A stretch of DNA of 64,000 bases from an uncultured delta proteobacterium (lineage in GTDB: Bacteria; Desulfobacterota; Desulfobacteria; Desulfobacterales; JAFDCJ01): the NCBI GenBank assembly GCA_963769935.1, contig CAVYNY010000021.1, positions 32,001-96,000 on the forward strand. Direction: 5' to 3'. This document shows positions 1-64,000 of this stretch, one piece after another (the first letter of the stretch is position 1; every line of letters begins with the position of its first letter). Under the pieces are notes generated by a model, which saw only the letters and a program-made list of their open reading frames with translations, was not told where the DNA came from and did no database searches. Made by a program: the position numbers and the translations under genes.

Positions 1-925
1 CATTCAGATCTTCGATGGAATCATGCTCGCTGAAATCGCAATTAATGACAAATACAATGTTTTCCAATATTCCCATTTTCTTTATCATGGAAAGAAATCG
101 GATATCAGCCTGCCGCAATCCGGTTCGACTGCTGATCACGTAAATCATCAAGTGCGTCAATAACAAATAGTCCTGAATCATGGCTATATGCAGGGGATTT
201 GATGAATCGCTGCCTTGACAATCCGCGATTTCAAGATTGCTCTCCACCTTACCGGAGTTAATTTCAAGCAACACATCCTTCAAATATACGGCCAGCGATT
301 CATTACCGACAAAGGCTTTATGTTCCGAAAATCGCTCATCTTCATACAGCCGGGTGGGCTTGTCTTCGCTTAATAAAGGGCTTACGGTGTCATAACCTTT
401 TAAGTATGAGGTCAACAGGACATTGTTGATATTGCGTGTTGATTGGGTGATCAATTGATCGGCGTTCAATTCACCAAGCGCGCGCTTCAATTCATGACGA
501 TCTTTTGACTGTCTGATATCAAACTTACTGTTTGCAGTGCGCCAGTTGCCGGTTGGGAACAGAACCAGGGCCTGTTCCATCTCGGCGTTGATTTCATTCC
601 AGGATTTGAAGAACAATTTGGCTCGCAGACGCTCACCGTCGCGCACACGGGTGACGATGGAGGTGATAACTCCGGCGCCTCTTTTGACGTATTCACCTTT
701 GAAAATCGAATTCAAGAATGTGCTCTTACCGGATTTGATTGTTCCGACAATTGCCACCCGGATTATATTTTCAGCCAGCTGCCGCGGGAGCTGCTCACAG
801 GTTTTCTCCCATTCCCCAAAACTGTAGTCTTCCAAACCCGGAACTGATTTGGCCGTCGCAAATAATCCCCGCACATCATGATTGATATGCAGGATTTCAT
901 CTTTCAACGCGCGGTATGTATCCAT
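1..925 (-). CDS. Dynamin-like GTPase, N-terminal part (runs off the window edge)
   Basis: Hand translation from ATG at 925 ([15 protein letters not shown]...) stays open to base 1; P-loop [14 protein letters not shown]3-like IADCQG, then IYVISSR and FVINCD. Missing from the ORF track because it has no stop in the window. Confidence 0.8.
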
Positions 926-1028
926 AGGCTGTCGATTCAACGCAGTAAACTTAATGCCTTGTAAAAGTTAAGGTTTAATGGTATAAGAATTTAAAAAGAA
1001 ACCCATCTATGAAGGGAAAAGAGAATAT

Positions 1029-1175
1029 ATGTCTGAAAAACATCCCGAATGTCCTCTGTATAATCCTTTAAACTGCAAGGAGTATTATAATCCGAAGCTT
1101 TGCGCCTTTGTCAGAAAAGATAAAGATTGCCTAAAAAAAAAGAAACCCAAAGTCAAAGCCAAGGCCAAGGGATAG
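1029..1175 (+). CDS. 48-aa four-Cys, Lys-rich small protein
   Basis: MSEKHPECPLYNPLNCKEYYNPKLCAFVRKDKDCLKKKKPKVKAKAKG*; purine-rich RBS-like AAGGGAAAAGAGA upstream; fills the gap between the dynamin gene and yqgE. Confidence 0.55.
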   Translation: MSEKHPECPLYNPLNCKEYYNPKLCAFVRKDKDCLKKKKPKVKAKAKG

Positions 1176-1193
1176 CTCAATGTGATGACTATC

Positions 1194-1763
1194 TCAGGCA
1201 TGCCCCGCTGAATTCGACAGCAAAACCGGATCGATCCCCAATTTTTTAACCGCCTCCTCCCATCGTGTTTCAATCGGCATCTTAAATATATTCTCCTCGA
1301 AAACAGGATAATTCAGCCATGCATTTTCCTTTATTTCGGCCTCAAGCTGCCCCGGGCCCCAGCCGGCACACCCCAGCGAGATAATAAACGCCTTCGGTCC
1401 TCTGGCCATGGCGATGGCTTCCAGAATATCTTTTGTGTTGCTCATCGCCAGGGTGGGTGTAATCATCAGGCTGGCTTGCCAGTTAAAAGGAGGCCCATGC
1501 AATACAAATATTTCACCGATGTGCACCGGACCGCCTAAATGGATGCGTATGGATGCCGCATCCGCCACGTGTTCGATTTCAAGTTCCTCGAAAATATCAT
1601 CTGCCGTCAGGGAATGATGAACCCGGTTGACGATGATACCCATGGCACCGGATTCGTTGTGCTCACAGATGCAGGTGACGGTTTGATGGAAATTCGGATC
1701 GGCCAGACCGGGCATGGCCAGCAAGAATTGACCTTTCAACGTAGCGGAATTATCTGAAACCAT
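1194..1763 (-). CDS. yqgE: YqgE/AlgH (UPF0301) family protein
   Basis: LKGQFLLAMPGLADPNF, GGPV, LGCAGWGPGQLEAEI, C-terminal AGHA. Confidence 0.93.
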   Translation of the reverse strand: MVSDNSATLKGQFLLAMPGLADPNFHQTVTCICEHNESGAMGIIVNRVHHSLTADDIFEELEIEHVADAASIRIHLGGPVHIGEIFVLHGPPFNWQASLMITPTLAMSNTKDILEAIAMARGPKAFIISLGCAGWGPGQLEAEIKENAWLNYPVFEENIFKMPIETRWEEAVKKLGIDPVLLSNSAGHA

Positions 1764-1790
1764 GGTTCCTCCACCAAGCAGATTGACTTA

Positions 1791-1946
1791 GGGTTCACGA
1801 AAAAATAAGTTCACAATTTTAGGCGTTGCGGCGCCCGACCGGCAAGGCGCGAAAACGCAGGAATATCTCTATATTCCGAGCTTTCGCAACGCAGCCGGGC
1901 GGGATGCAGCGGCGTATAAAATGTGAAGTTATCTTTGAGTGAGCCC
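1791..1946. mobile_element. MITE-like element, copy 1 (156 bp), TTA target duplication
   Basis: Imperfect TIRs GGGTTCACGAAAAAATAAGTTCACA / TGTGAAGTTATCTTTGAGTGAGCCC, TTA at 1788-1790 and 1947-1949; inverted homolog at 35007-35161. Confidence 0.8.
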
Positions 1947-2051
1947 TTAGTATGCTAAAGTTGGTCGCCCAAACCTAATTTTATCAACACCCTTTGTCAA
2001 GGAAACATCATGGATTTTTTGATGAAGGTGGAGAATCTATGGCATGGAGAA

Positions 2052-4655
2052 CTAATTGGCCAGGGCGGCCTTCTCCTTTTCCAATCGACGGTCCAGCAGT
2101 TCATACACTTTCATATCGCTGATTTCCTTGCCGACATTCAGCGGCTTGGTGATCTCTTCGACTTCCAGACGCGATCGCACGGCCCGCAGTGTGCTTTCGC
2201 TGATCAAGATTCCGTTGCGATATGCTTTGGCCAGATTCTGCAGACGGAATACTGTATTTACGGCATCCCCAATGACGGTATAATCCATTTTCTTGTCAAA
2301 GCCGATGTTGCCCACGACGACTTCCCCGGTGTGAATACTGATGCCCATTTCCAAAGACGCATCCAATTTGCGTTTCAGATATTTGTTTACGGCCGGAAGT
2401 GAATGCTTCATTTCAAAGGCCGCGGCAATGGCATTGTCCGCATCCTGGGTGCTGGCAACCGGGGCTCCGAAAAGTGCCAGAAAGCCGTCTCCCAGATATT
2501 TGTCGACAATACCGTAGTGCTTGAAAACGATGCCGCCCATAACTGAGAAAAAGCTGTTAAGCAGAGAAACGGTCTTTTGCGGGCCGATTTGCACGGCCAG
2601 ACTTGAAAACCCTCGGATATCGATGTTCAGCAAAGTGATCGTTCGTATTTCTTCGATGATGGGTCTTCCGTCGGAGGATCCATGAATGATCTTATCCAGG
2701 ACTTCCTTGGGAACAAATTTCTGAAACATTTGACGGACATCCCGCTCATGCTCAGCCATGGATACTGTTTCCTCGTAGAGCCGCGCATTCTCCAGAGCGA
2801 TGCAGACCGAAGTGGCGATGGCTTGCAACAAATCTTTGTCGGCATTGCTGAATTCACCATTTATTTTGTTCAAGACCTCGATAACCCCGATCACCCGTCC
2901 CTGGGATATCATGGGCACACAAAGGGCAGATTGGGTCGTAAAGCCCGATGTTTCATCAATTATCGGAAAGAAATGCGATGATTTCTCAGTATCACTGACG
3001 ATAATGGCCTCCCCTCTGGCGGCCACGTAACCGGCAATACCCTGCCCCAGCTTCAGGCGGAATTTTTTCATTGATTTTATTTTTATGTTAAAGGCAACGG
3101 CAATCTCCAGTTCATTGCCTTCCAGAAACAAGAGCGAGCCGGCTTCCACATTCATGACTTCCCGAATCATGTCCATGGTATATTTCAGGACCTTGCTGAT
3201 ATCAAAGGTCGACGACGCCAAGGCACTTCCAATCTGGCGGATGGTGTCCAATTCCTGGTTGCGCTTGACCACGGCCGCCGAAAGCCGGTTGCGTTCGAGA
3301 ACCAGAGAAAGCCCGTAGGCAATCCACCTTAACAATTCTTTGACATCATTAAACAATCCGGGCTGTTTGCTCCCCAGAGACAAAACACCGTATACCCGGC
3401 CATCTATTTTCAGAGGGGCCAGCAGGCAGGTTTGGCAGCCGTGGTTCTTGAAAATGACCTGATCCAGGGGACTGGCCGCGTCAAAGCCCCCCTCGATGAT
3501 AAGGGCGGATTCCTGTTTGAAGACCTTTTCGATAATCGAATCTTTGTAGGCATAGGATCGGCCTTTGACAATTTCGGCATGCCCGTTGCTGTAAAAATCT
3601 ATGATTTTCAGGTGGCCGGCTTTGCTCTCATTTATGGTCATCACAGCAGCCAAATCATAGGGTACGAGGCTGTGAATCTCGTTGAGCAAGGCATGGGAGA
3701 GTTCACTGTCTCGAAAACTGGAGGTGAAGAGCTTGAATATTTTTTCGATAAACCGGATATAGACCGCCCGCTGTTCGCTTTCTTTCAGCAGCCTCAGGTT
3801 CTCATAGGTAAAGGCGGCGTTGCTTAACAAGGGAGTCAAAACTTCAATGTCGCTTTGCGTAAAGATCCGGCTGTTGTTGCGGGACGAAATAGTCAGCACG
3901 CCGATTATATCCTTGCTGGTCTTAATCGGCATACACACGAATGATTTTGTACCATAGTGCGCATTATTGGCCCGACCGAAGCGTTTATCCTTTTCGATAT
4001 CCTCAACCACCAGCGGTGATTTATTGATAACTGCATATTTGGCAATGCTGCTGTCAAAATCGATCCGGTCGCCGGATTTGACAAATTTGCCCAGCCCGAC
4101 GGTCGCTTTTACGACGAAGGTTTTGGGGTCTGTTTTTTCCAGGGTTAAAATGGAACCCAGATCCGAATTCGTTAGTACCAGCGCACGTTCCAGAGTGACA
4201 TACAGAATTTCCTCCGGATCAAAAGTTACATAGCACAGCTCCGAAAGCTCTTTTAAAATTGATATTTCGGAGGCTTTTTTTTCAAGCTGCTTGAAAGTGT
4301 TGCTGAATTGTCTTTCAATCGCGGTAAAGGAATTGACGATGGAGTGCAATTCATCCGTGCCGGCGCCGGTATCGCCGTCCGAGAGTTCGGCCATGTAGTT
4401 GGTCGACATTTCCTGGGATATATTGGCAATCTTATCGAAAAGATTTTTCAGTATGTTAAAACCGATAAATGAAAAAATGAGAATTCCCAGAAAGAAAAAA
4501 GGCAGGTATTCATCTTCCAGCATGTGATATTTGATGCTGAAAAAGATAAACCCTAATACTGGAAACAAAAAAAAGAGCCCGAAGATTAAGTTGAGCTTGT
4601 AATAAAGATTGCGGTGTTTCAAAAATCGCTTTCCTAACCATTTATGTAGTTGCAT
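2052..4655 (-). CDS. Membrane-anchored class III adenylate cyclase with three GAF domains
   Basis: Two N-terminal TM helices, three GAF-like repeats (CMPI...GVL, LAPL...GVL, CVPM...GVI), catalytic motifs NIDIRGFS, VDKYLGDG, DYTVIGDAVNTVFRLQ; start set at MQLHKW (RBS AGAAGGA). Confidence 0.9.
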   Translation of the reverse strand: MQLHKWLGKRFLKHRNLYYKLNLIFGLFFLFPVLGFIFFSIKYHMLEDEYLPFFFLGILIFSFIGFNILKNLFDKIANISQEMSTNYMAELSDGDTGAGTDELHSIVNSFTAIERQFSNTFKQLEKKASEISILKELSELCYVTFDPEEILYVTLERALVLTNSDLGSILTLEKTDPKTFVVKATVGLGKFVKSGDRIDFDSSIAKYAVINKSPLVVEDIEKDKRFGRANNAHYGTKSFVCMPIKTSKDIIGVLTISSRNNSRIFTQSDIEVLTPLLSNAAFTYENLRLLKESEQRAVYIRFIEKIFKLFTSSFRDSELSHALLNEIHSLVPYDLAAVMTINESKAGHLKIIDFYSNGHAEIVKGRSYAYKDSIIEKVFKQESALIIEGGFDAASPLDQVIFKNHGCQTCLLAPLKIDGRVYGVLSLGSKQPGLFNDVKELLRWIAYGLSLVLERNRLSAAVVKRNQELDTIRQIGSALASSTFDISKVLKYTMDMIREVMNVEAGSLLFLEGNELEIAVAFNIKIKSMKKFRLKLGQGIAGYVAARGEAIIVSDTEKSSHFFPIIDETSGFTTQSALCVPMISQGRVIGVIEVLNKINGEFSNADKDLLQAIATSVCIALENARLYEETVSMAEHERDVRQMFQKFVPKEVLDKIIHGSSDGRPIIEEIRTITLLNIDIRGFSSLAVQIGPQKTVSLLNSFFSVMGGIVFKHYGIVDKYLGDGFLALFGAPVASTQDADNAIAAAFEMKHSLPAVNKYLKRKLDASLEMGISIHTGEVVVGNIGFDKKMDYTVIGDAVNTVFRLQNLAKAYRNGILISESTLRAVRSRLEVEEITKPLNVGKEISDMKVYELLDRRLEKEKAALAN

Positions 4656-4799
4656 TTGGCCGTCCTTCTGATACACTATCCCACTGCACGATAGCGGGTA
4701 TCTGTAAATTAATTTATATACCATAACCATATTTTCTTCAAGAAAATAAATTCTTTATCCTGGCCTTATCCACGGCCTGGCCTAAGGGAACAGATCGAA

Positions 4800-7055
4800 A
4801 TGAGCAACGCACATATTGAGATTATTTCTTCCGAACTTCAATTGAAAGATTTTCAGGTTAAGGCCGTATCCGACCTGCTGGGCGAGGGCGCCACCGTGCC
4901 GTTTATCGCGCGCTACCGCAAGGAAGCAACGGACAGTCTGGATGAAGTGCACATCACCTCCATCCGTGATCGATTGCAACAGCTGGCAGAATTGGATTCA
5001 CGCAAGGAATCGATTCTCAAATCATTGGAAACCCATGGTCACTTGACCGATACACTCAAAGCAGAGGTTCTGGCAGCGCCGACGTTATCCCTGCTGGAAG
5101 ACCTGTATTTACCGTACCGGCCCAAAAGGCGCACCCGGGCGATGGCTGCCCGGGAAAAGGGTCTTGAGCCCCTGGCCCGGCTGATTTTAGAGCAAAATGG
5201 CGTGGATCCCCAAAAAGCAGCGGTCCAATTTATAGATCCGACCCAGGCAGTTGACACCGCCGAGGCGGCCCTGGCCGGCGCCCGAGACATTATCGCGGAG
5301 ATCGTAAATGAAGACCAGCAGACGCGTACGGCGATTAGAAACCTGTTTTTTTCACGCGCCGTCGTCCACAGTCGGGTGGTATCCGGCCAAGAAACAGCGG
5401 GGACCAAGTACCGGGACTATTTTGACTGGCAGGAGCCGGCCGCCGCCGCACCGTCTCACCGGGTGCTGGCCATGCGACGCGGCGAAAAGGAGGATTTCCT
5501 GAATTTATCGATCGTTCCGGCGGAAGAAGAAGCTCTTAAAATCCTCGAGACTCTGTTTGTAAAAGGAGAACAGCAAGATTCGGCTGAGGTTAAAATCGCC
5601 ATCCAGGACAGCTACCGGCGCCTTCTATCCCGCTCCATGGAAACCGAAATCAGGCTGGCCATCAAAGAACGCGCCGACATCGAAGCGATCAGGGTCTTTT
5701 CTGAAAACCTGCGCGAGTTGCTTCTGGCTCCGCCGCTGGAGGCCGCAAGCGTCATGGGCTTAGACCCCGGTTACCGGACCGGATGCAAGCTGGTCTGCCT
5801 GGATGCCCAGGGTAAAATCGTGCACCATGATACCATTTATCCGCACACCTCTGCCAAACAAAGCGAGGAGGCCGCCCGCAAAGTTCGCGAATTGGTGGTT
5901 CGCTATCAAATTGAGGCAATTGCTGTCGGCAACGGGACCGCCGGTCGGGAAACCGAAGCGTTTATTAAAAATCTCGGTTTGGACCGACGGATTCAGATTG
6001 TACTGGTGAATGAGAGCGGCGCCTCGATTTATTCAGCGTCCGAGGCGGCCCGCCAGGAATTCCCCGATCTTGACCTCACCGTCCGCGGGGCTATTTCCAT
6101 CGGCCGGCGGCTGATGGACCCCCTTTCCGAACTGGTAAAAATCGACCCTAAATCAATAGGGGTGGGACAATACCAGCACGATGTCGAGCAAGCGGCATTG
6201 AAACAAACGCTGGATGATGTCGTCATCAGCTGCGTCAACCGGGTGGGGGTTGAGGTCAACCAGGCCAGCGTCCAACTTTTGACCTATGTATCCGGTCTGG
6301 GACCGCAACTCGCGAAAAACATCATGACTTACCGCGAACAGAATGGACCCTTTGAATCCCGAGACCAGCTGCAAAAGGTGCCGCGACTCGGACCCAAGGC
6401 GTTTGAGCAGGCGGCCGGGTTTTTAAGAATCAGAAATGGAGCCAATCCGCTGGATGCCAGCGCGGTCCATCCTGAAAGCTATAGTGTTGTATCGGCCATG
6501 GCCCGGGATATGCAATGCAACGTAACCGATTTAATGCGACAGCCGGACCTCAGAGCAAAAATAGACATCAGCCGGTATGCGACGGATCAAATAGGCCTGC
6601 CGACTTTGCAGGACATCCTCGCTGAACTTGCCCGGCCGGGGCGCGACCCGCGCCAAGAGTTTGAAAGGTTTGCCTATGCGGATGACGTTGCAGTCCCAGC
6701 CGATTTAAAGCCCGGCATGAAAATTCCCGGAATCGTGACCAACGTTACGGCTTTCGGGGCTTTTGTGGACATCGGTGTTCACCAGGACGGCCTGGTGCAT
6801 ATCAGCGAACTCTCGGATGGATTCGTGAAAAATCCTGCCCAAGTGGTTCGGGTGCAGCAAAAAGTGGCGGTCACCGTTATCGACGTGGACCTTGAGCGCA
6901 ACCGGATCTCACTCTCGATGAAGACGGCCCCGGCCGTATCGACACCCAAACCCCGTCCATCAACCAAAGCCAACAAACCGAAACCGCAGCCCCAAGGCAA
7001 AAAACAGACAAAAACGCCCTTTAATAATCCGTTTGCAGACCTGCTTAGAGATTAG
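4800..7055 (+). CDS. tex: Tex RNA-binding transcription accessory protein
   Basis: GATVPFIARYRKEAT, GLDPGYRTGCK, ELVKIDPKSIGVGQYQHDV, C-terminal S1 domain. Confidence 0.96.
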   Translation: MSNAHIEIISSELQLKDFQVKAVSDLLGEGATVPFIARYRKEATDSLDEVHITSIRDRLQQLAELDSRKESILKSLETHGHLTDTLKAEVLAAPTLSLLEDLYLPYRPKRRTRAMAAREKGLEPLARLILEQNGVDPQKAAVQFIDPTQAVDTAEAALAGARDIIAEIVNEDQQTRTAIRNLFFSRAVVHSRVVSGQETAGTKYRDYFDWQEPAAAAPSHRVLAMRRGEKEDFLNLSIVPAEEEALKILETLFVKGEQQDSAEVKIAIQDSYRRLLSRSMETEIRLAIKERADIEAIRVFSENLRELLLAPPLEAASVMGLDPGYRTGCKLVCLDAQGKIVHHDTIYPHTSAKQSEEAARKVRELVVRYQIEAIAVGNGTAGRETEAFIKNLGLDRRIQIVLVNESGASIYSASEAARQEFPDLDLTVRGAISIGRRLMDPLSELVKIDPKSIGVGQYQHDVEQAALKQTLDDVVISCVNRVGVEVNQASVQLLTYVSGLGPQLAKNIMTYREQNGPFESRDQLQKVPRLGPKAFEQAAGFLRIRNGANPLDASAVHPESYSVVSAMARDMQCNVTDLMRQPDLRAKIDISRYATDQIGLPTLQDILAELARPGRDPRQEFERFAYADDVAVPADLKPGMKIPGIVTNVTAFGAFVDIGVHQDGLVHISELSDGFVKNPAQVVRVQQKVAVTVIDVDLERNRISLSMKTAPAVSTPKPRPSTKANKPKPQPQGKKQTKTPFNNPFADLLRD

Positions 7056-7099
7056 TTGAAAAGTTTTGAACCTCCAGTCTAATCGTTGAAGAAACTGAG

Positions 7100-7350
7100 T
7101 GTAGTTTCACACGAGCCGGGCCGCTGGCCAAAAAGACGGCCAGATTAATCGAGAAAGAAACTTTTGGGAATTCGGACACAGTTGGATTTACTATCACGCC
7201 CACTTTCAGGCTTCGCTCTTCGAGCTACGACCCGACAAGCCGTTAGAGCTCACAGAGACCGCGGAGAATATTTTTCTTTCGCCGCAGGCGGCTGCCAACC
7301 CTTACCTCTGTGACCTCTGAGCGCTCTGTGTGAGATGTAGTTTCATATAA
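7100..7350. repeat. Composite intergenic repeat cluster
   Basis: TGTAGTTTCA direct repeat (7100, 7336); GCCGCTGGCC...GGCCAGATTAATCGAGAAAGAAA similar to reverse complement of 19660-19700; CTCACAGAG...CTCTGTGTGAG hairpin 7249-7334. Confidence 0.6.
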
Positions 7351-7409
7351 GAGTTTCCAAGTTTAGATCACTATGCTATTCTTTTAGATGCTAAGAAAGC
7401 TGTGTAAGT

Positions 7410-7853
7410 ATGCGCGCAGTCGTCCAGCGAGTCAAAGAAAGCTCGGTTAAAACCGGGGAAGAAACCATCAGCCGGATTGGCAGAGGTCTGCTGGTACTGC
7501 TCGGTGTCGCCCAAGGCGACCGCCCGTCTGATGCCGACTATCTGGCAAACAAAATCGTGAACTTAAGAATTTTTGAAGATGACATCGGTAAAATGAACCG
7601 GTCGGTGCTGGAAACCGGCGGCCAAATGCTGGTGGTTTCTCAGTTCACCCTGCTGGGGGATTGCCGCAAGGGCCGCCGGCCTTCTTTCGTGGCTGCCGCC
7701 GAGCCGGCGAAGGCCACAGAGCTCTATACCGATTTTGTCGAACAGGTACGCCGGCTGGGTGTATCCGTTCAAACCGGACGTTTCGGGGCCGTGATGGAAG
7801 TCGCCTTGAAAAACGACGGGCCGGTCACCCTCATTCTGGAAAGCCCAAGTTAA
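7410..7853 (+). CDS. dtd: D-aminoacyl-tRNA deacylase
   Basis: [27 protein letters not shown]. Confidence 0.97.
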
Positions 7854-7855
7854 AT

Positions 7856-9115
7856 ATGTCAAATAGAAGTTATGCCGGGTATCATTACGTTCATAAGCCG
7901 GTGGTGTTTGCATTGCTGTTGGTGATATTGCCGTTGCTTGCAGGAGATATCACCACCGCCGGCGCAGCTGAATGGGATGCAATAAAATCGCTGATCGGGA
8001 GGCGGGATGCCATCATGGTTGCTGATCCGGCGGGACGAATTTTAGTCCAGAAAAATGAAACCCGCAAATTAATCCCAGCTTCCATTCTCAAAATTTTCAC
8101 TTCTCTGGCAGCCCTGCATTACCTCGGGCCGGAGTATCGTTTCCGGACGGAATTTTATCTGGACAACGCCGCCAATCTCAAAATCAAAGGCTATGGCGAT
8201 CCGTTGTTAATTTCAGAAATTGTCAACCTCGTCTCACAGCTGCTGGCCCCTCTGGTCGGAAGTTCGATAATGGTCAACGATCTAATTCTGGATGATTCCT
8301 ATTTCAGCCAACCCTTGACCATACCCGGCATCAGCTCTTCATCGCAGCCCTACGACGCCCCGAATGGGGCATTGTGTGTAAATTTCAACACGGTTAATTT
8401 CAAGCACACGAACTCCGGCTACACCAGTGCCGAGCCGCAAACGCCGCTTTTGCCATTTGCGGAAAAAAAGATCAACGCATTGCAGCTTAAAAGCGGCCGA
8501 TATGTTCTGTCACATGTCGCCGGTGAAAACACAGTATATGCCGGTGAATTATTCAAATACTTTCTGAACCGGCATGGACTGCGGATTAACGGCAAAGTTA
8601 AGCTGGGCCGGGTAAATGCAGCCGAAGATCAACTCATCTATCAATATGTCTCTCGTTTTACATTGGCTGAGATTATCGCCGGACTTCTTGAACACTCCAA
8701 CAATTTCACCATCAACCAGCTGCTGATTACCGCGGGCGTCAAGGCCTTCGGTGCACCCGGCAATCTTGCAAAAGGCGTCAGAGCGGCATTGGATTACGCC
8801 GAACAGGTTTTACATATCGCGGATTTGACCATCGTGGAAGGCTCGGGGATATCCAGAGACAACCGAGTTTCAGCACGCCAAATGATGTCGATTCTGAATG
8901 AATTTGAGCCCCAGCGGTTCTTAATGCGCCGGCAGGGCCGCGAGAATTACAAAACCGGCACCCTTAACGGCATCAGCACGCGCGCCGGCTTCATAACAGG
9001 CAATAGCGGCAAACGGTATCGTTACGTGGTAATGATCAATACCCCCGGAAAATCCACCGAACCGGTCAGGCGAAAACTATTGCATACCCTTGGGGATGAC
9101 GGAGCTTTGGAATGA
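7856..9115 (+). CDS. dacB: D-alanyl-D-alanine carboxypeptidase/endopeptidase (peptidase S13, PBP4-type)
   Basis: SxxK (PASILK), SxN (HSNN), KTG (YKTGTL), EGSGISR; start moved to ATG 7856 after the dtd stop. Confidence 0.88.
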   Translation: MSNRSYAGYHYVHKPVVFALLLVILPLLAGDITTAGAAEWDAIKSLIGRRDAIMVADPAGRILVQKNETRKLIPASILKIFTSLAALHYLGPEYRFRTEFYLDNAANLKIKGYGDPLLISEIVNLVSQLLAPLVGSSIMVNDLILDDSYFSQPLTIPGISSSSQPYDAPNGALCVNFNTVNFKHTNSGYTSAEPQTPLLPFAEKKINALQLKSGRYVLSHVAGENTVYAGELFKYFLNRHGLRINGKVKLGRVNAAEDQLIYQYVSRFTLAEIIAGLLEHSNNFTINQLLITAGVKAFGAPGNLAKGVRAALDYAEQVLHIADLTIVEGSGISRDNRVSARQMMSILNEFEPQRFLMRRQGRENYKTGTLNGISTRAGFITGNSGKRYRYVVMINTPGKSTEPVRRKLLHTLGDDGALE

Positions 9116-9123
9116 CGAGTAAC

Positions 9124-9245
9124 AATTGAATATTGAAGATTGCAGATTGAAAATTTAAGGATTTTTTTCTTATTATCCTCGGTGGTGCTGGCAGGAATCA
9201 AAAATCGACAGAATTCCACAAATATTCAATTTTCAATATTCAATA
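9124..9245. repeat. Heptamer (ATTGAAT/ATTGAAG) palindromic element
   Basis: AATTGAATATTGAAGATTGCAGATTGAAAATTTAAGG ... TTCCACAAATATTCAATTTTCAATATTCAAT; inverted relative of 56481-56646. Confidence 0.75.
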
Positions 9246-9257
9246 TACATTCCAGAT

Positions 9258-10028
9258 TTAGCGGGAGGTGATGCTGGCAAATGCACTGTGGTTGTGGATG
9301 GATTCGAAATTTTCCGCACTGACCGAAAACCAGGTGATGTTATCGTCGTCTTTGAGTTTTTTAGCAACATCGCGCACGATATCTTCGACAAATTTGGGAT
9401 TGGCAAACGCTTTTTCCGTGACGTACTTTTCATCAACCCGCTTCAAAACGGAAAAAACCTCACTGGAGGCTGCCCTTTCCACCAGTTCGATCATGTCTTC
9501 CATCCAGATGAATTTCTTGAACCGCGTGCTCAGACGGACCTCACCACGCTGATTATGGGCGCCATTGTCACTGATTTCCATCGAGCACGGGCAAACCGAG
9601 GAGATCGGAACAACAACTTCAGATATCAGATCAATTTTGCCGGATGGATCACTCGTTCCGATAATGCTGCAGGTGTAGTCCATCAACCCCGGCGATGTGC
9701 TGACCGGGGCTTTTTTTTCGATGAAATACGGGAAAGTCATTTCAAGGTGCGCGGAAGCGGCATTTAAATGCGCTTTCATATTTTCAAGGATGGCCGAAAA
9801 CTTCTTCAGGGAGACCTCCGGGCGCAACAGATGAAGAAGCTCGACGAATCGGCTCATGTGGGTGCCCTTGTTTTCGTGGGGTAAATCCACAAACATATTG
9901 ATGGCGGCAATAGTATGCTGAAAGCCATCCCGCCGATCACGAACGGTAATGGGATAGCGAAGATTTTTTATCCCGACTTTGTCGATCGGGATATTGCGGT
10001 AATCCGGCTGACTCTGAACGTCTTTCAT
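9258..10028 (-). CDS. folE2: GTP cyclohydrolase IB (FolE2)
   Basis: IPIDKVGIK, KGTHMSRF, CPCS...GAHNQR, NPKFVED, ESIHNHSA. Confidence 0.96.
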   Translation of the reverse strand: MKDVQSQPDYRNIPIDKVGIKNLRYPITVRDRRDGFQHTIAAINMFVDLPHENKGTHMSRFVELLHLLRPEVSLKKFSAILENMKAHLNAASAHLEMTFPYFIEKKAPVSTSPGLMDYTCSIIGTSDPSGKIDLISEVVVPISSVCPCSMEISDNGAHNQRGEVRLSTRFKKFIWMEDMIELVERAASSEVFSVLKRVDEKYVTEKAFANPKFVEDIVRDVAKKLKDDDNITWFSVSAENFESIHNHSAFASITSR

Positions 10029-10031
10029 GGT

Positions 10032-10763
10032 TTACTTCAATAGATATTCTGTTTTCACATGACTCATGGACCGGAATATATTGCCCTTGACTTTTTTATT
10101 GCTGCGATAAAGCTGTTTTAAAAGCATTTTTATCTCCCGGCGTTTCGATGTTGCGGCGGTCGGACAGGGATTAATGAATTCCGGAAAAGACTGATTTCGA
10201 GCAAACCGCCGGATCAGGTCTTCATCCACAAATGCCAGCGGTCGGATCACGGTAAATCCCTGCTGAAAAAATGTCTGGGCCGGCAGCATCGTGCTGATTT
10301 CACCGGCATAACAGATATTCAGAAAAAGAGTCTCGATAATGTCGTCTTTGTTATGGCCCAGAGCCAGTTTGTTGCAGCCCAGTTCGGCAGCAATTTCAAA
10401 GAGCCGTTTACGCCGCAGTCTGGAACACAAAAAACACGGGTTTTCGCGGTTTTCCGAACTGTGCCCTAAAACGCCGTGGTCGGTGTATTCAACTCTGAGA
10501 GCAAAACCGCGTCGCTTGCAATAGACTTCCAGCGGTTCGGCGAAACTGCCCTCAAACCCCGGATCAATGTAGACGGCATGCAGTTCATATTGGATCGGGA
10601 TCCGCGTTTGACGCTCCAGCAACACCTGCATCAAAGTAAGACTGTCGGCGCCGCCGGATACGCCCACGACGATACGATCTTCGTCGCCGATCATTTGATA
10701 GCGGTGCAGTGCCTTGCCCACCGCCCGGTTCAGCGTTTTGTATAAATTACCTTTAACTGGCAA
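10032..10763 (-). CDS. ttcA: TtcA-like tRNA 2-thiocytidine biosynthesis protein (PP-loop ATPase)
   Basis: SGGADS, CFLCSRLRR, GHNKDD, IRPL. Confidence 0.85.
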   Translation of the reverse strand: MPVKGNLYKTLNRAVGKALHRYQMIGDEDRIVVGVSGGADSLTLMQVLLERQTRIPIQYELHAVYIDPGFEGSFAEPLEVYCKRRGFALRVEYTDHGVLGHSSENRENPCFLCSRLRRKRLFEIAAELGCNKLALGHNKDDIIETLFLNICYAGEISTMLPAQTFFQQGFTVIRPLAFVDEDLIRRFARNQSFPEFINPCPTAATSKRREIKMLLKQLYRSNKKVKGNIFRSMSHVKTEYLLK

Positions 10764-10772
10764 GGAACGGAT

Positions 10773-10979
10773 TTATTCTCCTTCGAGAGCCGGTTCTTTT
10801 GCAACGACTTTGCCTGCAGCAACTTCTCGCAGGGAAACGACAATATCCTCATTTTTCGCCGAACTTACCAGATAATCAGATCCTTCACGGATTTGCCGCA
10901 CACGCCGGGCAACCATGTTGACCAGCAAAAATCGATTATCTACTTTTCTCAGGCAATCTTCAATCGTAATACGCGCCAC
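10773..10979 (-). CDS. rpoZ: RNA polymerase omega subunit
   Basis: MARITIEDCL...NRFLLV...RRVRQI...SLREVA; GTG start. Confidence 0.95.
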   Translation of the reverse strand: MARITIEDCLRKVDNRFLLVNMVARRVRQIREGSDYLVSSAKNEDIVVSLREVAAGKVVAKEPALEGE

Positions 10980-11058
10980 AGAAAAACCTCCAATTCGTAA
11001 ATTATTTAGTAAGAATTTTACCTAACCCGGGCCCTCCAAAGCCAACAAAGAAAAATTA

Positions 11059-11139
11059 ATCACGAAAGCACGAAAGGACGAAAACACGAAAAGAAGACAA
11101 GAAAAATTTCGTGCTTTTCAGATTTCGTGTTTTCGTGAT
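11059..11139. repeat. CACGAAA tandem-unit hairpin element
   Basis: ATCACGAAAGCACGAAAGGACGAAAACACGAAA ... TTTCGTGCTTTTCAGATTTCGTGTTTTCGTGAT. Confidence 0.8.
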
Positions 11140-11208
11140 AAAAAATTTTTTTCCATGAAATGCAACGGGTTTACAATTAAGACTAGTTGAGCTTGCGCTG
11201 AATAAGGG

Positions 11209-11676
11209 CTAACGGATATCCACCAACTCATATACCCGCTTGCCTCCCGGCACTTGGAGGGTCAGCTCGTCACCCGGCTTTTTGCCTAAAATGGCTTGGC
11301 CGAGCGGCGAGGATATGGATATGCGTCCCTTCCCAATGTCGGACTCATCCGGCCCGACCAGCTGGTATTCAACATCCTGACCGGTTTCGATATTTTCAAG
11401 CAAAACCCGACAGCCGAATACCGCTTTTTCTTTGTTTAGCTTGTCCGGGTCGATGATATCGGAATTGCCCAATTTGTATTGCAATTCGCTGATGCGCCCC
11501 TCGATAAAACCCTGGCGGTCTTTGGCGGCTGCAAACTCCGCGTTTTCACTGAGATCACCGTGGGCACGCGCCTCTTCTATCGCCTTTATATTTTCAGGGC
11601 GTTCAACTCTCTTTAACTTTTCCAACTCTTTTTTTAAAGCTTCATAACCTTCTCTGGTTACCGGTACGCGGTCCAA
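11209..11676 (-). CDS. greA: Transcription elongation factor GreA
   Basis: EARAHGDLSENAEF, ISISSPLGQAILGK. Confidence 0.96.
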   Translation of the reverse strand: MDRVPVTREGYEALKKELEKLKRVERPENIKAIEEARAHGDLSENAEFAAAKDRQGFIEGRISELQYKLGNSDIIDPDKLNKEKAVFGCRVLLENIETGQDVEYQLVGPDESDIGKGRISISSPLGQAILGKKPGDELTLQVPGGKRVYELVDIR

Positions 11677-11692
11677 TTTGATTCTCCTTATC

Positions 11693-11806
11693 GGTTAAAC
11701 CGTTTGCCGGTTTGCCCGTTTGCCGGTTCGCCGGTGTGGCGGTTTGCCCGTTTATAGGTTTACCGAGACGGACCAATGAGCCAACGGGCTCAACGGGCCA
11801 ACCGTC
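11693..11806. repeat. GTTTGCCG octamer array paired with CAACGGGCT nonamers
   Basis: About 7 degenerate GTTTGCC(G/C) units, then CCAACGGGCTCAACGGGCCAACCGTC; homolog at 31519-31625. Confidence 0.75.
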
Positions 11807-11809
11807 CCA

Positions 11810-12832
11810 TCACAGATACTGCTCCCCAAGCAGCGCGGCAATCTGCACGGCATTGGTTGCCGCACCTTTGCGAATATTGTCGGCCACAATCCACAGGTTG
11901 ATTCCACTGGCAATAGACTCATCCTTCCGTATGCGACCCACCAGGGTTAAATCTTGCCCGGCCGCATCGGTTGCCAGTGGGTACCGGTTGTTGGCCGGGT
12001 CATCGACCACCTTAATGCCCGGTGCACTTTCAAGAACCAGCTTGACCTCCCGAACCGACACGGGCTCTTTGGTTTCCACATTGACGGATTCAGAGTGACC
12101 ATAAAATACGGGAACCCGCACGGCGGTCGCGGTAACCCCGATGGTATCATCTTCAAAAATTTTACGGGTCTCATTGACCATTTTCATTTCTTCTTTGGTA
12201 TATCCATTCTCCAAAAATACATCGATATGGGGCAGACAGTTAAAAGCAATGCGGTGCGGGTAAACTTTATTTTCACATGCCAGAAAGTTAATGAGAGCCC
12301 GGGTCTGGTCAAAAAGCTCATCGATGGCTTTCTTGCCGGTACCGGACACGGCCTGATAGGTGGAGACCACGATCCGTTTGATGCCGTATTTTTTGCGAAT
12401 CGGATTCAGGGCAACGACCATCTGAATCGTCGAGCAGTTGGGATTGGCAATAATTCCCTTTTTTGAATAATGGGCGAGGGCATGCGGATTGACCTCCGGG
12501 ACGACCAGCGGTACATCCGGATCCATTCGCCAGGCGCTGGAATTATCTACCACCACGCAGCCGTCTTTGGCAGCGTAAGGTGCAAACCGCTCACTGGTGC
12601 TCCCGCCGGCTGAAAACAGGGCGATATCCATTCCTTTAAATGAATCTTCTTTAAGTTCTTCAACCGCGATCGGATCACCTTTGAATCGCAGCTGCCTTCC
12701 GACTGAGCGTGCGGAGGCGAGAAATCTGACGGATTGAACCGGAAAATCAGACGCCTCCAAACAGCTGATCATTTGGTTGCCGACCGCTCCGGTAGCTCCA
12801 GCCACGGCAACGTTGAATTTTTTCCCGGTCAT
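11810..12832 (-). CDS. asd: Aspartate-semialdehyde dehydrogenase
   Basis: GATGAVG, IIANPNCSTIQ, RVPVFYGHS, DNIRKGAATNAVQIA; start set at MTGKKF. Confidence 0.97.
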   Translation of the reverse strand: MTGKKFNVAVAGATGAVGNQMISCLEASDFPVQSVRFLASARSVGRQLRFKGDPIAVEELKEDSFKGMDIALFSAGGSTSERFAPYAAKDGCVVVDNSSAWRMDPDVPLVVPEVNPHALAHYSKKGIIANPNCSTIQMVVALNPIRKKYGIKRIVVSTYQAVSGTGKKAIDELFDQTRALINFLACENKVYPHRIAFNCLPHIDVFLENGYTKEEMKMVNETRKIFEDDTIGVTATAVRVPVFYGHSESVNVETKEPVSVREVKLVLESAPGIKVVDDPANNRYPLATDAAGQDLTLVGRIRKDESIASGINLWIVADNIRKGAATNAVQIAALLGEQYL

Positions 12833-12848
12833 GTTGTACGCTCCCCCT

Positions 12849-12880
12849 TCAATATTCAACCTTCAATTGAAAATATTCAA
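12849..12880. repeat. Short heptamer-family remnant overlapping the psd stop codon
   Basis: TTCAATATTCAACCTTCAATTGAAAATATTCAAT. Confidence 0.55.
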
Positions 12881-13551
12881 TCGTTAAGCTGCCCCAGTAT
12901 CGTCTCCCCCGCCTGGATCTTGTCTCCCACCGCCACGTTGAGTTTTATATCCAGCGGCAGATAGACATCGAGCCGGGAACCGAAACAGATAAGTCCAAAT
13001 CGCTGCCCCCGAATCACGCTATCCCCCGGCTTTACTTTACAGATAATGCGTCTGGCAATCAAACCCGCTACCTGAACCACGCATAAGCGTCTTCCCTTAT
13101 CCGTCTCAATAAAAACGGCATTATGCTCGTTTTCCAAAGAGGCTTTATCGAAATTGGCGGCTATGAATTTGCCCGGATGATAATTGATCTCTTTTACCCG
13201 GCCGTCGCAGGGTACCCGGTTGACATGAACATTTAACACCGACATGAAAATACTGATTTTCATTGCCTGGCCGTCATAAAACGGGCTGTTGTCCACCACG
13301 CTGGCGGCAACAACTTTTCCGTCTGCCGGCGATACAACGGCTCCGTGTTGGTCGGGAATTACCCGATCCGGGTCTCTGAAAAAACCACATATGGCAAAGG
13401 TGATCACCAGGCCTATCAGAGTTAAAGTCGTAAGCCCCAGCAAAGCCAGAATAGCAGTCGCAAATGCCGCAGACAGTATGAATGGATAACCGGCAGTTGC
13501 CACCGGAAACGCGGTTTGACTGGGTGGATCTGACCGGCTGTATTTTTCCAT
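12877..13551 (-). CDS. psd: Phosphatidylserine decarboxylase proenzyme
   Basis: FFRDPDR, SPADGKV, NVHVNRVP, QVAGLIARRI, FGSR self-cleavage site. Confidence 0.95.
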   Translation of the reverse strand: MEKYSRSDPPSQTAFPVATAGYPFILSAAFATAILALLGLTTLTLIGLVITFAICGFFRDPDRVIPDQHGAVVSPADGKVVAASVVDNSPFYDGQAMKISIFMSVLNVHVNRVPCDGRVKEINYHPGKFIAANFDKASLENEHNAVFIETDKGRRLCVVQVAGLIARRIICKVKPGDSVIRGQRFGLICFGSRLDVYLPLDIKLNVAVGDKIQAGETILGQLND

Positions 13552-13662
13552 AATTAATCCGCCCTTAAAATCAGTATATGGGGATGCTGGAATTAATTAA
13601 AATTTTTTTTTATAGCAACAATAATAATTTCTGTCAAGGATAACCATAAAAAAATCAGCATA

Positions 13663-14352
13663 TTATCCTTTACACCCAATTTCAAGTTCAGCATCGGAAT
13701 TTCGTATGTATTGCGGCACCAGCAATTTTGCGTCTTCGGTTGGTTGTTGCTCGATCCGGGCAAGGCTCAGTCCGGCAATCGTTGAAGCCCGAATGATGTG
13801 CCGGCTATCATCGGCAAAAAGGGCCAGCTCACCCAGCTCGCCCGAGATCAGCTCCTGATAAAGCATAGCGCCGTTGCCCACGAAAATACAGGGTTCGTCA
13901 ATGCCCCGCACGGTGTCGGTCGGAGAAGCCACACGCTCGCGGCCCTCTTTTGTCATTGCCTGACCAATAAAGCGGTAGCGGCACGAATATACTTCCTTTT
14001 TGCGTGCATCCATTACCGCACAGATCAGAAGAGGCGTTTGGCTGCACTGCCAGGCAAGGGCATCGAGACTCGAAACGCCCACGACCGGTTTATGCAGGGC
14101 ATAGGCCAAACCTTTGATCGCGCTGATTCCGATTCTCAGACCGGTAAATGACCCGGGGCCGATGGTTGCGGCGAACCCGTCCAACTGCTCAACTTGCAGC
14201 CCCGCCATTGCGAGGATGGTATCGATAATGTTCATCAGATGCCGGGAATGCGTCCGGCCGTTGGCAAGTGTCAGTTCCGCCAGCAGCATTTTCCGATCCG
14301 TCACAGCCGCACTGCAGCTTTTGGTGGCTGTATCCACAGCTAGGATTTTCAT
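13663..14352 (-). CDS. tsaB: t6A biosynthesis protein TsaB
   Basis: MKILAVDTAT, HS, GPGSFTGLRIG, DARKKEVY, PQYIR; start set at ATG 14352. Confidence 0.95.
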   Translation of the reverse strand: MKILAVDTATKSCSAAVTDRKMLLAELTLANGRTHSRHLMNIIDTILAMAGLQVEQLDGFAATIGPGSFTGLRIGISAIKGLAYALHKPVVGVSSLDALAWQCSQTPLLICAVMDARKKEVYSCRYRFIGQAMTKEGRERVASPTDTVRGIDEPCIFVGNGAMLYQELISGELGELALFADDSRHIIRASTIAGLSLARIEQQPTEDAKLLVPQYIRNSDAELEIGCKG

Positions 14353-14354
14353 AT

Positions 14355-14424
14355 CGGTTTGGGTCGTTGGGTTCGTTAGAATCGTCCCCGTTAAACAAAA
14401 GACAAAAAAGTTTAACGGGCTAAA
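14355..14424. repeat. Nonamer repeats plus hairpin directly upstream of tsaB
   Basis: GTTTGGGTC-GTTGGGTTC-GTTAGAATC, then CCCGTTAAAC...GTTTAACGGG. Confidence 0.55.
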
Positions 14425-14518
14425 TTTAGAGCGCGGAAGCACTGGGAGCGTAATGTTTGTTGAATATCAGCGCTGCCGCGCCTCCCGGCAAGAGACAGCA
14501 TTCCGCTAAGCCCAACAA

Positions 14519-16982
14519 CTAATGGCTACGCCTTTTGTTCGGACCTCCGACCTCTGTCCTTTGTCTTCCGAGTTCTGTCTTCTGTCTTCTGATCTCCGTC
14601 ATCCGTTTATCAGACAGTGCCGTTTTGAGCACCTGTTCCATATTCCGCACTGTAATAAATTTAATTTTACGCTTGACGTTTTGCGGTATCTCGGTCAAAT
14701 CTTTTTTATTTTTCTCCGGGATGATAATCGTACGGATACCGGCCCGCAGGGCACCGAGAGCTTTTTCTTTCAATCCCCCGATGGGCAAGCACCCTGCCCC
14801 TGAGGGTAACCTCACCGGTCATGGCAACATCATTGCACACCGGGCGCTCCGCCAGAGCTGAGACTAAGGCCGTAGCCATGGCGATGCCGGCCGAAGGTCC
14901 ATCTTTGGGAATTGCCCCGGCGGGCACATGAATATGAATATCCACATTTTCAAAATTCTTCTTTTTTATTCCGAGTGATCTGAGATTGGCCCGGGTATAG
15001 GTCACAGCAGCCCGGGCAGATTCCTGCATCACCTCGCCGAGTTGCCCGGTAACAATCAACTCACCTTTGCCGCCGATCAGAGATGCCTCGACATAAAGCA
15101 CTTCACCGCCGACCTGGGTCCAAGCCAAGCCGGTCGCCAGGCCCACCTGGCTGTTTTCCTGATCCATTTCGGGATATACTTGGCCACACCCAAGAATTTC
15201 TGCAGATTGCCCCTGGTGATCTTAAAAGTCTTCCTGCGGCCCTCCGCGATTTGGCGTGCCGCCTTGCGACAAATGCTGCCGATCTCACGCTCGAGATTCC
15301 TCAGACCGGCTTCTGAAGTGTATTCGGTTATGATCTGAAGCAAGGCAGCGCTGCCGATCGAAAGCGACCTCGGCTTTCAAGCCGTTTTCTTTTAACTGGC
15401 GCGGAATCAGGTGCTGGAATGCAATGGTCATTTTTTCTTCCTCGGTATAGCCGGAAAGATTGATAACTTCCATTCTATCCAGCAACGCCGACGGAATGGT
15501 GTCGGTTGCATTGGCGGTGAGAATAAACATGACTTTCGAAAGATCAAACGGCAGATTCAGAAAATGATCGCTGAAACTCTGAATTCTGTTCCGGGTCCAG
15601 CGCTTCCAGCAGCGCTGACGACGGATCGCCCCGAAAATCCGAGCCCAATTTGTCGATTTCATCCATCATGAAAACGGGGTTGTTGGTGCCGCATTGCTTC
15701 AAACCCTGCAGGATGCGACCCGGCAGAGCGCCGATATAGGTTCGACGATGCCCGCGGATTTCGGCTTCATCCCGGATGCCGCCCAAGGAAATACGAATGA
15801 ACTTTCGTTTCATGGCCCGCGCAATGGATTGTCCCAGCGAAGTCTTGCCGACGCCCGGAGGCCCTACAAAGCAAAGGATCGGCCCCTTCATGTTCGGGAT
15901 TCAGTTTGCGAACGCTTAAATATTCCAGAATGCGGTCTTTGACATTGATCAAGTCCGTAATGATCTCTGTCCAGAACCTTTTTGGCTCTTTTTATGTCGA
16001 TCACATCTCGTGACGATTTATTCCAGGGCATGTCCACCAGCCAGTCCAGGTAGGTTCGAACCACGGTGGATTCCGCTGAATCAGGATGCATCTTCTCCAG
16101 GCGTTTTAACTGTTTGGCGGCCTCTTGGTTGGCTTCCTTCGACATTCGGGCCTGCCTGATTTTTCTTTTATAATCTTCCAGCTCCTGAATACTGTCATCC
16201 TGTTCTCCCAGTTCCTTGTAAATCGCCCGCACCTGCTCTCTTAAAAAATAATCCCGCTGGCTTTTAGATATTTCATCCTTGACGTCGGATTGAATTTTGG
16301 CCTGCATGGAAGACAGCTGAACTTCGCGGGAAAGCAAGTCATTGACTTGCCTTAATCGTTCAACAGGATCGATGATTTCAAGCAGTTTTTGAGAATCTTC
16401 AATTTTAAGCCTCAGGTTCGAAGCCACCAGGTCGGCAAGTTTGCCCGGCTCTTCCACACTTTGCAGGATAGTGATGACATCGCCGGTCATTTCACCGCGC
16501 AGGACTAATATTTTTTCACAATGCTCGCGAACATTGCGCATTAAGGCTTCTATTTCCAAGCTGATGGCATCGACCGTCGGTTCTATGATCATCTCAAGCT
16601 TCACGCGATATAAGGAGCGTTTGCGTGTGTATTTGACGATCTTGGCTTTGGCACAGCCCTGGACCAGAATTTTGATATTGCCGTCGGGTAATTTCAGCAT
16701 GCGCAAAACGCGACCGACAGTACCGGTGCTGAATATTTCATCTGTGTTCGGGTTTTCAATACCCGGATCCTTTTGGGTGGCCAACAACAAATAACCTTCT
16801 TTTGCGATCGCCTCCTGGACTGCCCGCAATGATTTCTCGCGTCCTACGAACAGAGGCAGAACCATATCGGTAAAAACGACCACATCCCGCACCGGCATCA
16901 GCGGAAGGGTATCGGGAATTGGAGTATCGGGGTCATCATCGTCAATAATGCTTATAAGATCATCCATGTCGGCTTCAGCCAT
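14519..16982 (-). pseudogene. lon: Lon protease, frameshifted six times as sequenced (probably a sequence error)
   Basis: Consecutive fragments give the Lon N domain, [45 protein letters not shown]; single-base indels near 15946, 15895, 15575, 15376, 15170, 14787. Confidence 0.9.
14542..14604. repeat. Nine heptamer units (GTCTTCT-like) inside the 3' end of the lon frame
   Basis: GACCTCC GACCTCT GTCCTTT GTCTTCC GAGTTCT GTCTTCT GTCTTCT GATCTCC GTCATCC. Confidence 0.8.
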
Positions 16983-17302
16983 TTTAACTCCCGCAAAAAT
17001 TGTATTAGGCGCCCAGAGGGGCCGATTTCAAATTTTTTTATCGATTTATAAAGCCGGATAAGCCCAGCTTGATCCGTGCAAGTCCAACTCTTAAAGCTAA
17101 GACATTTATTATTTTTGACAATATCCCTTTGTTTTTTTTGTGAAACATGCAAGAATAATGGAGCAACAGCAGCGAATCCCGATCCAGCCTCCGGCCTGTA
17201 GGGCCTGCAGACCGGCTTCCGGCTCGCAAAGCCTAATGCTCGGAGACACAGAGAACCCGGCACCGATCTCAGCTCAGCCCAAAGATATTTGGTAGCATTC
17301 AT

Positions 17303-18100
17303 ATGCAATGGTGGAATATTGGATATATGCCGCTTTACTTGATTGAAATTTTTATCTTTATTTTGGGTCTCTGCATCGGAAGCTTTCTCAATGTCTGCAT
17401 CTTCCGTCTGCCGGCCTCACAATCAATCGTCCATCCGGGTTCCCGGTGTCCGAAGTGCGGCACCTCAATTGCTATTTATGACAACATTCCGGTACTCAGC
17501 TATCTGTGGCTCCAAGGACGCTGTCGTTACTGCCGGGTAAAGATTGCAGTGCGCTATCCGATCATTGAATTACTGGGTGGTCTATTTGCACTGGCGACAT
17601 TTCTTAAATTCGGTCTGACGCTTCAAGCCTTAATTTATTTTGCATTCATTGCCTGCCTGCTGGTGATTACCTTCATCGATTTGGATCACCGGATTATACC
17701 GGATATTATCACCCTTCCCGGCATACCCATTTGTTTTGCCGCCAGTTTTGCCATCCCGTCGGTTGCCTACAAAGATGCCCTGCTGGGTATCCTTATCGGA
17801 GGCGGAAGCTTGCTTTGCGTTGCCTGGATCTACAACCTGCTCACCAAAAAAGAGGGGATGGGCGGGGGCGACATCAAGTTGCTGGCGATGATGGGCGCCC
17901 TGGTGGGCTGGCAGGGGGTGCTTTTTACGATTTTTGTGTCTTCATTGATCGGGACCCTGTCGGGTTTGGCGATTATGCTGCACTCGCGCAAAGGAATGAA
18001 GCTGGCGGTGCCTTTCGGACCTTTTTTAGCAATCGGGTGTATCACATACATTTTTTTCGGTACCCAGCTGATTGCCTGGTATTTTAATTTATTGAGATAA
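17303..18100 (+). CDS. pilD: Prepilin peptidase/N-methyltransferase
   Basis: GSFLNVCIFRLP, CPKC and CRYC, IDLDHRIIPD, GMGGGDIKL, PFGPFL; start may be at MPLYL. Confidence 0.95.
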   Translation: MQWWNIGYMPLYLIEIFIFILGLCIGSFLNVCIFRLPASQSIVHPGSRCPKCGTSIAIYDNIPVLSYLWLQGRCRYCRVKIAVRYPIIELLGGLFALATFLKFGLTLQALIYFAFIACLLVITFIDLDHRIIPDIITLPGIPICFAASFAIPSVAYKDALLGILIGGGSLLCVAWIYNLLTKKEGMGGGDIKLLAMMGALVGWQGVLFTIFVSSLIGTLSGLAIMLHSRKGMKLAVPFGPFLAIGCITYIFFGTQLIAWYFNLLR

Positions 18101-18152
18101 ACATCTGCATCCGGAAAATCCGTATTGCACCATTTGAAATCACGGTAGCTTT

Positions 18153-18878
18153 ATGAGACTAGCGGTCCTTTCCGATATTCACGGTAATTTCGATGCCTTC
18201 CAGCAGGTACTGGAGGATATCGCCAGGTCCGGGATTGATGCGGTGATCAGTCTGGGAGACAATGTCGGATACGGTCCTGAACCGGAGCCTGTGGTTCAGC
18301 AAATTCGGGCGCAGCAAATTCCATCTGTTCAGGGAAATCATGAGCTGGCGCTGAAAGATCCCGAATATTTAAAATGGTTCAACCCGTCGGCGCGCAAATC
18401 CCTTGTCAAAACGCGCAGCCTGCTCAGTGATGAATCTCTGCGCTACATTGCGAAGCTTGAACCATTTCTAACCTCTCATGATTGTCGCTTTGTCCACGGC
18501 TTTCCGCCGGACTCCCCCCTCATTTATATGTTTCAGGCATCCGACCGAAGCAAGATCAAAGCTTTTGAAAAATCCGCCGAAAGGCTTTGCTTTATCGGAC
18601 ACACCCATACCCTGGAGATCGTCGGCTACGACGGCCGGCAGCTGGAATACCATGATCTCCCGGAGGGTTTAACCGGTCTGGATCGGGAAAAAAAATATAT
18701 CATCAATGTCGGCAGTGTCGGCCAGCCCCGGGATGCCGGCAATGATGCCAAATATGCCATCTGGGATTCTGTCAACGACACCATCGACATCAGATTCATA
18801 CCCTATGACATTGCCGGCGTGGTTAAAAAAATTCAAGCGGCCGGCCTGCCGGAAGAGCATGCCAATCGGCTGTGGTAG
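18153..18878 (+). CDS. Calcineurin-like metallophosphoesterase
   Basis: SDIHGN, LGDNVGYG, GNHE, HG, GHTH, NVGSVGQPRD. Confidence 0.92.
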   Translation: MRLAVLSDIHGNFDAFQQVLEDIARSGIDAVISLGDNVGYGPEPEPVVQQIRAQQIPSVQGNHELALKDPEYLKWFNPSARKSLVKTRSLLSDESLRYIAKLEPFLTSHDCRFVHGFPPDSPLIYMFQASDRSKIKAFEKSAERLCFIGHTHTLEIVGYDGRQLEYHDLPEGLTGLDREKKYIINVGSVGQPRDAGNDAKYAIWDSVNDTIDIRFIPYDIAGVVKKIQAAGLPEEHANRLW

Positions 18879-18883
18879 GGGGC

Positions 18884-19429
18884 CTAAATCTTGAACTTCC
18901 TACCGATTTCGAGCCCCAGGTCCATGGCCTGGCGGTTGATTTCCAGAAAGTCGGCTGGAATTCTGTTCTCGAGTACCCGCATGATGGAGTCGGGAGATAT
19001 CAGATCGGTCATGGAGATCACCGAACCCAGCATACAGATGTTAAAGACAATCGGCTTTCCGATTTTGTCCATGACGCTCTGATACATGGCCAGTTCTCTT
19101 TGTTGAGCATCGACTTTTTTTTGGGTTTTGACGTAGCGCGTGTCGGTGATCAGCAGCCCTCCGGGACGTATGATCCGGTAGAATTTGTTGTAGGCTTCCT
19201 GGGTGAGGCAAACCAGAATATTGGGTTGAATCACTTTGGGATAATCGATCATCGAATCGGAAACAATGACATCGGATCGGGTAGCGCCGCCGCGCGCCTC
19301 GGCGCCGTAAGATTGAGACTGCACCGCATTCAGGTTTTCATACAACACGGCCGCTTCAGCCAGAATAATGGATGCTGTAATAACCCCCTGACCGCCTGAA
19401 CCTGAAAATACCATCCTGCATCTTTCCAT
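18884..19429 (-). CDS. korC: 2-oxoacid:ferredoxin oxidoreductase gamma subunit
   Basis: SGSGGQGVIT, QSYGAEARGG. Confidence 0.9.
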   Translation of the reverse strand: MERCRMVFSGSGGQGVITASIILAEAAVLYENLNAVQSQSYGAEARGGATRSDVIVSDSMIDYPKVIQPNILVCLTQEAYNKFYRIIRPGGLLITDTRYVKTQKKVDAQQRELAMYQSVMDKIGKPIVFNICMLGSVISMTDLISPDSIMRVLENRIPADFLEINRQAMDLGLEIGRKFKI

Positions 19430-19504
19430 GGTTTTGCGTCCCCCTTGTTCTGCAAGCTTAGGCCCTTAGACCTTTTGATCTAACAACGTGCTGTCAGAAA
19501 GCAA

Positions 19505-19720
19505 AGGTTTAAGGTGTCAGCGGTTAGAAAATACCAAATAAAAAATGTTTCGATGCCATTTTTACGAAGTGTCTCACCGCTGAGAGCGCAGAGAGCGCAG
19601 AGATAAATTTAACTTTTCTTTCTCGGCGTTCTCGGCGGGCTCTGCGGTGAACTATTTTGTTTCTTTTTCGATCAGACCGGCCGTTGTATTGGCCGGCGGC
19701 GGCACTGACACCTGAAACCC
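19505..19720. repeat. Nested palindromic repeat cluster between korB and korC
   Basis: Outer GGTTTAAGGTGTCAG...CTGACACCTGAAACC; inner TCACCGCTGAGAGCGCAGAGAGCGCAGAG...CTCGGCGTTCTCGGCGGGCTCTGCGGTGA (19574-19650); GGCCGTTGTATTGGCC unit. Confidence 0.7.
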
Positions 19721-19812
19721 GGATAAATGACTTTGTGCTAAATTTGCCGCGTCAACGGCGCCATTTCCGGCCAGCTTGGCCGGGATAAGAAATGGCACCG
19801 GCTTTTAAACTC

Positions 19813-20623
19813 CTACTTTTTCGCGCCCGCCATCGCTCGTTCAATAATTTTATCATATTCACTGCAGTATTCCGGTCTTTCGATCTGCACAAAGATGCCC
19901 CGCTCAATCAAATCCGGATTCTCCTGCTTGGCCGCAGAACCAACGGGTGTGGTATTGTCCCTGAACCACTTAACCATATCCACGGCATCCCCGGCCTTGT
20001 TTTTGCGCCCGAAGTAAGTGGGACACTGGCTTAGAATCTCCACCACGGAAAAGCCCTCGTGCAAAATGGCTTTCATGATAATGTCAACCATCTGTTTAAC
20101 ATGATAACTGGTCGTCCGCGCGACAAAAGATGCACCGGCGGCTTTGGCCAGTTGCACCACATCAAAGCTATAGTCAATATTGGCAAAAGGTGCGGTTGTG
20201 GCCCGGATGCCGGCGCCCGACAGCGGCGAAAACTGCCCGCCGGTCATTCCATAAATTCGATTGTTCATAACAATGGCCGTAATATCGATGTTCCGGCGGG
20301 CGGCATGAATAAAATGGTTGCCGCCGATGGCCAGCGCATCGCCGTCTCCCATGGGCACGATCAGATTTAACTCGGGACGGCTCATTTTTACGCCCGTGGC
20401 AAAAGCCAACGCGCGCCCGTGGATGGTATGCAGCGTATGAAAGTCCACGTAGCCGGTGATTCTTAGCCGAGCAGCCGATTCCCGACACCATCACAATTTC
20501 GTTTTTGCTCATGCCCAGCTTTTCAATGGCCTGCAGCAGGCCATTGAGCACCATGCCGTGGCCGCAGCCGGGGCACCACAGGTGGGGAAAGAATCGTTCT
20601 CGCAGATATTCTTTAACCGCCAT
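19813..20623 (-). pseudogene. korB: 2-oxoacid:ferredoxin oxidoreductase beta subunit, one frameshift as sequenced
   Basis: WCPGCGHG...SGIGCSA, +1 base near 20463, then HTIHGRA, GDGDA, NNRIYGMTGGQ, QCPT. Confidence 0.88.
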
Positions 20624-20626
20624 GCC

Positions 20627-21775
20627 TCAGACCCCCTTTCCCTGGATTATCCGCAGGATATTCATAATATCCTCCGGGGTAATGAACACACCGTCAATGC
20701 GATTGGCAAGAAAAACCTTATGCGGTTCATCCACCGCCATTTTTACTTCCCGCAGAATCTGCCCCATATTCAGTTCTACGACGATAACCGACCTGGCATG
20801 CGCGCATTTTTCCCGGATAATGTCTTCGGGAAAAGGCCACAAGGTCTGCAGTTCGAGAAGTCCGAGCTTTTCACCCCGCAGGCGGCGATTTTCAACCACA
20901 TGCCGGGCCGAGCGGGCCGCCGATCCGTATGAAATCAGCATATGTTCCGCATCTTCCAGATAATATTCCTTGTAGCGCGCAATCGTATTGGTTCGATTTT
21001 CGATCTTGTCGATCAGATGACGCAGCAGTCCGTAGACCACTCGGGGTTCGGTGGACGGAAATCCCCACATGTCATGAAATAAGCCGGTAACATTGTAGCG
21101 ATGAACACCGCCGAAATCAGACATGGGAAGCCGTCCGTCTTCCCGCGGCAGATAAGGATGGTAATCCACACCCTCCTTTACCGAAGTTTTAAGACGCTCA
21201 ACCAGCGGCACTGCGCCGGGCTCCGGTATCAGCAACCGTTCACGCATGTGAGCCACCACCTCATCAAATAAAAGAATAACCGGGGTACGGTATGTTTCAG
21301 CCATATTGAAGGCTTCCACCGTTACGGCAAAGACATCCTGATGATTGGAGGCCGTCATGGCAATAACGGCATGATCGCCGTGGGTTCCCCAGCGAGCCTG
21401 GTTGACGTCGCTCTGACTGCCGTGGGTCGGGATGCCGGTGGAGGGCCCGCCTCGCTGGACATCAACGATCACACAGGGAATTTCCGCCATCACCCCATAG
21501 CCCAATGCTTCCTGCATCAACGAGAATCCTGGACCGCTGGTGGCCGTCATAACCTTGCGCCCGGCAAGTGAAGCGCCGATTATAGCGCACAGGGATGCGA
21601 TTTCATCTTCCATCTGGATAAATTTACCGCCGATCGCCGGGAGGCGGAAAGACAAAAGTTCGGCAATCTCGGTTGAAGGCGTAATCGGGTAACCGGCATA
21701 AAAATCAAGTCCCGCATACAATGCGCCCTCAACACAGGCCTCGTTGCCTTGAACAAATTTTATTGTTTCGCTCAT
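20627..21775 (-). CDS. korA: 2-oxoacid:ferredoxin oxidoreductase alpha subunit
   Basis: YAGYPITPSTE, QMEDE, ATSGPGFSLM, QRGGPSTG. Confidence 0.93.
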   Translation of the reverse strand: MSETIKFVQGNEACVEGALYAGLDFYAGYPITPSTEIAELLSFRLPAIGGKFIQMEDEIASLCAIIGASLAGRKVMTATSGPGFSLMQEALGYGVMAEIPCVIVDVQRGGPSTGIPTHGSQSDVNQARWGTHGDHAVIAMTASNHQDVFAVTVEAFNMAETYRTPVILLFDEVVAHMRERLLIPEPGAVPLVERLKTSVKEGVDYHPYLPREDGRLPMSDFGGVHRYNVTGLFHDMWGFPSTEPRVVYGLLRHLIDKIENRTNTIARYKEYYLEDAEHMLISYGSAARSARHVVENRRLRGEKLGLLELQTLWPFPEDIIREKCAHARSVIVVELNMGQILREVKMAVDEPHKVFLANRIDGVFITPEDIMNILRIIQGKGV

Positions 21776-21784
21776 TTCAACACC

Positions 21785-21991
21785 CTATTCTTCTGTTTCT
21801 ATTTCGATGGCTAAATCCGGGCACCGGAGCTCGCAGAGCCTGCAGCAGATGCAGTCCTGCGGCCTGGCCGGTATGACCTTTTCCTGATCATCCAGTTGCA
21901 GGACTTTCTTCGGGCAAAATTCGACACAAATTCCGCAGCCTTTGCACCAATCGCGATTTATAAGGTGTTGCTTCAATTTAGGTTTCGCCAT
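21785..21991 (-). CDS. korD: 2x[4Fe-4S] ferredoxin (delta subunit)
   Basis: CKGCGICVEFCP and CICCRLCELRCP; first gene of the operon. Confidence 0.9.
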   Translation of the reverse strand: MAKPKLKQHLINRDWCKGCGICVEFCPKKVLQLDDQEKVIPARPQDCICCRLCELRCPDLAIEIETEE

Positions 21992-22238
21992 TGAGTATTC
22001 CTCTCGACAGAAAAAAATTCAAATTCTGACAGGCCCTTTAACCTATTCGTTTACTGGGATATTGTCAAGGAAAACACCCGGACACCCCTTTGACAAGTTG
22101 CCATGGTTTTTATTATGATTATATAAGTTAGGGGCTTCGCCCCAATCGGCGTTATGGGGACAAGAGCTCAGGCCTCAAAGACATCATATATTTTCATTGA
22201 GTTTTTGGATTCACCAGCGGAGAGGAGCGCTGTTAATA

Positions 22239-23249
22239 TTGAAAAAAGCACTGTTAGGGATCGGTATTGCTCTTTTCCTGATCGTTTGCATCGCATCTGG
22301 ACTTTATTTTGAGCTGCAAAAATATGCCGCTATGCCCGCCGAGGCGAACAGTTCCCAAGAGACTACCATTAATGTGCCGCAGGGACAACCTCTGAAAACC
22401 ACGGCCAATATGCTTTATCTGAAAAATATCATCAAGAGCCCTTTAAAACTGGTTTGGATTGCCCGCCTTAAGGGCTACGATAAGCGCCTCAAGGCCGGAG
22501 AATATCTCCTTTCGGCCGGTATGTCACCCCGCCAGATTCTGGAAATCATGGTAAAGGGCGAGGTCTTGCTTCATAAACTTACGGTTCCTGAAGGCTATAA
22601 CATCTATCAGATAGCGGATCTGGTGGCCCAGGCGGGTCTCGCCGCCAAAGCCGATTTTATCAAAGCGGCCACGGATGCCGATCTGGTGCGCAAAGTGGGT
22701 CTGGATGCGGAAACATTTGAAGGCTATCTGTTCCCGGAAACCTATTATTTCCCGCAGAAAGTCAGCGTGGAAAAAATAATTTCAACCATGGTACAGCGGT
22801 TCAAGACCATTTTTGTACCTGAATGGCAAGAGCGGGCCAAGCAGTCCGGATTTACGGTAAACCAGATAGTCACGCTGGCATCGATAATTGAAAAGGAAAC
22901 CGGCGCGCCATTTGAACGCACTCTGATTTCGTCGGTTTTCCACAACCGTTTAAAAAAGAAAATGCGCCTGGAATCCGATCCGACGGTAATCTACGGCATA
23001 AAAGACTTTAACGGCAATCTAACCCGCGAAGACCTCCAAACCCGGACGCCCTACAATACATACCAAATTGCAGGGCTTCCCGCCGGACCGATTGCCAATC
23101 CCGGCCGTGCATCGCTGGAAGCCGCCCTGTATCCTGATGATACGGCCTTCATCTATTTTGTTTCTAAAAAAAACAGCACCCATTATTTTTCAACCAACCT
23201 GAAAGACCACAATCGTGCCGTAAGAAAATATCAGCTGGGCCGGAAATAG
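22239..23249 (+). CDS. mltG: Endolytic transglycosylase MltG
   Basis: TVPEG, EGYLFPETY, LASIIEKET, LESDPTVIYG, PYNTY...GLPAGPIANPG; start set at TTG after AGGAG. Confidence 0.95.
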   Translation: MKKALLGIGIALFLIVCIASGLYFELQKYAAMPAEANSSQETTINVPQGQPLKTTANMLYLKNIIKSPLKLVWIARLKGYDKRLKAGEYLLSAGMSPRQILEIMVKGEVLLHKLTVPEGYNIYQIADLVAQAGLAAKADFIKAATDADLVRKVGLDAETFEGYLFPETYYFPQKVSVEKIISTMVQRFKTIFVPEWQERAKQSGFTVNQIVTLASIIEKETGAPFERTLISSVFHNRLKKKMRLESDPTVIYGIKDFNGNLTREDLQTRTPYNTYQIAGLPAGPIANPGRASLEAALYPDDTAFIYFVSKKNSTHYFSTNLKDHNRAVRKYQLGRK

Positions 23250-23338
23250 GGAAGTAAAACAGAAGGCTTGACTCCAGACGATACCGCTCTTAAGTTAAAC
23301 ATAATTCGAACGTTGATTAATATGGGAGGAAGTTGAAT

Positions 23339-23578
23339 ATGGTAACGACCGAAAAAAAGAGGCAGACCTTCATTATCGATCTTGAAAAACTCAACACCTT
23401 CAACACTGAGGGGTGCGCGGCTTGCGGCCGCAAATTCACGCTGGGTGAAACAGTTGTCAGAGCTTGCGGTGCCTGGGAAGGTCCCCCGAAATTGATTCAC
23501 GAAAATGAAGCGGTGTGGGATGAAAGCAGCGCGACGTTTTTCGAACGACGCTGCTACGACTCCCGCAAAAACGGTTGA
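23339..23578 (+). CDS. Small Cys/His-containing hypothetical protein
   Basis: RBS GGGAGGA; CAACGRKF...ACG...IH...RRCY. Confidence 0.75.
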   Translation: MVTTEKKRQTFIIDLEKLNTFNTEGCAACGRKFTLGETVVRACGAWEGPPKLIHENEAVWDESSATFFERRCYDSRKNG

Positions 23579-23663
23579 AAATTCCTGTCCCTGATCCCCG
23601 CCCCAATCGCGATTAACTCACCGGGAATGTTGGCACATATCTTCCGGAAACATTCTTTTAAAT

Positions 23664-23691
23664 TCAAGTTTATCCAATAACCGGCCGATAA
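23664..23691 (+). promoter_or_regulatory. sigma28 (FliA)-type promoter
   Basis: TCAAG-N15-GCCGATAA about 90 bp upstream of the GGDEF-EAL gene. Confidence 0.75.
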
Positions 23692-23782
23692 CCATTTAAA
23701 TCCTGGGGAGAAATTCTCCCGCAGGTGATTATTTCAAAACGGAATTCTCAACTCCCCAAATCCGATTTTTTTGAGGTGCCTG

Positions 23783-25765
23783 ATGGCCAATAAAAGTATG
23801 GCTACCTATCTTGACAAGATCAGCCTGGTGATCATTGGAACCGGTGCTTCGCTGTTTTACTACTATCTTGACCACTCCATGGAATCCAACCAGAGTTTGG
23901 GCAGCTTTGTCACCATCGCCCTGATATTGTTAATCAGCGTATTTACCCAGCTGCTGATCAACAACATAAACCGTTCCAGACAGGCGTTGCGTGAATCGAA
24001 CGAAACTTTGGAACACAAAGTTGTCGAACGCACCAAGGAGTTGCGCGACTCCGAGATCAAGTACCGTGCTATTTTTGAGAACACCGGAGCGGCGACCCTC
24101 ATCATTGAAAAAGATTTGACCATTTCTCTGGCCAATTCCGTCTTTGTAGGCTTCTCGGGGTTCAATCGGGGCGAAGTGGAATTTAAAAAATCCTTTTTTG
24201 ATTTCCTGGATGATAAAAGTCACCGCACTATTTTAGATAACGAAGGATTTCTGAACAACGAAGAAAACCTTGAATGTAAATTTATCAACCGGGAACATGA
24301 GCTGAAAGATATACTGATTACCATTGCGCCGATCCCCGGCACGGATAAAAGTGTGGTCTCCATAACAGATATATCCGAACTCAAAGAAGCCGAACGTCAG
24401 ATCTCGCATCAAGCCTTTCACGACACTCTGACAAATTTACCCAACCGCGCCCTTTTCATGGAACACCTCAATATGGCGATTAAACGCGGCAAACGGCGGG
24501 ATGAATATAATTTTGCGGTTTTATATCTGGATATTGACCGGTTCAAGCTCGTCAACGACAGCCTCGGTCACAGCGTCGGGGACAATCTTTTAATTGCATT
24601 TGCGGAAAGAATCCATAATTGCCTGCGGGAAAGCGATACCCTGGCGCGCTTGGGTGGGGATGAATTTGTCATTCTGCTGGAAGACATTGAACAGGCGAAT
24701 TATGCCAGTTTGGTGGCCGAAAGACTTCAGCAGGAGCTCAAACGGCCGTTTATGGTCAACGGCAAGGAAGTCTTCGCGCCGTCAAGTTTTGGTGTGGTCA
24801 AAGAAACAAATGAGTATGATCTGCCCGAAGACATTATTCGGGATGCCGACTCTGCCATGTATCATGCCAAGGAAAAAGGCCGGTCCCAGTATAAAGTTTT
24901 TGACAAAAAACTGCATGAAAAAGCCCTGCACCTGCTGCAGCGGCAAACCGACCTCAGAAAAGCGATCCACAAAAAAGAATTTGAAACCCACTACCAGCCG
25001 ATTGTATCGTTAAAGACGCGCTCGGTTGTCGGTTTCGAAGCCCTGATCCGTTGGAATCATCCCCAGCTCGGGTTGATTTATCCGGGTTCGTTTATTTCCA
25101 TCGCGGAAGAAACCGGACTGATCATTCCAATCACCCGCCTGATGGTTGAGCAGGCCTGTCGCGATCTTAAAACCTGGCAGGACCGAATCCGGCATATTCA
25201 GAAATTGACCATGAATGTCAATATATCCAGCCGGCATTTTCTCCAACCCGCTTTGTTAAACGACCTTAAGGAAGTGCTGAATAAAATCGATCTGCCTCCG
25301 GATCACTTGAAGCTGGAAATCACCGAAACTGCTCTCATGGAAGATGTGGAGGAAACCGTGCGGCTGGTACACCGCATGCGGGATTACGGTCTTCAGATCG
25401 TAATTGATGATTTTGGCACCGGATATTCTTCGCTGAGCTACTTACAGCGATTGCCCATCGATACCCTCAAAGTGGATCGAAGCTTCGTATCCCGCATCCA
25501 GAACACACCGGATGGAAATAGAAATATCGTGGAGGCCATTATCTCCCTGGCCCACCGTCTCGATATGATTGTCGTGGCCGAGGGGGTGGAAACGCTTGAG
25601 CAATACACCATCCTGCTCGACATGAATTGTCAATTCGGTCAGGGATACTTATTTTCCAAACCGCTTCCAAAACCGAGGGTCGATAAGCTGATCGAGGAAA
25701 TGCTGGAATATTCCCGGCAAAACCCGGGGCAACATTATCCCCTGACCGCAGATCTATCCAACTAA
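23783..25765 (+). CDS. Membrane-anchored PAS-GGDEF-EAL protein
   Basis: Two TM helices, PAS, RESD I-site plus GGDEF, EALIRW, DDFGTGYSSL, AEGVE, GQGY. Confidence 0.95.
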   Translation: MANKSMATYLDKISLVIIGTGASLFYYYLDHSMESNQSLGSFVTIALILLISVFTQLLINNINRSRQALRESNETLEHKVVERTKELRDSEIKYRAIFENTGAATLIIEKDLTISLANSVFVGFSGFNRGEVEFKKSFFDFLDDKSHRTILDNEGFLNNEENLECKFINREHELKDILITIAPIPGTDKSVVSITDISELKEAERQISHQAFHDTLTNLPNRALFMEHLNMAIKRGKRRDEYNFAVLYLDIDRFKLVNDSLGHSVGDNLLIAFAERIHNCLRESDTLARLGGDEFVILLEDIEQANYASLVAERLQQELKRPFMVNGKEVFAPSSFGVVKETNEYDLPEDIIRDADSAMYHAKEKGRSQYKVFDKKLHEKALHLLQRQTDLRKAIHKKEFETHYQPIVSLKTRSVVGFEALIRWNHPQLGLIYPGSFISIAEETGLIIPITRLMVEQACRDLKTWQDRIRHIQKLTMNVNISSRHFLQPALLNDLKEVLNKIDLPPDHLKLEITETALMEDVEETVRLVHRMRDYGLQIVIDDFGTGYSSLSYLQRLPIDTLKVDRSFVSRIQNTPDGNRNIVEAIISLAHRLDMIVVAEGVETLEQYTILLDMNCQFGQGYLFSKPLPKPRVDKLIEEMLEYSRQNPGQHYPLTADLSN

Positions 25766-25861
25766 AATGTTGGAAATTCTACTATTGACTGAAAACATAT
25801 CATCACGATAACATTCTTATAATCGCTTCACAGACCGGTGGAATGTTGGAATTTTGGAATA

Positions 25862-26869
25862 ATGACGGCAGAAAAATTTTCAAATCAGCAGCTGGCCGGC
25901 CAACGCCTGATGGTCGGCTTTGACGGAACCGATTTCAACGCGGACCTCAGATTTATAATTGATCAGATTAAAGCAGGCGGCCTTATTCTTTTTGCAGGAA
26001 ATCTGGCCACGCCGGATCAGATCACCAACCTGTGCCAGGCGGTGCAGGAATATGCCAAAACGCGCGGGCACCCTCCATTATTTATTGCCATTGATCAGGA
26101 AGGCGGACAGGTTGCCCGGCTCAAAGAACCATTTACCCAATTTCCCGGCAACCCCTGCATGCAATATGAAGAAGACGCCGTCCGGTTTGCCGAGGTGACG
26201 GCGACGGAGCTAAACCAAGTGGGTATCAACATGAACATGGCTCCGGTTATGGATGTCGCGCCGGATAACCTGAACAGCATCATGGCCAAACGATCTTTCG
26301 GTGCCGATCCGGAATGGGTTTCGCGGTTGGGAATAAAAGTCATCGAGCATTTGCAGGCCAAAAATATCATGGCCGTCGCCAAGCATTTTCCCGGAATCGG
26401 CCGCACCGTCCTGGATTCCCATCTGGATTTGCCTGTCTTGGAGGATGACTTATCCGGCCTGGAGCAGTTTGATCTTATTCCTTTTGCAGCCAGTATTCGG
26501 CACGGTGTGTCCGGCTTGATGCTGTCTCATATTTTTTATCCAAAATTGGATCCCCAATGGCCGGCCAGTCTGTCCAAGCGGATTGCCCATGACCTGTTGA
26601 GGAAGCAAATGGGATTTGACGGCCTTGTATTGACCGACGATCTGGACATGGGTGCCATCACCAAACATTTTGATATTCGAACATCTATTTCTCAGGTACT
26701 TTCAGCGGGTATCGATCTGACCCTTATATGCCACAAGGGTCCGAACATTGAAATCGCCTTTGAAGCAATCTTAAAGGCAATTACGGATTCGCGTGAAATG
26801 AGGGCGAAAGGGGTGGAATCCGCGGATAGAATCATGCGATTGAAAAGCAAATATTTGATGAATTCGTAA
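25862..26869 (+). CDS. nagZ: Beta-N-acetylhexosaminidase (GH3)
   Basis: IDQEGGQVARL, KHFPGIG...DSH, TDDLDMGA. Confidence 0.93.
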   Translation: MTAEKFSNQQLAGQRLMVGFDGTDFNADLRFIIDQIKAGGLILFAGNLATPDQITNLCQAVQEYAKTRGHPPLFIAIDQEGGQVARLKEPFTQFPGNPCMQYEEDAVRFAEVTATELNQVGINMNMAPVMDVAPDNLNSIMAKRSFGADPEWVSRLGIKVIEHLQAKNIMAVAKHFPGIGRTVLDSHLDLPVLEDDLSGLEQFDLIPFAASIRHGVSGLMLSHIFYPKLDPQWPASLSKRIAHDLLRKQMGFDGLVLTDDLDMGAITKHFDIRTSISQVLSAGIDLTLICHKGPNIEIAFEAILKAITDSREMRAKGVESADRIMRLKSKYLMNS

Positions 26870-26879
26870 AAAACCGAAT

Positions 26880-27869
26880 TCATTTCGAAAAAACGTCATC
26901 CTGCAAATCGGCGGCAATGCCTGCTTTTAAATTATGGAATCCCGCCGCGGCAATCATGGCAGCATTGTCGCCGCACAGGTTCAACGGTGGAATATACACC
27001 TTTATTGCCTGGTGTCCGGCATCGGTTCTCAGTTTCGCCCTTAACCGACTGTTGGCGGCAACCCCCCCCACCAGGGCGATCCGGTCACAGCCTTTTTTCA
27101 CAGCCGCCCGGATGATTTTGTATGAAAGCACTTCCAGAACTGCTTCCTGAAAGCCGGCCGCAATGTCGGGAATCTGCTTTGAATATTTATCCTGGTGCGC
27201 GGTAATATAGCGTTGGACGGCCGATTTGATTCCGCTGAAGCTGAAGTCGAAAGTTTCCTTGTCCAGATAGGAACGCGGAAAGCGAATTCTGGCCGGATCG
27301 CCCTGCTTTGCAAGGCGATCAATCATGGCGCCTCCCGGATACCCCAAATCCAGCATCTTGGCGACCTTATCAAATGCTTCCCCGGCCGCGTCGTCCCGGG
27401 TTTGGCCCATCAACTCGGCCGTCAGATGGTCCGTGATATGGTAAATACTGGTATGCCCACCGGATGCCAGCAGGGCGACGAAAGGAAATGGAGGCGGGTT
27501 GGCCTCCAGAAAAACTGAATTTATATGGCCCTCCAGGTGATTCACACCCACCCAGGGAATCTTTAAGGCAAAAGCCAGGGATTTGGCAAATGTAAACCCC
27601 ACCAGCAAGGCACCCACCAATCCGGGTCCCCGGGTAACAGCAACGGCATCAATATCCTTCAGGGGCAAACCGGCCTCGGACAAAGCTTCGTCAACCACGG
27701 GGACGATTGCTTCAATGTGCTTACGCGAAGCCAGTTCGGGCACAACGCCGCCATATCGGCCGTGAATCTTGACCTGGGAGGAGACCACCGAAGACAAAAT
27801 GCCGGTTCCATCTTTGACGACGGCCGCAGCCGTCTCATCACAGGATGTTTCTATGCCCAGAATAATCAT
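26880..27869 (-). CDS. tsaD: tRNA N6-adenosine threonylcarbamoyltransferase
   Basis: GIETSCDET, GGVVPELASRKH, NHLEGH, DDAAGEAFDK, DNAAMIA. Confidence 0.97.
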   Translation of the reverse strand: MIILGIETSCDETAAAVVKDGTGILSSVVSSQVKIHGRYGGVVPELASRKHIEAIVPVVDEALSEAGLPLKDIDAVAVTRGPGLVGALLVGFTFAKSLAFALKIPWVGVNHLEGHINSVFLEANPPPFPFVALLASGGHTSIYHITDHLTAELMGQTRDDAAGEAFDKVAKMLDLGYPGGAMIDRLAKQGDPARIRFPRSYLDKETFDFSFSGIKSAVQRYITAHQDKYSKQIPDIAAGFQEAVLEVLSYKIIRAAVKKGCDRIALVGGVAANSRLRAKLRTDAGHQAIKVYIPPLNLCGDNAAMIAAAGFHNLKAGIAADLQDDVFSK

Positions 27870-27873
27870 AAAA

Positions 27874-27915
27874 AATTGAATATTGAATATTCAATCTTCA
27901 ATCTAAAATATTCAA
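27874..27915. repeat. Heptamer-family palindromic remnant
   Basis: AATTGAATATTGAATATTCAATCTTCAATCTAAAATATTCAA. Confidence 0.65.
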
Positions 27916-27927
27916 CCGTATGGGTCC

Positions 27928-28080
27928 CTACCTGGAACCGCTTTTGCGGCTGCCTCAGCCGGCACAGGGCGGATTTGCCTCCCGGCCTTGGGCGAGCCAA
28001 TTGATGAATTTTGATAACGCAGCGCCGATTTTACCAATCAGTGATCTTTTTTCAACTTCAATTTTAGCTTTGTCTGCCAT
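27928..28080 (-). CDS. Small protein: 41 aa ending at TGA (27955-27957), or 50 aa if TGA is selenocysteine (CxxU)
   Basis: ATG 2 nt after the purM stop, RBS GGGAG; MADKAKIEVEKRSLIGKIGAALSKFINWLAQGREANPPCAG-TGA-GSRKSGSR-TAG; hairpin GGTTCC-AGGTA-GGGACC 15 nt after TGA. Confidence 0.6.
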
Positions 28081-28082
28081 GC

Positions 28083-29132
28083 CTACTCCCATATAATCCG
28101 GTTGCCGGAATCCTTGCATTCCAGGATTTCGCCGATCAGATAGGCTTTTTCTTTCATGGCGTCCAGCCGTTGCAAAACGTCCGCCGTCGCATCCGGCGGC
28201 ACGATGGCAACCATACCGATCCCATTGTTGAAGGTTCGCCTCATTTCCAGATCTGAAATCTTACCGGCTTGCTGCAGAAATTTAAAAATGGGGGGGACCT
28301 CCCACAGTTCCGTTTGCACCAGGATATTGCAGGTCTTCGGAACAACTCTTAAAATATTGTCGGCAATTCCGCCGCCGGTGATATGGGCCAGCCCGTGCAC
28401 CGGTATATCTTTCAAAAGGTTCAATATGGGCTCAACGTAGATCGTGGTGGGCGTGAGCAGCTCTTCGCCAAGGGTTTGGCCGAAGTCCGCTACATAGTCA
28501 TCGACTTTCATTTTAAGAATCTCGAAACAGATTTTCCGAACCAGAGAGTAGCCGTTGCTGTGCAGACCGCTGGACGCGATGCCAATGAGTTTGTGTCCCA
28601 CGCGAACTTCGGTACCGTCAATGATTTTGCTGTTGTCCACGATACCGACGGCAAAGCCGGCCAGGTCGTATTCATTTTGCTGGTAAAACCCGGGCATTTC
28701 GGCGGTCTCACCACCGATCAGCGCGCATTTGGCCTGTTTGCAGCCGTCTCCGATCCCGGCAATAATCGCGGCTGCGCGGTCGCTCTCCAATTTTCCCATG
28801 GATAAATAATCCAGAAAGAACAGCGGCTTGGCGCCCTGGACGAGAATATCATTAACACACATGGCAACCAGATCGATGCCGATGGTGTCGTGTTTGTCGA
28901 GCATGAATGCGATCTTAAGTTTGGTGCCGACCCCGTCCGTCGAGCTGACCAGGACCGGTCGGTCAAGATTGGCGAGATTCAGAGAAAAAAGTCCGCCGAA
29001 ACCTCCGATTTCTCCAATGACACCTGAGATCGTAGTTTGTTTGGCGATTTCATTGATGGTTGTAACCAGCTTATTGCCTTTGTCAATATCCACTCCGGCG
29101 TCCGCATAAGTCAGCGAATCGGTCATGGGCAT
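28083..29132 (-). CDS. purM: AIR synthetase
   Basis: YADAGVDI, STDGVGTKL, GGETAEMPG, SGLHSNGYSL, HITGGG. Confidence 0.97.
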   Translation of the reverse strand: MPMTDSLTYADAGVDIDKGNKLVTTINEIAKQTTISGVIGEIGGFGGLFSLNLANLDRPVLVSSTDGVGTKLKIAFMLDKHDTIGIDLVAMCVNDILVQGAKPLFFLDYLSMGKLESDRAAAIIAGIGDGCKQAKCALIGGETAEMPGFYQQNEYDLAGFAVGIVDNSKIIDGTEVRVGHKLIGIASSGLHSNGYSLVRKICFEILKMKVDDYVADFGQTLGEELLTPTTIYVEPILNLLKDIPVHGLAHITGGGIADNILRVVPKTCNILVQTELWEVPPIFKFLQQAGKISDLEMRRTFNNGIGMVAIVPPDATADVLQRLDAMKEKAYLIGEILECKDSGNRIIWE

Positions 29133-29215
29133 CTCCTGTCTGGATTGTTCTGCAATTCGTGAATAAAAGTCCTTGAAATTTAAACTTATTCAGCATAAAA
29201 GTCAAAACAATTTTT

Positions 29216-29244
29216 TTGACTTCCTCAAATCACCGTCGTACTAT
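29216..29244 (+). promoter_or_regulatory. sigma70-type promoter for hom
   Basis: TTGACT-N17-TACTAT. Confidence 0.6.
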
Positions 29245-29371
29245 TTAAATTTTAGCGTGTCAGCCAATTCGGGTAGTCGGAAAAAATCAGGACCAGCCCA
29301 AGGCCGGATGCACGCCAGTAGTGGATATGCTATTTTTCAGGGCGGATCAATTAAAAGGAGCAAAACAATCC

Positions 29372-30685
29372 ATGAGAATGATAAATATCGGTCTGCTTGG
29401 TTGCGGTACGGTCGGTACCGGCGTGGCAAGGTTGCTTATCGAGAACCAGGAGCTGCTTACCGCCCGGGTGGGGGCAATTCTGAATTTAAAATGGGTGGCG
29501 GATATTGATATTGAAACCGATCGGGGTATTCGGCTCCCCGACGGTGCTTTAATTACCGATGCCCAAAAAGTAGTCAGCGACCCGGACATCGATATCGTTG
29601 TCGAAATGATCGGCGGCCAGGGGATCGCCAAGGATCTTATCCTTAAGGCAATTGAAAACGGCAAGCATGTCGTCACGGCCAATAAGGCGCTCCTGGCAAG
29701 CCAGGGCAACGAATTGTTCGCAGCGGCAGCGCAAAAAAACGTCGATCTGGCTTTCGAGGCCAGCGTCGGCGGATGTATGCCGACCATTAAATCGATGCGG
29801 GAATCGCTGGTTGGAAATCACATCAGGTCCATGACCGGCATTCTGAACGGCACCTGCAACTACATATTGTCCAAAATAACGGACGAGGGAATCACATTTG
29901 AAGAGGCTCTGGCCCAGGCGCAGGAACAGGGTTATGCCGAAGCAGACCCGACGCTGGATGTCGAAGGGTTCGATACCGCCCACAAACTATCCATCCTGTC
30001 GGCCCTGGCCTACGGCATGGAAATTAATTTGAAAGATGTCTATATTGAAGGGATTTCCAGGATTACACCGCTGGATATCGCCTTTGCCGAACAGTTCGGC
30101 TATCGGATCAAATTGCTGGCAATCAGCAAATTCCTGAATGACAGGGTGGAAGCCCGGGTGCATCCCACAATGATACCGTTTGACAATCTTCTGACCAACA
30201 TCACCGGTACCGTAAACGCCATCACGGTTTCCGGTGATGCCGTCGGTGATATTTTGCTGTATGGGCACGGCGCCGGCATGATGCCCACCGCCAGTGCCGT
30301 CGTAAGCGACATCGTCGACATTGTTCGCAATATTCTCTCCGGTGCCGTCAACCGGATCCCGGCCCTTTCCTATCAGCGGGACTGCATTCGCAAGATCCAG
30401 ATATTGCCCATTGATGAACTGGTGACCCACTATTATTTCAGATTTTCCGCTCTGGACCGGCCCGGAGTGCTTTCAACCATATCCGGAATTCTGGGAAAGC
30501 ACGATATCAGCATTCAATCTGTGCACCAAAAGGGTCGCAAAACCGATGGTTCCGTGCCCCTTGTGATGCTTTCCCATCGGGTTAAAGAGGCGGATGTGAA
30601 ACAGGCCTTGAGCGAAATCAGTGCTCTGGATGTGGTTGGCGGCGAACCGGTACTCATTCGAATCGAAGATGATGAGATGGATTGA
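29372..30685 (+). CDS. hom: Homoserine dehydrogenase with C-terminal ACT domain
   Basis: GCGTVGTG, VVTANKA, FEASVGG, GILNGT, YAEADPT, DRPGVL; start set at MRMINIG after AAGGAG. Confidence 0.96.
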   Translation: MRMINIGLLGCGTVGTGVARLLIENQELLTARVGAILNLKWVADIDIETDRGIRLPDGALITDAQKVVSDPDIDIVVEMIGGQGIAKDLILKAIENGKHVVTANKALLASQGNELFAAAAQKNVDLAFEASVGGCMPTIKSMRESLVGNHIRSMTGILNGTCNYILSKITDEGITFEEALAQAQEQGYAEADPTLDVEGFDTAHKLSILSALAYGMEINLKDVYIEGISRITPLDIAFAEQFGYRIKLLAISKFLNDRVEARVHPTMIPFDNLLTNITGTVNAITVSGDAVGDILLYGHGAGMMPTASAVVSDIVDIVRNILSGAVNRIPALSYQRDCIRKIQILPIDELVTHYYFRFSALDRPGVLSTISGILGKHDISIQSVHQKGRKTDGSVPLVMLSHRVKEADVKQALSEISALDVVGGEPVLIRIEDDEMD

Positions 30686-30758
30686 TTTGGGCTTATAGAG
30701 CTATCACAGCGACAAACTATTGTCGTTAATTAAAGCTGCTGTTAAGTCCTTCGAGGCC

Positions 30759-30800
30759 GATGCCGGATACTGGATACTGGATGCTTGTAGCTTGATACTA
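30759..30800. repeat. GATACTG-type heptamer array
   Basis: GATGCCG GATACTG GATACTG GATGCTT GTAGCTT GATACTA. Confidence 0.65.
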
Positions 30801-30862
30801 GATTGTAAATTGGACTTAATTATAGGAACTAAAATATATTTTTTTTAAGGATTAAAAAAAAT

Positions 30863-31471
30863 ATGGACCTTGTATGTTCGGATCTCGAAGGAATCTTTAC
30901 CCCGGAAATTTGGATTAATGTCGCTGAAATTACCGGTATCGAAGAACTCAGACTTACCACCAGGGATATATCTGATTATGATGTTCTGATGCAAAGACGA
31001 CTGGCCATTCTAAAAGAAAATAACTTAAAACTGGATGATATCCAGACGGTTATCGCCCAAATGGACCCCCTGGAAGGCGCCTTTGAATTTTTAAACTGGC
31101 TGCGGGCCTTGGTGCCGGTCATTATCGTGTCGGACACGTATGTCGAGTTTGCCGGTCCTTTGATAGAAAAACTGGGGCGCCCCACCCTTTTTTGCAACAC
31201 GCTTACGGTCGCTGAAGACGGGTCCATCAGCGGTTACAACCTGCGCCAGCCGGATGGCAAGAAAAAGGTGGCGCAAGCCTTGAAAACGCTGAATTACAGG
31301 GTGATCGCCATCGGGGACTCCTACAATGACATTACGATGCTCAAGGCTGCCGACCGTGCGATCCTCTACCGTCCACCGGACAATGTGGCAGCGGAACACC
31401 AGGAATTGCCAACCGCTTTTAACTATGAGGGATTGAAAGAACAGCTGCTTAAAATTTTGGACCACGGGTAG
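30863..31471 (+). CDS. thrH: Phosphoserine phosphatase / homoserine phosphotransferase ThrH
   Basis: DLEG..PEIWI, TTRDISDYDVLM, GDSYNDITML. Confidence 0.94.
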   Translation: MDLVCSDLEGIFTPEIWINVAEITGIEELRLTTRDISDYDVLMQRRLAILKENNLKLDDIQTVIAQMDPLEGAFEFLNWLRALVPVIIVSDTYVEFAGPLIEKLGRPTLFCNTLTVAEDGSISGYNLRQPDGKKKVAQALKTLNYRVIAIGDSYNDITMLKAADRAILYRPPDNVAAEHQELPTAFNYEGLKEQLLKILDHG

Positions 31472-31474
31472 TAT

Positions 31475-31625
31475 AATGCCGAACGCCGAATGCCGAATGT
31501 CGAATTATGGATTTAGCAGTTAGCCGGTTTGCCCGTTTGCCGGTCTTCCGGTTTGCCGGTTTGCCGAAACTGGTCAATGTGTCAACGTTCTACCGGGCCG
31601 ACGGGCTCAACGGGCCAACCCGTCT
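31475..31625. repeat. GAATGCC heptamers followed by the GTTTGCCG/CAACGGGCT element
   Basis: AATGCCGAACGCCGAATGCCGAATGTCGAATT; 31519-31625 homologous to 11693-11806. Confidence 0.75.
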
Positions 31626-31702
31626 CAGTGCAGGATTGAGGCAGATAAGCATGTCCTAAAAACACCTATTTTAATCAACCAGTTGTAGAAAGTCCGAGAC
31701 AT

Positions 31703-32113
31703 ATGTTCAGCCATCGCACGACTTACCGCGTTATCTACGGCGACACCGACAATATGGGGCAGGCCTACTACGGCAACTATTTTCGCTGGTTTGAAATCGG
31801 CCGCAGTGAAATGTTCAGATTCCTGGGACTGCCCTACAAAGCCGTAGAGGAGAACGGAATTTTCCTGCCGGTTGCCGAATCCTATTGTAAATATGCCATG
31901 CCCGCCAGATATGATGATGTTTTAATAATTGAAACGTCGCTTGACCCCGAAATTAAAGCCGGACTAAAATTCGACTATAAGATTCTCAAAGAAGATGGAA
32001 AGACCCTCATTGCTCGGGGGTATACAAAACACCCGTGTGTCAATACCGATGGCAAGGTGGTTCGACCGCCCGAATTTCTAAGAGAGGTTATCGCAAAAGT
32101 AGTTGCCGAATAG
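31703..32113 (+). CDS. YbgC/FadM-family acyl-CoA thioesterase
   Basis: YRVIYGDTDNMGQAYYGNYFRWFEIGR. Confidence 0.9.
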   Translation: MFSHRTTYRVIYGDTDNMGQAYYGNYFRWFEIGRSEMFRFLGLPYKAVEENGIFLPVAESYCKYAMPARYDDVLIIETSLDPEIKAGLKFDYKILKEDGKTLIARGYTKHPCVNTDGKVVRPPEFLREVIAKVVAE

Positions 32114-32133
32114 AACAAAAAGTATAAAGGCCT

Positions 32134-33600
32134 ATGAACTCAACCTCCGATATCGACCTTGCAAAATTTGAACAATGCCGCCTGCTGGTGGTAGGCGATC
32201 TGATGATCGATGAATATGTATGGGGCAGCGTGGATCGAATCTCTCCGGAAGCCCCGGTACAGGTGGTAGCGGTTGCGTCGGAGGAATACACCCTGGGGGG
32301 ATCGGGCAATGTGGCCAACAATCTGGTAACCCTGGGTGCCAACGTCGCTGTGCTCGGTGTCATCGGCCCCGGCAAAGACGGAAAATTGCTGCTGAATAAA
32401 TTACAGGATCTCGGCGTGGATACTCGGGGTGTTGTTCAGGAATCCGGCCGGCCGACAACCAAAAAGACACGGATCATTGCCGATCATCAGCAGGTGCTGC
32501 GCATCGATCGCGAGACAAAAAAGAAAATATCCGCGGATACATTCAACGCCCTTATCGAACTGGCAAAGAAAATCGTCCCTACGGTGGATGTGATCCTGAT
32601 TTCAGATTACGGTAAAGGCTTGGTCACACGCGATCTGATCGCCCATCTGGTGACACTGGCCGGTACTCACGGCAAAATTTCGATAGCCGATCCCAAGGGC
32701 TTGGATTTTAAGAAGTATGCAGGTGTCTCGGTGCTGACCCCCAACAAAAGAGAAGCCTCGCTGGCGGCCGGGGTGGAGATCGTGAATGAAAAAAGTCTCG
32801 CCGCGGCCGGTGCCGGATTGCTTCAAAAATCCGGCGCCGACAAGCTGTTGATCACCTGCGGTAAGGACGGAATGGTATTTTTCGAACCGGGCTGCAAGCC
32901 GTATAAAATCAGCACCCATGCGCGGGAAGTCTATGATGTATCCGGGGCCGGCGATACCGTGATCGCCGTGCTGGGTCTCGGACTGGCCGCCGGCCTGACC
33001 TTTAAAAAGGCGATCGGACTGGCCAACACCGCCGCCGGCATAGTGGTCGGTAAAGTGGGAACGGCAACAGTCACGCCCAAAGAGCTGGCCCTGGCTCTCA
33101 AACAGGCCGCCGAGGACACCGCTGTCAAGTACAAGACGCTGGATGAGCTGGCAGATATTTGCAAAAAGCTGCACATCGATCGCAAACGAATTGTTCTGAC
33201 CAACGGCTGTTTCGACCTGTTACACGTGGGCCATATCAAGCTTTTTTCGGCATCCAAGCAGCTCGGCGACCTGCTGATCGTTGCTATCGACGACGACGAC
33301 TCCGTCAGACGCCTGAAGGGCGCTGAGCGGCCCGTCATCAGTTCCACGGAGCGGGTGGGCCTCCTCAGCGCCCTGAACAGTGTGGATTATGTGGTGGTTT
33401 TTGCAACCGGCGAATTGGAAAAAGTCATTGAATCCGTTCGGCCCGATGTGCTGACCAAAGGCAGCAACTATGAGTCGGAAGAAGTTCAGGGTCGCCGGAT
33501 CGTTGAAAAGTTAGGCGGCCGGGTGGAACTGATTCCCATCACCGAAAACATCTCCTCCAGTCAGATAATTAACAATATTAAACAAAAGCTAAAAAGATAG
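32134..33600 (+). CDS. hldE: Bifunctional ADP-heptose synthase (kinase/adenylyltransferase)
   Basis: RISPEAPV, SDYGKG, DVSGAGDTV, TNGCFDLLHVGH. Confidence 0.95.
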   Translation: MNSTSDIDLAKFEQCRLLVVGDLMIDEYVWGSVDRISPEAPVQVVAVASEEYTLGGSGNVANNLVTLGANVAVLGVIGPGKDGKLLLNKLQDLGVDTRGVVQESGRPTTKKTRIIADHQQVLRIDRETKKKISADTFNALIELAKKIVPTVDVILISDYGKGLVTRDLIAHLVTLAGTHGKISIADPKGLDFKKYAGVSVLTPNKREASLAAGVEIVNEKSLAAAGAGLLQKSGADKLLITCGKDGMVFFEPGCKPYKISTHAREVYDVSGAGDTVIAVLGLGLAAGLTFKKAIGLANTAAGIVVGKVGTATVTPKELALALKQAAEDTAVKYKTLDELADICKKLHIDRKRIVLTNGCFDLLHVGHIKLFSASKQLGDLLIVAIDDDDSVRRLKGAERPVISSTERVGLLSALNSVDYVVVFATGELEKVIESVRPDVLTKGSNYESEEVQGRRIVEKLGGRVELIPITENISSSQIINNIKQKLKR

Positions 33601-33611
33601 AACCCTTCCAA

Positions 33612-33974
33612 ATGAAATGTTCGGGTGTAAATTTGGACAGCGCAAATAAAGACGGATTAAGCGTTCGAAGAAGTCCTCAAGGAATTGTATTTAAGGTCCT
33701 CGTCCAGCCGAAAGCATCAAAAAACATGATCATCGGACTCTATGGCGATGCCCTGAAAATCAAGCTGACCGCTCCACCGGTAGACAACGCCGCCAACATG
33801 ATGTGCGTAAAATTTCTGGCCAAGGCTTTAAACGTCGCCAAATCCTCGCTCGATATCATCGCCGGTCACACCAGCCGCAATAAGCAGGTGTTATTGAAAG
33901 CGGGCCAGGGCAGCATCACCGCCGAAGAGTATAATCGTCTTGAGCAGCTCATCGAAAAAATAGCCCGCCCTTAA
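33612..33974 (+). CDS. DUF167/YggU family protein
   Basis: VQPKAS, LKIKLTAPPVDNAAN, GHTSRNK. Confidence 0.9.
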   Translation: MKCSGVNLDSANKDGLSVRRSPQGIVFKVLVQPKASKNMIIGLYGDALKIKLTAPPVDNAANMMCVKFLAKALNVAKSSLDIIAGHTSRNKQVLLKAGQGSITAEEYNRLEQLIEKIARP

Positions 33975-34237
33975 ATTAATCACCCCATCCTGAAAAATTT
34001 GCGTATATAGGCGCGGCGGTTGACTCGACCCCTGTGATATGGAAAGCCGCAGCTTGGGATCTGGGGAAAAGTATGTTCCTGCATGCTGTTAAGCAGGCTA
34101 AAGCGGATCAGTTCACAATTGAAGGCACCGCATGGATTAATTAATCCGCCGGACCTTCGATCGAACGACCTTCTTCATGTTTCAAAAAACAATTTGCAAC
34201 CCGTAAAACAATATTTTTAAGGGCGGAGTAATTAAAG

Positions 34238-34266
34238 TTGACAGAAACCCCTTGACTAATTACTAT
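34238..34266 (+). promoter_or_regulatory. sigma70-type promoter for the tRNA gene
   Basis: TTGACA-N17-TACTAT. Confidence 0.7.
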
Positions 34267-34299
34267 TGATCCATTAAAGATGATCTTAAAAAAAAATGA

Positions 34300-34376
<77 letters not shown>

Positions 34377-34382
34377 ATAATT

Positions 34383-34420
34383 AAAAAAGGGTTTAGAAAA
34401 TTTTCTAGACCTTTTTTTTT
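34383..34420 (+). terminator. Intrinsic terminator-like hairpin after the tRNA
   Basis: AAAAAAGGGTTTAGAAAA/TTTTCTAGACCTTTTTTTTT. Confidence 0.65.
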
Positions 34421-34703
34421 AAATTTTGGGCCGATTCCGGACCTATTGATAGACCCAACACGATGACTTGGATTTCGGTCATATTCGTCAAAAATCTAGT
34501 ATTTTTTCCTCTTTCCTTTTCACGTCTCCTGCTTATTATATATGTATTTCCAATTCTTCTTCAACAAAGGAGAAATCACCTTGGATCTGATCAGACGCAC
34601 CTTCGGCAACTGGACGTCGGCTGCTATCCTCGCCGCAAGCGTTTTCGCGGGTGGAAGAGATGCCGCCGAACATTCCCGCAGGCAGGTTCAATGAGGCGGA
34701 AGC

Positions 34704-35006
34704 ATGAGCAAAAAATTAATATCAACGATATTCATGGCGGCTTTTATCGGCCTGTTTGTTATGCGGCCCGATTTATCGGCTCTGGATTCAGCACAATCTC
34801 TTGAGTGCGACGGCGGCACAGTTGTAGTTGGAGACACGGAAGACAGCGTCCGGGATAAATGCGGCGACCCTCAGAAAGTGACCCGGGAAGATGCAGCCTC
34901 TCCCGTTGTCTGGTATTACAATTTCGGTCCCACTGAGTTTGTTTATTATGTGACCTTTACGGACGGAGTTGTGATACTCATCCAAGTGGGAGGTTATGGC
35001 GACTAA
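34704..35006 (+). CDS. DUF2845-like exported protein
   Basis: Signal peptide; LEC.G..V..GD....V..KCGDP...WYYNFGP..F...VTF.DG. Confidence 0.8.
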   Translation: MSKKLISTIFMAAFIGLFVMRPDLSALDSAQSLECDGGTVVVGDTEDSVRDKCGDPQKVTREDAASPVVWYYNFGPTEFVYYVTFTDGVVILIQVGGYGD

Positions 35007-35161
35007 GGGCTCACTCAAAAATAACTCCACATTTTATACGCCGCTGCATCCCACCTGGCGCGTTGCGAAAGCTCGGAATATCCAGATATTCCTGCGTTTT
35101 CGCGCCTTGCCAGCCGGGCGCCGCAACGCCTAAAATTGTGAACTAATTTTTTGCTGAACCC
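35007..35161. mobile_element. MITE-like element, copy 2 (155 bp), TAA target duplication
   Basis: Reverse-complement homolog of 1791-1946; TAA at 35004-35006 (stop of the upstream gene) and at 35162-35164. Confidence 0.8.
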
Positions 35162-35297
35162 TAAGGAGCACGGCCGGGATACGGCCGCGCCCGCTCAGGC
35201 GCCATCGGGCGGCGCCGAATCGAGGATGCGACCTTAAATTCCTTTAAAATTCTCAGAACGATGCAGGAGGCTGCATCGAGGCCACAAGGAGTTTATT

Positions 35298-35582
35298 ATG
35301 AAAAAAAGAAATGCTTTTTTCTTAATTCCGGCAGTAATTTTGATTGTTTTTTTGCATCTTGATGCTGCTGTTGCTGCGGAAGAGGCATCTTCCATCATGT
35401 GCGACAACGGGGTCGTAAACATCGGGGACATGGATGTTACGGTTCAGGACACCTGCGGCGAACCCAACAGCAAGGGCATGAACGAGTGGGTGTACAATTT
35501 TGGCCCGGATCAACCCGTTTACACCCTGATATTTAAGGACGGCCAATTGGTAAAAATCCTGGAAAACGAATGGGGCAGTTAG
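35298..35582 (+). CDS. DUF2845-like exported protein (paralog)
   Basis: Signal peptide; IMCDNGVVNIGD...TCGEP...WVYNFGP. Confidence 0.8.
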   Translation: MKKRNAFFLIPAVILIVFLHLDAAVAAEEASSIMCDNGVVNIGDMDVTVQDTCGEPNSKGMNEWVYNFGPDQPVYTLIFKDGQLVKILENEWGS

Positions 35583-35658
35583 ACGAGCAGGTCGCACATC
35601 TCAGCCGCGCTGCGTAGGTGCTTAAAAGTAAAGTTTTTGCATTTTCCGTAAGAAATAT

Positions 35659-35730
35659 TCTCGCAAAGGCGCAAAGACGCCAAGTTTAACTTGATAAAAT
35701 TACCTCTGCGAGCTTTGCGCCTTTGCGAGA
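35659..35730. repeat. CGCAAAG tandem-unit hairpin element
   Basis: TCTCGCAAAGGCGCAAAGACGCCAAG...CTCTGCGAGCTTTGCGCCTTTGCGAGA. Confidence 0.8.
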
Positions 35731-35816
35731 GACCAATTCGGTTACGGTTCATCCGGGTTAGAGGCTTCGAAAACGTATTCGCTAAAGCGACTAGCGGAGG
35801 TCATATCAAAAACCGA

Positions 35817-36281
35817 TCATTTTATATCAATAACCAGCGGCAATTCAATTGCCACAGGATCTCCCACCTCAATTTCATGTCTTTTAAACCAGCCCTGATT
35901 CACTTCAAGCGCATACTTGGCCGGCCCGGATGAGGGATATAAAACATCGGTCTGCATTGGAGCCATATCCTGGATGTTTATGATTTTCCCGGAATCGTCG
36001 AGAAAGGCAATCGAAAGCGGAATTTGGGTGTCTTTCATCCAGAAAGTTTCCGGACGCGATTCCGGAAAGATGAACAACATGCCCTGATTCTGCGGCAGGT
36101 CCTCGCGCTGAGACAACCCGCAGGATCTCGCTGCGGGTGTGGCAGCCAACTCAACTGTGAGCATATGGCCATTGATTGAAATAGTGGCGGTCGGCAGTTC
36201 CAAGGGACAAACCAGCGTCTTTGCCGGTGAGGCAATTAGAATAAGAGAGAATCCGATTATTGTACCAAATAATTTTATCAT
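35817..36281 (-). CDS. DUF192 family protein
   Basis: VELA.TP..R..GL, GMLFIF, FWMKDT.IPLSIAF, YALEVNQGWF. Confidence 0.92.
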   Translation of the reverse strand: MIKLFGTIIGFSLILIASPAKTLVCPLELPTATISINGHMLTVELAATPAARSCGLSQREDLPQNQGMLFIFPESRPETFWMKDTQIPLSIAFLDDSGKIINIQDMAPMQTDVLYPSSGPAKYALEVNQGWFKRHEIEVGDPVAIELPLVIDIK

Positions 36282-36302
36282 GCCAAAACAGCGAGAGGAC
36301 TG

Positions 36303-36376
36303 GTGGAAGCTGGTTTCAATCGCGATTTGTGAGTTTTGCTCTTACCGCGTTCATCGCGGCTGCAAGCCGCTCCCAC
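36303..36376. repeat. Inverted REP pair (REPIN-like), GTGG type
   Basis: Right copy reads GTGGGAGCGGCTTGCAGCCGCGAT on the minus strand; degenerate left copy GTGGAAGCTGGTTTCAATCGCGAT. Confidence 0.65.
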
Positions 36377-36593
36377 CACACAAAAACATTTTAGGCACCA
36401 GTATTGAGGGTTAACTCCGTCCGCAAAGCGGCGCATGGGGTCGTCTCAAATTGTAGTATTTTGTCCTTACACTAGATTATGATTAATGGCAAGACGTTAG
36501 CTAAAGCCTGAAATTAGATGTTTGAATTTCTTGATATTTTGAGGATTTTATCTTAAAATAAAAGTATCAATTATTCAGTCTCGGGAGGAAATC

Positions 36594-37361
36594 ATGAAGA
36601 AATCCGTCTTGCTGGCTGGTCTCATCTTTATGCTGTCCATGCCGGCGGCATCGTTCGGTTTTGGATTCGAATTTGCCCTGGGTACCTGGTTAGAGCAACC
36701 GAGCGGCACGCTTTCCTATGATAGTTCGTCCAGTGCGGACGATTTGAGTCTGCAAAATGACCTCAACTATGATGATAAGTGGCAGCCCACAGGCCGGCTT
36801 AAAATAGATATGCCCGCCATTATTCCAAATATTTATCTGATGTATACGCCCATGAAATGGAATGAAACCGGCAGCAAGAATACAAGTTTCACCTTCGGCG
36901 ACGAAACGTTTGCAGCCAATGAGAATTTTAAATCGGAATTAAAAATGGATCACCTGGATTTCGCACTGTATTACGGCCTGCCGGGTGTTCGGACAGCCAC
37001 CGCGGATGTATTGAATATAGACCTCGGTCTGAATTTCAGGCTCATGGATTTCAAAGCCGAAATCAATCAGCAGGACACCGGACTAAAAGCGTCGGAAAGC
37101 TATTTTCTGCCGATTCCGATGATTTATGGCGCAATGCAGATCGAGCCCGTAAATTGGATAGCGCTGGATTTTGAGGGACGGGGAACCGGCTATAAATCAG
37201 ATTATTATATCAGCCTGATTGGAAGACTAAAGATAATGCCCTTCGGGCCGCTGTTTATCGCGGGCGGGTATCGGTACGATAGTATTAAAATAGATTATAA
37301 AGACGTTGATGTTGATGCCGAATTTCGCGGGCCCATAGCTGAAATCGGCTTTAACTTTTAA
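36594..37361 (+). CDS. Outer-membrane beta-barrel protein (TIGR04219-like)
   Basis: Signal peptide, IPNI.L.YT, D..LYY, IPMIY, GGYR, C-terminal GFNF. Confidence 0.8.
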   Translation: MKKSVLLAGLIFMLSMPAASFGFGFEFALGTWLEQPSGTLSYDSSSSADDLSLQNDLNYDDKWQPTGRLKIDMPAIIPNIYLMYTPMKWNETGSKNTSFTFGDETFAANENFKSELKMDHLDFALYYGLPGVRTATADVLNIDLGLNFRLMDFKAEINQQDTGLKASESYFLPIPMIYGAMQIEPVNWIALDFEGRGTGYKSDYYISLIGRLKIMPFGPLFIAGGYRYDSIKIDYKDVDVDAEFRGPIAEIGFNF

Positions 37362-37365
37362 GCAC

Positions 37366-38955
37366 CTAACCGGCCTTGTACATCCATTCCAATTCATCTT
37401 CGGGCGTAAGCCGCACCTGCAGATGTCCGCGCCAGGTTTCATCATCCTGGAAAGGATAGTCCTCTCGAAAATGGGCTCCCCGGCTTTCTTTCCGGCGCAG
37501 AGCCCCCTGCAAAATAAGTTCGGCAGTTTGGGCGGCAAACCGCAATTCAAGATTTCGTTGCACCTGACGCGGATCGTCTGGGATGGGCATAGCAGCCACC
37601 TCCGCTTTGATCGCCGCAACCGCATTGATGGCCCGGATCAGACCTGATTCGTTTCTCAGTATGCCGCCATCGTTCCACATAACCTGACGCAGTTCGACCA
37701 TCAGGCGGGATGTGTTCAGTGCGGCCTTGGTGCGCGTCGATCCAAAAGCAGGTTCGCTTATTTCTTTAATCGATTCCCCAGCCATGCCGGTGGAGATATT
37801 TTTGGCCCAATCCCCGGCAGCCCGCCCTGCCCTCGCACCAAAAACAATAGTTTCAGTCAGGGCATTGCCCCCCCTGCGATTGGCCCCGTGCAATCCGCCG
37901 GTTACCTCTCCGGCTGCGAATAACCCCGGCACAGAGGTCGCCCCCTGAGCGTCTGTGCATATGCCGCCCATCACGTGGTGGGCTAAAGGTGAAATTCTTA
38001 TCGGCCGGTGTTTGGCGCCATAGCGTTCCCCTAAAATAATCCGGGTGGAAGCCGAAAATGGTTCGGCATTCCACTGCGCATCCGTGACATCGCGCAGATC
38101 CAGCCAAACATCCATTCCGCTTCGAAATGTTTCCAGGTACAGGGCCTGGGAGAGACGGTCCCTGGCTCGGATGCCTGCCGGGCGCTCGGTTATGGCGTAT
38201 TTATCATATACGTTCTCATTGCGGTCATTGTACAATCGTCCGAAATCGGCCAGCCGCGGTGGAATTAAAAACGCCGGATATCCCGGCTCCGCCAGGCCTA
38301 ACGGATAAAATTGCACAAATTCCATATCCCGCAAAACAGCTCCGGCGTGAAGCGCCAGACTATAACCGTCTCCCAGCATCCGCTTGGGATTGTCATGCCG
38401 AAAATATAACCCTCCGGCGCCTCCGGCAGCCAATACAACAGCATTGGCCCGAATGGTAAGCCATTTGTTTGTTGCCGACGAATACGCCAACACATCCCAT
38501 AATCCCTGATCGGTTTTCAAATCCGTCGCCAGAAGTCCGCTTAAAAAGTGGATCCCCAGCCCTCGGGCTTGGCGTGCCAGACAGTTGACTATTTCCTCGC
38601 CCCAGATAGGCGCGCGTCCCTCGGAAATAAGATTGCCCTCGTGAAAACTCCCCTTTATGCCCCAATCGACCAGCTCCGCCAACCGCTTGGGGCCTTCTGC
38701 AACCAGAATCTCCACCAGTTCGCGCTGATTGATGCCGCGACCGGCCTGTAGGGTCTGCTTCATATGTTTCTCCGGTGAGTCTCCTTGGCGAGTTCCGGCA
38801 AATACGCCCCCACTTAAAATAGTGCAGGTTCCCTTACCGGGAGATCCCTTTGATATCACTCCAACCCCAAGCCCCCTGTCTCTCGCTTCAATAGCTGCTC
38901 TAAGGCCTGCTGCACCGCTTCCGATCACCAGGACTTCAAATTTAAAATTTTCCAA
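37366..38955 (-). CDS. SdhA/FrdA/NadB-family flavoprotein
   Basis: IGSGAAGL, DMEFVQFYP, AHHVMGG, AAGEV.GGLHGANRRGGNAL, RKESRGAHFREDYP. Confidence 0.88.
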   Translation of the reverse strand: MENFKFEVLVIGSGAAGLRAAIEARDRGLGVGVISKGSPGKGTCTILSGGVFAGTRQGDSPEKHMKQTLQAGRGINQRELVEILVAEGPKRLAELVDWGIKGSFHEGNLISEGRAPIWGEEIVNCLARQARGLGIHFLSGLLATDLKTDQGLWDVLAYSSATNKWLTIRANAVVLAAGGAGGLYFRHDNPKRMLGDGYSLALHAGAVLRDMEFVQFYPLGLAEPGYPAFLIPPRLADFGRLYNDRNENVYDKYAITERPAGIRARDRLSQALYLETFRSGMDVWLDLRDVTDAQWNAEPFSASTRIILGERYGAKHRPIRISPLAHHVMGGICTDAQGATSVPGLFAAGEVTGGLHGANRRGGNALTETIVFGARAGRAAGDWAKNISTGMAGESIKEISEPAFGSTRTKAALNTSRLMVELRQVMWNDGGILRNESGLIRAINAVAAIKAEVAAMPIPDDPRQVQRNLELRFAAQTAELILQGALRRKESRGAHFREDYPFQDDETWRGHLQVRLTPEDELEWMYKAG

Positions 38956-39064
38956 AATTCTATCCTTCGTTGAGTTTGAGTTTTTGGATTATTTAGGATA
39001 TCATATATATAAAATAATTGCCGTAACTTAAAAAGAGATTATTTTGAAAAATGGAATCCGCTTT

Positions 39065-39403
39065 ATGAAAGATCTTAATTCACCCCTTCGTTCTCGCAGC
39101 AGTGATCGACGTTCCCGCCTCGACCGACGCTGGATAAAAGCCCGCTACCAGGGCGAGGAAAGGCGCAGCGGAAAGGACCGGCGGTCGGAAGTCGAACTAA
39201 AAGACCTGAATAGAGATCTGCCGGTGCCGGAAAACGCCGGCCCCCATAAAATGGAAGGGCTGGAAAAACTACTGGTATCCAATACCATCCAGCTGGAAGC
39301 TGTAACCCGTTTGCTGCTGGAAAAAGGAGTTTTAAAAGAAGATGAACTGGTGGCAATGATGAAAACGGTTCAAGCGGAGTATCAGCGCAACACGAAGACT
39401 TAA
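39065..39403 (+). CDS. Small protein with Arg-rich (D/E)RR repeats
   Basis: SDRRSRLDRR...YQGEERRSGKDRRS, then helical LEAVTRLLLEKGVL. Confidence 0.75.
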   Translation: MKDLNSPLRSRSSDRRSRLDRRWIKARYQGEERRSGKDRRSEVELKDLNRDLPVPENAGPHKMEGLEKLLVSNTIQLEAVTRLLLEKGVLKEDELVAMMKTVQAEYQRNTKT

Positions 39404-39447
39404 GCCCGTCCCATAAAGTATACGACGACATTTGAAGGAGAATATTT

Positions 39448-40365
39448 ATGCCTGACAAAGCCCAAGCCATGGTTCTGGCCTCCTTTGCGGCCGATGCGCT
39501 GGCCCTTGGTGTTCACTGGATTTACAATATCAATGTTATCGATAAAAAGTGGGGGCGGGTTGAAAACTACCTCAATCCGGAAAGACCGACTTATCATCCC
39601 ACCAAGACCCTCGGAGAGTTTACCCATTACGGCGATCAAACCCTGGTGCTCCTGAAATCAATTGCCCAGTGCCCCGGCTTTGATCGAAATAAATTTGCAG
39701 CGGACTGGCAGCAATTTTTTAAATCCTACGACGGCTATTTCGATGGGGCCACCAAGGCCACCCTTGAAAATTTCAAAGCCGGTAAGGAACCGAACCAGGC
39801 CGGTTCTGATTCGGATGACTTTGCCGGCGCCGCCCGCATCGCGCCCCTGGCCTATTACTATCGTACGGATTGGGCGCAATTGATAAACAGTGCCAAGGCC
39901 CAGACCGCCCTGACGCATAATAATCAGGAAGTAATCGATAGCGCCGCTTTTTTCGGCGCCGTTGTTTTCAGAGTTTTAAATGGAGAAAATCCCGTTGCAG
40001 CCGTCAGACGGACCCAGGGCGAAGGGTATGACCGGCCGCCTTTTTCAAAATGGATCGAGAATGGTATCAAAAGTGTTGAAAAAGACACCCGCCAGGCGCT
40101 GCTGGATTTTGGACAGGTGTGCGAGATTGAAGCGGCCTTTCCATGTGTGATTCATCTGATTGCAAAGTACGAAGATAATTTGAAAGCGGCTTTGGTTGAA
40201 AATGTGATGGCCGGCGGTGACTCAGCCGCCCGCGGTCTGACGGTCGGAATGGTACTGGGTGCGCACCTGGGGCTTGCTGCAATACCGTCTGAGTGGCTTT
40301 CCGGACTCAAGGCCTACCGGCAAATCACGGGTTTCCTGGAGCAGATAGATCAGAAGGTGGGCTGA
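39448..40365 (+). CDS. ADP-ribosylglycohydrolase family protein
   Basis: ADALALG, THYGDQT, RIAP, LTH, NVMAGGDSAAR, IPSEWL. Confidence 0.88.
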   Translation: MPDKAQAMVLASFAADALALGVHWIYNINVIDKKWGRVENYLNPERPTYHPTKTLGEFTHYGDQTLVLLKSIAQCPGFDRNKFAADWQQFFKSYDGYFDGATKATLENFKAGKEPNQAGSDSDDFAGAARIAPLAYYYRTDWAQLINSAKAQTALTHNNQEVIDSAAFFGAVVFRVLNGENPVAAVRRTQGEGYDRPPFSKWIENGIKSVEKDTRQALLDFGQVCEIEAAFPCVIHLIAKYEDNLKAALVENVMAGGDSAARGLTVGMVLGAHLGLAAIPSEWLSGLKAYRQITGFLEQIDQKVG

Positions 40366-40461
40366 TATGGAGACGATTTAAGTTATTAAATTTTAAATAA
40401 AATACTTCTATCCTAATCTAGAAATTCTTGCTTTTTTTCAAATTTCATTTTACCATGAATT

Positions 40462-41862
40462 ATGGAATCGATTCCCGCGAAACAGACGCCCGTGCTGGTT
40501 GTCGACGATGACGAAGGACTCCTTTTAAGCATTAAAGCAACCCTGGTCAGTGCGGGTTTACCCGAACCGGCACTTGCCTCGGACAGCCGCAATACCTTGG
40601 ATCTGATGCGAACCCATCATTTTCAACTGGTATTGTTGGATCTGATGATGCCGTATCTAAACGGCATCGAGGTGCTGGAAAAAATCAAAAGTGAATTCCC
40701 GGAAACGGAATGCGTGATTGTCAGTGCCAGCGATGAGGTGGCCACTGCAGTGCAGGCCATGACCCTGGGGGCATCCGACTACCTGGTAAAACCCCTGAAC
40801 AGTGAAAAACTTATCGCCCTGGTGAATCGCAGCCTCGAAAAATATAATCTGCAGGACGAACTGGCGCGGTTCGGCCGCCAGAAAGTTTTTGCCGAGTTGA
40901 AGAACCCGGAGGCCTTTGCCGGCATGGTTGCTGAAGATGAGTCCATGGCGTTGGTATTTCATCAGGTTGAAGCTGTCGCCGGCACCGATTACAGCGTGGT
41001 GATCAACGGTGAATCCGGCACCGGCAAGGAGATGCTGGCACGGGTCATACACAAACTGAGCAATCGCTCCAAAGCACCCTTCTATGCCGTCAACATGGCA
41101 TCCTTCAGCAAAACCATATTCGAAGATGAGTTCTTCGGTCATGCCAAAGGCGCCTATACGGATGCTGCAAGTGAGAGACGCGGTTTTTTCGAGGCAGCTC
41201 ACGGGGGTACGCTTTTTCTGGATGAAATCACCGAGTTGGATCCGTCGTTGCAGGCTAAACTGTTAAGGGTCATCGAAGAGCGCGAATTCTATCGGTTGGG
41301 AAGTACTGAAATTAGAAATGTTGATGTCCGCATTGTTGCGGCAACCAATCGCGATATCCATGAGGACATAATTAAAGGTCGCTTTCGGGCCGACCTGTTT
41401 TACCGGATTAACATGTATAACATCAAGATTCCGCCTTTGAGGGAGAGAAAGAATGATATTCTGCCGCTGGCCAGGCATTTTCTTAATCTCCATTCCAGGG
41501 CCAACAACAAGAAAATCCGTGACTTGTCCTCTGAGTTGGCTGAAAGGCTGCTGCGGTGTTCCTTTCTCGGCAACGTCAGAGAGCTTGAAAACATGATAGC
41601 TGCGGCGGTATTGCTGGAAAAGGGCAAGACCCTGACACTGGCTTCCGCCCGCAATTTGTTGCCGTACAACGGACCCGAACGGCGTAAAAATGTTGAACTG
41701 CTCACTCTAGACGAAGTTGAAAGGCGACATATCAAACGGGTTCTCGAGGTTACAGGCGGAAATCGACCGAAAGCGGCTAAGATCTTAGGCATCAATGTTT
41801 CAACCGTATATCGCAAATTGGAAAAATACGACATACCAGACAGCAACCCAACGGAGAATTGA
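40462..41862 (+). CDS. sigma54-dependent response regulator (REC-AAA+-Fis HTH)
   Basis: VDDD/LDLMMP receiver, GESGTGKE, GAYTDA, LFLDEI, FRADLFYR, AAKILGI...VYRKL. Confidence 0.95.
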   Translation: MESIPAKQTPVLVVDDDEGLLLSIKATLVSAGLPEPALASDSRNTLDLMRTHHFQLVLLDLMMPYLNGIEVLEKIKSEFPETECVIVSASDEVATAVQAMTLGASDYLVKPLNSEKLIALVNRSLEKYNLQDELARFGRQKVFAELKNPEAFAGMVAEDESMALVFHQVEAVAGTDYSVVINGESGTGKEMLARVIHKLSNRSKAPFYAVNMASFSKTIFEDEFFGHAKGAYTDAASERRGFFEAAHGGTLFLDEITELDPSLQAKLLRVIEEREFYRLGSTEIRNVDVRIVAATNRDIHEDIIKGRFRADLFYRINMYNIKIPPLRERKNDILPLARHFLNLHSRANNKKIRDLSSELAERLLRCSFLGNVRELENMIAAAVLLEKGKTLTLASARNLLPYNGPERRKNVELLTLDEVERRHIKRVLEVTGGNRPKAAKILGINVSTVYRKLEKYDIPDSNPTEN

Positions 41863-41971
41863 GCCATTGAGGGGTTCGAGAAGATGGAATCACCCGAATT
41901 CCTGAATTCTTTAATAGGCTGGGCCGGGTAAATTCAATAAGGCGGGGGGCTCTGAGCAGGAGGGCAAAAAT

Positions 41972-42421
41972 ATGTCAGATGGCTTGGATGTTATCGTCCT
42001 TGACGACGATCGCGGCATTTGCGAGATCATCTCCGAGTTGATCGAAAGTTTTTATTCGTGGGGGAAAGTATATCCTTTTTCGGATCCGGAGGAAGCGATA
42101 ACATTTTGTCTGCAACGGGACATCGGAGTTGCGATTTTTGTGGTGGATGTTTTTCTCGGCGGCCTGAACGGATTTTATTTTTTAGATGCCATCGCAGAAA
42201 AGTATCCCACTGCGTATGAAGATGCAATCATGATCAGCGGCAATGCCAGTGATGACGTGGTGAACATGTGCCTGGCATCCAACGTGAACTACTTGCTGGA
42301 AAAGCCTCTTAAACCTTATGCCCTGCAGCTCGCCGTAAGGGCCATAACGGCCAAATACTTGGAATTTGCCAAAAAACTAATGGAGGATTCACGGTTTGCT
42401 AAAAATGTGGCCAGACTTTAG
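41972..42421 (+). CDS. Single-domain response regulator
   Basis: LDDD, VVDVFL, ISG, EKP. Confidence 0.85.
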   Translation: MSDGLDVIVLDDDRGICEIISELIESFYSWGKVYPFSDPEEAITFCLQRDIGVAIFVVDVFLGGLNGFYFLDAIAEKYPTAYEDAIMISGNASDDVVNMCLASNVNYLLEKPLKPYALQLAVRAITAKYLEFAKKLMEDSRFAKNVARL

Positions 42422-42482
42422 CCCCACCATTTCGGCATAACGGAAAGTTCAAGGTTTAAAAATTCCGAGGCATCAACAACCT

Positions 42483-43220
42483 ATGGCTGAAACTGAAAAA
42501 ATTCGGGGAGGCGAAATTGCAACGCTTTTGACAGAGCTGCAGCAGCTTAAAACCCCGCTAAAAATTCGTTGGACGGATGATGATGAAGAATATTTAACCT
42601 ATATCACGGATATCCGCAAACGGAAGCGAACGCTTCATTTTCTTGTCAACTATCAGGAAGATCTTCCCAAAACCCGTGAGGCTGCCAATCCTTCACAGCT
42701 GCGGTTTGAATTCAGCGATAAAGAAAACATTAAATATGTCTTTGAAACCAACGCCGATGAATTCTCCCGGGGAATGGTGTGGGTGGCTTTTCCGGAATCC
42801 ATCCAGCGATACCAGCGACGCAGCCTTTTCAGGCTGGAAGCGCCCCACGGCACCCGGCTCTATTTCAACGTCAACGATGTCCGCTGTAAGCTGCTCGTCA
42901 TTAATGTCAGTCTGGGCGGGACCCTCGGTGTGCTGGTCAGCTTGACCAAACAAATGGAGCACGAACTCACATCCTGCCAGTCGCAAACATTGAAGAATGT
43001 CGAACTGTTCTTTCCTCCCAAAATTCAAAAAGAACAAGGTTCCGTAATCAAGATCAAACGCTGCCGGATTATAAGACAGGAACGAAATCCACTGACCCAA
43101 AAATTCGAATGCGCCATGGAGTTCAAAGAAATAGAAGAAGCTGAGCAGAAGAAGTTAACACGGCAATTCTACCGTTGGCAAAGAGAGTATCTACGAAGAA
43201 GAAAATTGATGGGCGCTTAG
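42483..43220 (+). CDS. PilZ-domain (YcgR-like) c-di-GMP effector
   Basis: QRRSLFR (RxxxR) and NVSLGG ((D/N)xSxxG). Confidence 0.85.
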   Translation: MAETEKIRGGEIATLLTELQQLKTPLKIRWTDDDEEYLTYITDIRKRKRTLHFLVNYQEDLPKTREAANPSQLRFEFSDKENIKYVFETNADEFSRGMVWVAFPESIQRYQRRSLFRLEAPHGTRLYFNVNDVRCKLLVINVSLGGTLGVLVSLTKQMEHELTSCQSQTLKNVELFFPPKIQKEQGSVIKIKRCRIIRQERNPLTQKFECAMEFKEIEEAEQKKLTRQFYRWQREYLRRRKLMGA

Positions 43221-43256
43221 CAAAATAAGACATTTTATATTTTGATCATTACTTTT

Positions 43257-44192
43257 TCAAATCTCCCAAACCATTCCTTCCCTGGCAAAAACGATCTCCA
43301 TGTCGCCGTTTCTTCGCCCACCGCAGAATTCCCTTGCCAGGCGGTCAATCTGCGAATCGGTGCGCAGCGGATCATGGTGGCAAATAACCAGTCGCTTAAC
43401 CGCTGCCCGTTCGGCCGTCTCAACGGCATATTCGACCGGTGAATGGCCCCATCCGATTTTACCGGCTTCGTATTCCTTCATGGTATACTGTCCGTCATGG
43501 ATGAGTAGATCCGCGCCGGAGAAAAATTCTTCCATCCTGCTGTTTTCCTCCCGGGCGGCCGCAGTCCCCTCCGCGGCAACAAGCTCATCGTATGATGGCT
43601 CGGACGGATCCACACCGAATACATTATAGAACGGTTCGGTATCATAAGCAGTACAGAAGACTTTCCCGCAGTATTCGAATCGATACCCCAGAGCAAGCAG
43701 CGGGTGGTTGAGATATTTGGCGATCAGCACAATGCCGTCACCAAGGTCGTAGCGCCCCTCCTTTATATCAATGTATTCAATGCAGGCACCCAATTCTTCC
43801 TGGCGCACCGGAAAGTAGCGATAGGACATCTGGCCGCCGATCACATCCTTCAGACGATCCTCGGCACAGGTTATAGGGCCGTGAATTTTCAGGTAAGTTT
43901 GCGGCAAATACATCGGTGCAAAGAAAGGCAGCCCCAAAATATGGTCCAGATGGGTGTGGGTCAAAAAGATCTCGGCGCTGAAATGACCGTTGCCGAAGGA
44001 ATTTTCAATCAGGGCGTCGCCCAGTGCACGAATTCCGGAACCGGCATCAATAATGATCAACCGATTACGATCGGCGGTCTTCAAACGCAATTCAAGACAT
44101 AAGGTGTTGCCGCCATATTTGACGGTTTCCGGTCCCGGGCTGGGTATGGAGCCCCTTACACCCCAAAATTTTAATTCCATCACGCTAGTCAT
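43257..44192 (-). CDS. MBL-fold metallo-hydrolase (RNase Z/phosphodiesterase-like)
   Basis: FWGVRGSIP, DAGSG, THTHLDHI, NHP, YDTE, WGHS, HHDP; start 44192 or 44180. Confidence 0.9.
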   Translation of the reverse strand: MTSVMELKFWGVRGSIPSPGPETVKYGGNTLCLELRLKTADRNRLIIIDAGSGIRALGDALIENSFGNGHFSAEIFLTHTHLDHILGLPFFAPMYLPQTYLKIHGPITCAEDRLKDVIGGQMSYRYFPVRQEELGACIEYIDIKEGRYDLGDGIVLIAKYLNHPLLALGYRFEYCGKVFCTAYDTEPFYNVFGVDPSEPSYDELVAAEGTAAAREENSRMEEFFSGADLLIHDGQYTMKEYEAGKIGWGHSPVEYAVETAERAAVKRLVICHHDPLRTDSQIDRLAREFCGGRRNGDMEIVFAREGMVWEI

Positions 44193-45078
44193 CTTGGACG
44201 ACCTCCAGAAAAACTTTGGCTTTGTCGATTTCGCATAATACCGTCTCGCGCAGATTCGACAACATCGCCCAATCGACGCCGACTTTGCCGCTAAGATCGG
44301 TGGCCGCCGCATGATCGGCAGGCTGACTTCCGGCATTGCCGATATGGAACACGTTGGCCCATTGATTGGCCAATGAAACAATCGACACAAAGCCGCGGTT
44401 TTTCTCAGAGCTCTCATCCGGATGGTGATGGTGGGAAAGCGAGTCAATCAGCGACCGGCCCAGTCGCCATTTCCTGGCAATCATCCGTCCCACGGCACAA
44501 TGATCGAGTCCCAGATGCCTGATTTCGTTCAGGTACAGTTCATTTTCCTGGCGGCGGGCGCAATCCCATACCCGGTAGTATTCTGTCGGAAATTGGGATT
44601 GCAAGGGAAGTTTGCCCAGGTCGTGCAACAGTCCGGCAATAAAAAATTCTTCGCGCGCTGACGAAGGCACTTCCTTTAGAGCAGCCAGTGATTTAGCGAC
44701 CACCCCGACCCCCAGCGAGTGGGTCCAGAATTCATCGGCCGAAAATGATCGACCGGGGCGCTGGCCCTTGAAATTATCCAGAATGGTAAAGCTAAGCGCG
44801 AGGTTTTTGACATTATTAATTCCCAGCAGAATAATCGCATGGGTAAGAGAAGATACCGGGCGGCCCAGTGAATAATAGGCCGAATTGATGAGTTTCAAGA
44901 CCCGGCCGGTTAGAACCGGGTCCAGCGAGATGACCTTTTTGAGATCATAGGCGGAGGCCTTCGGATCGTTGCAGGTCTCCAGGACTTTAATAACGGTGGT
45001 CGACAGACTGGGCATTCTGGCAATGTAGGCCTCAATTTTCTTTAAAAAGCGCTCCCGGTTGGGATGGAAATCATTCAT
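44185..45078 (-). CDS. HDOD domain protein
   Basis: MPSLS, DPVLTGRVLKLINSAYY, FWTHS, AGLLHDLGKL, DH...G...ARKW; start set at MNDFHP. Confidence 0.92.
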   Translation of the reverse strand: MNDFHPNRERFLKKIEAYIARMPSLSTTVIKVLETCNDPKASAYDLKKVISLDPVLTGRVLKLINSAYYSLGRPVSSLTHAIILLGINNVKNLALSFTILDNFKGQRPGRSFSADEFWTHSLGVGVVAKSLAALKEVPSSAREEFFIAGLLHDLGKLPLQSQFPTEYYRVWDCARRQENELYLNEIRHLGLDHCAVGRMIARKWRLGRSLIDSLSHHHHPDESSEKNRGFVSIVSLANQWANVFHIGNAGSQPADHAAATDLSGKVGVDWAMLSNLRETVLCEIDKAKVFLEVVQDD

Positions 45079-45100
45079 TGCACGACACGAGTCAAAACAC

Positions 45101-45129
45101 ATGTGAAGTTATTTTTGAGTAGGTCCTTA
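45101..45129. mobile_element. Remnant end of the TAA/TTA MITE family
   Basis: ATGTGAAGTTATTTTTGAGTAGGTCCTTA versus ATGTGAAGTTATCTTTGAGTGAGCCCTTA (1921-1949); TTA is the stop of the adjacent gene. Confidence 0.6.
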
Positions 45130-45588
45130 AGATGCGATATAGTCTCCTCTGTAAAATTTGGTTGTTTCCAGTGAGGCGGTAACCAGCGTCTGATTGACGA
45201 TATCTTTGAGTTTCTCGCCATCGGGCAATGTATCCAACACCGGTGCCAGCTTTTCCCTCTGCTTGTCAATTTCTTGGATGATGGGATCAATTTTTTTCAG
45301 GCTATTGCCAGGATCAGACAGCATTTGACGGTAATGATCAAGCAGGTCGATTAAATTTTCCACGCGCTCAGTGGCAACCTGCCGATCCCATCCAAAAGTT
45401 TCCGCCGACCGGATTCCGGACAGGGGATTGACAAAAGTCGTCGACCGCGATCCCGCAACTTCCGGCGGCTTATTTCCAATGGTCTCTTTTAAAATATCAC
45501 CAAATTTTTCGCCGACCGCCGGCTGGGAATCCGTTTTGCCCTCGGTATAAAGATTCTGGAGTATTTGATGGTAATTTTCAATTTTCAT
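45127..45588 (-). CDS. Hypothetical protein, possibly flagellar-associated
   Basis: 153-aa ORF with RBS AAGGA; FGDILKE motif and helical C-terminus ending FYRGDY; lies downstream of cheW. Confidence 0.75.
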   Translation of the reverse strand: MKIENYHQILQNLYTEGKTDSQPAVGEKFGDILKETIGNKPPEVAGSRSTTFVNPLSGIRSAETFGWDRQVATERVENLIDLLDHYRQMLSDPGNSLKKIDPIIQEIDKQREKLAPVLDTLPDGEKLKDIVNQTLVTASLETTKFYRGDYIAS

Positions 45589-45870
45589 CGCGGCACCGTC
45601 CTTAATTTAATTTCTCCGAATTTCTGCAGCTCATATAAAATATGAGAGCATCACTCGGATCATTGGGGAATCGCCCAAACGTCCTCGTGTGAACCATGCT
45701 ATTGCAATATTCATGCACAGTTGTGTGATATATTATTCTGTGAAGAAATTAATATAATATCAAACAATTAGAACATAAAATGCTCCCGGCTGGACGGAAC
45801 CGGAAACTGGAGCGGAAAAAAATACCACCAGGCAGCGACGGCACGGCAAATATTTCCGCAGAAGAGGGTC

Positions 45871-46383
45871 TTAGGCCGCCTCGGACAGCAGCGACAGTTC
45901 ATCATTGCTTAAAACCCGGTCAATATCCAATAATATTTTGACGCCACCTTCCATTTTTGCCATCCCGAGAATATAGTCGGTGTTTAGCTTGGTGCCGAAG
46001 GTGGGGGTTTTTTCTATGTCGTCGCCCTTGATATTTAGAACCTCCGATACCGCATCAACCACTATGCCGATCAGGATGGTTCCTGCATTGCCGGAGATTT
46101 CCACAACAATGATACAGGTTCGCTCGGTATAGTCGATGGCCGGCATGCCAAATCTCAATCGAAGATCCAGCACGGGAATGACCTTCCCCCGAAGGTTGAT
46201 TACCCCTTTCACATAGTCCGGCGTCTGCGGCACCGAAGTTATCGGCAGCATGCCGATGATCTCTTTGATCTTCAGGATGCCGATACCGTAATCTTCTTCC
46301 GCCAATGTGAACGTAAGATATTTGCCTTCCTTATCGGCCATAGCCTTGACCGCCTGATTAATCTTCTCCTCGACATGTGCCAT
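45871..46383 (-). CDS. cheW: Chemotaxis coupling protein CheW
   Basis: KYLTFTL..EDYGI, VKGVINLRGKVIPVLDLR, GIVVDAVSEV. Confidence 0.96.
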   Translation of the reverse strand: MAHVEEKINQAVKAMADKEGKYLTFTLAEEDYGIGILKIKEIIGMLPITSVPQTPDYVKGVINLRGKVIPVLDLRLRFGMPAIDYTERTCIIVVEISGNAGTILIGIVVDAVSEVLNIKGDDIEKTPTFGTKLNTDYILGMAKMEGGVKILLDIDRVLSNDELSLLSEAA

Positions 46384-46401
46384 CGTCTTTTCTCCTTATA
46401 T

Positions 46402-47142
46402 CTAGCTTTTTGAAATTGATTTCAGCGGTACGCCCAGCACCAGATATGACATAGGCGGTTCCCGCAGCGGATGAACCGAGACCCGAATCGCGCGGCTTCC
46501 GAACGATCCGTTATTAATTAAAATCCGGCAGTCTTCGTTCACCGCAGGCTTTCCAACCGCCATTTTTCTGACCGCCTCAATGACCTTGGGCAGTGAACCG
46601 GAATAAATAATTTTTTCAAGTCCCATGCCCACTAGATCTCTTTGCTGAACACCACATAAGTCGGCACAGAGAGAATTGCCGCCCCACAGGTACAAATCCT
46701 TAAAGACAGCGGCCGGCCCATTAATTTGATGGACGAATTGGATGCGGTGCAAATAGGTTTCGATGTAATAGCGGCAAGTGTTACAGTCCCTACAGCTCAG
46801 CAAACCGCTGTCTTTAAGCGTGAAACAGGGCTGCAGCTGATTCTTAAACGCAATACATTCGCCGCATCCGTGTCCGTGATCAGTGCCGTGCCAGAAATGC
46901 CAACAGGTCTGAAAGCTTTTGTAAATGGGCCCGTTTGAGTTTTCCGGCCACAATTCGGGCGGTATTTTTTGCCCGTTGCTGTTAAGGAAAAACAAAAGGT
47001 CTTCAACCGGAATCGTATAATTTCTTCCCGCCCGATTGGCATGCAATTTTCTGGAGCGAATCCAGTATCCGACGGTGGTGCGCCCCACCCCGCACAGGAC
47101 AGCCGCCTGGGATACCGACAATGTTTTTTTGTTTTCGGCCAT
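46402..47142 (-). CDS. Excisionase/MerR-like HTH protein with Cys-rich middle and PAS-like C-terminus
   Basis: LSVSQAA.LCGVGRTTVGYWIR..KL.A...GRNY.I; seven clustered Cys; N...ADLCG....DLVG...EKII. Confidence 0.8.
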   Translation of the reverse strand: MAENKKTLSVSQAAVLCGVGRTTVGYWIRSRKLHANRAGRNYTIPVEDLLFFLNSNGQKIPPELWPENSNGPIYKSFQTCWHFWHGTDHGHGCGECIAFKNQLQPCFTLKDSGLLSCRDCNTCRYYIETYLHRIQFVHQINGPAAVFKDLYLWGGNSLCADLCGVQQRDLVGMGLEKIIYSGSLPKVIEAVRKMAVGKPAVNEDCRILINNGSFGSRAIRVSVHPLREPPMSYLVLGVPLKSISKS

Positions 47143-47173
47143 TCGTACGATAACTCCTTGCTGACTGGGGCAT

Positions 47174-47200
47174 ATATCGGCAATTCCTCAAAAAACTTGA
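47174..47200 (-). promoter_or_regulatory. sigma28 (FliA)-type promoter for the HTH-cheW unit
   Basis: Minus strand TCAAG-N14-GCCGATAT about 30 bp upstream of the ATG. Confidence 0.75.
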
Positions 47201-47383
47201 TCCAAAATTAGGGAATCCCGGCTGTCAGGCCTTAGAGGCTGAATAAAAAATAAACCAGTCCGGCAGAATTAATGCAATAATTGCCCACCTGTCGGATTTT
47301 TGACGGAATTGCTGCTCAAAACCCACTAGTGGTTCGAAGACAGGCAACATCCTCCAATTCATTTCCGATCCGGCTTATATTCA

Positions 47384-47396
47384 TAACCTGTTGATA
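47384..47396 (-). promoter_or_regulatory. IHF binding site
   Basis: TATCAACAGGTTA matches WATCAANNNNTTR; AT-rich flank. Confidence 0.65.
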
Positions 47397-47457
47397 TGTT
47401 AATGATTTTATTTTTAAATAACCGTGCGGATCAAGTCGTTACTCTGAATTTATCATC

Positions 47458-47473
47458 TGGCACATTAATTGCT
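47458..47473 (+). promoter_or_regulatory. sigma54 -24/-12 promoter
   Basis: TGGCAC-ATTAA-TTGCT. Confidence 0.85.
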
Positions 47474-47483
47474 TTAATAAACA

Positions 47484-47568
47484 TCAAATGGAATGAAGTT
47501 TCCTCCTTTCCTTCATTCCCACCTCCGACTAACCCTGTTAGGCACCCCCCCTAACAGGGTTTTTCTTT
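47484..47568 (+). ncRNA. Candidate sigma54-dependent small RNA with C-rich loops
   Basis: Stem GGAATGAAG/CTTCATTCC with loop TTTCCTCCTTTC, linker CACCTCC, 12-bp terminator stem and U-tract; no plus-strand gene follows. Confidence 0.7.
47531..47568 (+). terminator. Intrinsic terminator
   Basis: AACCCTGTTAGG-CACCCCC-CCTAACAGGGTT-TTTCTTT. Confidence 0.85.
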
Positions 47569-47713
47569 GCAGACAGGTGCATAGTACCCCCCTCAAAGGA
47601 TCAAATTAGGTGTCGAAAGGTGTCGAAAAATTGGCAGTCTGCTATTTGGATCGGCCGGAAAGGGAATAAGAAAGAGGATTTGAAGGCAGCTACGACAATA
47701 AATGATATTTATT

Positions 47714-47914
47714 TCAATTACTTAAACGATTTTTCTGATTTTGACGGTGCTTCTTTTTTGGTTCAAACGCCAGACAGTTATTGCCTTGCATGATACGCCG
47801 CACATCCATCATGGGCAGTCGTCGGCTTTTGAAGCCCATGGCGCGGCACCCATGGGGATGGCTCACTTCCCAGGTCACAAAATAATGAATACATCTGCAG
47901 CAGGTTGGGGGCAT
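47714..47914 (-). CDS. Small Cys-rich protein
   Basis: CCRCIHYFVTWE...PHGC..MGFKS...P...V......C..F pattern; last gene of the flagellar run. Confidence 0.75.
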   Translation of the reverse strand: MPPTCCRCIHYFVTWEVSHPHGCRAMGFKSRRLPMMDVRRIMQGNNCLAFEPKKKHRQNQKNRLSN

Positions 47915-48123
47915 TCGTTCGTTGGGTTTATAGTGTTTATTGCGTTTACTTAGTTGATCGTGATGAATCTTTGGGTTTTGATCGTTTAGATCGTTATGAT
48001 CGTTATGATCGTTTAGTTCGTTATGATCGTCGCCTTAGTTTTCAACCTATTCAACGCAACCAGCCCAGTAAACTTTCACTCGACATTCGGCATTCGGCAT
48101 TCATCATTTGTCAATCGTCATTC
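47915..48123. repeat. Mosaic of 9-, 8- and 7-bp tandem repeats
   Basis: GTTGGGTTT/ATAGTGTTT/ATTGCGTTT; GATCGTTTA/GATCGTTAT units; CATTCGG units. Confidence 0.75.
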
Positions 48124-48125
48124 CG

Positions 48126-48617
48126 CTAACGGTCCCCCGCGCGGTATCTTCGGTTTCCCCCGGTATCAACGACTATCCCCATATTCCGGAGCAGATCGAA
48201 TGCCTCCTCACGCTGGGAGTTGTATCCTTCCCCGCTGACCGCAATGACCGCCTGAATGACTTCATCGCTCAATCCGGCTTGTTTGAGCTCGATTACATCC
48301 TGCGCACTGGTAAACCGCAGGGACTTCATCTGCTGGCCGTAAATGATGGGTTCTGAGGCTTTTAAAAAAGAACTTTCCCGCATCAGCATTCGGAGGGTTT
48401 CTTCCCCCAGACCGGCTTTCTTCATATGCACGATGTCATCGACGCTGAATGCGGCTGTTTCGATCACCTTCTCTTCAGCAATTATCTGGATGGTCAAATC
48501 GCTGATACCGGCTTTTTTCAGCTCAACGACATTTTTGCCGCTCAAGCCTGCGGCCGGGTGGGCGGCAATGAAAAGCATGTTCAAAAAAATTGCAGCGACG
48601 ATTGCTTTTTTTTTCAA
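48126..48617 (-). CDS. Exported protein with three S..D(V/I).E(L/M)K.AG(L/I) repeats
   Basis: Signal peptide; NVVELKKAGISD, DIVHMKKAGLGE, DVIELKQAGLSD. Confidence 0.8.
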   Translation of the reverse strand: MKKKAIVAAIFLNMLFIAAHPAAGLSGKNVVELKKAGISDLTIQIIAEEKVIETAAFSVDDIVHMKKAGLGEETLRMLMRESSFLKASEPIIYGQQMKSLRFTSAQDVIELKQAGLSDEVIQAVIAVSGEGYNSQREEAFDLLRNMGIVVDTGGNRRYRAGDR

Positions 48618-48626
48618 AACGTCACC

Positions 48627-49538
48627 TTATTTCAAAAAATCCATCAGATTCGGCTGAACGATCTTGGCCGCCGCCGCCAGGGTGGTTTCGTAGGCAAGTC
48701 CAAGGTTTGTTAATTCCAAAGCCGTTTGCGTAATGTCGGCCTGTTCGGTATCAGCCAGCGCGTCTTGCACCTTGGGCTTTAAATTGTCCCAGTATTCACC
48801 GGTATACTGCAGACGGTACAAGGCCGGAGCATATTCGGCGCGCCGGTCATTTATTTGCTGCCGGGCGTCGTAAAGGGGGCTGACTGTAGCCTGGATTTGA
48901 GCGCTGCCGGCCACTGGATCGGCGTTTTCCAAGCCATCGATCAAATTTTTCAACTCGTCGAATAAATTAACCCCACCATTGGCCGCATTTTGAAATATGT
49001 TGCGGCCGTCGGCATCGATGCCAATTTCTACGTTTTCACCGACCATAAGCCGCATCTGACCGTCATCACCATGATAGGTGGCATTATAATCGGCATCGTG
49101 GGAAAAAGGTGCCGTATCAGTGGCGTGGCCGGCAAAAATATAATTATTATTAAACTTTGAGTTGGCCAGAGATTCGAGCTGATCGTAGAGGTCTTTTATC
49201 TGCTGGGCAATGAGTTTTTTTTCCTCCGGGGTGACCCCCACACCGGAGTAATTTTCAGCCATTTTCTGGGCGGTGAGGACCAGGTCGGAAGCAAAGTCCA
49301 GGGTCTGCTCGTTGGATTCAAGCAGGCTGACTCCCTGATCAATATTATCTTTATACTGGTCGATGGTCGCAATTTTAGCTCGATAACCGAGCACCTGCCC
49401 CATCCCGATGGGATCATCGGAAATTTTATTGATGCGCTTTTGCGATGCAATCTGCTGCTGGGCCTTGAGAATATCGCCGGCTTGTTGATGAATGTTGCGG
49501 ATAAAAGTGTTAATCGTAATTTTTGGGGTTACCCTCAT
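48627..49538 (-). CDS. flgL: Hook-filament junction protein FlgL
   Basis: MRVT, KRINKISDDP, YIFAG...TAPF, Y.GD, NLMDFLK; follows flgK. Confidence 0.93.
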   Translation of the reverse strand: MRVTPKITINTFIRNIHQQAGDILKAQQQIASQKRINKISDDPIGMGQVLGYRAKIATIDQYKDNIDQGVSLLESNEQTLDFASDLVLTAQKMAENYSGVGVTPEEKKLIAQQIKDLYDQLESLANSKFNNNYIFAGHATDTAPFSHDADYNATYHGDDGQMRLMVGENVEIGIDADGRNIFQNAANGGVNLFDELKNLIDGLENADPVAGSAQIQATVSPLYDARQQINDRRAEYAPALYRLQYTGEYWDNLKPKVQDALADTEQADITQTALELTNLGLAYETTLAAAAKIVQPNLMDFLK

Positions 49539-49571
49539 GGGATCTCCTTCCGAACCCGGCCAAGCCGGAAT

Positions 49572-49702
49572 TGACTATTGAATATTGAAAATTGAATAAT
49601 TTTTGCAGTCGCTTCGCTCCGTCATTTCTTTGGAAAATTTTTTAAATCGATCCGCCACAGGCGAACCTCAAATATTCAATATTCAATTAAAAATCTTCAA
49701 TC
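49572..49702. repeat. Heptamer palindromic element between flgK and flgL
   Basis: GACTATTGAATATTGAAAATTGAAT...GTCGCTTCGCTCCG...GATCCGCCACAGGCG...AATATTCAATATTCAAT; homolog of 56481-56646. Confidence 0.8.
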
Positions 49703-49705
49703 TAT

Positions 49706-51400
49706 TTAAATCATATTCAATACCGTCTGCATCATTTCATCGGCGGTTGTAATCAATTTGGCGGCTGCCTGGTAGGCATTCTGGAATTTTACCAGATTGA
49801 TCATCTCTTCATCGATGGATACCCCGGAAATGGATTCCCGATAGTTTTCCAGTTGCCCCACCATCTGGTCCTGATGACTGTAATAGGAGTCGGCCTGCTG
49901 AACCGCGTTGCCGACATCCCCGATATAGGATTCATAGTAGGCGCCGAACGTGGCCGTATTGCCTTTCATGGTCATCGCGTTTTCTAAATTGGCAATGGCA
50001 ATGGCATTGCTGTTGTCCCCGGGTTTGTCGCCGGGTGTGGTATTGAAGCTCTGCGCCGCAGCAATCAGCTGATCATCCAGAACAATCGCCGGATTGACCA
50101 GCATCTCGGCTGCCGATGATCCGCCGGACAGCGTGACGGTGTCCGTGCCGGAACCCAGTGTCCAGGCTGCGGCCGGCGCGGCCGCCACCGCTGTAGCGAT
50201 GGTTGAATGGGCTTGCAGCGCCGCGGCGATTTGAGCCTGGGTCGAGACACCATCCTCAATGGCAATCCGAATGTCCCCGGTCACGGGGTCAGTCATCACG
50301 GTTTCGGATCCGGCGGTACCGCCGGCGACCAGCGTAATCGCGATATTACCTGCCCCGCCCTCTTCGGCGCTAACCGTCAGGGCAGAATCCAGCACACCCG
50401 AAGCGGTGGCGGCGCCGGTGAAAAAATCATTGCCGGTCGAACCATCGAGCCCGTAACCGCTCGCATGCAAGGTATTGACTGCTTCCATAAAACTTTGCGC
50501 CAGAGTGTCCAGCCGATTCAGATAGTTTCGAATGTCCAGATCTCTGGCATTCAGCCAACCCTTCATCTTGCCGCCGGAAATCGTGTCGGTAATGTCCACT
50601 GTGTTATCGGCCGCGTCCACCCAAACGACATTTTGATTGCCGGCAGAGTTTACCTGAGTTGAAAGTCGGTAGACATTGGTCCCTTCCACCAGCGGCTGTC
50701 CGCTGCCCACCGAGACCGTAACGCCGCCGTTGGCATTTTCAAAGCTGTCGATGTCGATCAGTTCGGAAAGGTCGTTCAATAACTGATCCCGCTGATCCCG
50801 GAAATCATTGGCCGTATCACCGCCGGCTTCCATTTGGACAATTTTTTGATTCAGACTGCCAATCTTCTCGGACAACAGATTGATTTCATCAACGTTGCCT
50901 TTGATCATGGTGTCAATGTCCGTTTGAACCGTTTGCAGATCCTGGTAGTTGTTGGAGAATGTCGTCGCCAGCGTTTCACTTTTGGCTACCAGCACGCTGC
51001 GTTCAACCGAACCGGAGGGGTTATTGGAAAGATCCTGCCAGGCATTCCAGAAATCGCTCATAACCTGACTCAATCCGTAGCCTCCGGATTCATCTGAAAT
51101 CATTTCCACCCTTTCGAGCATATCCTTGTTGGCTTCCCACTTACCCAGGCTCTGGGTTTCATTGTTGATCTGGACCCCCAGAAACCGTTGGTAGATCCTT
51201 TCGACTTCGATCGCATTCACACCGGTACCCACCGGTCCGATGCTGGAGTCGACGGGAAAATCGCTGGCCATATTCAACCGCTGCCGGCTGTAACCGGGGG
51301 TATTTATATTGGCAATATTGTTGCCGGTGACATAAATACCTTTCTGCTGGGCTGACAGCGCTTTGCTGCCGATACTGAGCACACCGAAGATATCCGTCAT
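49706..51400 (-). CDS. flgK: Hook-associated protein FlgK
   Basis: TGNNIANINTPGYSRQR, DFRDQRD, SGVSIDEEMINLVKFQNAYQAAAK; ATG 51400 just after the cheB stop. Confidence 0.96.
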   Translation of the reverse strand: MTDIFGVLSIGSKALSAQQKGIYVTGNNIANINTPGYSRQRLNMASDFPVDSSIGPVGTGVNAIEVERIYQRFLGVQINNETQSLGKWEANKDMLERVEMISDESGGYGLSQVMSDFWNAWQDLSNNPSGSVERSVLVAKSETLATTFSNNYQDLQTVQTDIDTMIKGNVDEINLLSEKIGSLNQKIVQMEAGGDTANDFRDQRDQLLNDLSELIDIDSFENANGGVTVSVGSGQPLVEGTNVYRLSTQVNSAGNQNVVWVDAADNTVDITDTISGGKMKGWLNARDLDIRNYLNRLDTLAQSFMEAVNTLHASGYGLDGSTGNDFFTGAATASGVLDSALTVSAEEGGAGNIAITLVAGGTAGSETVMTDPVTGDIRIAIEDGVSTQAQIAAALQAHSTIATAVAAAPAAAWTLGSGTDTVTLSGGSSAAEMLVNPAIVLDDQLIAAAQSFNTTPGDKPGDNSNAIAIANLENAMTMKGNTATFGAYYESYIGDVGNAVQQADSYYSHQDQMVGQLENYRESISGVSIDEEMINLVKFQNAYQAAAKLITTADEMMQTVLNMI

Positions 51401-51402
51401 AG

Positions 51403-52488
<1,086 letters not shown>

Positions 52489-52509
52489 TTATCAATCCTG
52501 TCGGAATTC

Positions 52510-52995
52510 CTATTTAATTGCCGATTCCGGAAGTTCTCCCTCGGTGAAAAGATACACATCACAATACCCGTCCTCCAGCATCAGCCGCACCACACAAGCG
52601 GGGGCGTCCCGGCTGATCAGTTCGCGCGCATCGAAGGCGGAAAGAGTTTCCGGAGTCCCGATGTTAAACTCCACCTGATCACCGGCGATTGCCGGCAGTA
52701 CATTGCCGCAGATGACATTGGTTAATTCTTTAAACGCATCCCGTTGCGCTTCACTGGAAATCTCCACATCATCTTCCAATCCCAGCATATTGGCAGCCAG
52801 TTCGGGAATGACGGATGTCGAGACGCGCACGATCAGAGAACCGCAGAATAATCCGCTGAATGCTACTCGTCCCGTCACGGCGGGTTCCGGGCCGTCCTGG
52901 CCGCGATCGTCGTCTGGAAAGGCAAACAAAAATGCCAGTCTCTCCAGAGTGTCATTGGTGACACCGGTTAAAATGTTTTTAAGCTGCTGCGTCAT
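52510..52995 (-). CDS. cheX: CheX-like phosphatase
   Basis: V.FSG...G.L, DAFKELTNVICGN (ExxN), IGTP. Confidence 0.8.
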   Translation of the reverse strand: MTQQLKNILTGVTNDTLERLAFLFAFPDDDRGQDGPEPAVTGRVAFSGLFCGSLIVRVSTSVIPELAANMLGLEDDVEISSEAQRDAFKELTNVICGNVLPAIAGDQVEFNIGTPETLSAFDARELISRDAPACVVRLMLEDGYCDVYLFTEGELPESAIK

Positions 52996-53377
52996 CGAAA
53001 ACTCCGTCTCCTAAAAAGTCTTTTACGGTATCGCGGATTACTTCCGGAGTGAACGGCTTATGAATAAAGCGGACCCCTTTGTCCTGCAACCGCTCGACCC
53101 GGGTTTTGCTGCCTTCGGTTGATACGACCACGATGGGAATATCTTTGAACTCGGGGTGTTCCAGCATGCGATTGATCATATCCTCGCCGTTCATCACCGG
53201 CATGTTGATGTCGGCGATGACTAGATCAATCCAGCTATGCTGGAGTGCATCGAGCCCTTCCCGGCCATTGGCGGCCTGGTGGATCTCACCCAGCTGAAGA
53301 CCGCTCAACCGAATGGTCTTTATGATCATCGACCGCATAACTCCACTGTCATCCACAACAAGGACATTCACTGCCAT
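52979..53377 (-). CDS. cheY: CheY-like response regulator
   Basis: VDDS, ADINMP, ST, KPF; inside the che cassette. Confidence 0.88.
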   Translation of the reverse strand: MAVNVLVVDDSGVMRSMIIKTIRLSGLQLGEIHQAANGREGLDALQHSWIDLVIADINMPVMNGEDMINRMLEHPEFKDIPIVVVSTEGSKTRVERLQDKGVRFIHKPFTPEVIRDTVKDFLGDGVFDDAAA

Positions 53378-53399
53378 GGTTAATCCTCAAAATTGAAAA

Positions 53400-54248
53400 T
53401 TATTTGGTAACCAAAACATCGGACAACTCTTCCACCCACTGCAGGGTCTGACTGGCCACCTTCTCCAGATGATGGGCCGTCAGCCCCAAACGTTTGACCG
53501 CTTCCCCTGAAGGTTTGTATTGCAGTCCGTCCCGGCCGACACCGACCCCGATCATCAGACACAACACATCGGCGATATGGACGATGTCCAGCATCGTATC
53601 TGCCTGAGCGGCGGATTCCGGATCATGGTGCCAGCGCACGGCGTTGACAAGCTCCGGCGGCAGTGACCACTTTCGGAGTATCTTGGCGCCGATATCGGCA
53701 TGATTGACTCCCAGGACCATATTTTCGGCCATTTCAAAAGAGACTTCCTGGGATAAGATATTTTCAATTTTCTTAAAATCATCCTGGACAAAATCACCCA
53801 GAACCAGTTTGCCGACATCGTGCAGCAGGGCCGCCGTAAATATCTCTTCGGCTGCTTCGATATTCAGTTCTTTTACCAGTCCTTCGGCCGCCACCGTTAC
53901 TGCAAGGGAGTGTCGCCACAGTTCCCCCGGGGACAAATCATAACCGGGCACCGGTCTATCCATCAGGGCACTGACACAGGAAGCAATCACCATTTGAATC
54001 AGACGCTTCAATCCCAATAGCAACACCGCCTGGCGCACCGAGCCGATCTTCGAGGGAATGCCGAAATAGGCCGAGTTGGCCAGCCGCAACAGGTTGGCTG
54101 TCAGGCCCGCATCCTGCCGCAAAATAAGCTCAATTTGAGTTACGTTAATATCCGAATCATTGATCAGGGCCAGCAGTTTCACCGCGGCTCCCGGCATGCC
54201 CGGAAATGAACTTAACTTGGATGCGATATTTTTGAGTTCTTGCGACAT
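53400..54248 (-). CDS. HDOD domain protein
   Basis: LLRLANSAYFG, LWRHS, LLHDVGKL. Confidence 0.93.
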   Translation of the reverse strand: MSQELKNIASKLSSFPGMPGAAVKLLALINDSDINVTQIELILRQDAGLTANLLRLANSAYFGIPSKIGSVRQAVLLLGLKRLIQMVIASCVSALMDRPVPGYDLSPGELWRHSLAVTVAAEGLVKELNIEAAEEIFTAALLHDVGKLVLGDFVQDDFKKIENILSQEVSFEMAENMVLGVNHADIGAKILRKWSLPPELVNAVRWHHDPESAAQADTMLDIVHIADVLCLMIGVGVGRDGLQYKPSGEAVKRLGLTAHHLEKVASQTLQWVEELSDVLVTK

Positions 54249-54282
54249 TCGATTCCCCTTCGCCTAATCCCTGGCCACCCTG

Positions 54283-55134
54283 CTAATTAAAGGTCAAAGC
54301 GCCTGATAATTCGTCTACCCATTGGGACACCCGCACTTTGATGTCTCCAAATTGAGCGATGTCCAGCCCCAGCCTCTCAATTACCGCCGGGGACAGATCG
54401 GCGGAAAAAGCTTCCGGCTCACTGTCGTTGCCGCCGGTCTGGCACAGCACATCGGCCAGATAAACAATATCGGTCGAGGGGCAGGACTTTTCAATAAAAT
54501 CAGGATCGTGATGCCAGCGTACGGCATCGATGACATCCCGCGGGAAAGACCATTGGGTTAAAATCTGGGCCCCGACTTCGGCATGGTCGGTGCCAAGCAC
54601 CATATTCTCGGCCACGACATACGGCACGCCGGAGTTGGCGATCTTTTCAATGGCCTCCTGTTCTTCTTTTACGAAATGGCCGAGGATCAGCTTGCCGATA
54701 TCATGCAGCAGCGCCGGGGTGAAAATATCTTCGGCCTCAATATTCTTCTTATCCTTGACCAACGCTTCCGAAGCAATCGACACGGCGATCGAATGCCGCC
54801 ACAGATCTCCCGGCGGCATATTATAGCCGGGAACCGGTTTGTCCATAACCGCATTGACACACGATGCAATGACCAGCTGGATCAATTTTTTCAGGCCGAG
54901 CAGCAGAACGGCTTGCCGGGTCGAGGCGACCTTGGAGGGAATTCCGAAATAGGCCGAATTGGCCAATCGCAGCACATTGCCCGTTAATCCCGGATCATGG
55001 CGCAGAACATCTTCAATTTCATCCACCGTGGTTTCCGGGTCTTCCAGCATCCTGAGCATCTTGGCGCCGGTGGCCGGCATGCTGGGAAACGATTTTATTC
55101 TGGATAGTATTTCATTCAAATTCGAATGGTTCAT
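54283..55134 (-). CDS. HDOD domain protein (paralog)
   Basis: VLRLANSAYFG, LWRHS, LLHDIGKL. Confidence 0.93.
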   Translation of the reverse strand: MNHSNLNEILSRIKSFPSMPATGAKMLRMLEDPETTVDEIEDVLRHDPGLTGNVLRLANSAYFGIPSKVASTRQAVLLLGLKKLIQLVIASCVNAVMDKPVPGYNMPPGDLWRHSIAVSIASEALVKDKKNIEAEDIFTPALLHDIGKLILGHFVKEEQEAIEKIANSGVPYVVAENMVLGTDHAEVGAQILTQWSFPRDVIDAVRWHHDPDFIEKSCPSTDIVYLADVLCQTGGNDSEPEAFSADLSPAVIERLGLDIAQFGDIKVRVSQWVDELSGALTFN

Positions 55135-55604
55135 AAATTCCTCTTATTCCCGCTGCTGGCGACTACCGTTTGTCCGGTCTCAATATCAAAATGAATGGTA
55201 CGGCTGGCCGTTCCGCCGACATCTTCCGTTTTCAGCAATATGTTGTTTTTCCAAAGCAATTTCTTGAGGACCGTATAGTTGCGCTCACCGATTTTAAACA
55301 TTTCATTCTTTCCCAAAGGATTTCCGCAGCCGGCCGCCTTGATGATCATGCGGGATTTCTGCCCGCCGATTTCATACAGCGCCTTGAATAGCGCCGGCAC
55401 CCCCGTATCAACGAACATAAAGGGATTGGCCTGCGCCTTGGCCGGATTAATTTTCGACAGCGGCAACATGGCATGCAACAGTCCGCCAATTTTTTGAACC
55501 GGATCATAAACCATCAGCCCCAGGCAACTTCCCAGCGCATGCGTCACGATAGTGTCAGAATTGCGCCCGATTTTCATATCTCCCACTGCAACGATGTATC
55601 TCAT
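55131..55604 (-). CDS. cheD: Chemoreceptor glutamine deamidase CheD
   Basis: LGSCLG, HAMLP, IGERN, EDVGG. Confidence 0.93.
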   Translation of the reverse strand: MRYIVAVGDMKIGRNSDTIVTHALGSCLGLMVYDPVQKIGGLLHAMLPLSKINPAKAQANPFMFVDTGVPALFKALYEIGGQKSRMIIKAAGCGNPLGKNEMFKIGERNYTVLKKLLWKNNILLKTEDVGGTASRTIHFDIETGQTVVASSGNKRNL

Positions 55605-55632
55605 GTGCTTCTAATCAGACCTTTATAGATGG

Positions 55633-56448
55633 CTATTTCCGATAGGTGGCCGGTCGCATGTACCGGAATTCGTGGCTAATTGACGACAGGCCCTCCGAGT
55701 GGCCGACAAAGAGATAGCCACCTGGCTCCAGCAATTCATAGAAACGATGGATCAGCTGCTGCTGGGTCGGTCTGTCAAAATATATCATTACGTTGCGACA
55801 GAAGATCACATTAAACGGTCCCTTCATCGGCCATGGTTCCAAAAGATTCAACCATGCCAGCCGCACCATTTTCCGGATACACTCGGCAACGCGATAGCTG
55901 CCCCCCTGTTGAGCGGTCAGTCTGGTGAAATATTTTTTAAACTGCGGGGAAGGCAGACTTTGCACTGTTTCCGCCGGATAAACGGCCAGCCGTGCTTTCT
56001 CCAGCATTCGCCTGGATATATCCGATGCCAGGATCAGGGCGTCCCTGGTATCGATGTCCGACATATGTTCCCGCAGCCAGATGGCAAGAGTATACGGCTC
56101 CTCGCCGGATGAACAGGCGGCGCTCCAGAATCGCAGTCGACGGCTTTTGAGTTCGGGCAAAATTTGATCCCGCAGGTAATTAAAATGTTCGGCTTCTCTA
56201 AAAAAGCTGGTTTTGTTGGTCGTCATGACATCAATGAATAAAGCCTGTTCATGACTGCCCTCGACACTCTCGATGTAATCCAGATACTCCTGAACGTTAA
56301 AAATCCCCCGGGCCCGCAGCCGCTTTGCCAGACGCGCCCGGACTAGGGCTTCTTTGCCTTTTTTCAGATTGATGCCGCTGGATCGGTAGACAATCTCACT
56401 GATCTTTCTGAATTGTTCTTCCTTCAGCTGCACGGCCATCAAGTTCAT
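55633..56448 (-). CDS. cheR: Chemotaxis methyltransferase CheR
   Basis: TTNKTSFFRE, WSAACSSGEEPY, IFCRNVMIYFD, GHSE. Confidence 0.97.
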   Translation of the reverse strand: MNLMAVQLKEEQFRKISEIVYRSSGINLKKGKEALVRARLAKRLRARGIFNVQEYLDYIESVEGSHEQALFIDVMTTNKTSFFREAEHFNYLRDQILPELKSRRLRFWSAACSSGEEPYTLAIWLREHMSDIDTRDALILASDISRRMLEKARLAVYPAETVQSLPSPQFKKYFTRLTAQQGGSYRVAECIRKMVRLAWLNLLEPWPMKGPFNVIFCRNVMIYFDRPTQQQLIHRFYELLEPGGYLFVGHSEGLSSISHEFRYMRPATYRK

Positions 56449-56480
56449 GTCTCTTACCTTTTCCGGCCAGGCCGGGATGG

Positions 56481-56646
56481 ACTATTGAATATTGAAAATC
56501 GAATATTGAATATTTGTGGAAGTCGCTACGCTCCGGCATTTTTTATTTATACCCACATAGCGTTCTGTACCTGGATGGAAATTTTTAAAATTGATCCGCC
56601 GCAGGCAGACCTTAAATCTTCAATTTTCAATCTTCAATTTTCAATT
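56481..56646. repeat. Heptamer palindromic element between cheA and cheR
   Basis: ACTATTGAATATTGAAAATCGAATATTGAATATTTGTGGAA...CCTTAAATCTTCAATTTTCAATCTTCAATTTTCAATT. Confidence 0.8.
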
Positions 56647-56650
56647 GTTG

Positions 56651-59257
56651 TCACGCCGCCATCGACCGGTCGATGCCGGTCTCAGTTTCTTCCTGGAGTT
56701 CTCGGACACGGCCGGTATTGGCAAATTTTACCAGTCCGCCGACATCAATAATCAAGCCCACCCGCCCATCGGGCATGATGGCACTACCTGATATTCCGGG
56801 AATATCCTTCATGGTCTCTCCCAGTGACTTGATAACGACCTGCTGTCGACCGATCAGTTCGTCAACCAGCAGACCGGCCGGCCGGTCTTCGTCCTCCACG
56901 ATAACGACAACCGCGTCCTTGGCATCCTGCTTGGCATCGTCGATATGATACAGGCGCGCCACGCGAAATAGTGGAATCAAGCTGCCCTGCAGCGTGACAA
57001 TTTCCCCCTGATTGAGCACTGTCGCCAGGTCGCTTTTACCTGGTCTGATGGAACGAATAATCGAGACGGTCGGCAGGACATAAGTTTCGGACCCCACCCG
57101 GACGACCATTCCATCGATTATCGCCAGGGTCAGCGGCAGACTCATTTTAAATACGCTGCCGCTGCCGCATTCGGATTTGATCTCCACCTGGCCGCGCAGG
57201 GCCTCGATATTTTTTTTGACCACATCCATCCCAACCCCTCGTCCCGATACATCGGTTACGACCTGGGCGGTAGAAAAGCCGGGCTCAAAAATCATATTGA
57301 ACACCTCCCGATCACTCAGGGTACGATCGCTGGAATCGGAAGGCTCACCAATCAACCCCTTCTCCCGCGCCTTGGCCAAAATCACGGTGCGATCAAGTCC
57401 TTTTCCGTCATCTCTAACCTCAACCACCACACTGCCGGCGGAGTGATAGGCCATTAATCGGACCGTTCCGTACTCGGGCTTACCGTTCCGTTTGCGCTCA
57501 TCCGGCGGCTCAATGCCGTGATCGACGGCGTTGCGAACCATGTGAACCAGAGGATCGTTGATAATGTTGACCAGATTGCGATCAATTTCGGTGTCTTCAC
57601 CTTCGGTCGCGAAATTGACATTTTTACCCACTTTGCGCGCCACATCTCTTACCAGACGCGCCATTTTGCTAAAGGTCCCCTTGAGCGGCACCATACGCAT
57701 CGACATGCTGATATCCTGCAGCTCCCGCACTATTTTGCTGGTATGAGAAACCTTTTTGGCCAGTTCATGGTTGTCGCTGTTGGCCACCAGCTCATCCTGA
57801 GCAACCATGGAGTGGGCGATGACCAGCTCACCCACCATGTCAATTAAACGGTCCAGACGTTGGGTACCGACCCGCACCGAAGAATCCACCACCGGCTGAC
57901 TGCTGTTGATGCGTTTCTGGGCACGCAGCGCCTGCCCCACATCCTCGGCGGAGGCCGCCTTGGACTTGACCATGGCCGCACCCAGTTTTTGATCGGGATG
58001 AGCGGCAGCAACTTCTTCGACCTGCTCTCTTTCTATTTTGCCCTGCGCCACCAGCATGTCGCCGACGCGCGGGGCCGCGACGTCATCGGTTTCCTCTGAT
58101 ATACCGGCCGCCTCCGGGTCGGCTAAAACCCTGACCAATTCATCATAGCCTTCCGGTTTGAGCAGAGGCTCGCCGGACAGGGCCGCCTGCACACGACTCA
58201 TCAGTTCTTTGATCATGTCCAGGGCCCGCAGTGACAGATCCGCATACCCGCCGCTATAGCGAATTTCACCGTCGCGCACCCGGCTCAGCAGGGATTCGGC
58301 ATGATGACCGAATCCGGAGAGCACATTGAGCCCCAAAAAGGCAGAGGTCCCTTTAACCGTGTGGAACGCCCGGAAAACCTTACCGACAGATTCCATATCC
58401 TCAGGGTCGGTCTCCAGGGACAGCAGCGCTTCTTCGGCGCTGGAGATCAAATCACTGCCCTCCGCGATAAACTCGGCGATGAGCTCCGCATCCGCATCCC
58501 GGGGCATGTGATCGAAATTGGGATCATCTTCAGCAGGCTGGCCGAGCTTCGCTTCGGTGGACGGATCCGCGGGCTCACTGCCTGATTCAGCGGGGCCGCC
58601 GACGTCCTCCAGAGGATCCATGGCTTTTTCAAGCAGAGAGCCGGCCTCGCTGAAGGTTTGCTCCGGATCCGCAGTCCGGCCTTCTACAATTTCGTTGATT
58701 TTATCGACAGCCCTGGCAATCAAGCTGCCGGAATCCTCCCTGTCATTGCCGTCCGCGATCAGATTCAACAATGATGTGCGCAGATTTAATAATCCAGCAT
58801 GATTATCGGGTTCGAGTTGGATCAGCAAGGCAGCGGCATCATCCAGGGATTCAATCGATGGCTCGGCCGAATCGCCGGTTTCGGCCGATAATGCCTCCGC
58901 GTCTGAATCTTGCGGAGGATGGATAATTTTTTCCAGTTTCCGCCGGGTTTCAACGACCTGTTCCTCATCGACATTCCGGCCGGACAGACATTGTTCGGCG
59001 GAATTCAGCCCCTGCCAGACGGCGTCGACCAGTGATAGAGGGTCATTCACTGTTTGACCGCCCATCGCTTCGAGCCCCGCGTGGATCAGATCCAGCAGCG
59101 CTTTTATATCCTTGTTCTTCTTGGGGACTGCGGTCAGGATGCCTTCGAGTTCCCGGCCCAAATTATGCCAGGCGTCGCAGTCATTTATTCCGGCATTGTC
59201 AATCTCTTCTGCGATCTTCTTGAGGGTTTTGATAACTTTTTGATTTCTTTGGCCCAT
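56651..59257 (-). CDS. cheA: Chemotaxis histidine kinase CheA with long N-terminal extension
   Basis: FRAFHTVKG (P1), RLDRLIDMVGELV, HMVRNAVDHGIE, SGRGVGMDVV, C-terminal CheW-like domain. Confidence 0.97.
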   Translation of the reverse strand: MGQRNQKVIKTLKKIAEEIDNAGINDCDAWHNLGRELEGILTAVPKKNKDIKALLDLIHAGLEAMGGQTVNDPLSLVDAVWQGLNSAEQCLSGRNVDEEQVVETRRKLEKIIHPPQDSDAEALSAETGDSAEPSIESLDDAAALLIQLEPDNHAGLLNLRTSLLNLIADGNDREDSGSLIARAVDKINEIVEGRTADPEQTFSEAGSLLEKAMDPLEDVGGPAESGSEPADPSTEAKLGQPAEDDPNFDHMPRDADAELIAEFIAEGSDLISSAEEALLSLETDPEDMESVGKVFRAFHTVKGTSAFLGLNVLSGFGHHAESLLSRVRDGEIRYSGGYADLSLRALDMIKELMSRVQAALSGEPLLKPEGYDELVRVLADPEAAGISEETDDVAAPRVGDMLVAQGKIEREQVEEVAAAHPDQKLGAAMVKSKAASAEDVGQALRAQKRINSSQPVVDSSVRVGTQRLDRLIDMVGELVIAHSMVAQDELVANSDNHELAKKVSHTSKIVRELQDISMSMRMVPLKGTFSKMARLVRDVARKVGKNVNFATEGEDTEIDRNLVNIINDPLVHMVRNAVDHGIEPPDERKRNGKPEYGTVRLMAYHSAGSVVVEVRDDGKGLDRTVILAKAREKGLIGEPSDSSDRTLSDREVFNMIFEPGFSTAQVVTDVSGRGVGMDVVKKNIEALRGQVEIKSECGSGSVFKMSLPLTLAIIDGMVVRVGSETYVLPTVSIIRSIRPGKSDLATVLNQGEIVTLQGSLIPLFRVARLYHIDDAKQDAKDAVVVIVEDEDRPAGLLVDELIGRQQVVIKSLGETMKDIPGISGSAIMPDGRVGLIIDVGGLVKFANTGRVRELQEETETGIDRSMAA

Positions 59258-59318
59258 TTGGGATTTCCAGGCTCCTTTTCATGTCCGATAGCGCATCGAC
59301 ACTGCGCCAACGCATTCA

Positions 59319-59825
59319 TTAGATATCGCTGCACACGCATTTGCCGGTCGAATATGAGCTGTGAATACTTCCGGTGCTATAATAGACGGTGTTGCATGAA
59401 AGCAGTTCATTGAGCAAATTAAACGCCCCCCGCAAAAGCGTCTGCGAATGCTCAAAAAGTTGTTGGGCGAATTGATTGGCTTCCTGCACCCGAGCCACCA
59501 CGGATGATAAATCCGTGCTGGCCTGCCGCAACTGTCCGGCAAAGGGCTCAGCCACCAATTGTGAAAGTTTTTTCAGCGTAAGTTCCTGGAGCGGATATCC
59601 CAGGTCTTCAGCCAGACAGGCCACCACCCGGCGTCGTTTTTCATCGCTTTTTCGAAGTGCGGCCAAAAGATTTTCTTTTTCAACGGCGGCTTCATTCAAA
59701 GCGATTAATTCCGATTTAACCGCTGCCTCTTTCTCTTTGTCGATCACAGCCAGCACCGATTGATAAAGCTCTGTTTCGCGGCTGAGAAGGCCAAGCAATT
59801 GCTCCAGCATCAAATTCAATTTCAT
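59319..59825 (-). CDS. flgN: Flagellar export chaperone FlgN
   Basis: Helical 168-aa protein with E..LY..L....KE..A, N..A..L and VY...G patterns; follows flgJ. Confidence 0.8.
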   Translation of the reverse strand: MKLNLMLEQLLGLLSRETELYQSVLAVIDKEKEAAVKSELIALNEAAVEKENLLAALRKSDEKRRRVVACLAEDLGYPLQELTLKKLSQLVAEPFAGQLRQASTDLSSVVARVQEANQFAQQLFEHSQTLLRGAFNLLNELLSCNTVYYSTGSIHSSYSTGKCVCSDI

Positions 59826-59864
59826 GGTTGAATTCTCCGATTTGATCGCTATTTCGCATGATTG

Positions 59865-59892
59865 TTATCGGTTGAAAAACGCAAAAGCTTTA
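59865..59892 (-). promoter_or_regulatory. sigma28 (FliA)-type promoter for flgN-che-flgKL
   Basis: Minus strand TAAAG-N15-ACCGATAA. Confidence 0.65.
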
Positions 59893-59918
59893 GTCTTTTT
59901 TCCCTTCTTGCCCCTGTC

Positions 59919-60287
59919 TCACGGCAGGTTTGATTTCTCCTGGCCGGTTGTCAAGCGGCTCAGCTGTTCCTCCAATATTGAAGACAGTCCGATGCCGCCG
60001 GCAGCCGAAATCTTTCTGGACAGCTCAACATCCAGCATCGAGGTGAAAATCTCCTCGGCCCGTCCACCGCTGATAAAGCCGGATTTGTCGATTGTCGCCC
60101 GCATTTGCTGGATCAGGTAGTTTACGAAGAGCGACTCCATCTCCGTGCAGGCGGCATGCAGCCGAGGGTCGGTTTTACCGGCCGCAATTTTTTTGGCCGC
60201 GTTCAGGGTGTTGCCGATTCTCTGGTTCCGGTACTGCCGGTTAAGATAACCGGCGGCCTGTAAGAAGAAGGAATTATTATCATCCAT
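59919..60287 (-). CDS. flgJ: FlgJ, rod-binding domain only
   Basis: L.AAC.EMESLFV..LIQQMRATI, EEIFTSMLD, GIGL; no muramidase domain; start set at MDDNNS. Confidence 0.88.
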   Translation of the reverse strand: MDDNNSFFLQAAGYLNRQYRNQRIGNTLNAAKKIAAGKTDPRLHAACTEMESLFVNYLIQQMRATIDKSGFISGGRAEEIFTSMLDVELSRKISAAGGIGLSSILEEQLSRLTTGQEKSNLP

Positions 60288-60288
60288 A

Positions 60289-61425
60289 TTATATGATCTC
60301 CAATTCAGCCTGCAGAGCGCCGGCCGCTTTGAGGGCCTGAAAAATGGCAATCAGATCCCGCGGGGAAGCACCCAGGGCATTTAAGGCCTTGACGACTTCG
60401 CCGATGCTCACGCCGGATTCCACTAAAAATATGGGGTTGTTGCCCTCCTGGACCTGGACATCCGATTCGGGCGTGACCACAGTCCTACCGGATCTTGAAA
60501 ACGGCAGCGGCTGGGAAACTTGCTGAGTCTCCGTAATTTGGATGCTTAAATTCCCGTGAGCGATGGCAATGGTGGAAATTCTCACATTTTCGCCCATGAT
60601 GACCGTGCCGGTGCGCTCATTGATGACCACCTTGGACACCACATCCGGGGTGACTCCCAAACCTTCGATCATCGTTACCATGGGAACGGTATTGCCTCTG
60701 TATTTTTCAGGGACTTTGACTTCAATGGTGCCGGCGTCCAGGGTACGGGCGATGGGTTCATAAAATGCAATATTTATCGCCTGCGCCATGCGGGAAGCAG
60801 TGGTAAAATCCGGCAGGTGCAGCGTTAAGGTAAGCAATTGCTTTTGATTAAAATGGGTAGATACCTCTTTTTCAATCAAGGCGCCGTTGACCACCCGGCC
60901 CACGGTCGGAAAGTTTTTCTGAACCTCGGTACCGGATGCAGTTCCGGCAACAAAACCACCTGTACTGACGGATCCCTGCGCCACGGCATAAACCTGACCA
61001 TCCGCCGCCTTCAGCGGGGTAAAAAGCAGGTTGCCTCCCTGAAGATTATTGGAGTCACCAATGGAACTCACGAGAACATCAATTCTGCTTCCGGTGCGCG
61101 CAAAGGCCGGCAGATCGGTGGTCACCATAACCGCGGCCACATTATTCACCTTGATGTCATCCGGTTTGACGGTAACGCCCATTTTTTCCAGCATGCTGGC
61201 CATGGACTGCAGCGTGAAGATCGCCTTATTACTGTCGCCGGTGCCGTTCAATCCAACCACCAGGCCATAGCCGACCAGCTGATTCGGTCGCACGCCTTTG
61301 ATATCGGCGATATCCTTGATGCGCACCCCTTGGGCAGGTTCGACCAAAAACAGTAAACCCGCCAAAAACAGCACGAGTTTAAGAATTGAAGGTATCATCG
61401 GATTTTTCAAATTAACCAGCAGCAT
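60289..61425 (-). CDS. flgI: Flagellar P-ring protein
   Basis: RIKDIA, NQLVGYGLVVGL, INERTGTV, LKAAGALQAELEII. Confidence 0.97.
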   Translation of the reverse strand: MLLVNLKNPMIPSILKLVLFLAGLLFLVEPAQGVRIKDIADIKGVRPNQLVGYGLVVGLNGTGDSNKAIFTLQSMASMLEKMGVTVKPDDIKVNNVAAVMVTTDLPAFARTGSRIDVLVSSIGDSNNLQGGNLLFTPLKAADGQVYAVAQGSVSTGGFVAGTASGTEVQKNFPTVGRVVNGALIEKEVSTHFNQKQLLTLTLHLPDFTTASRMAQAINIAFYEPIARTLDAGTIEVKVPEKYRGNTVPMVTMIEGLGVTPDVVSKVVINERTGTVIMGENVRISTIAIAHGNLSIQITETQQVSQPLPFSRSGRTVVTPESDVQVQEGNNPIFLVESGVSIGEVVKALNALGASPRDLIAIFQALKAAGALQAELEII

Positions 61426-61443
61426 AAAGATTTTTCCTTTAAA

Positions 61444-62241
61444 CTAAAACGGCCAGGCGCTGTTCAGCAAATTGGCCAGCCATCCGGGGCGCTGACGATC
61501 GTTTACAATGCCGGAGCCGCTGTACGCTATTTTGGCATCGGAGATAAAGGTCGATAATATGACATTGGTATCGGAGATATCGCGCGGCCGGATGACACCG
61601 GATAAAATGATTATCTGGTTCTCATAGTTGACCATTACTTCACGGGTGCCGACGATCTTCAGATTGCCGTTGGGCATGACCGCCACGACCCGGCAGGTGA
61701 TATAGGCATCCAGACTGCCGCTGCGGGTAGTTTCGCCGTCGCCGGCAAATGCGCTTTTCATGGAGCCTTGGACCGATGGATCCCCGAATGGATTAATTTT
61801 GGGTAGATCATTGCTGACATCGGGTAGAATTTCGTTTTGCCACCAGTTTTCCAGGCCGAACAATTTCTGAATTCCGGCCTCGAGACTGGAGGAGCGGGTG
61901 GTATCCGTCTTGGCTTTGTTGCTGGCCTTGGCGGATTCATCAATTTTAACCGTCACGATATCGCCGATGTTGCGGGCTTTGGTATCGATAAACATTCCGT
62001 TCAAGGAACTGCCGGCCTGCCATAAAGATCCATCGCTGTCGACGGACGGCGGGAGCGCCGGATACGGAGTCTGCCTCTCTTTGGCCGCCATTTTTTCCAT
62101 CTCATACTCGATGTTGTTGCGATTTCCGGCACAGCCGTTGAAGCCGGCCAGCAAAAGAAGCGCGACAATGACTGCAGTGAATCGATCTGTTTGGGTCGGC
62201 ATTGTGTCCCCTGAAATTTTCCTTAAAAAGATCTGTTTCAT
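61444..62241 (-). CDS. flgH: Flagellar L-ring lipoprotein
   Basis: Lipobox NGC, GSLW, DTKARNIGDIVTV, SGVIRPRDI, QRPGWL. Confidence 0.95.
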   Translation of the reverse strand: MKQIFLRKISGDTMPTQTDRFTAVIVALLLLAGFNGCAGNRNNIEYEMEKMAAKERQTPYPALPPSVDSDGSLWQAGSSLNGMFIDTKARNIGDIVTVKIDESAKASNKAKTDTTRSSSLEAGIQKLFGLENWWQNEILPDVSNDLPKINPFGDPSVQGSMKSAFAGDGETTRSGSLDAYITCRVVAVMPNGNLKIVGTREVMVNYENQIIILSGVIRPRDISDTNVILSTFISDAKIAYSGSGIVNDRQRPGWLANLLNSAWPF

Positions 62242-62294
62242 GGTGTTATGGCTTTCTCAGCGTTCTCTGCGGTAAACGGTTCCAAATGAAGTTT

Positions 62295-63305
62295 TTAAAA
62301 ATCAACTTTCACCGTATTGGCATCCACCACCCGGGCATAAAGAATTTTTTTTGAGTCAAAATTAATCACCGGAATGCGTTCTCCGATTCTACCCTTCTTC
62401 CTGACTTCTCCCAGTGCCGTAGCTTTCAGACCGTCGGTTTCGGCTACGATTACGACCACATCCCCGCGCTTCACCAGCGGCGGAAATTCAATCAGGTTCG
62501 GCCGCAATACCGTTTGGGCGCCAATAGCTCGTTTGGTTCTTTTGCCCAGCACCGCATCCGGATCAAGGATGACATCGGAAGGCAAATTCGCCAGATCCAT
62601 CTTTTGCACTTCAATATCATCTTCTGTAATCGGCTTATACCGCCCGAGAGGTTTTTTGGTAACCACAACATCGCTGAATACTTCTACGGTTGCGGTGGCC
62701 CAGGCGCGTTTGAAAAATTTACCGTTGACATCGAAATCAATGGTGAACTGAATTTTTCCCATCGCTTCGGCATTTTGCGTGGGACTGACGGTATAAGTTA
62801 CGCGGCCGTCGGGCAATTCGATCTCCTCGGCCACTCGAATGTCTTTGATTCTGGCATCAGGCAAGTCGGCCAATAAATTTTTAGTGATGTAATCCGAAAC
62901 CAGAGTTTTGATTTTTTCCCGGCTCATTACGATTAAGCTGCGTTTGACCACGACCTTTGGCGGAATCTGCAACACCAGATCAGCCGGATCAAATCCGTTT
63001 TGCTTCAGGCGCCGGTTTAAGTCGGCGGCTTCAAATTCCAGTGAATTGCCCGGCAGCGGCGCCCGGCCGATGTATATGTTGCCAAGCCTGTCAACCAAAA
63101 GCGGGTCATCACCTTCGATCTTGGCAATTTTACGCAGATAAACGGACTCACCATCAACCAGTGAATCTGGTGCAACGCTGATCCGCAATCCGCCGGCGGC
63201 AAAGACTGCACCGGTCATTGCCGGCAGAAGCAAAACCGTCCAAAGGCAAATGATCGACAGCCGGGGGCGCATGTCTTTATAAAATTTCAAATTGTTACCT
63301 CTCAA
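62295..63305 (-). CDS. flgA: P-ring formation chaperone FlgA
   Basis: Signal peptide, SAF domain, PPLVKRGDVV, G.IGE.I.V.N..S.K. Confidence 0.92.
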   Translation of the reverse strand: MRGNNLKFYKDMRPRLSIICLWTVLLLPAMTGAVFAAGGLRISVAPDSLVDGESVYLRKIAKIEGDDPLLVDRLGNIYIGRAPLPGNSLEFEAADLNRRLKQNGFDPADLVLQIPPKVVVKRSLIVMSREKIKTLVSDYITKNLLADLPDARIKDIRVAEEIELPDGRVTYTVSPTQNAEAMGKIQFTIDFDVNGKFFKRAWATATVEVFSDVVVTKKPLGRYKPITEDDIEVQKMDLANLPSDVILDPDAVLGKRTKRAIGAQTVLRPNLIEFPPLVKRGDVVVIVAETDGLKATALGEVRKKGRIGERIPVINFDSKKILYARVVDANTVKVDF

Positions 63306-63314
63306 TCTTCAGCG

Positions 63315-64000
63315 TTAGCGTTTGACGTTGTTGGCCATTGACAGCATTTCATCGGCCGTCTGGATTGATTTGCTGTTGGCCTCGTAGGCCCGCTGCGCCG
63401 TTATCATGTTGACCATTTCGTCCACCACGCTGACATTGGACATTTCTAAAAAGCCCTGGGCCAAGGTTCCCAAGCCATCTTGGCCGGCAATACCGGTTAT
63501 CGCATCGCCGGTTGCTTGGGAGGTTATAAACAGGTTTTTGCCCATGCTGATCAGGCCGGCCGGATTGACGAAGCGGACCAATTCAATGGTGCCCACTTCG
63601 CTGGGCGTTGTCTCCCCGGCCTGCAGCACCGAAACCGTGCCGTCCATGCCCACGGTAACGGATACCGCATCCGAAGGGACGGTAATTTGCGGTTCCAGTG
63701 AAAATCCATCGCCATTGACGATGCGCCCCTGATTGTCGAGCTTAAACGCCCCGTCCCGGCTATAAGCTGTCTCGCCGTTGGGCATTATGATCTGAAAGAA
63801 CCCAGCCCCCTCGATGGCGAGATCGAGTTGGTTTTTGGTGTTTTCCAGTTCTCCCTGGCTGAACATTTTCAGCACGCTGGACGGCCGGACACCGCTGCCC
63901 AGCTGAATACCGGCCGGCACCTCGGTGTCCTGGCTGGAGGGTGTTCCAGCCGGTCGCAGGGTTTCGTAGAGCAAATCCTGAAATTCAGCTCGGCTTTTTT
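63315..64000 (-). CDS. flgG: Distal rod protein FlgG (5' end outside the window)
   Basis: KSRAEFQDLLYE, DLAIEGAGFFQI, YSRDGAF, LEMSNVSVVDEMVNMITAQRAYEANSK. Confidence 0.96.
   Translation of the reverse strand, partial: KSRAEFQDLLYETLRPAGTPSSQDTEVPAGIQLGSGVRPSSVLKMFSQGELENTKNQLDLAIEGAGFFQIIMPNGETAYSRDGAFKLDNQGRIVNGDGFSLEPQITVPSDAVSVTVGMDGTVSVLQAGETTPSEVGTIELVRFVNPAGLISMGKNLFITSQATGDAITGIAGQDGLGTLAQGFLEMSNVSVVDEMVNMITAQRAYEANSKSIQTADEMLSMANNVKR

Follow-up and report, generated by a model that had tools for sequence, protein, structure and literature searches.

A short gap in the flagellar/chemotaxis cluster of a Desulfobacterales genome contains a predicted small RNA gene that belongs to an apparently undescribed but real sRNA family. 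We infer that the unit of sigma54 promoter, two hairpins and terminator is transcribed into an RNA of approximately 83 nt. Taken as a whole, we favour on balance the reading that this is a FleQ-type-activated, Hfq-independent, trans-acting anti-Shine-Dalgarno (anti-SD) RNA, for which the flagellin leader is the predicted leading target. The window analysed here is a stretch of 64,000 nucleotides, positions 32001-96000 of contig C21 (CAVYNY010000021.1) of the source genome G000; the features of the locus are compiled in Table 1.

Table 1. Features at the small RNA locus (coordinates of the window)
Feature	Position	Strand	Evidence or remark
Divergent sigma28-like promoter for HTH_17-cheW (TCAAG ... 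GCCGATAT)	47174..47200	-	sequence; similar motif in 31/69 homologous loci
14-bp palindrome GTCGGATTTTTGAC, candidate enhancer, FleQ-box-like	47291..47304		41/69 loci
Exact IHF consensus	47384..47396	-	sequence
Sigma54 -24/-12 promoter motif TGGCAC-N5-TTGCT	47458..47473	+	72/74 GTDB loci; 70/77 scorable metagenome matches
Predicted small RNA, ~83-85 nt	47484..47568	+	fold z -6.1; models R1/R2; start placed by the -12 box
Hairpin 1, near-invariant 9-bp stem, open loop UUUCCUCCUUUC (47499-47510)	47490..47519	+	main anti-SD seed
Single-stranded linker CACCUCCGACU, second anti-SD seed	47520..47530	+	CCUCC present in every aligned member
Intrinsic terminator: 12-bp stem (47531-47561), variable loop, U-tract	47531..47568	+	covariation, U-tract counts

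The gap spans 571 bp (47143-47713), close to the approximately 570 bp given in an earlier sequence-only reading, and it is indeed free of + strand genes; the + strand entries of the ORF list are shadow ORFs, none of which looks real. It is bordered by a minus-strand pair of HTH_17 and cheW genes and by the end of a minus-strand run of flgK, flgL and two small genes, all within a flagellar/chemotaxis cluster of approximately 60 kb. The palindrome, the IHF consensus and the TGGCAC-N5-TTGCT motif were each found where the sequence-only reading had placed them, and a second TTGCC half-site lies directly upstream of the palindrome (47281-47285). The IHF consensus likely marks a DNA bend between enhancer and promoter. 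A sigma28-like promoter for the proposed back-to-back operon was recovered as well, called with the sigma28 consensus. Generally, such single motifs are common, with 39 exact sigma54 and 448 IHF consensus sequences in the 8-Mb genome, so that it is conservation which raises the unit above chance; the small RNA element itself is single-copy in its genome.

Some neighbouring features deserve mention in their own right. The HTH_17 gene (46402-47142, minus strand), which lies under the sigma28-like promoter and in most loci is arranged back-to-back with the small RNA, encodes an excisionase-type HTH_17 domain joined to a Cys-rich region, with a C-terminal part that could not be assigned. Three conserved minus-strand proteins without a Pfam family above cut-off, a Cys-rich one of 66 aa (47714-47914) and two others of 163 aa (48126-48617) and 153 aa (45127-45588), accompany the flagellar cluster in many relatives. 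Moreover, further palindrome-like GTCGAAAA..TTGRC words occur 3' of the terminator (47610-47640), facing the convergent gene, and also downstream of many homologs.

Folding of 47484-47575 reproduced the proposed architecture of a 9-bp stem with a 12-nt loop, the linker CACCUCC and a 12-bp stem with a 7-nt loop and U-tract (-30.8 kcal/mol, z -6.1), a stability that was reached in none of 200 shuffles. Among 58 distinct aligned rows, 98.7% of the cells pair, and changes on both sides affect 7 of the 12 terminator pairs and 3 of the 9 stem-1 pairs (0/500 shuffles), values that lean toward structure because the alignment was fitted to the model and that include some stem-1 changes from a misaligned bulged variant. 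The terminator stem thus covaries, and stem 1 is near invariant with at most 4 clean both-side changes among the 58 rows.

The same alignment bears on the idea that the element is only a terminator of, or cis-antisense to, the convergent minus-strand flgK-flgL genes, a CsrA-binding RNA of the minus strand or a small peptide gene. Many loci do show the convergent arrangement, the minus-strand loop contains GGA motifs, and stem 1 contains an ATG. However, a U-tract exists on the + strand alone, with at least 5 T within 8 nt after the stem in 72/72 loci scored and at most 4 A ahead of it, and one-sided changes are G-U wobbles on the + strand that would be A-C on the minus strand. Furthermore, the whole unit persists in non-convergent contexts, CsrA was not found in 23 of the 29 carriers tested nor in G000, and the ORF from the start triplet in stem 1 varies between 3 and 99 codons across loci, has no SD and is not conserved. 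We regard these explanations as extremely improbable. The claim that the + strand carries a small RNA gene of its own, with a sigma54-type promoter, is upheld, with the RNA itself as a prediction from sequence.

A conserved unpaired SD complement, an own terminator and non-coding character, as expected for an anti-SD sRNA, are all present. The loop 1 core CUCCUUUC and CCUCC of the linker are kept, whereas loop 2 (CACCCCC here) varies in distant members; hence, the view of the C-rich loops as anti-SD seeds applies to loop 1 and the linker, but not to loop 2 as a third seed. The CCUCCUUUC of loop 1 is identical with the 16S 3' tail of the own genome, the CACCUCC of the linker corresponds to part of this tail too, and opening of loop 1 costs 0.0 kcal/mol. 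In one member, G174, the loop-1 motif is lost and the linker kept. Pairing of the stem-1 3' arm with AUG was also considered and rejected, since its opening costs 8 kcal/mol and f49 has no CAU.

The near invariance of stem 1 suggests a recognition beyond pairing, which would suit a sponge for another G-rich RNA or a decoy for FlbT or a ribosomal component rather than an mRNA silencer; FlbT and FlaF do come after flagellin in G000. However, the rest of the genome contains no long complement of stem 1 and its loop, and the conserved unpaired bases are exactly the anti-SD ones, which makes such a role very improbable in our view. Three sediment metatranscriptome runs of one study, present as contigs only, cover parts of the flanking genes and not the element, and contigs as well as size-selected libraries lose RNAs of 85 nt. 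In RNA runs, many unrelated contigs are drawn by short intergenic repeats at 47975-48030 (GATCGTT-type units) and 49553-49596 of the window, which probably represent a dispersed repeat family.

Conservation of promoter and loops in relatives was a check named by the sequence-only reading; it was observed for promoter, loop 1 and linker. In BLASTN against 60 relatives, the unit matched from promoter to terminator in 15/22 genomes of the same genus and in 4/38 genomes of other families. The seven misses within the genus look like assembly gaps or absence of flagella: flgL lies within approximately 1 kb of a contig end in 2, 2 have no flgL match and 3 no flagellin match. A pattern of hairpin 1 and linker only, from which the promoter was left out, matched 74 GTDB loci, all metagenome-assembled by title and nearly all from Desulfobacterales; 70 are titled Desulfobacterales or deltaproteobacteria, and the other 4 are probably mislabelled, because their flanking genes are 41-80% identical to those of the window. 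The sigma54 box was nevertheless recovered upstream in 72/74 of these loci, in 71 cases at a distance of 18-27 nt from the anchor; of the two remaining loci, one is cut by a contig end and the other has no box. A metagenome scan found at least 120 matches, of which 80 loci were listed; among these, the box precedes 70/77 scorable ones, whereas 2 match by chance and 5 are genuine members that lack it. The members without a sigma54 box (L373, L378, L380, L394, L420 and L079), of which L394 has a TTGACA-like -35, show an apparent promoter swap.

Model R1 recognised 17 true members from 7 families among 151 genomes of the order, its weak matches L048-L052 being dropped as they have neither promoter nor loop. 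Model R2, run over 151 genomes of the phylum, added one distant member, G205 (47 bits), with a sigma54 box and non-flagellar neighbours. Judged by its title, the Olavius Delta 1 symbiont (L090) carries the RNA too. Synteny with HTH_17/cheW and flgL-flgK is seen in most loci, and members in f49, G025, G174 and G205 are placed away from this position. The sequence-only reading recognised no named family, and the Rfam 15 scan agreed: the best match over the element reached 17.1 bits against a gathering threshold of 56.4 and lay on the wrong strand, and 6 divergent loci gave no family match either. Hidden divergent copies were not detected in non-carriers that have the flagellin-leader site described below: in 19 non-carriers, up to 20 kb beyond flgL contained no unit of sigma54 box and C-rich RNA (the unit of G080 was recovered as control), and model R2 gave just terminator-like matches of 26-34 bits in 7/32 genomes. 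In addition, two-hairpin units of other kinds, with comparable terminators and with loops or linkers rich in C and U, were seen at L260 (G212), L268 (G247) and L249/L256/L257 (three in G092), several of them behind sigma70-like boxes; these are possibly further undescribed anti-SD sRNA families.

Regarding its control, the gene shows in its sequence what is expected of a sigma54-dependent sRNA, namely a -24/-12 box that is conserved at the distance of a start site and, upstream of it, a candidate enhancer. The palindrome was found in 41/69 loci with enough upstream DNA, mostly 165-181 bp before the -24 box, with spacings that cluster near 167 and 178 bp and thus about one helical turn apart; it was not found in 28/69. 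Such helical-turn-spaced clusters are the expectation for an enhancer that acts through looping. Its supposed likeness to the FleQ box holds in length and ends, which match the 14-bp GTCAAT-N2-ATTGAC-like box as described in PMC10723142; the GGCA-N4-TGCC motif given for a flagellar regulator of Desulfovibrio in PMC3333781 fits less well. Against a FleQ-type assignment, the strict palindrome pattern had no hit near the two other sigma54 flagellar promoters and occurs at just 7 sites in the genome, 4 of them intergenic. The IHF site, an exact consensus here on the minus strand, is just modestly enriched across homologs, with 29/69 loci at up to one mismatch against approximately 13.5 in shuffles (about 2-fold). 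Three bEBPs are encoded in the cluster. The sequence-only reading pointed to the one in the window (40462-41862), but its helix differs from that of FleQ, whereas a receiver-less bEBP (C21:126188-127240) has a recognition helix, RTTLVEK, identical to that of FleQ, which makes it the likelier activator as far as sequence can tell. This FleQ-type protein of the cluster would switch on the small RNA gene through enhancer looping, an activation that we consider fairly likely.

The proposed tie to motility is reflected in the order sample, in which flgK was found in 17/17 carriers (7 families) versus 80/151 genomes overall; the Fisher p value is 9e-6 by genome and about 0.01 if the 7 families are taken as units, both tallies coming from the same 151-genome draw as judged from identical tallies and handles. 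Conversely, no copy of the small RNA was detected in 63/80 flgK-bearing genomes. Hfq was found in none of 45 genomes nor in the own genome, while a control search detected it in 5/14. Neither CsrA nor FliW was found in G000, and CsrA is present in 6/29 carriers tested. The RNA sits where csrA often comes after flgL, which had raised the idea that it replaces CsrA/FliW; this was rejected, as CsrA occurs in those 6/29 carriers and was not found in 19/21 flagellated non-carriers of other families. Likewise, the element does not resemble a Csr/Rsm protein-sponge RNA, since its + strand loops are pyrimidine-rich and CsrA is present in just 6/29 carriers and not in G000. As a separate observation, flbT and flaF come after a short flagellin gene at C21:131100-132937, an arrangement known from Alphaproteobacteria; this flagellin gene of G000 is frameshifted in the assembly, like several others. 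All 6 tested carriers in which this flagellin type is missing or was not searched for have CsrA, against just 2 of the genomes that possess it, suggesting that the order has two alternative flagellar systems.

The RNA would act in trans and independently of Hfq, its 16S-tail-like loop and linker pairing with Shine-Dalgarno-type sequences. Such pairing would lower target expression and likely tune the construction of the flagellum, and we consider base-pairing repression probable. A genome-wide start-site screen used rough gene calls; a duplex was obtained for 4942 genes, of which the best 500 were rescored for accessibility. The screen was topped by unrelated strong-SD genes, many with signal peptides, as expected for an anti-SD seed, and no flagellar gene was among the top 250. 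Among 67 cluster genes, the strongest conserved complement is in the flagellin leader, with -16 to -18 kcal/mol in 6/7 carriers when the G000 RNA is used throughout and mRNA accessibility ignored; with accessibility, the pairing in G000 amounts to -15.7 kcal/mol. This sigma28-type leader of approximately 140 nt (C21, about 130965-131130) contains a non-initiating GAAAGGAGG, the exact complement of loop 1, approximately 106 nt upstream of the start, at a distance of about 30 nt to the predicted 5' end. For G000 and several relatives, this site is predicted to be displayed in a hairpin loop. If flagellin is targeted directly, the RNA of the early sigma54 stage would hold down the late sigma28 flagellin mRNA through this site.

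However, the site is not restricted to carriers. It is as strong in 2/5 non-carrier clusters, and in its loose form it occurs in 10/11 carriers versus 20/46 non-carriers; the strict form was found in 10/11 carriers versus 10/46 non-carriers, where kin are not independent, and the flagellin leader of G138, cut by a contig end, was left out of these counts. Covariation between loop 1 and the flagellin site was not seen in G080, G039, G025 and G049, and the carrier G049 has a mismatch in the site. Given its presence in non-carriers and the lack of covariation, the site looks older than the RNA. By analogy, it is probably a stabilizer of the STAB-SD type that is bound by the 30S subunit, and the small RNA could have been recruited onto it. 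Flagellin is our leading candidate for a direct target, albeit a tentative one.

These data also give room to a different reading, in which the RNA is a broad anti-SD regulator of strongly translated non-flagellar mRNAs, such as those for periplasmic binding proteins, redox or stress proteins, and is merely co-induced with motility, the leader site being an independent 30S-binding STAB-SD. The top of the target screen, the frequent leader site in non-carriers, often with full 16S complement, the presence of RNase J and the STAB-SD precedent described in PMC4113751 speak for it. But all 17 carriers have flagellar genes, with most copies inside the cluster, and the strict site, with the reservation on kinship made above, prevails among carriers; we rate this reading as unlikely. 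Alternatively, the RNA may stabilize the flagellin leader as a roadblock for RNase J, like RoxS on yflS in B. subtilis (PMC5419742), and raise flagellin output. The distance of the site from the start codon, which pairing would spare, its position near the predicted 5' end and the occurrence of RNase J fit with such a role, whereas RoxS binds the extreme 5' end, the 30S subunit could already hold the site and the site exists without the RNA; altogether, we find this improbable. At the leader, the RNA may thus act with either sign, by destabilizing the mRNA or by RoxS-like protection. In its most specific form, the anti-SD reading says that an early-flagellar sRNA mimicking the 16S tail controls flagellin at a non-initiating SD decoy, where it would compete with the 30S subunit and gate decay by RNase J. 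This we regard as speculative and rather unlikely; an sRNA that competes with 30S for a STAB-SD was not found in the literature searched.

Independently of the small RNA, the sigma28-type leaders of two different flagellin types in Desulfobacterales contain an SD-like, non-initiating site at 90-140 nt ahead of the start, in its loose form in 30/57 genomes (C21:130931-131100 with L131/L168, L133-L196, L277 and L283-L312). By analogy these sites resemble a STAB-SD, and the lineage has RNase J. Across the leaders of G000, non-initiating SD-like motifs are weakly enriched (11 versus 3 in reverse complement and approximately 6 in shuffled sequences, 2802 regions). A small GGCA..TGCC hairpin just ahead of the true SD is common to many flagellin leaders.

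Stand-alone sigma54 sRNAs activated by a bEBP are known, for example the Qrr RNAs. The same wiring as proposed here is described for Pxr from the related group of Myxococcus, which differs by three stem-loops, its place behind nla19 and its control of development (PMC5568312); neither Pxr nor Qrr has an Rfam match to the small RNA. CJnc230/FlmE of Campylobacter jejuni is an RpoN-dependent two-hairpin anti-SD flagellar sRNA that is, as described, processed from flgE mRNA and targets flgM (PMC11187230). In contrast, the RNA reported here stands behind a sigma54 box and an enhancer candidate of its own and presents its main seed in a hairpin loop, and the 67 cluster genes gave no sign of flgM-type targeting; sequence relation to FlmE was judged by the Rfam scan alone. 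With cuckoo/CcsR it shares the anti-SD motif in a hairpin loop, and the likeness proposed by the sequence-only reading holds as an analogy but not beyond. Cuckoo RNAs, as described in PMC4615179, have 2-4 hairpins each with CCUCCUCCC and variable stems, are often multi-copy, depend on a heat-shock sigma factor, bind Hfq and belong to Alphaproteobacteria, whereas here one seed hairpin with CCUCCUUUC and a near-invariant stem stands under sigma54 in single copy, CCUCCUCCC is not in every hairpin loop, loop 2 being variable, Hfq was not found, and the matches belong to Desulfobacterales as judged by title or gene context. For sX13 of Xanthomonas and, in the same source, for RNAIII, C-rich loops are described that act independently of Hfq (PMC3771888); sX13 directs C4/C5 loops against G-runs, whereas the C-run loop is variable here and the conserved seed is the 16S-tail mimic. 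Finally, like that of cry3A (PMC4113751), the flagellin leader is long, has a non-initiating SD-like site close to its 5' end and occurs in a cell with RNase J, and RoxS, which acts at the 5' end of yflS (PMC5419742), is likewise a C-rich sRNA; both of these systems were described in Firmicutes. The small RNA works like FlmE/CJnc230, sX13 and cuckoo, is wired like Pxr and is a member of none of these families.

In the literature searched, with supplementary motif tables and most subscription journals beyond reach, we found no description of this small RNA, and no regulatory RNA was found described for Desulfobacterales, a major group of sediment sulfate reducers. The family is well bounded and comes with a predicted sigma factor, a predicted activator and a candidate target, in host cells without detected Hfq. 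Its action would be one more independent example of sRNA control within a flagellar hierarchy. If the competition at the leader were true, it would represent SD-decoy control in a Gram-negative lineage in which Hfq was not found and CsrA/FliW are mostly missing. The site in the flagellin leader suggests that stabilization of the STAB-SD type may also occur outside Firmicutes.
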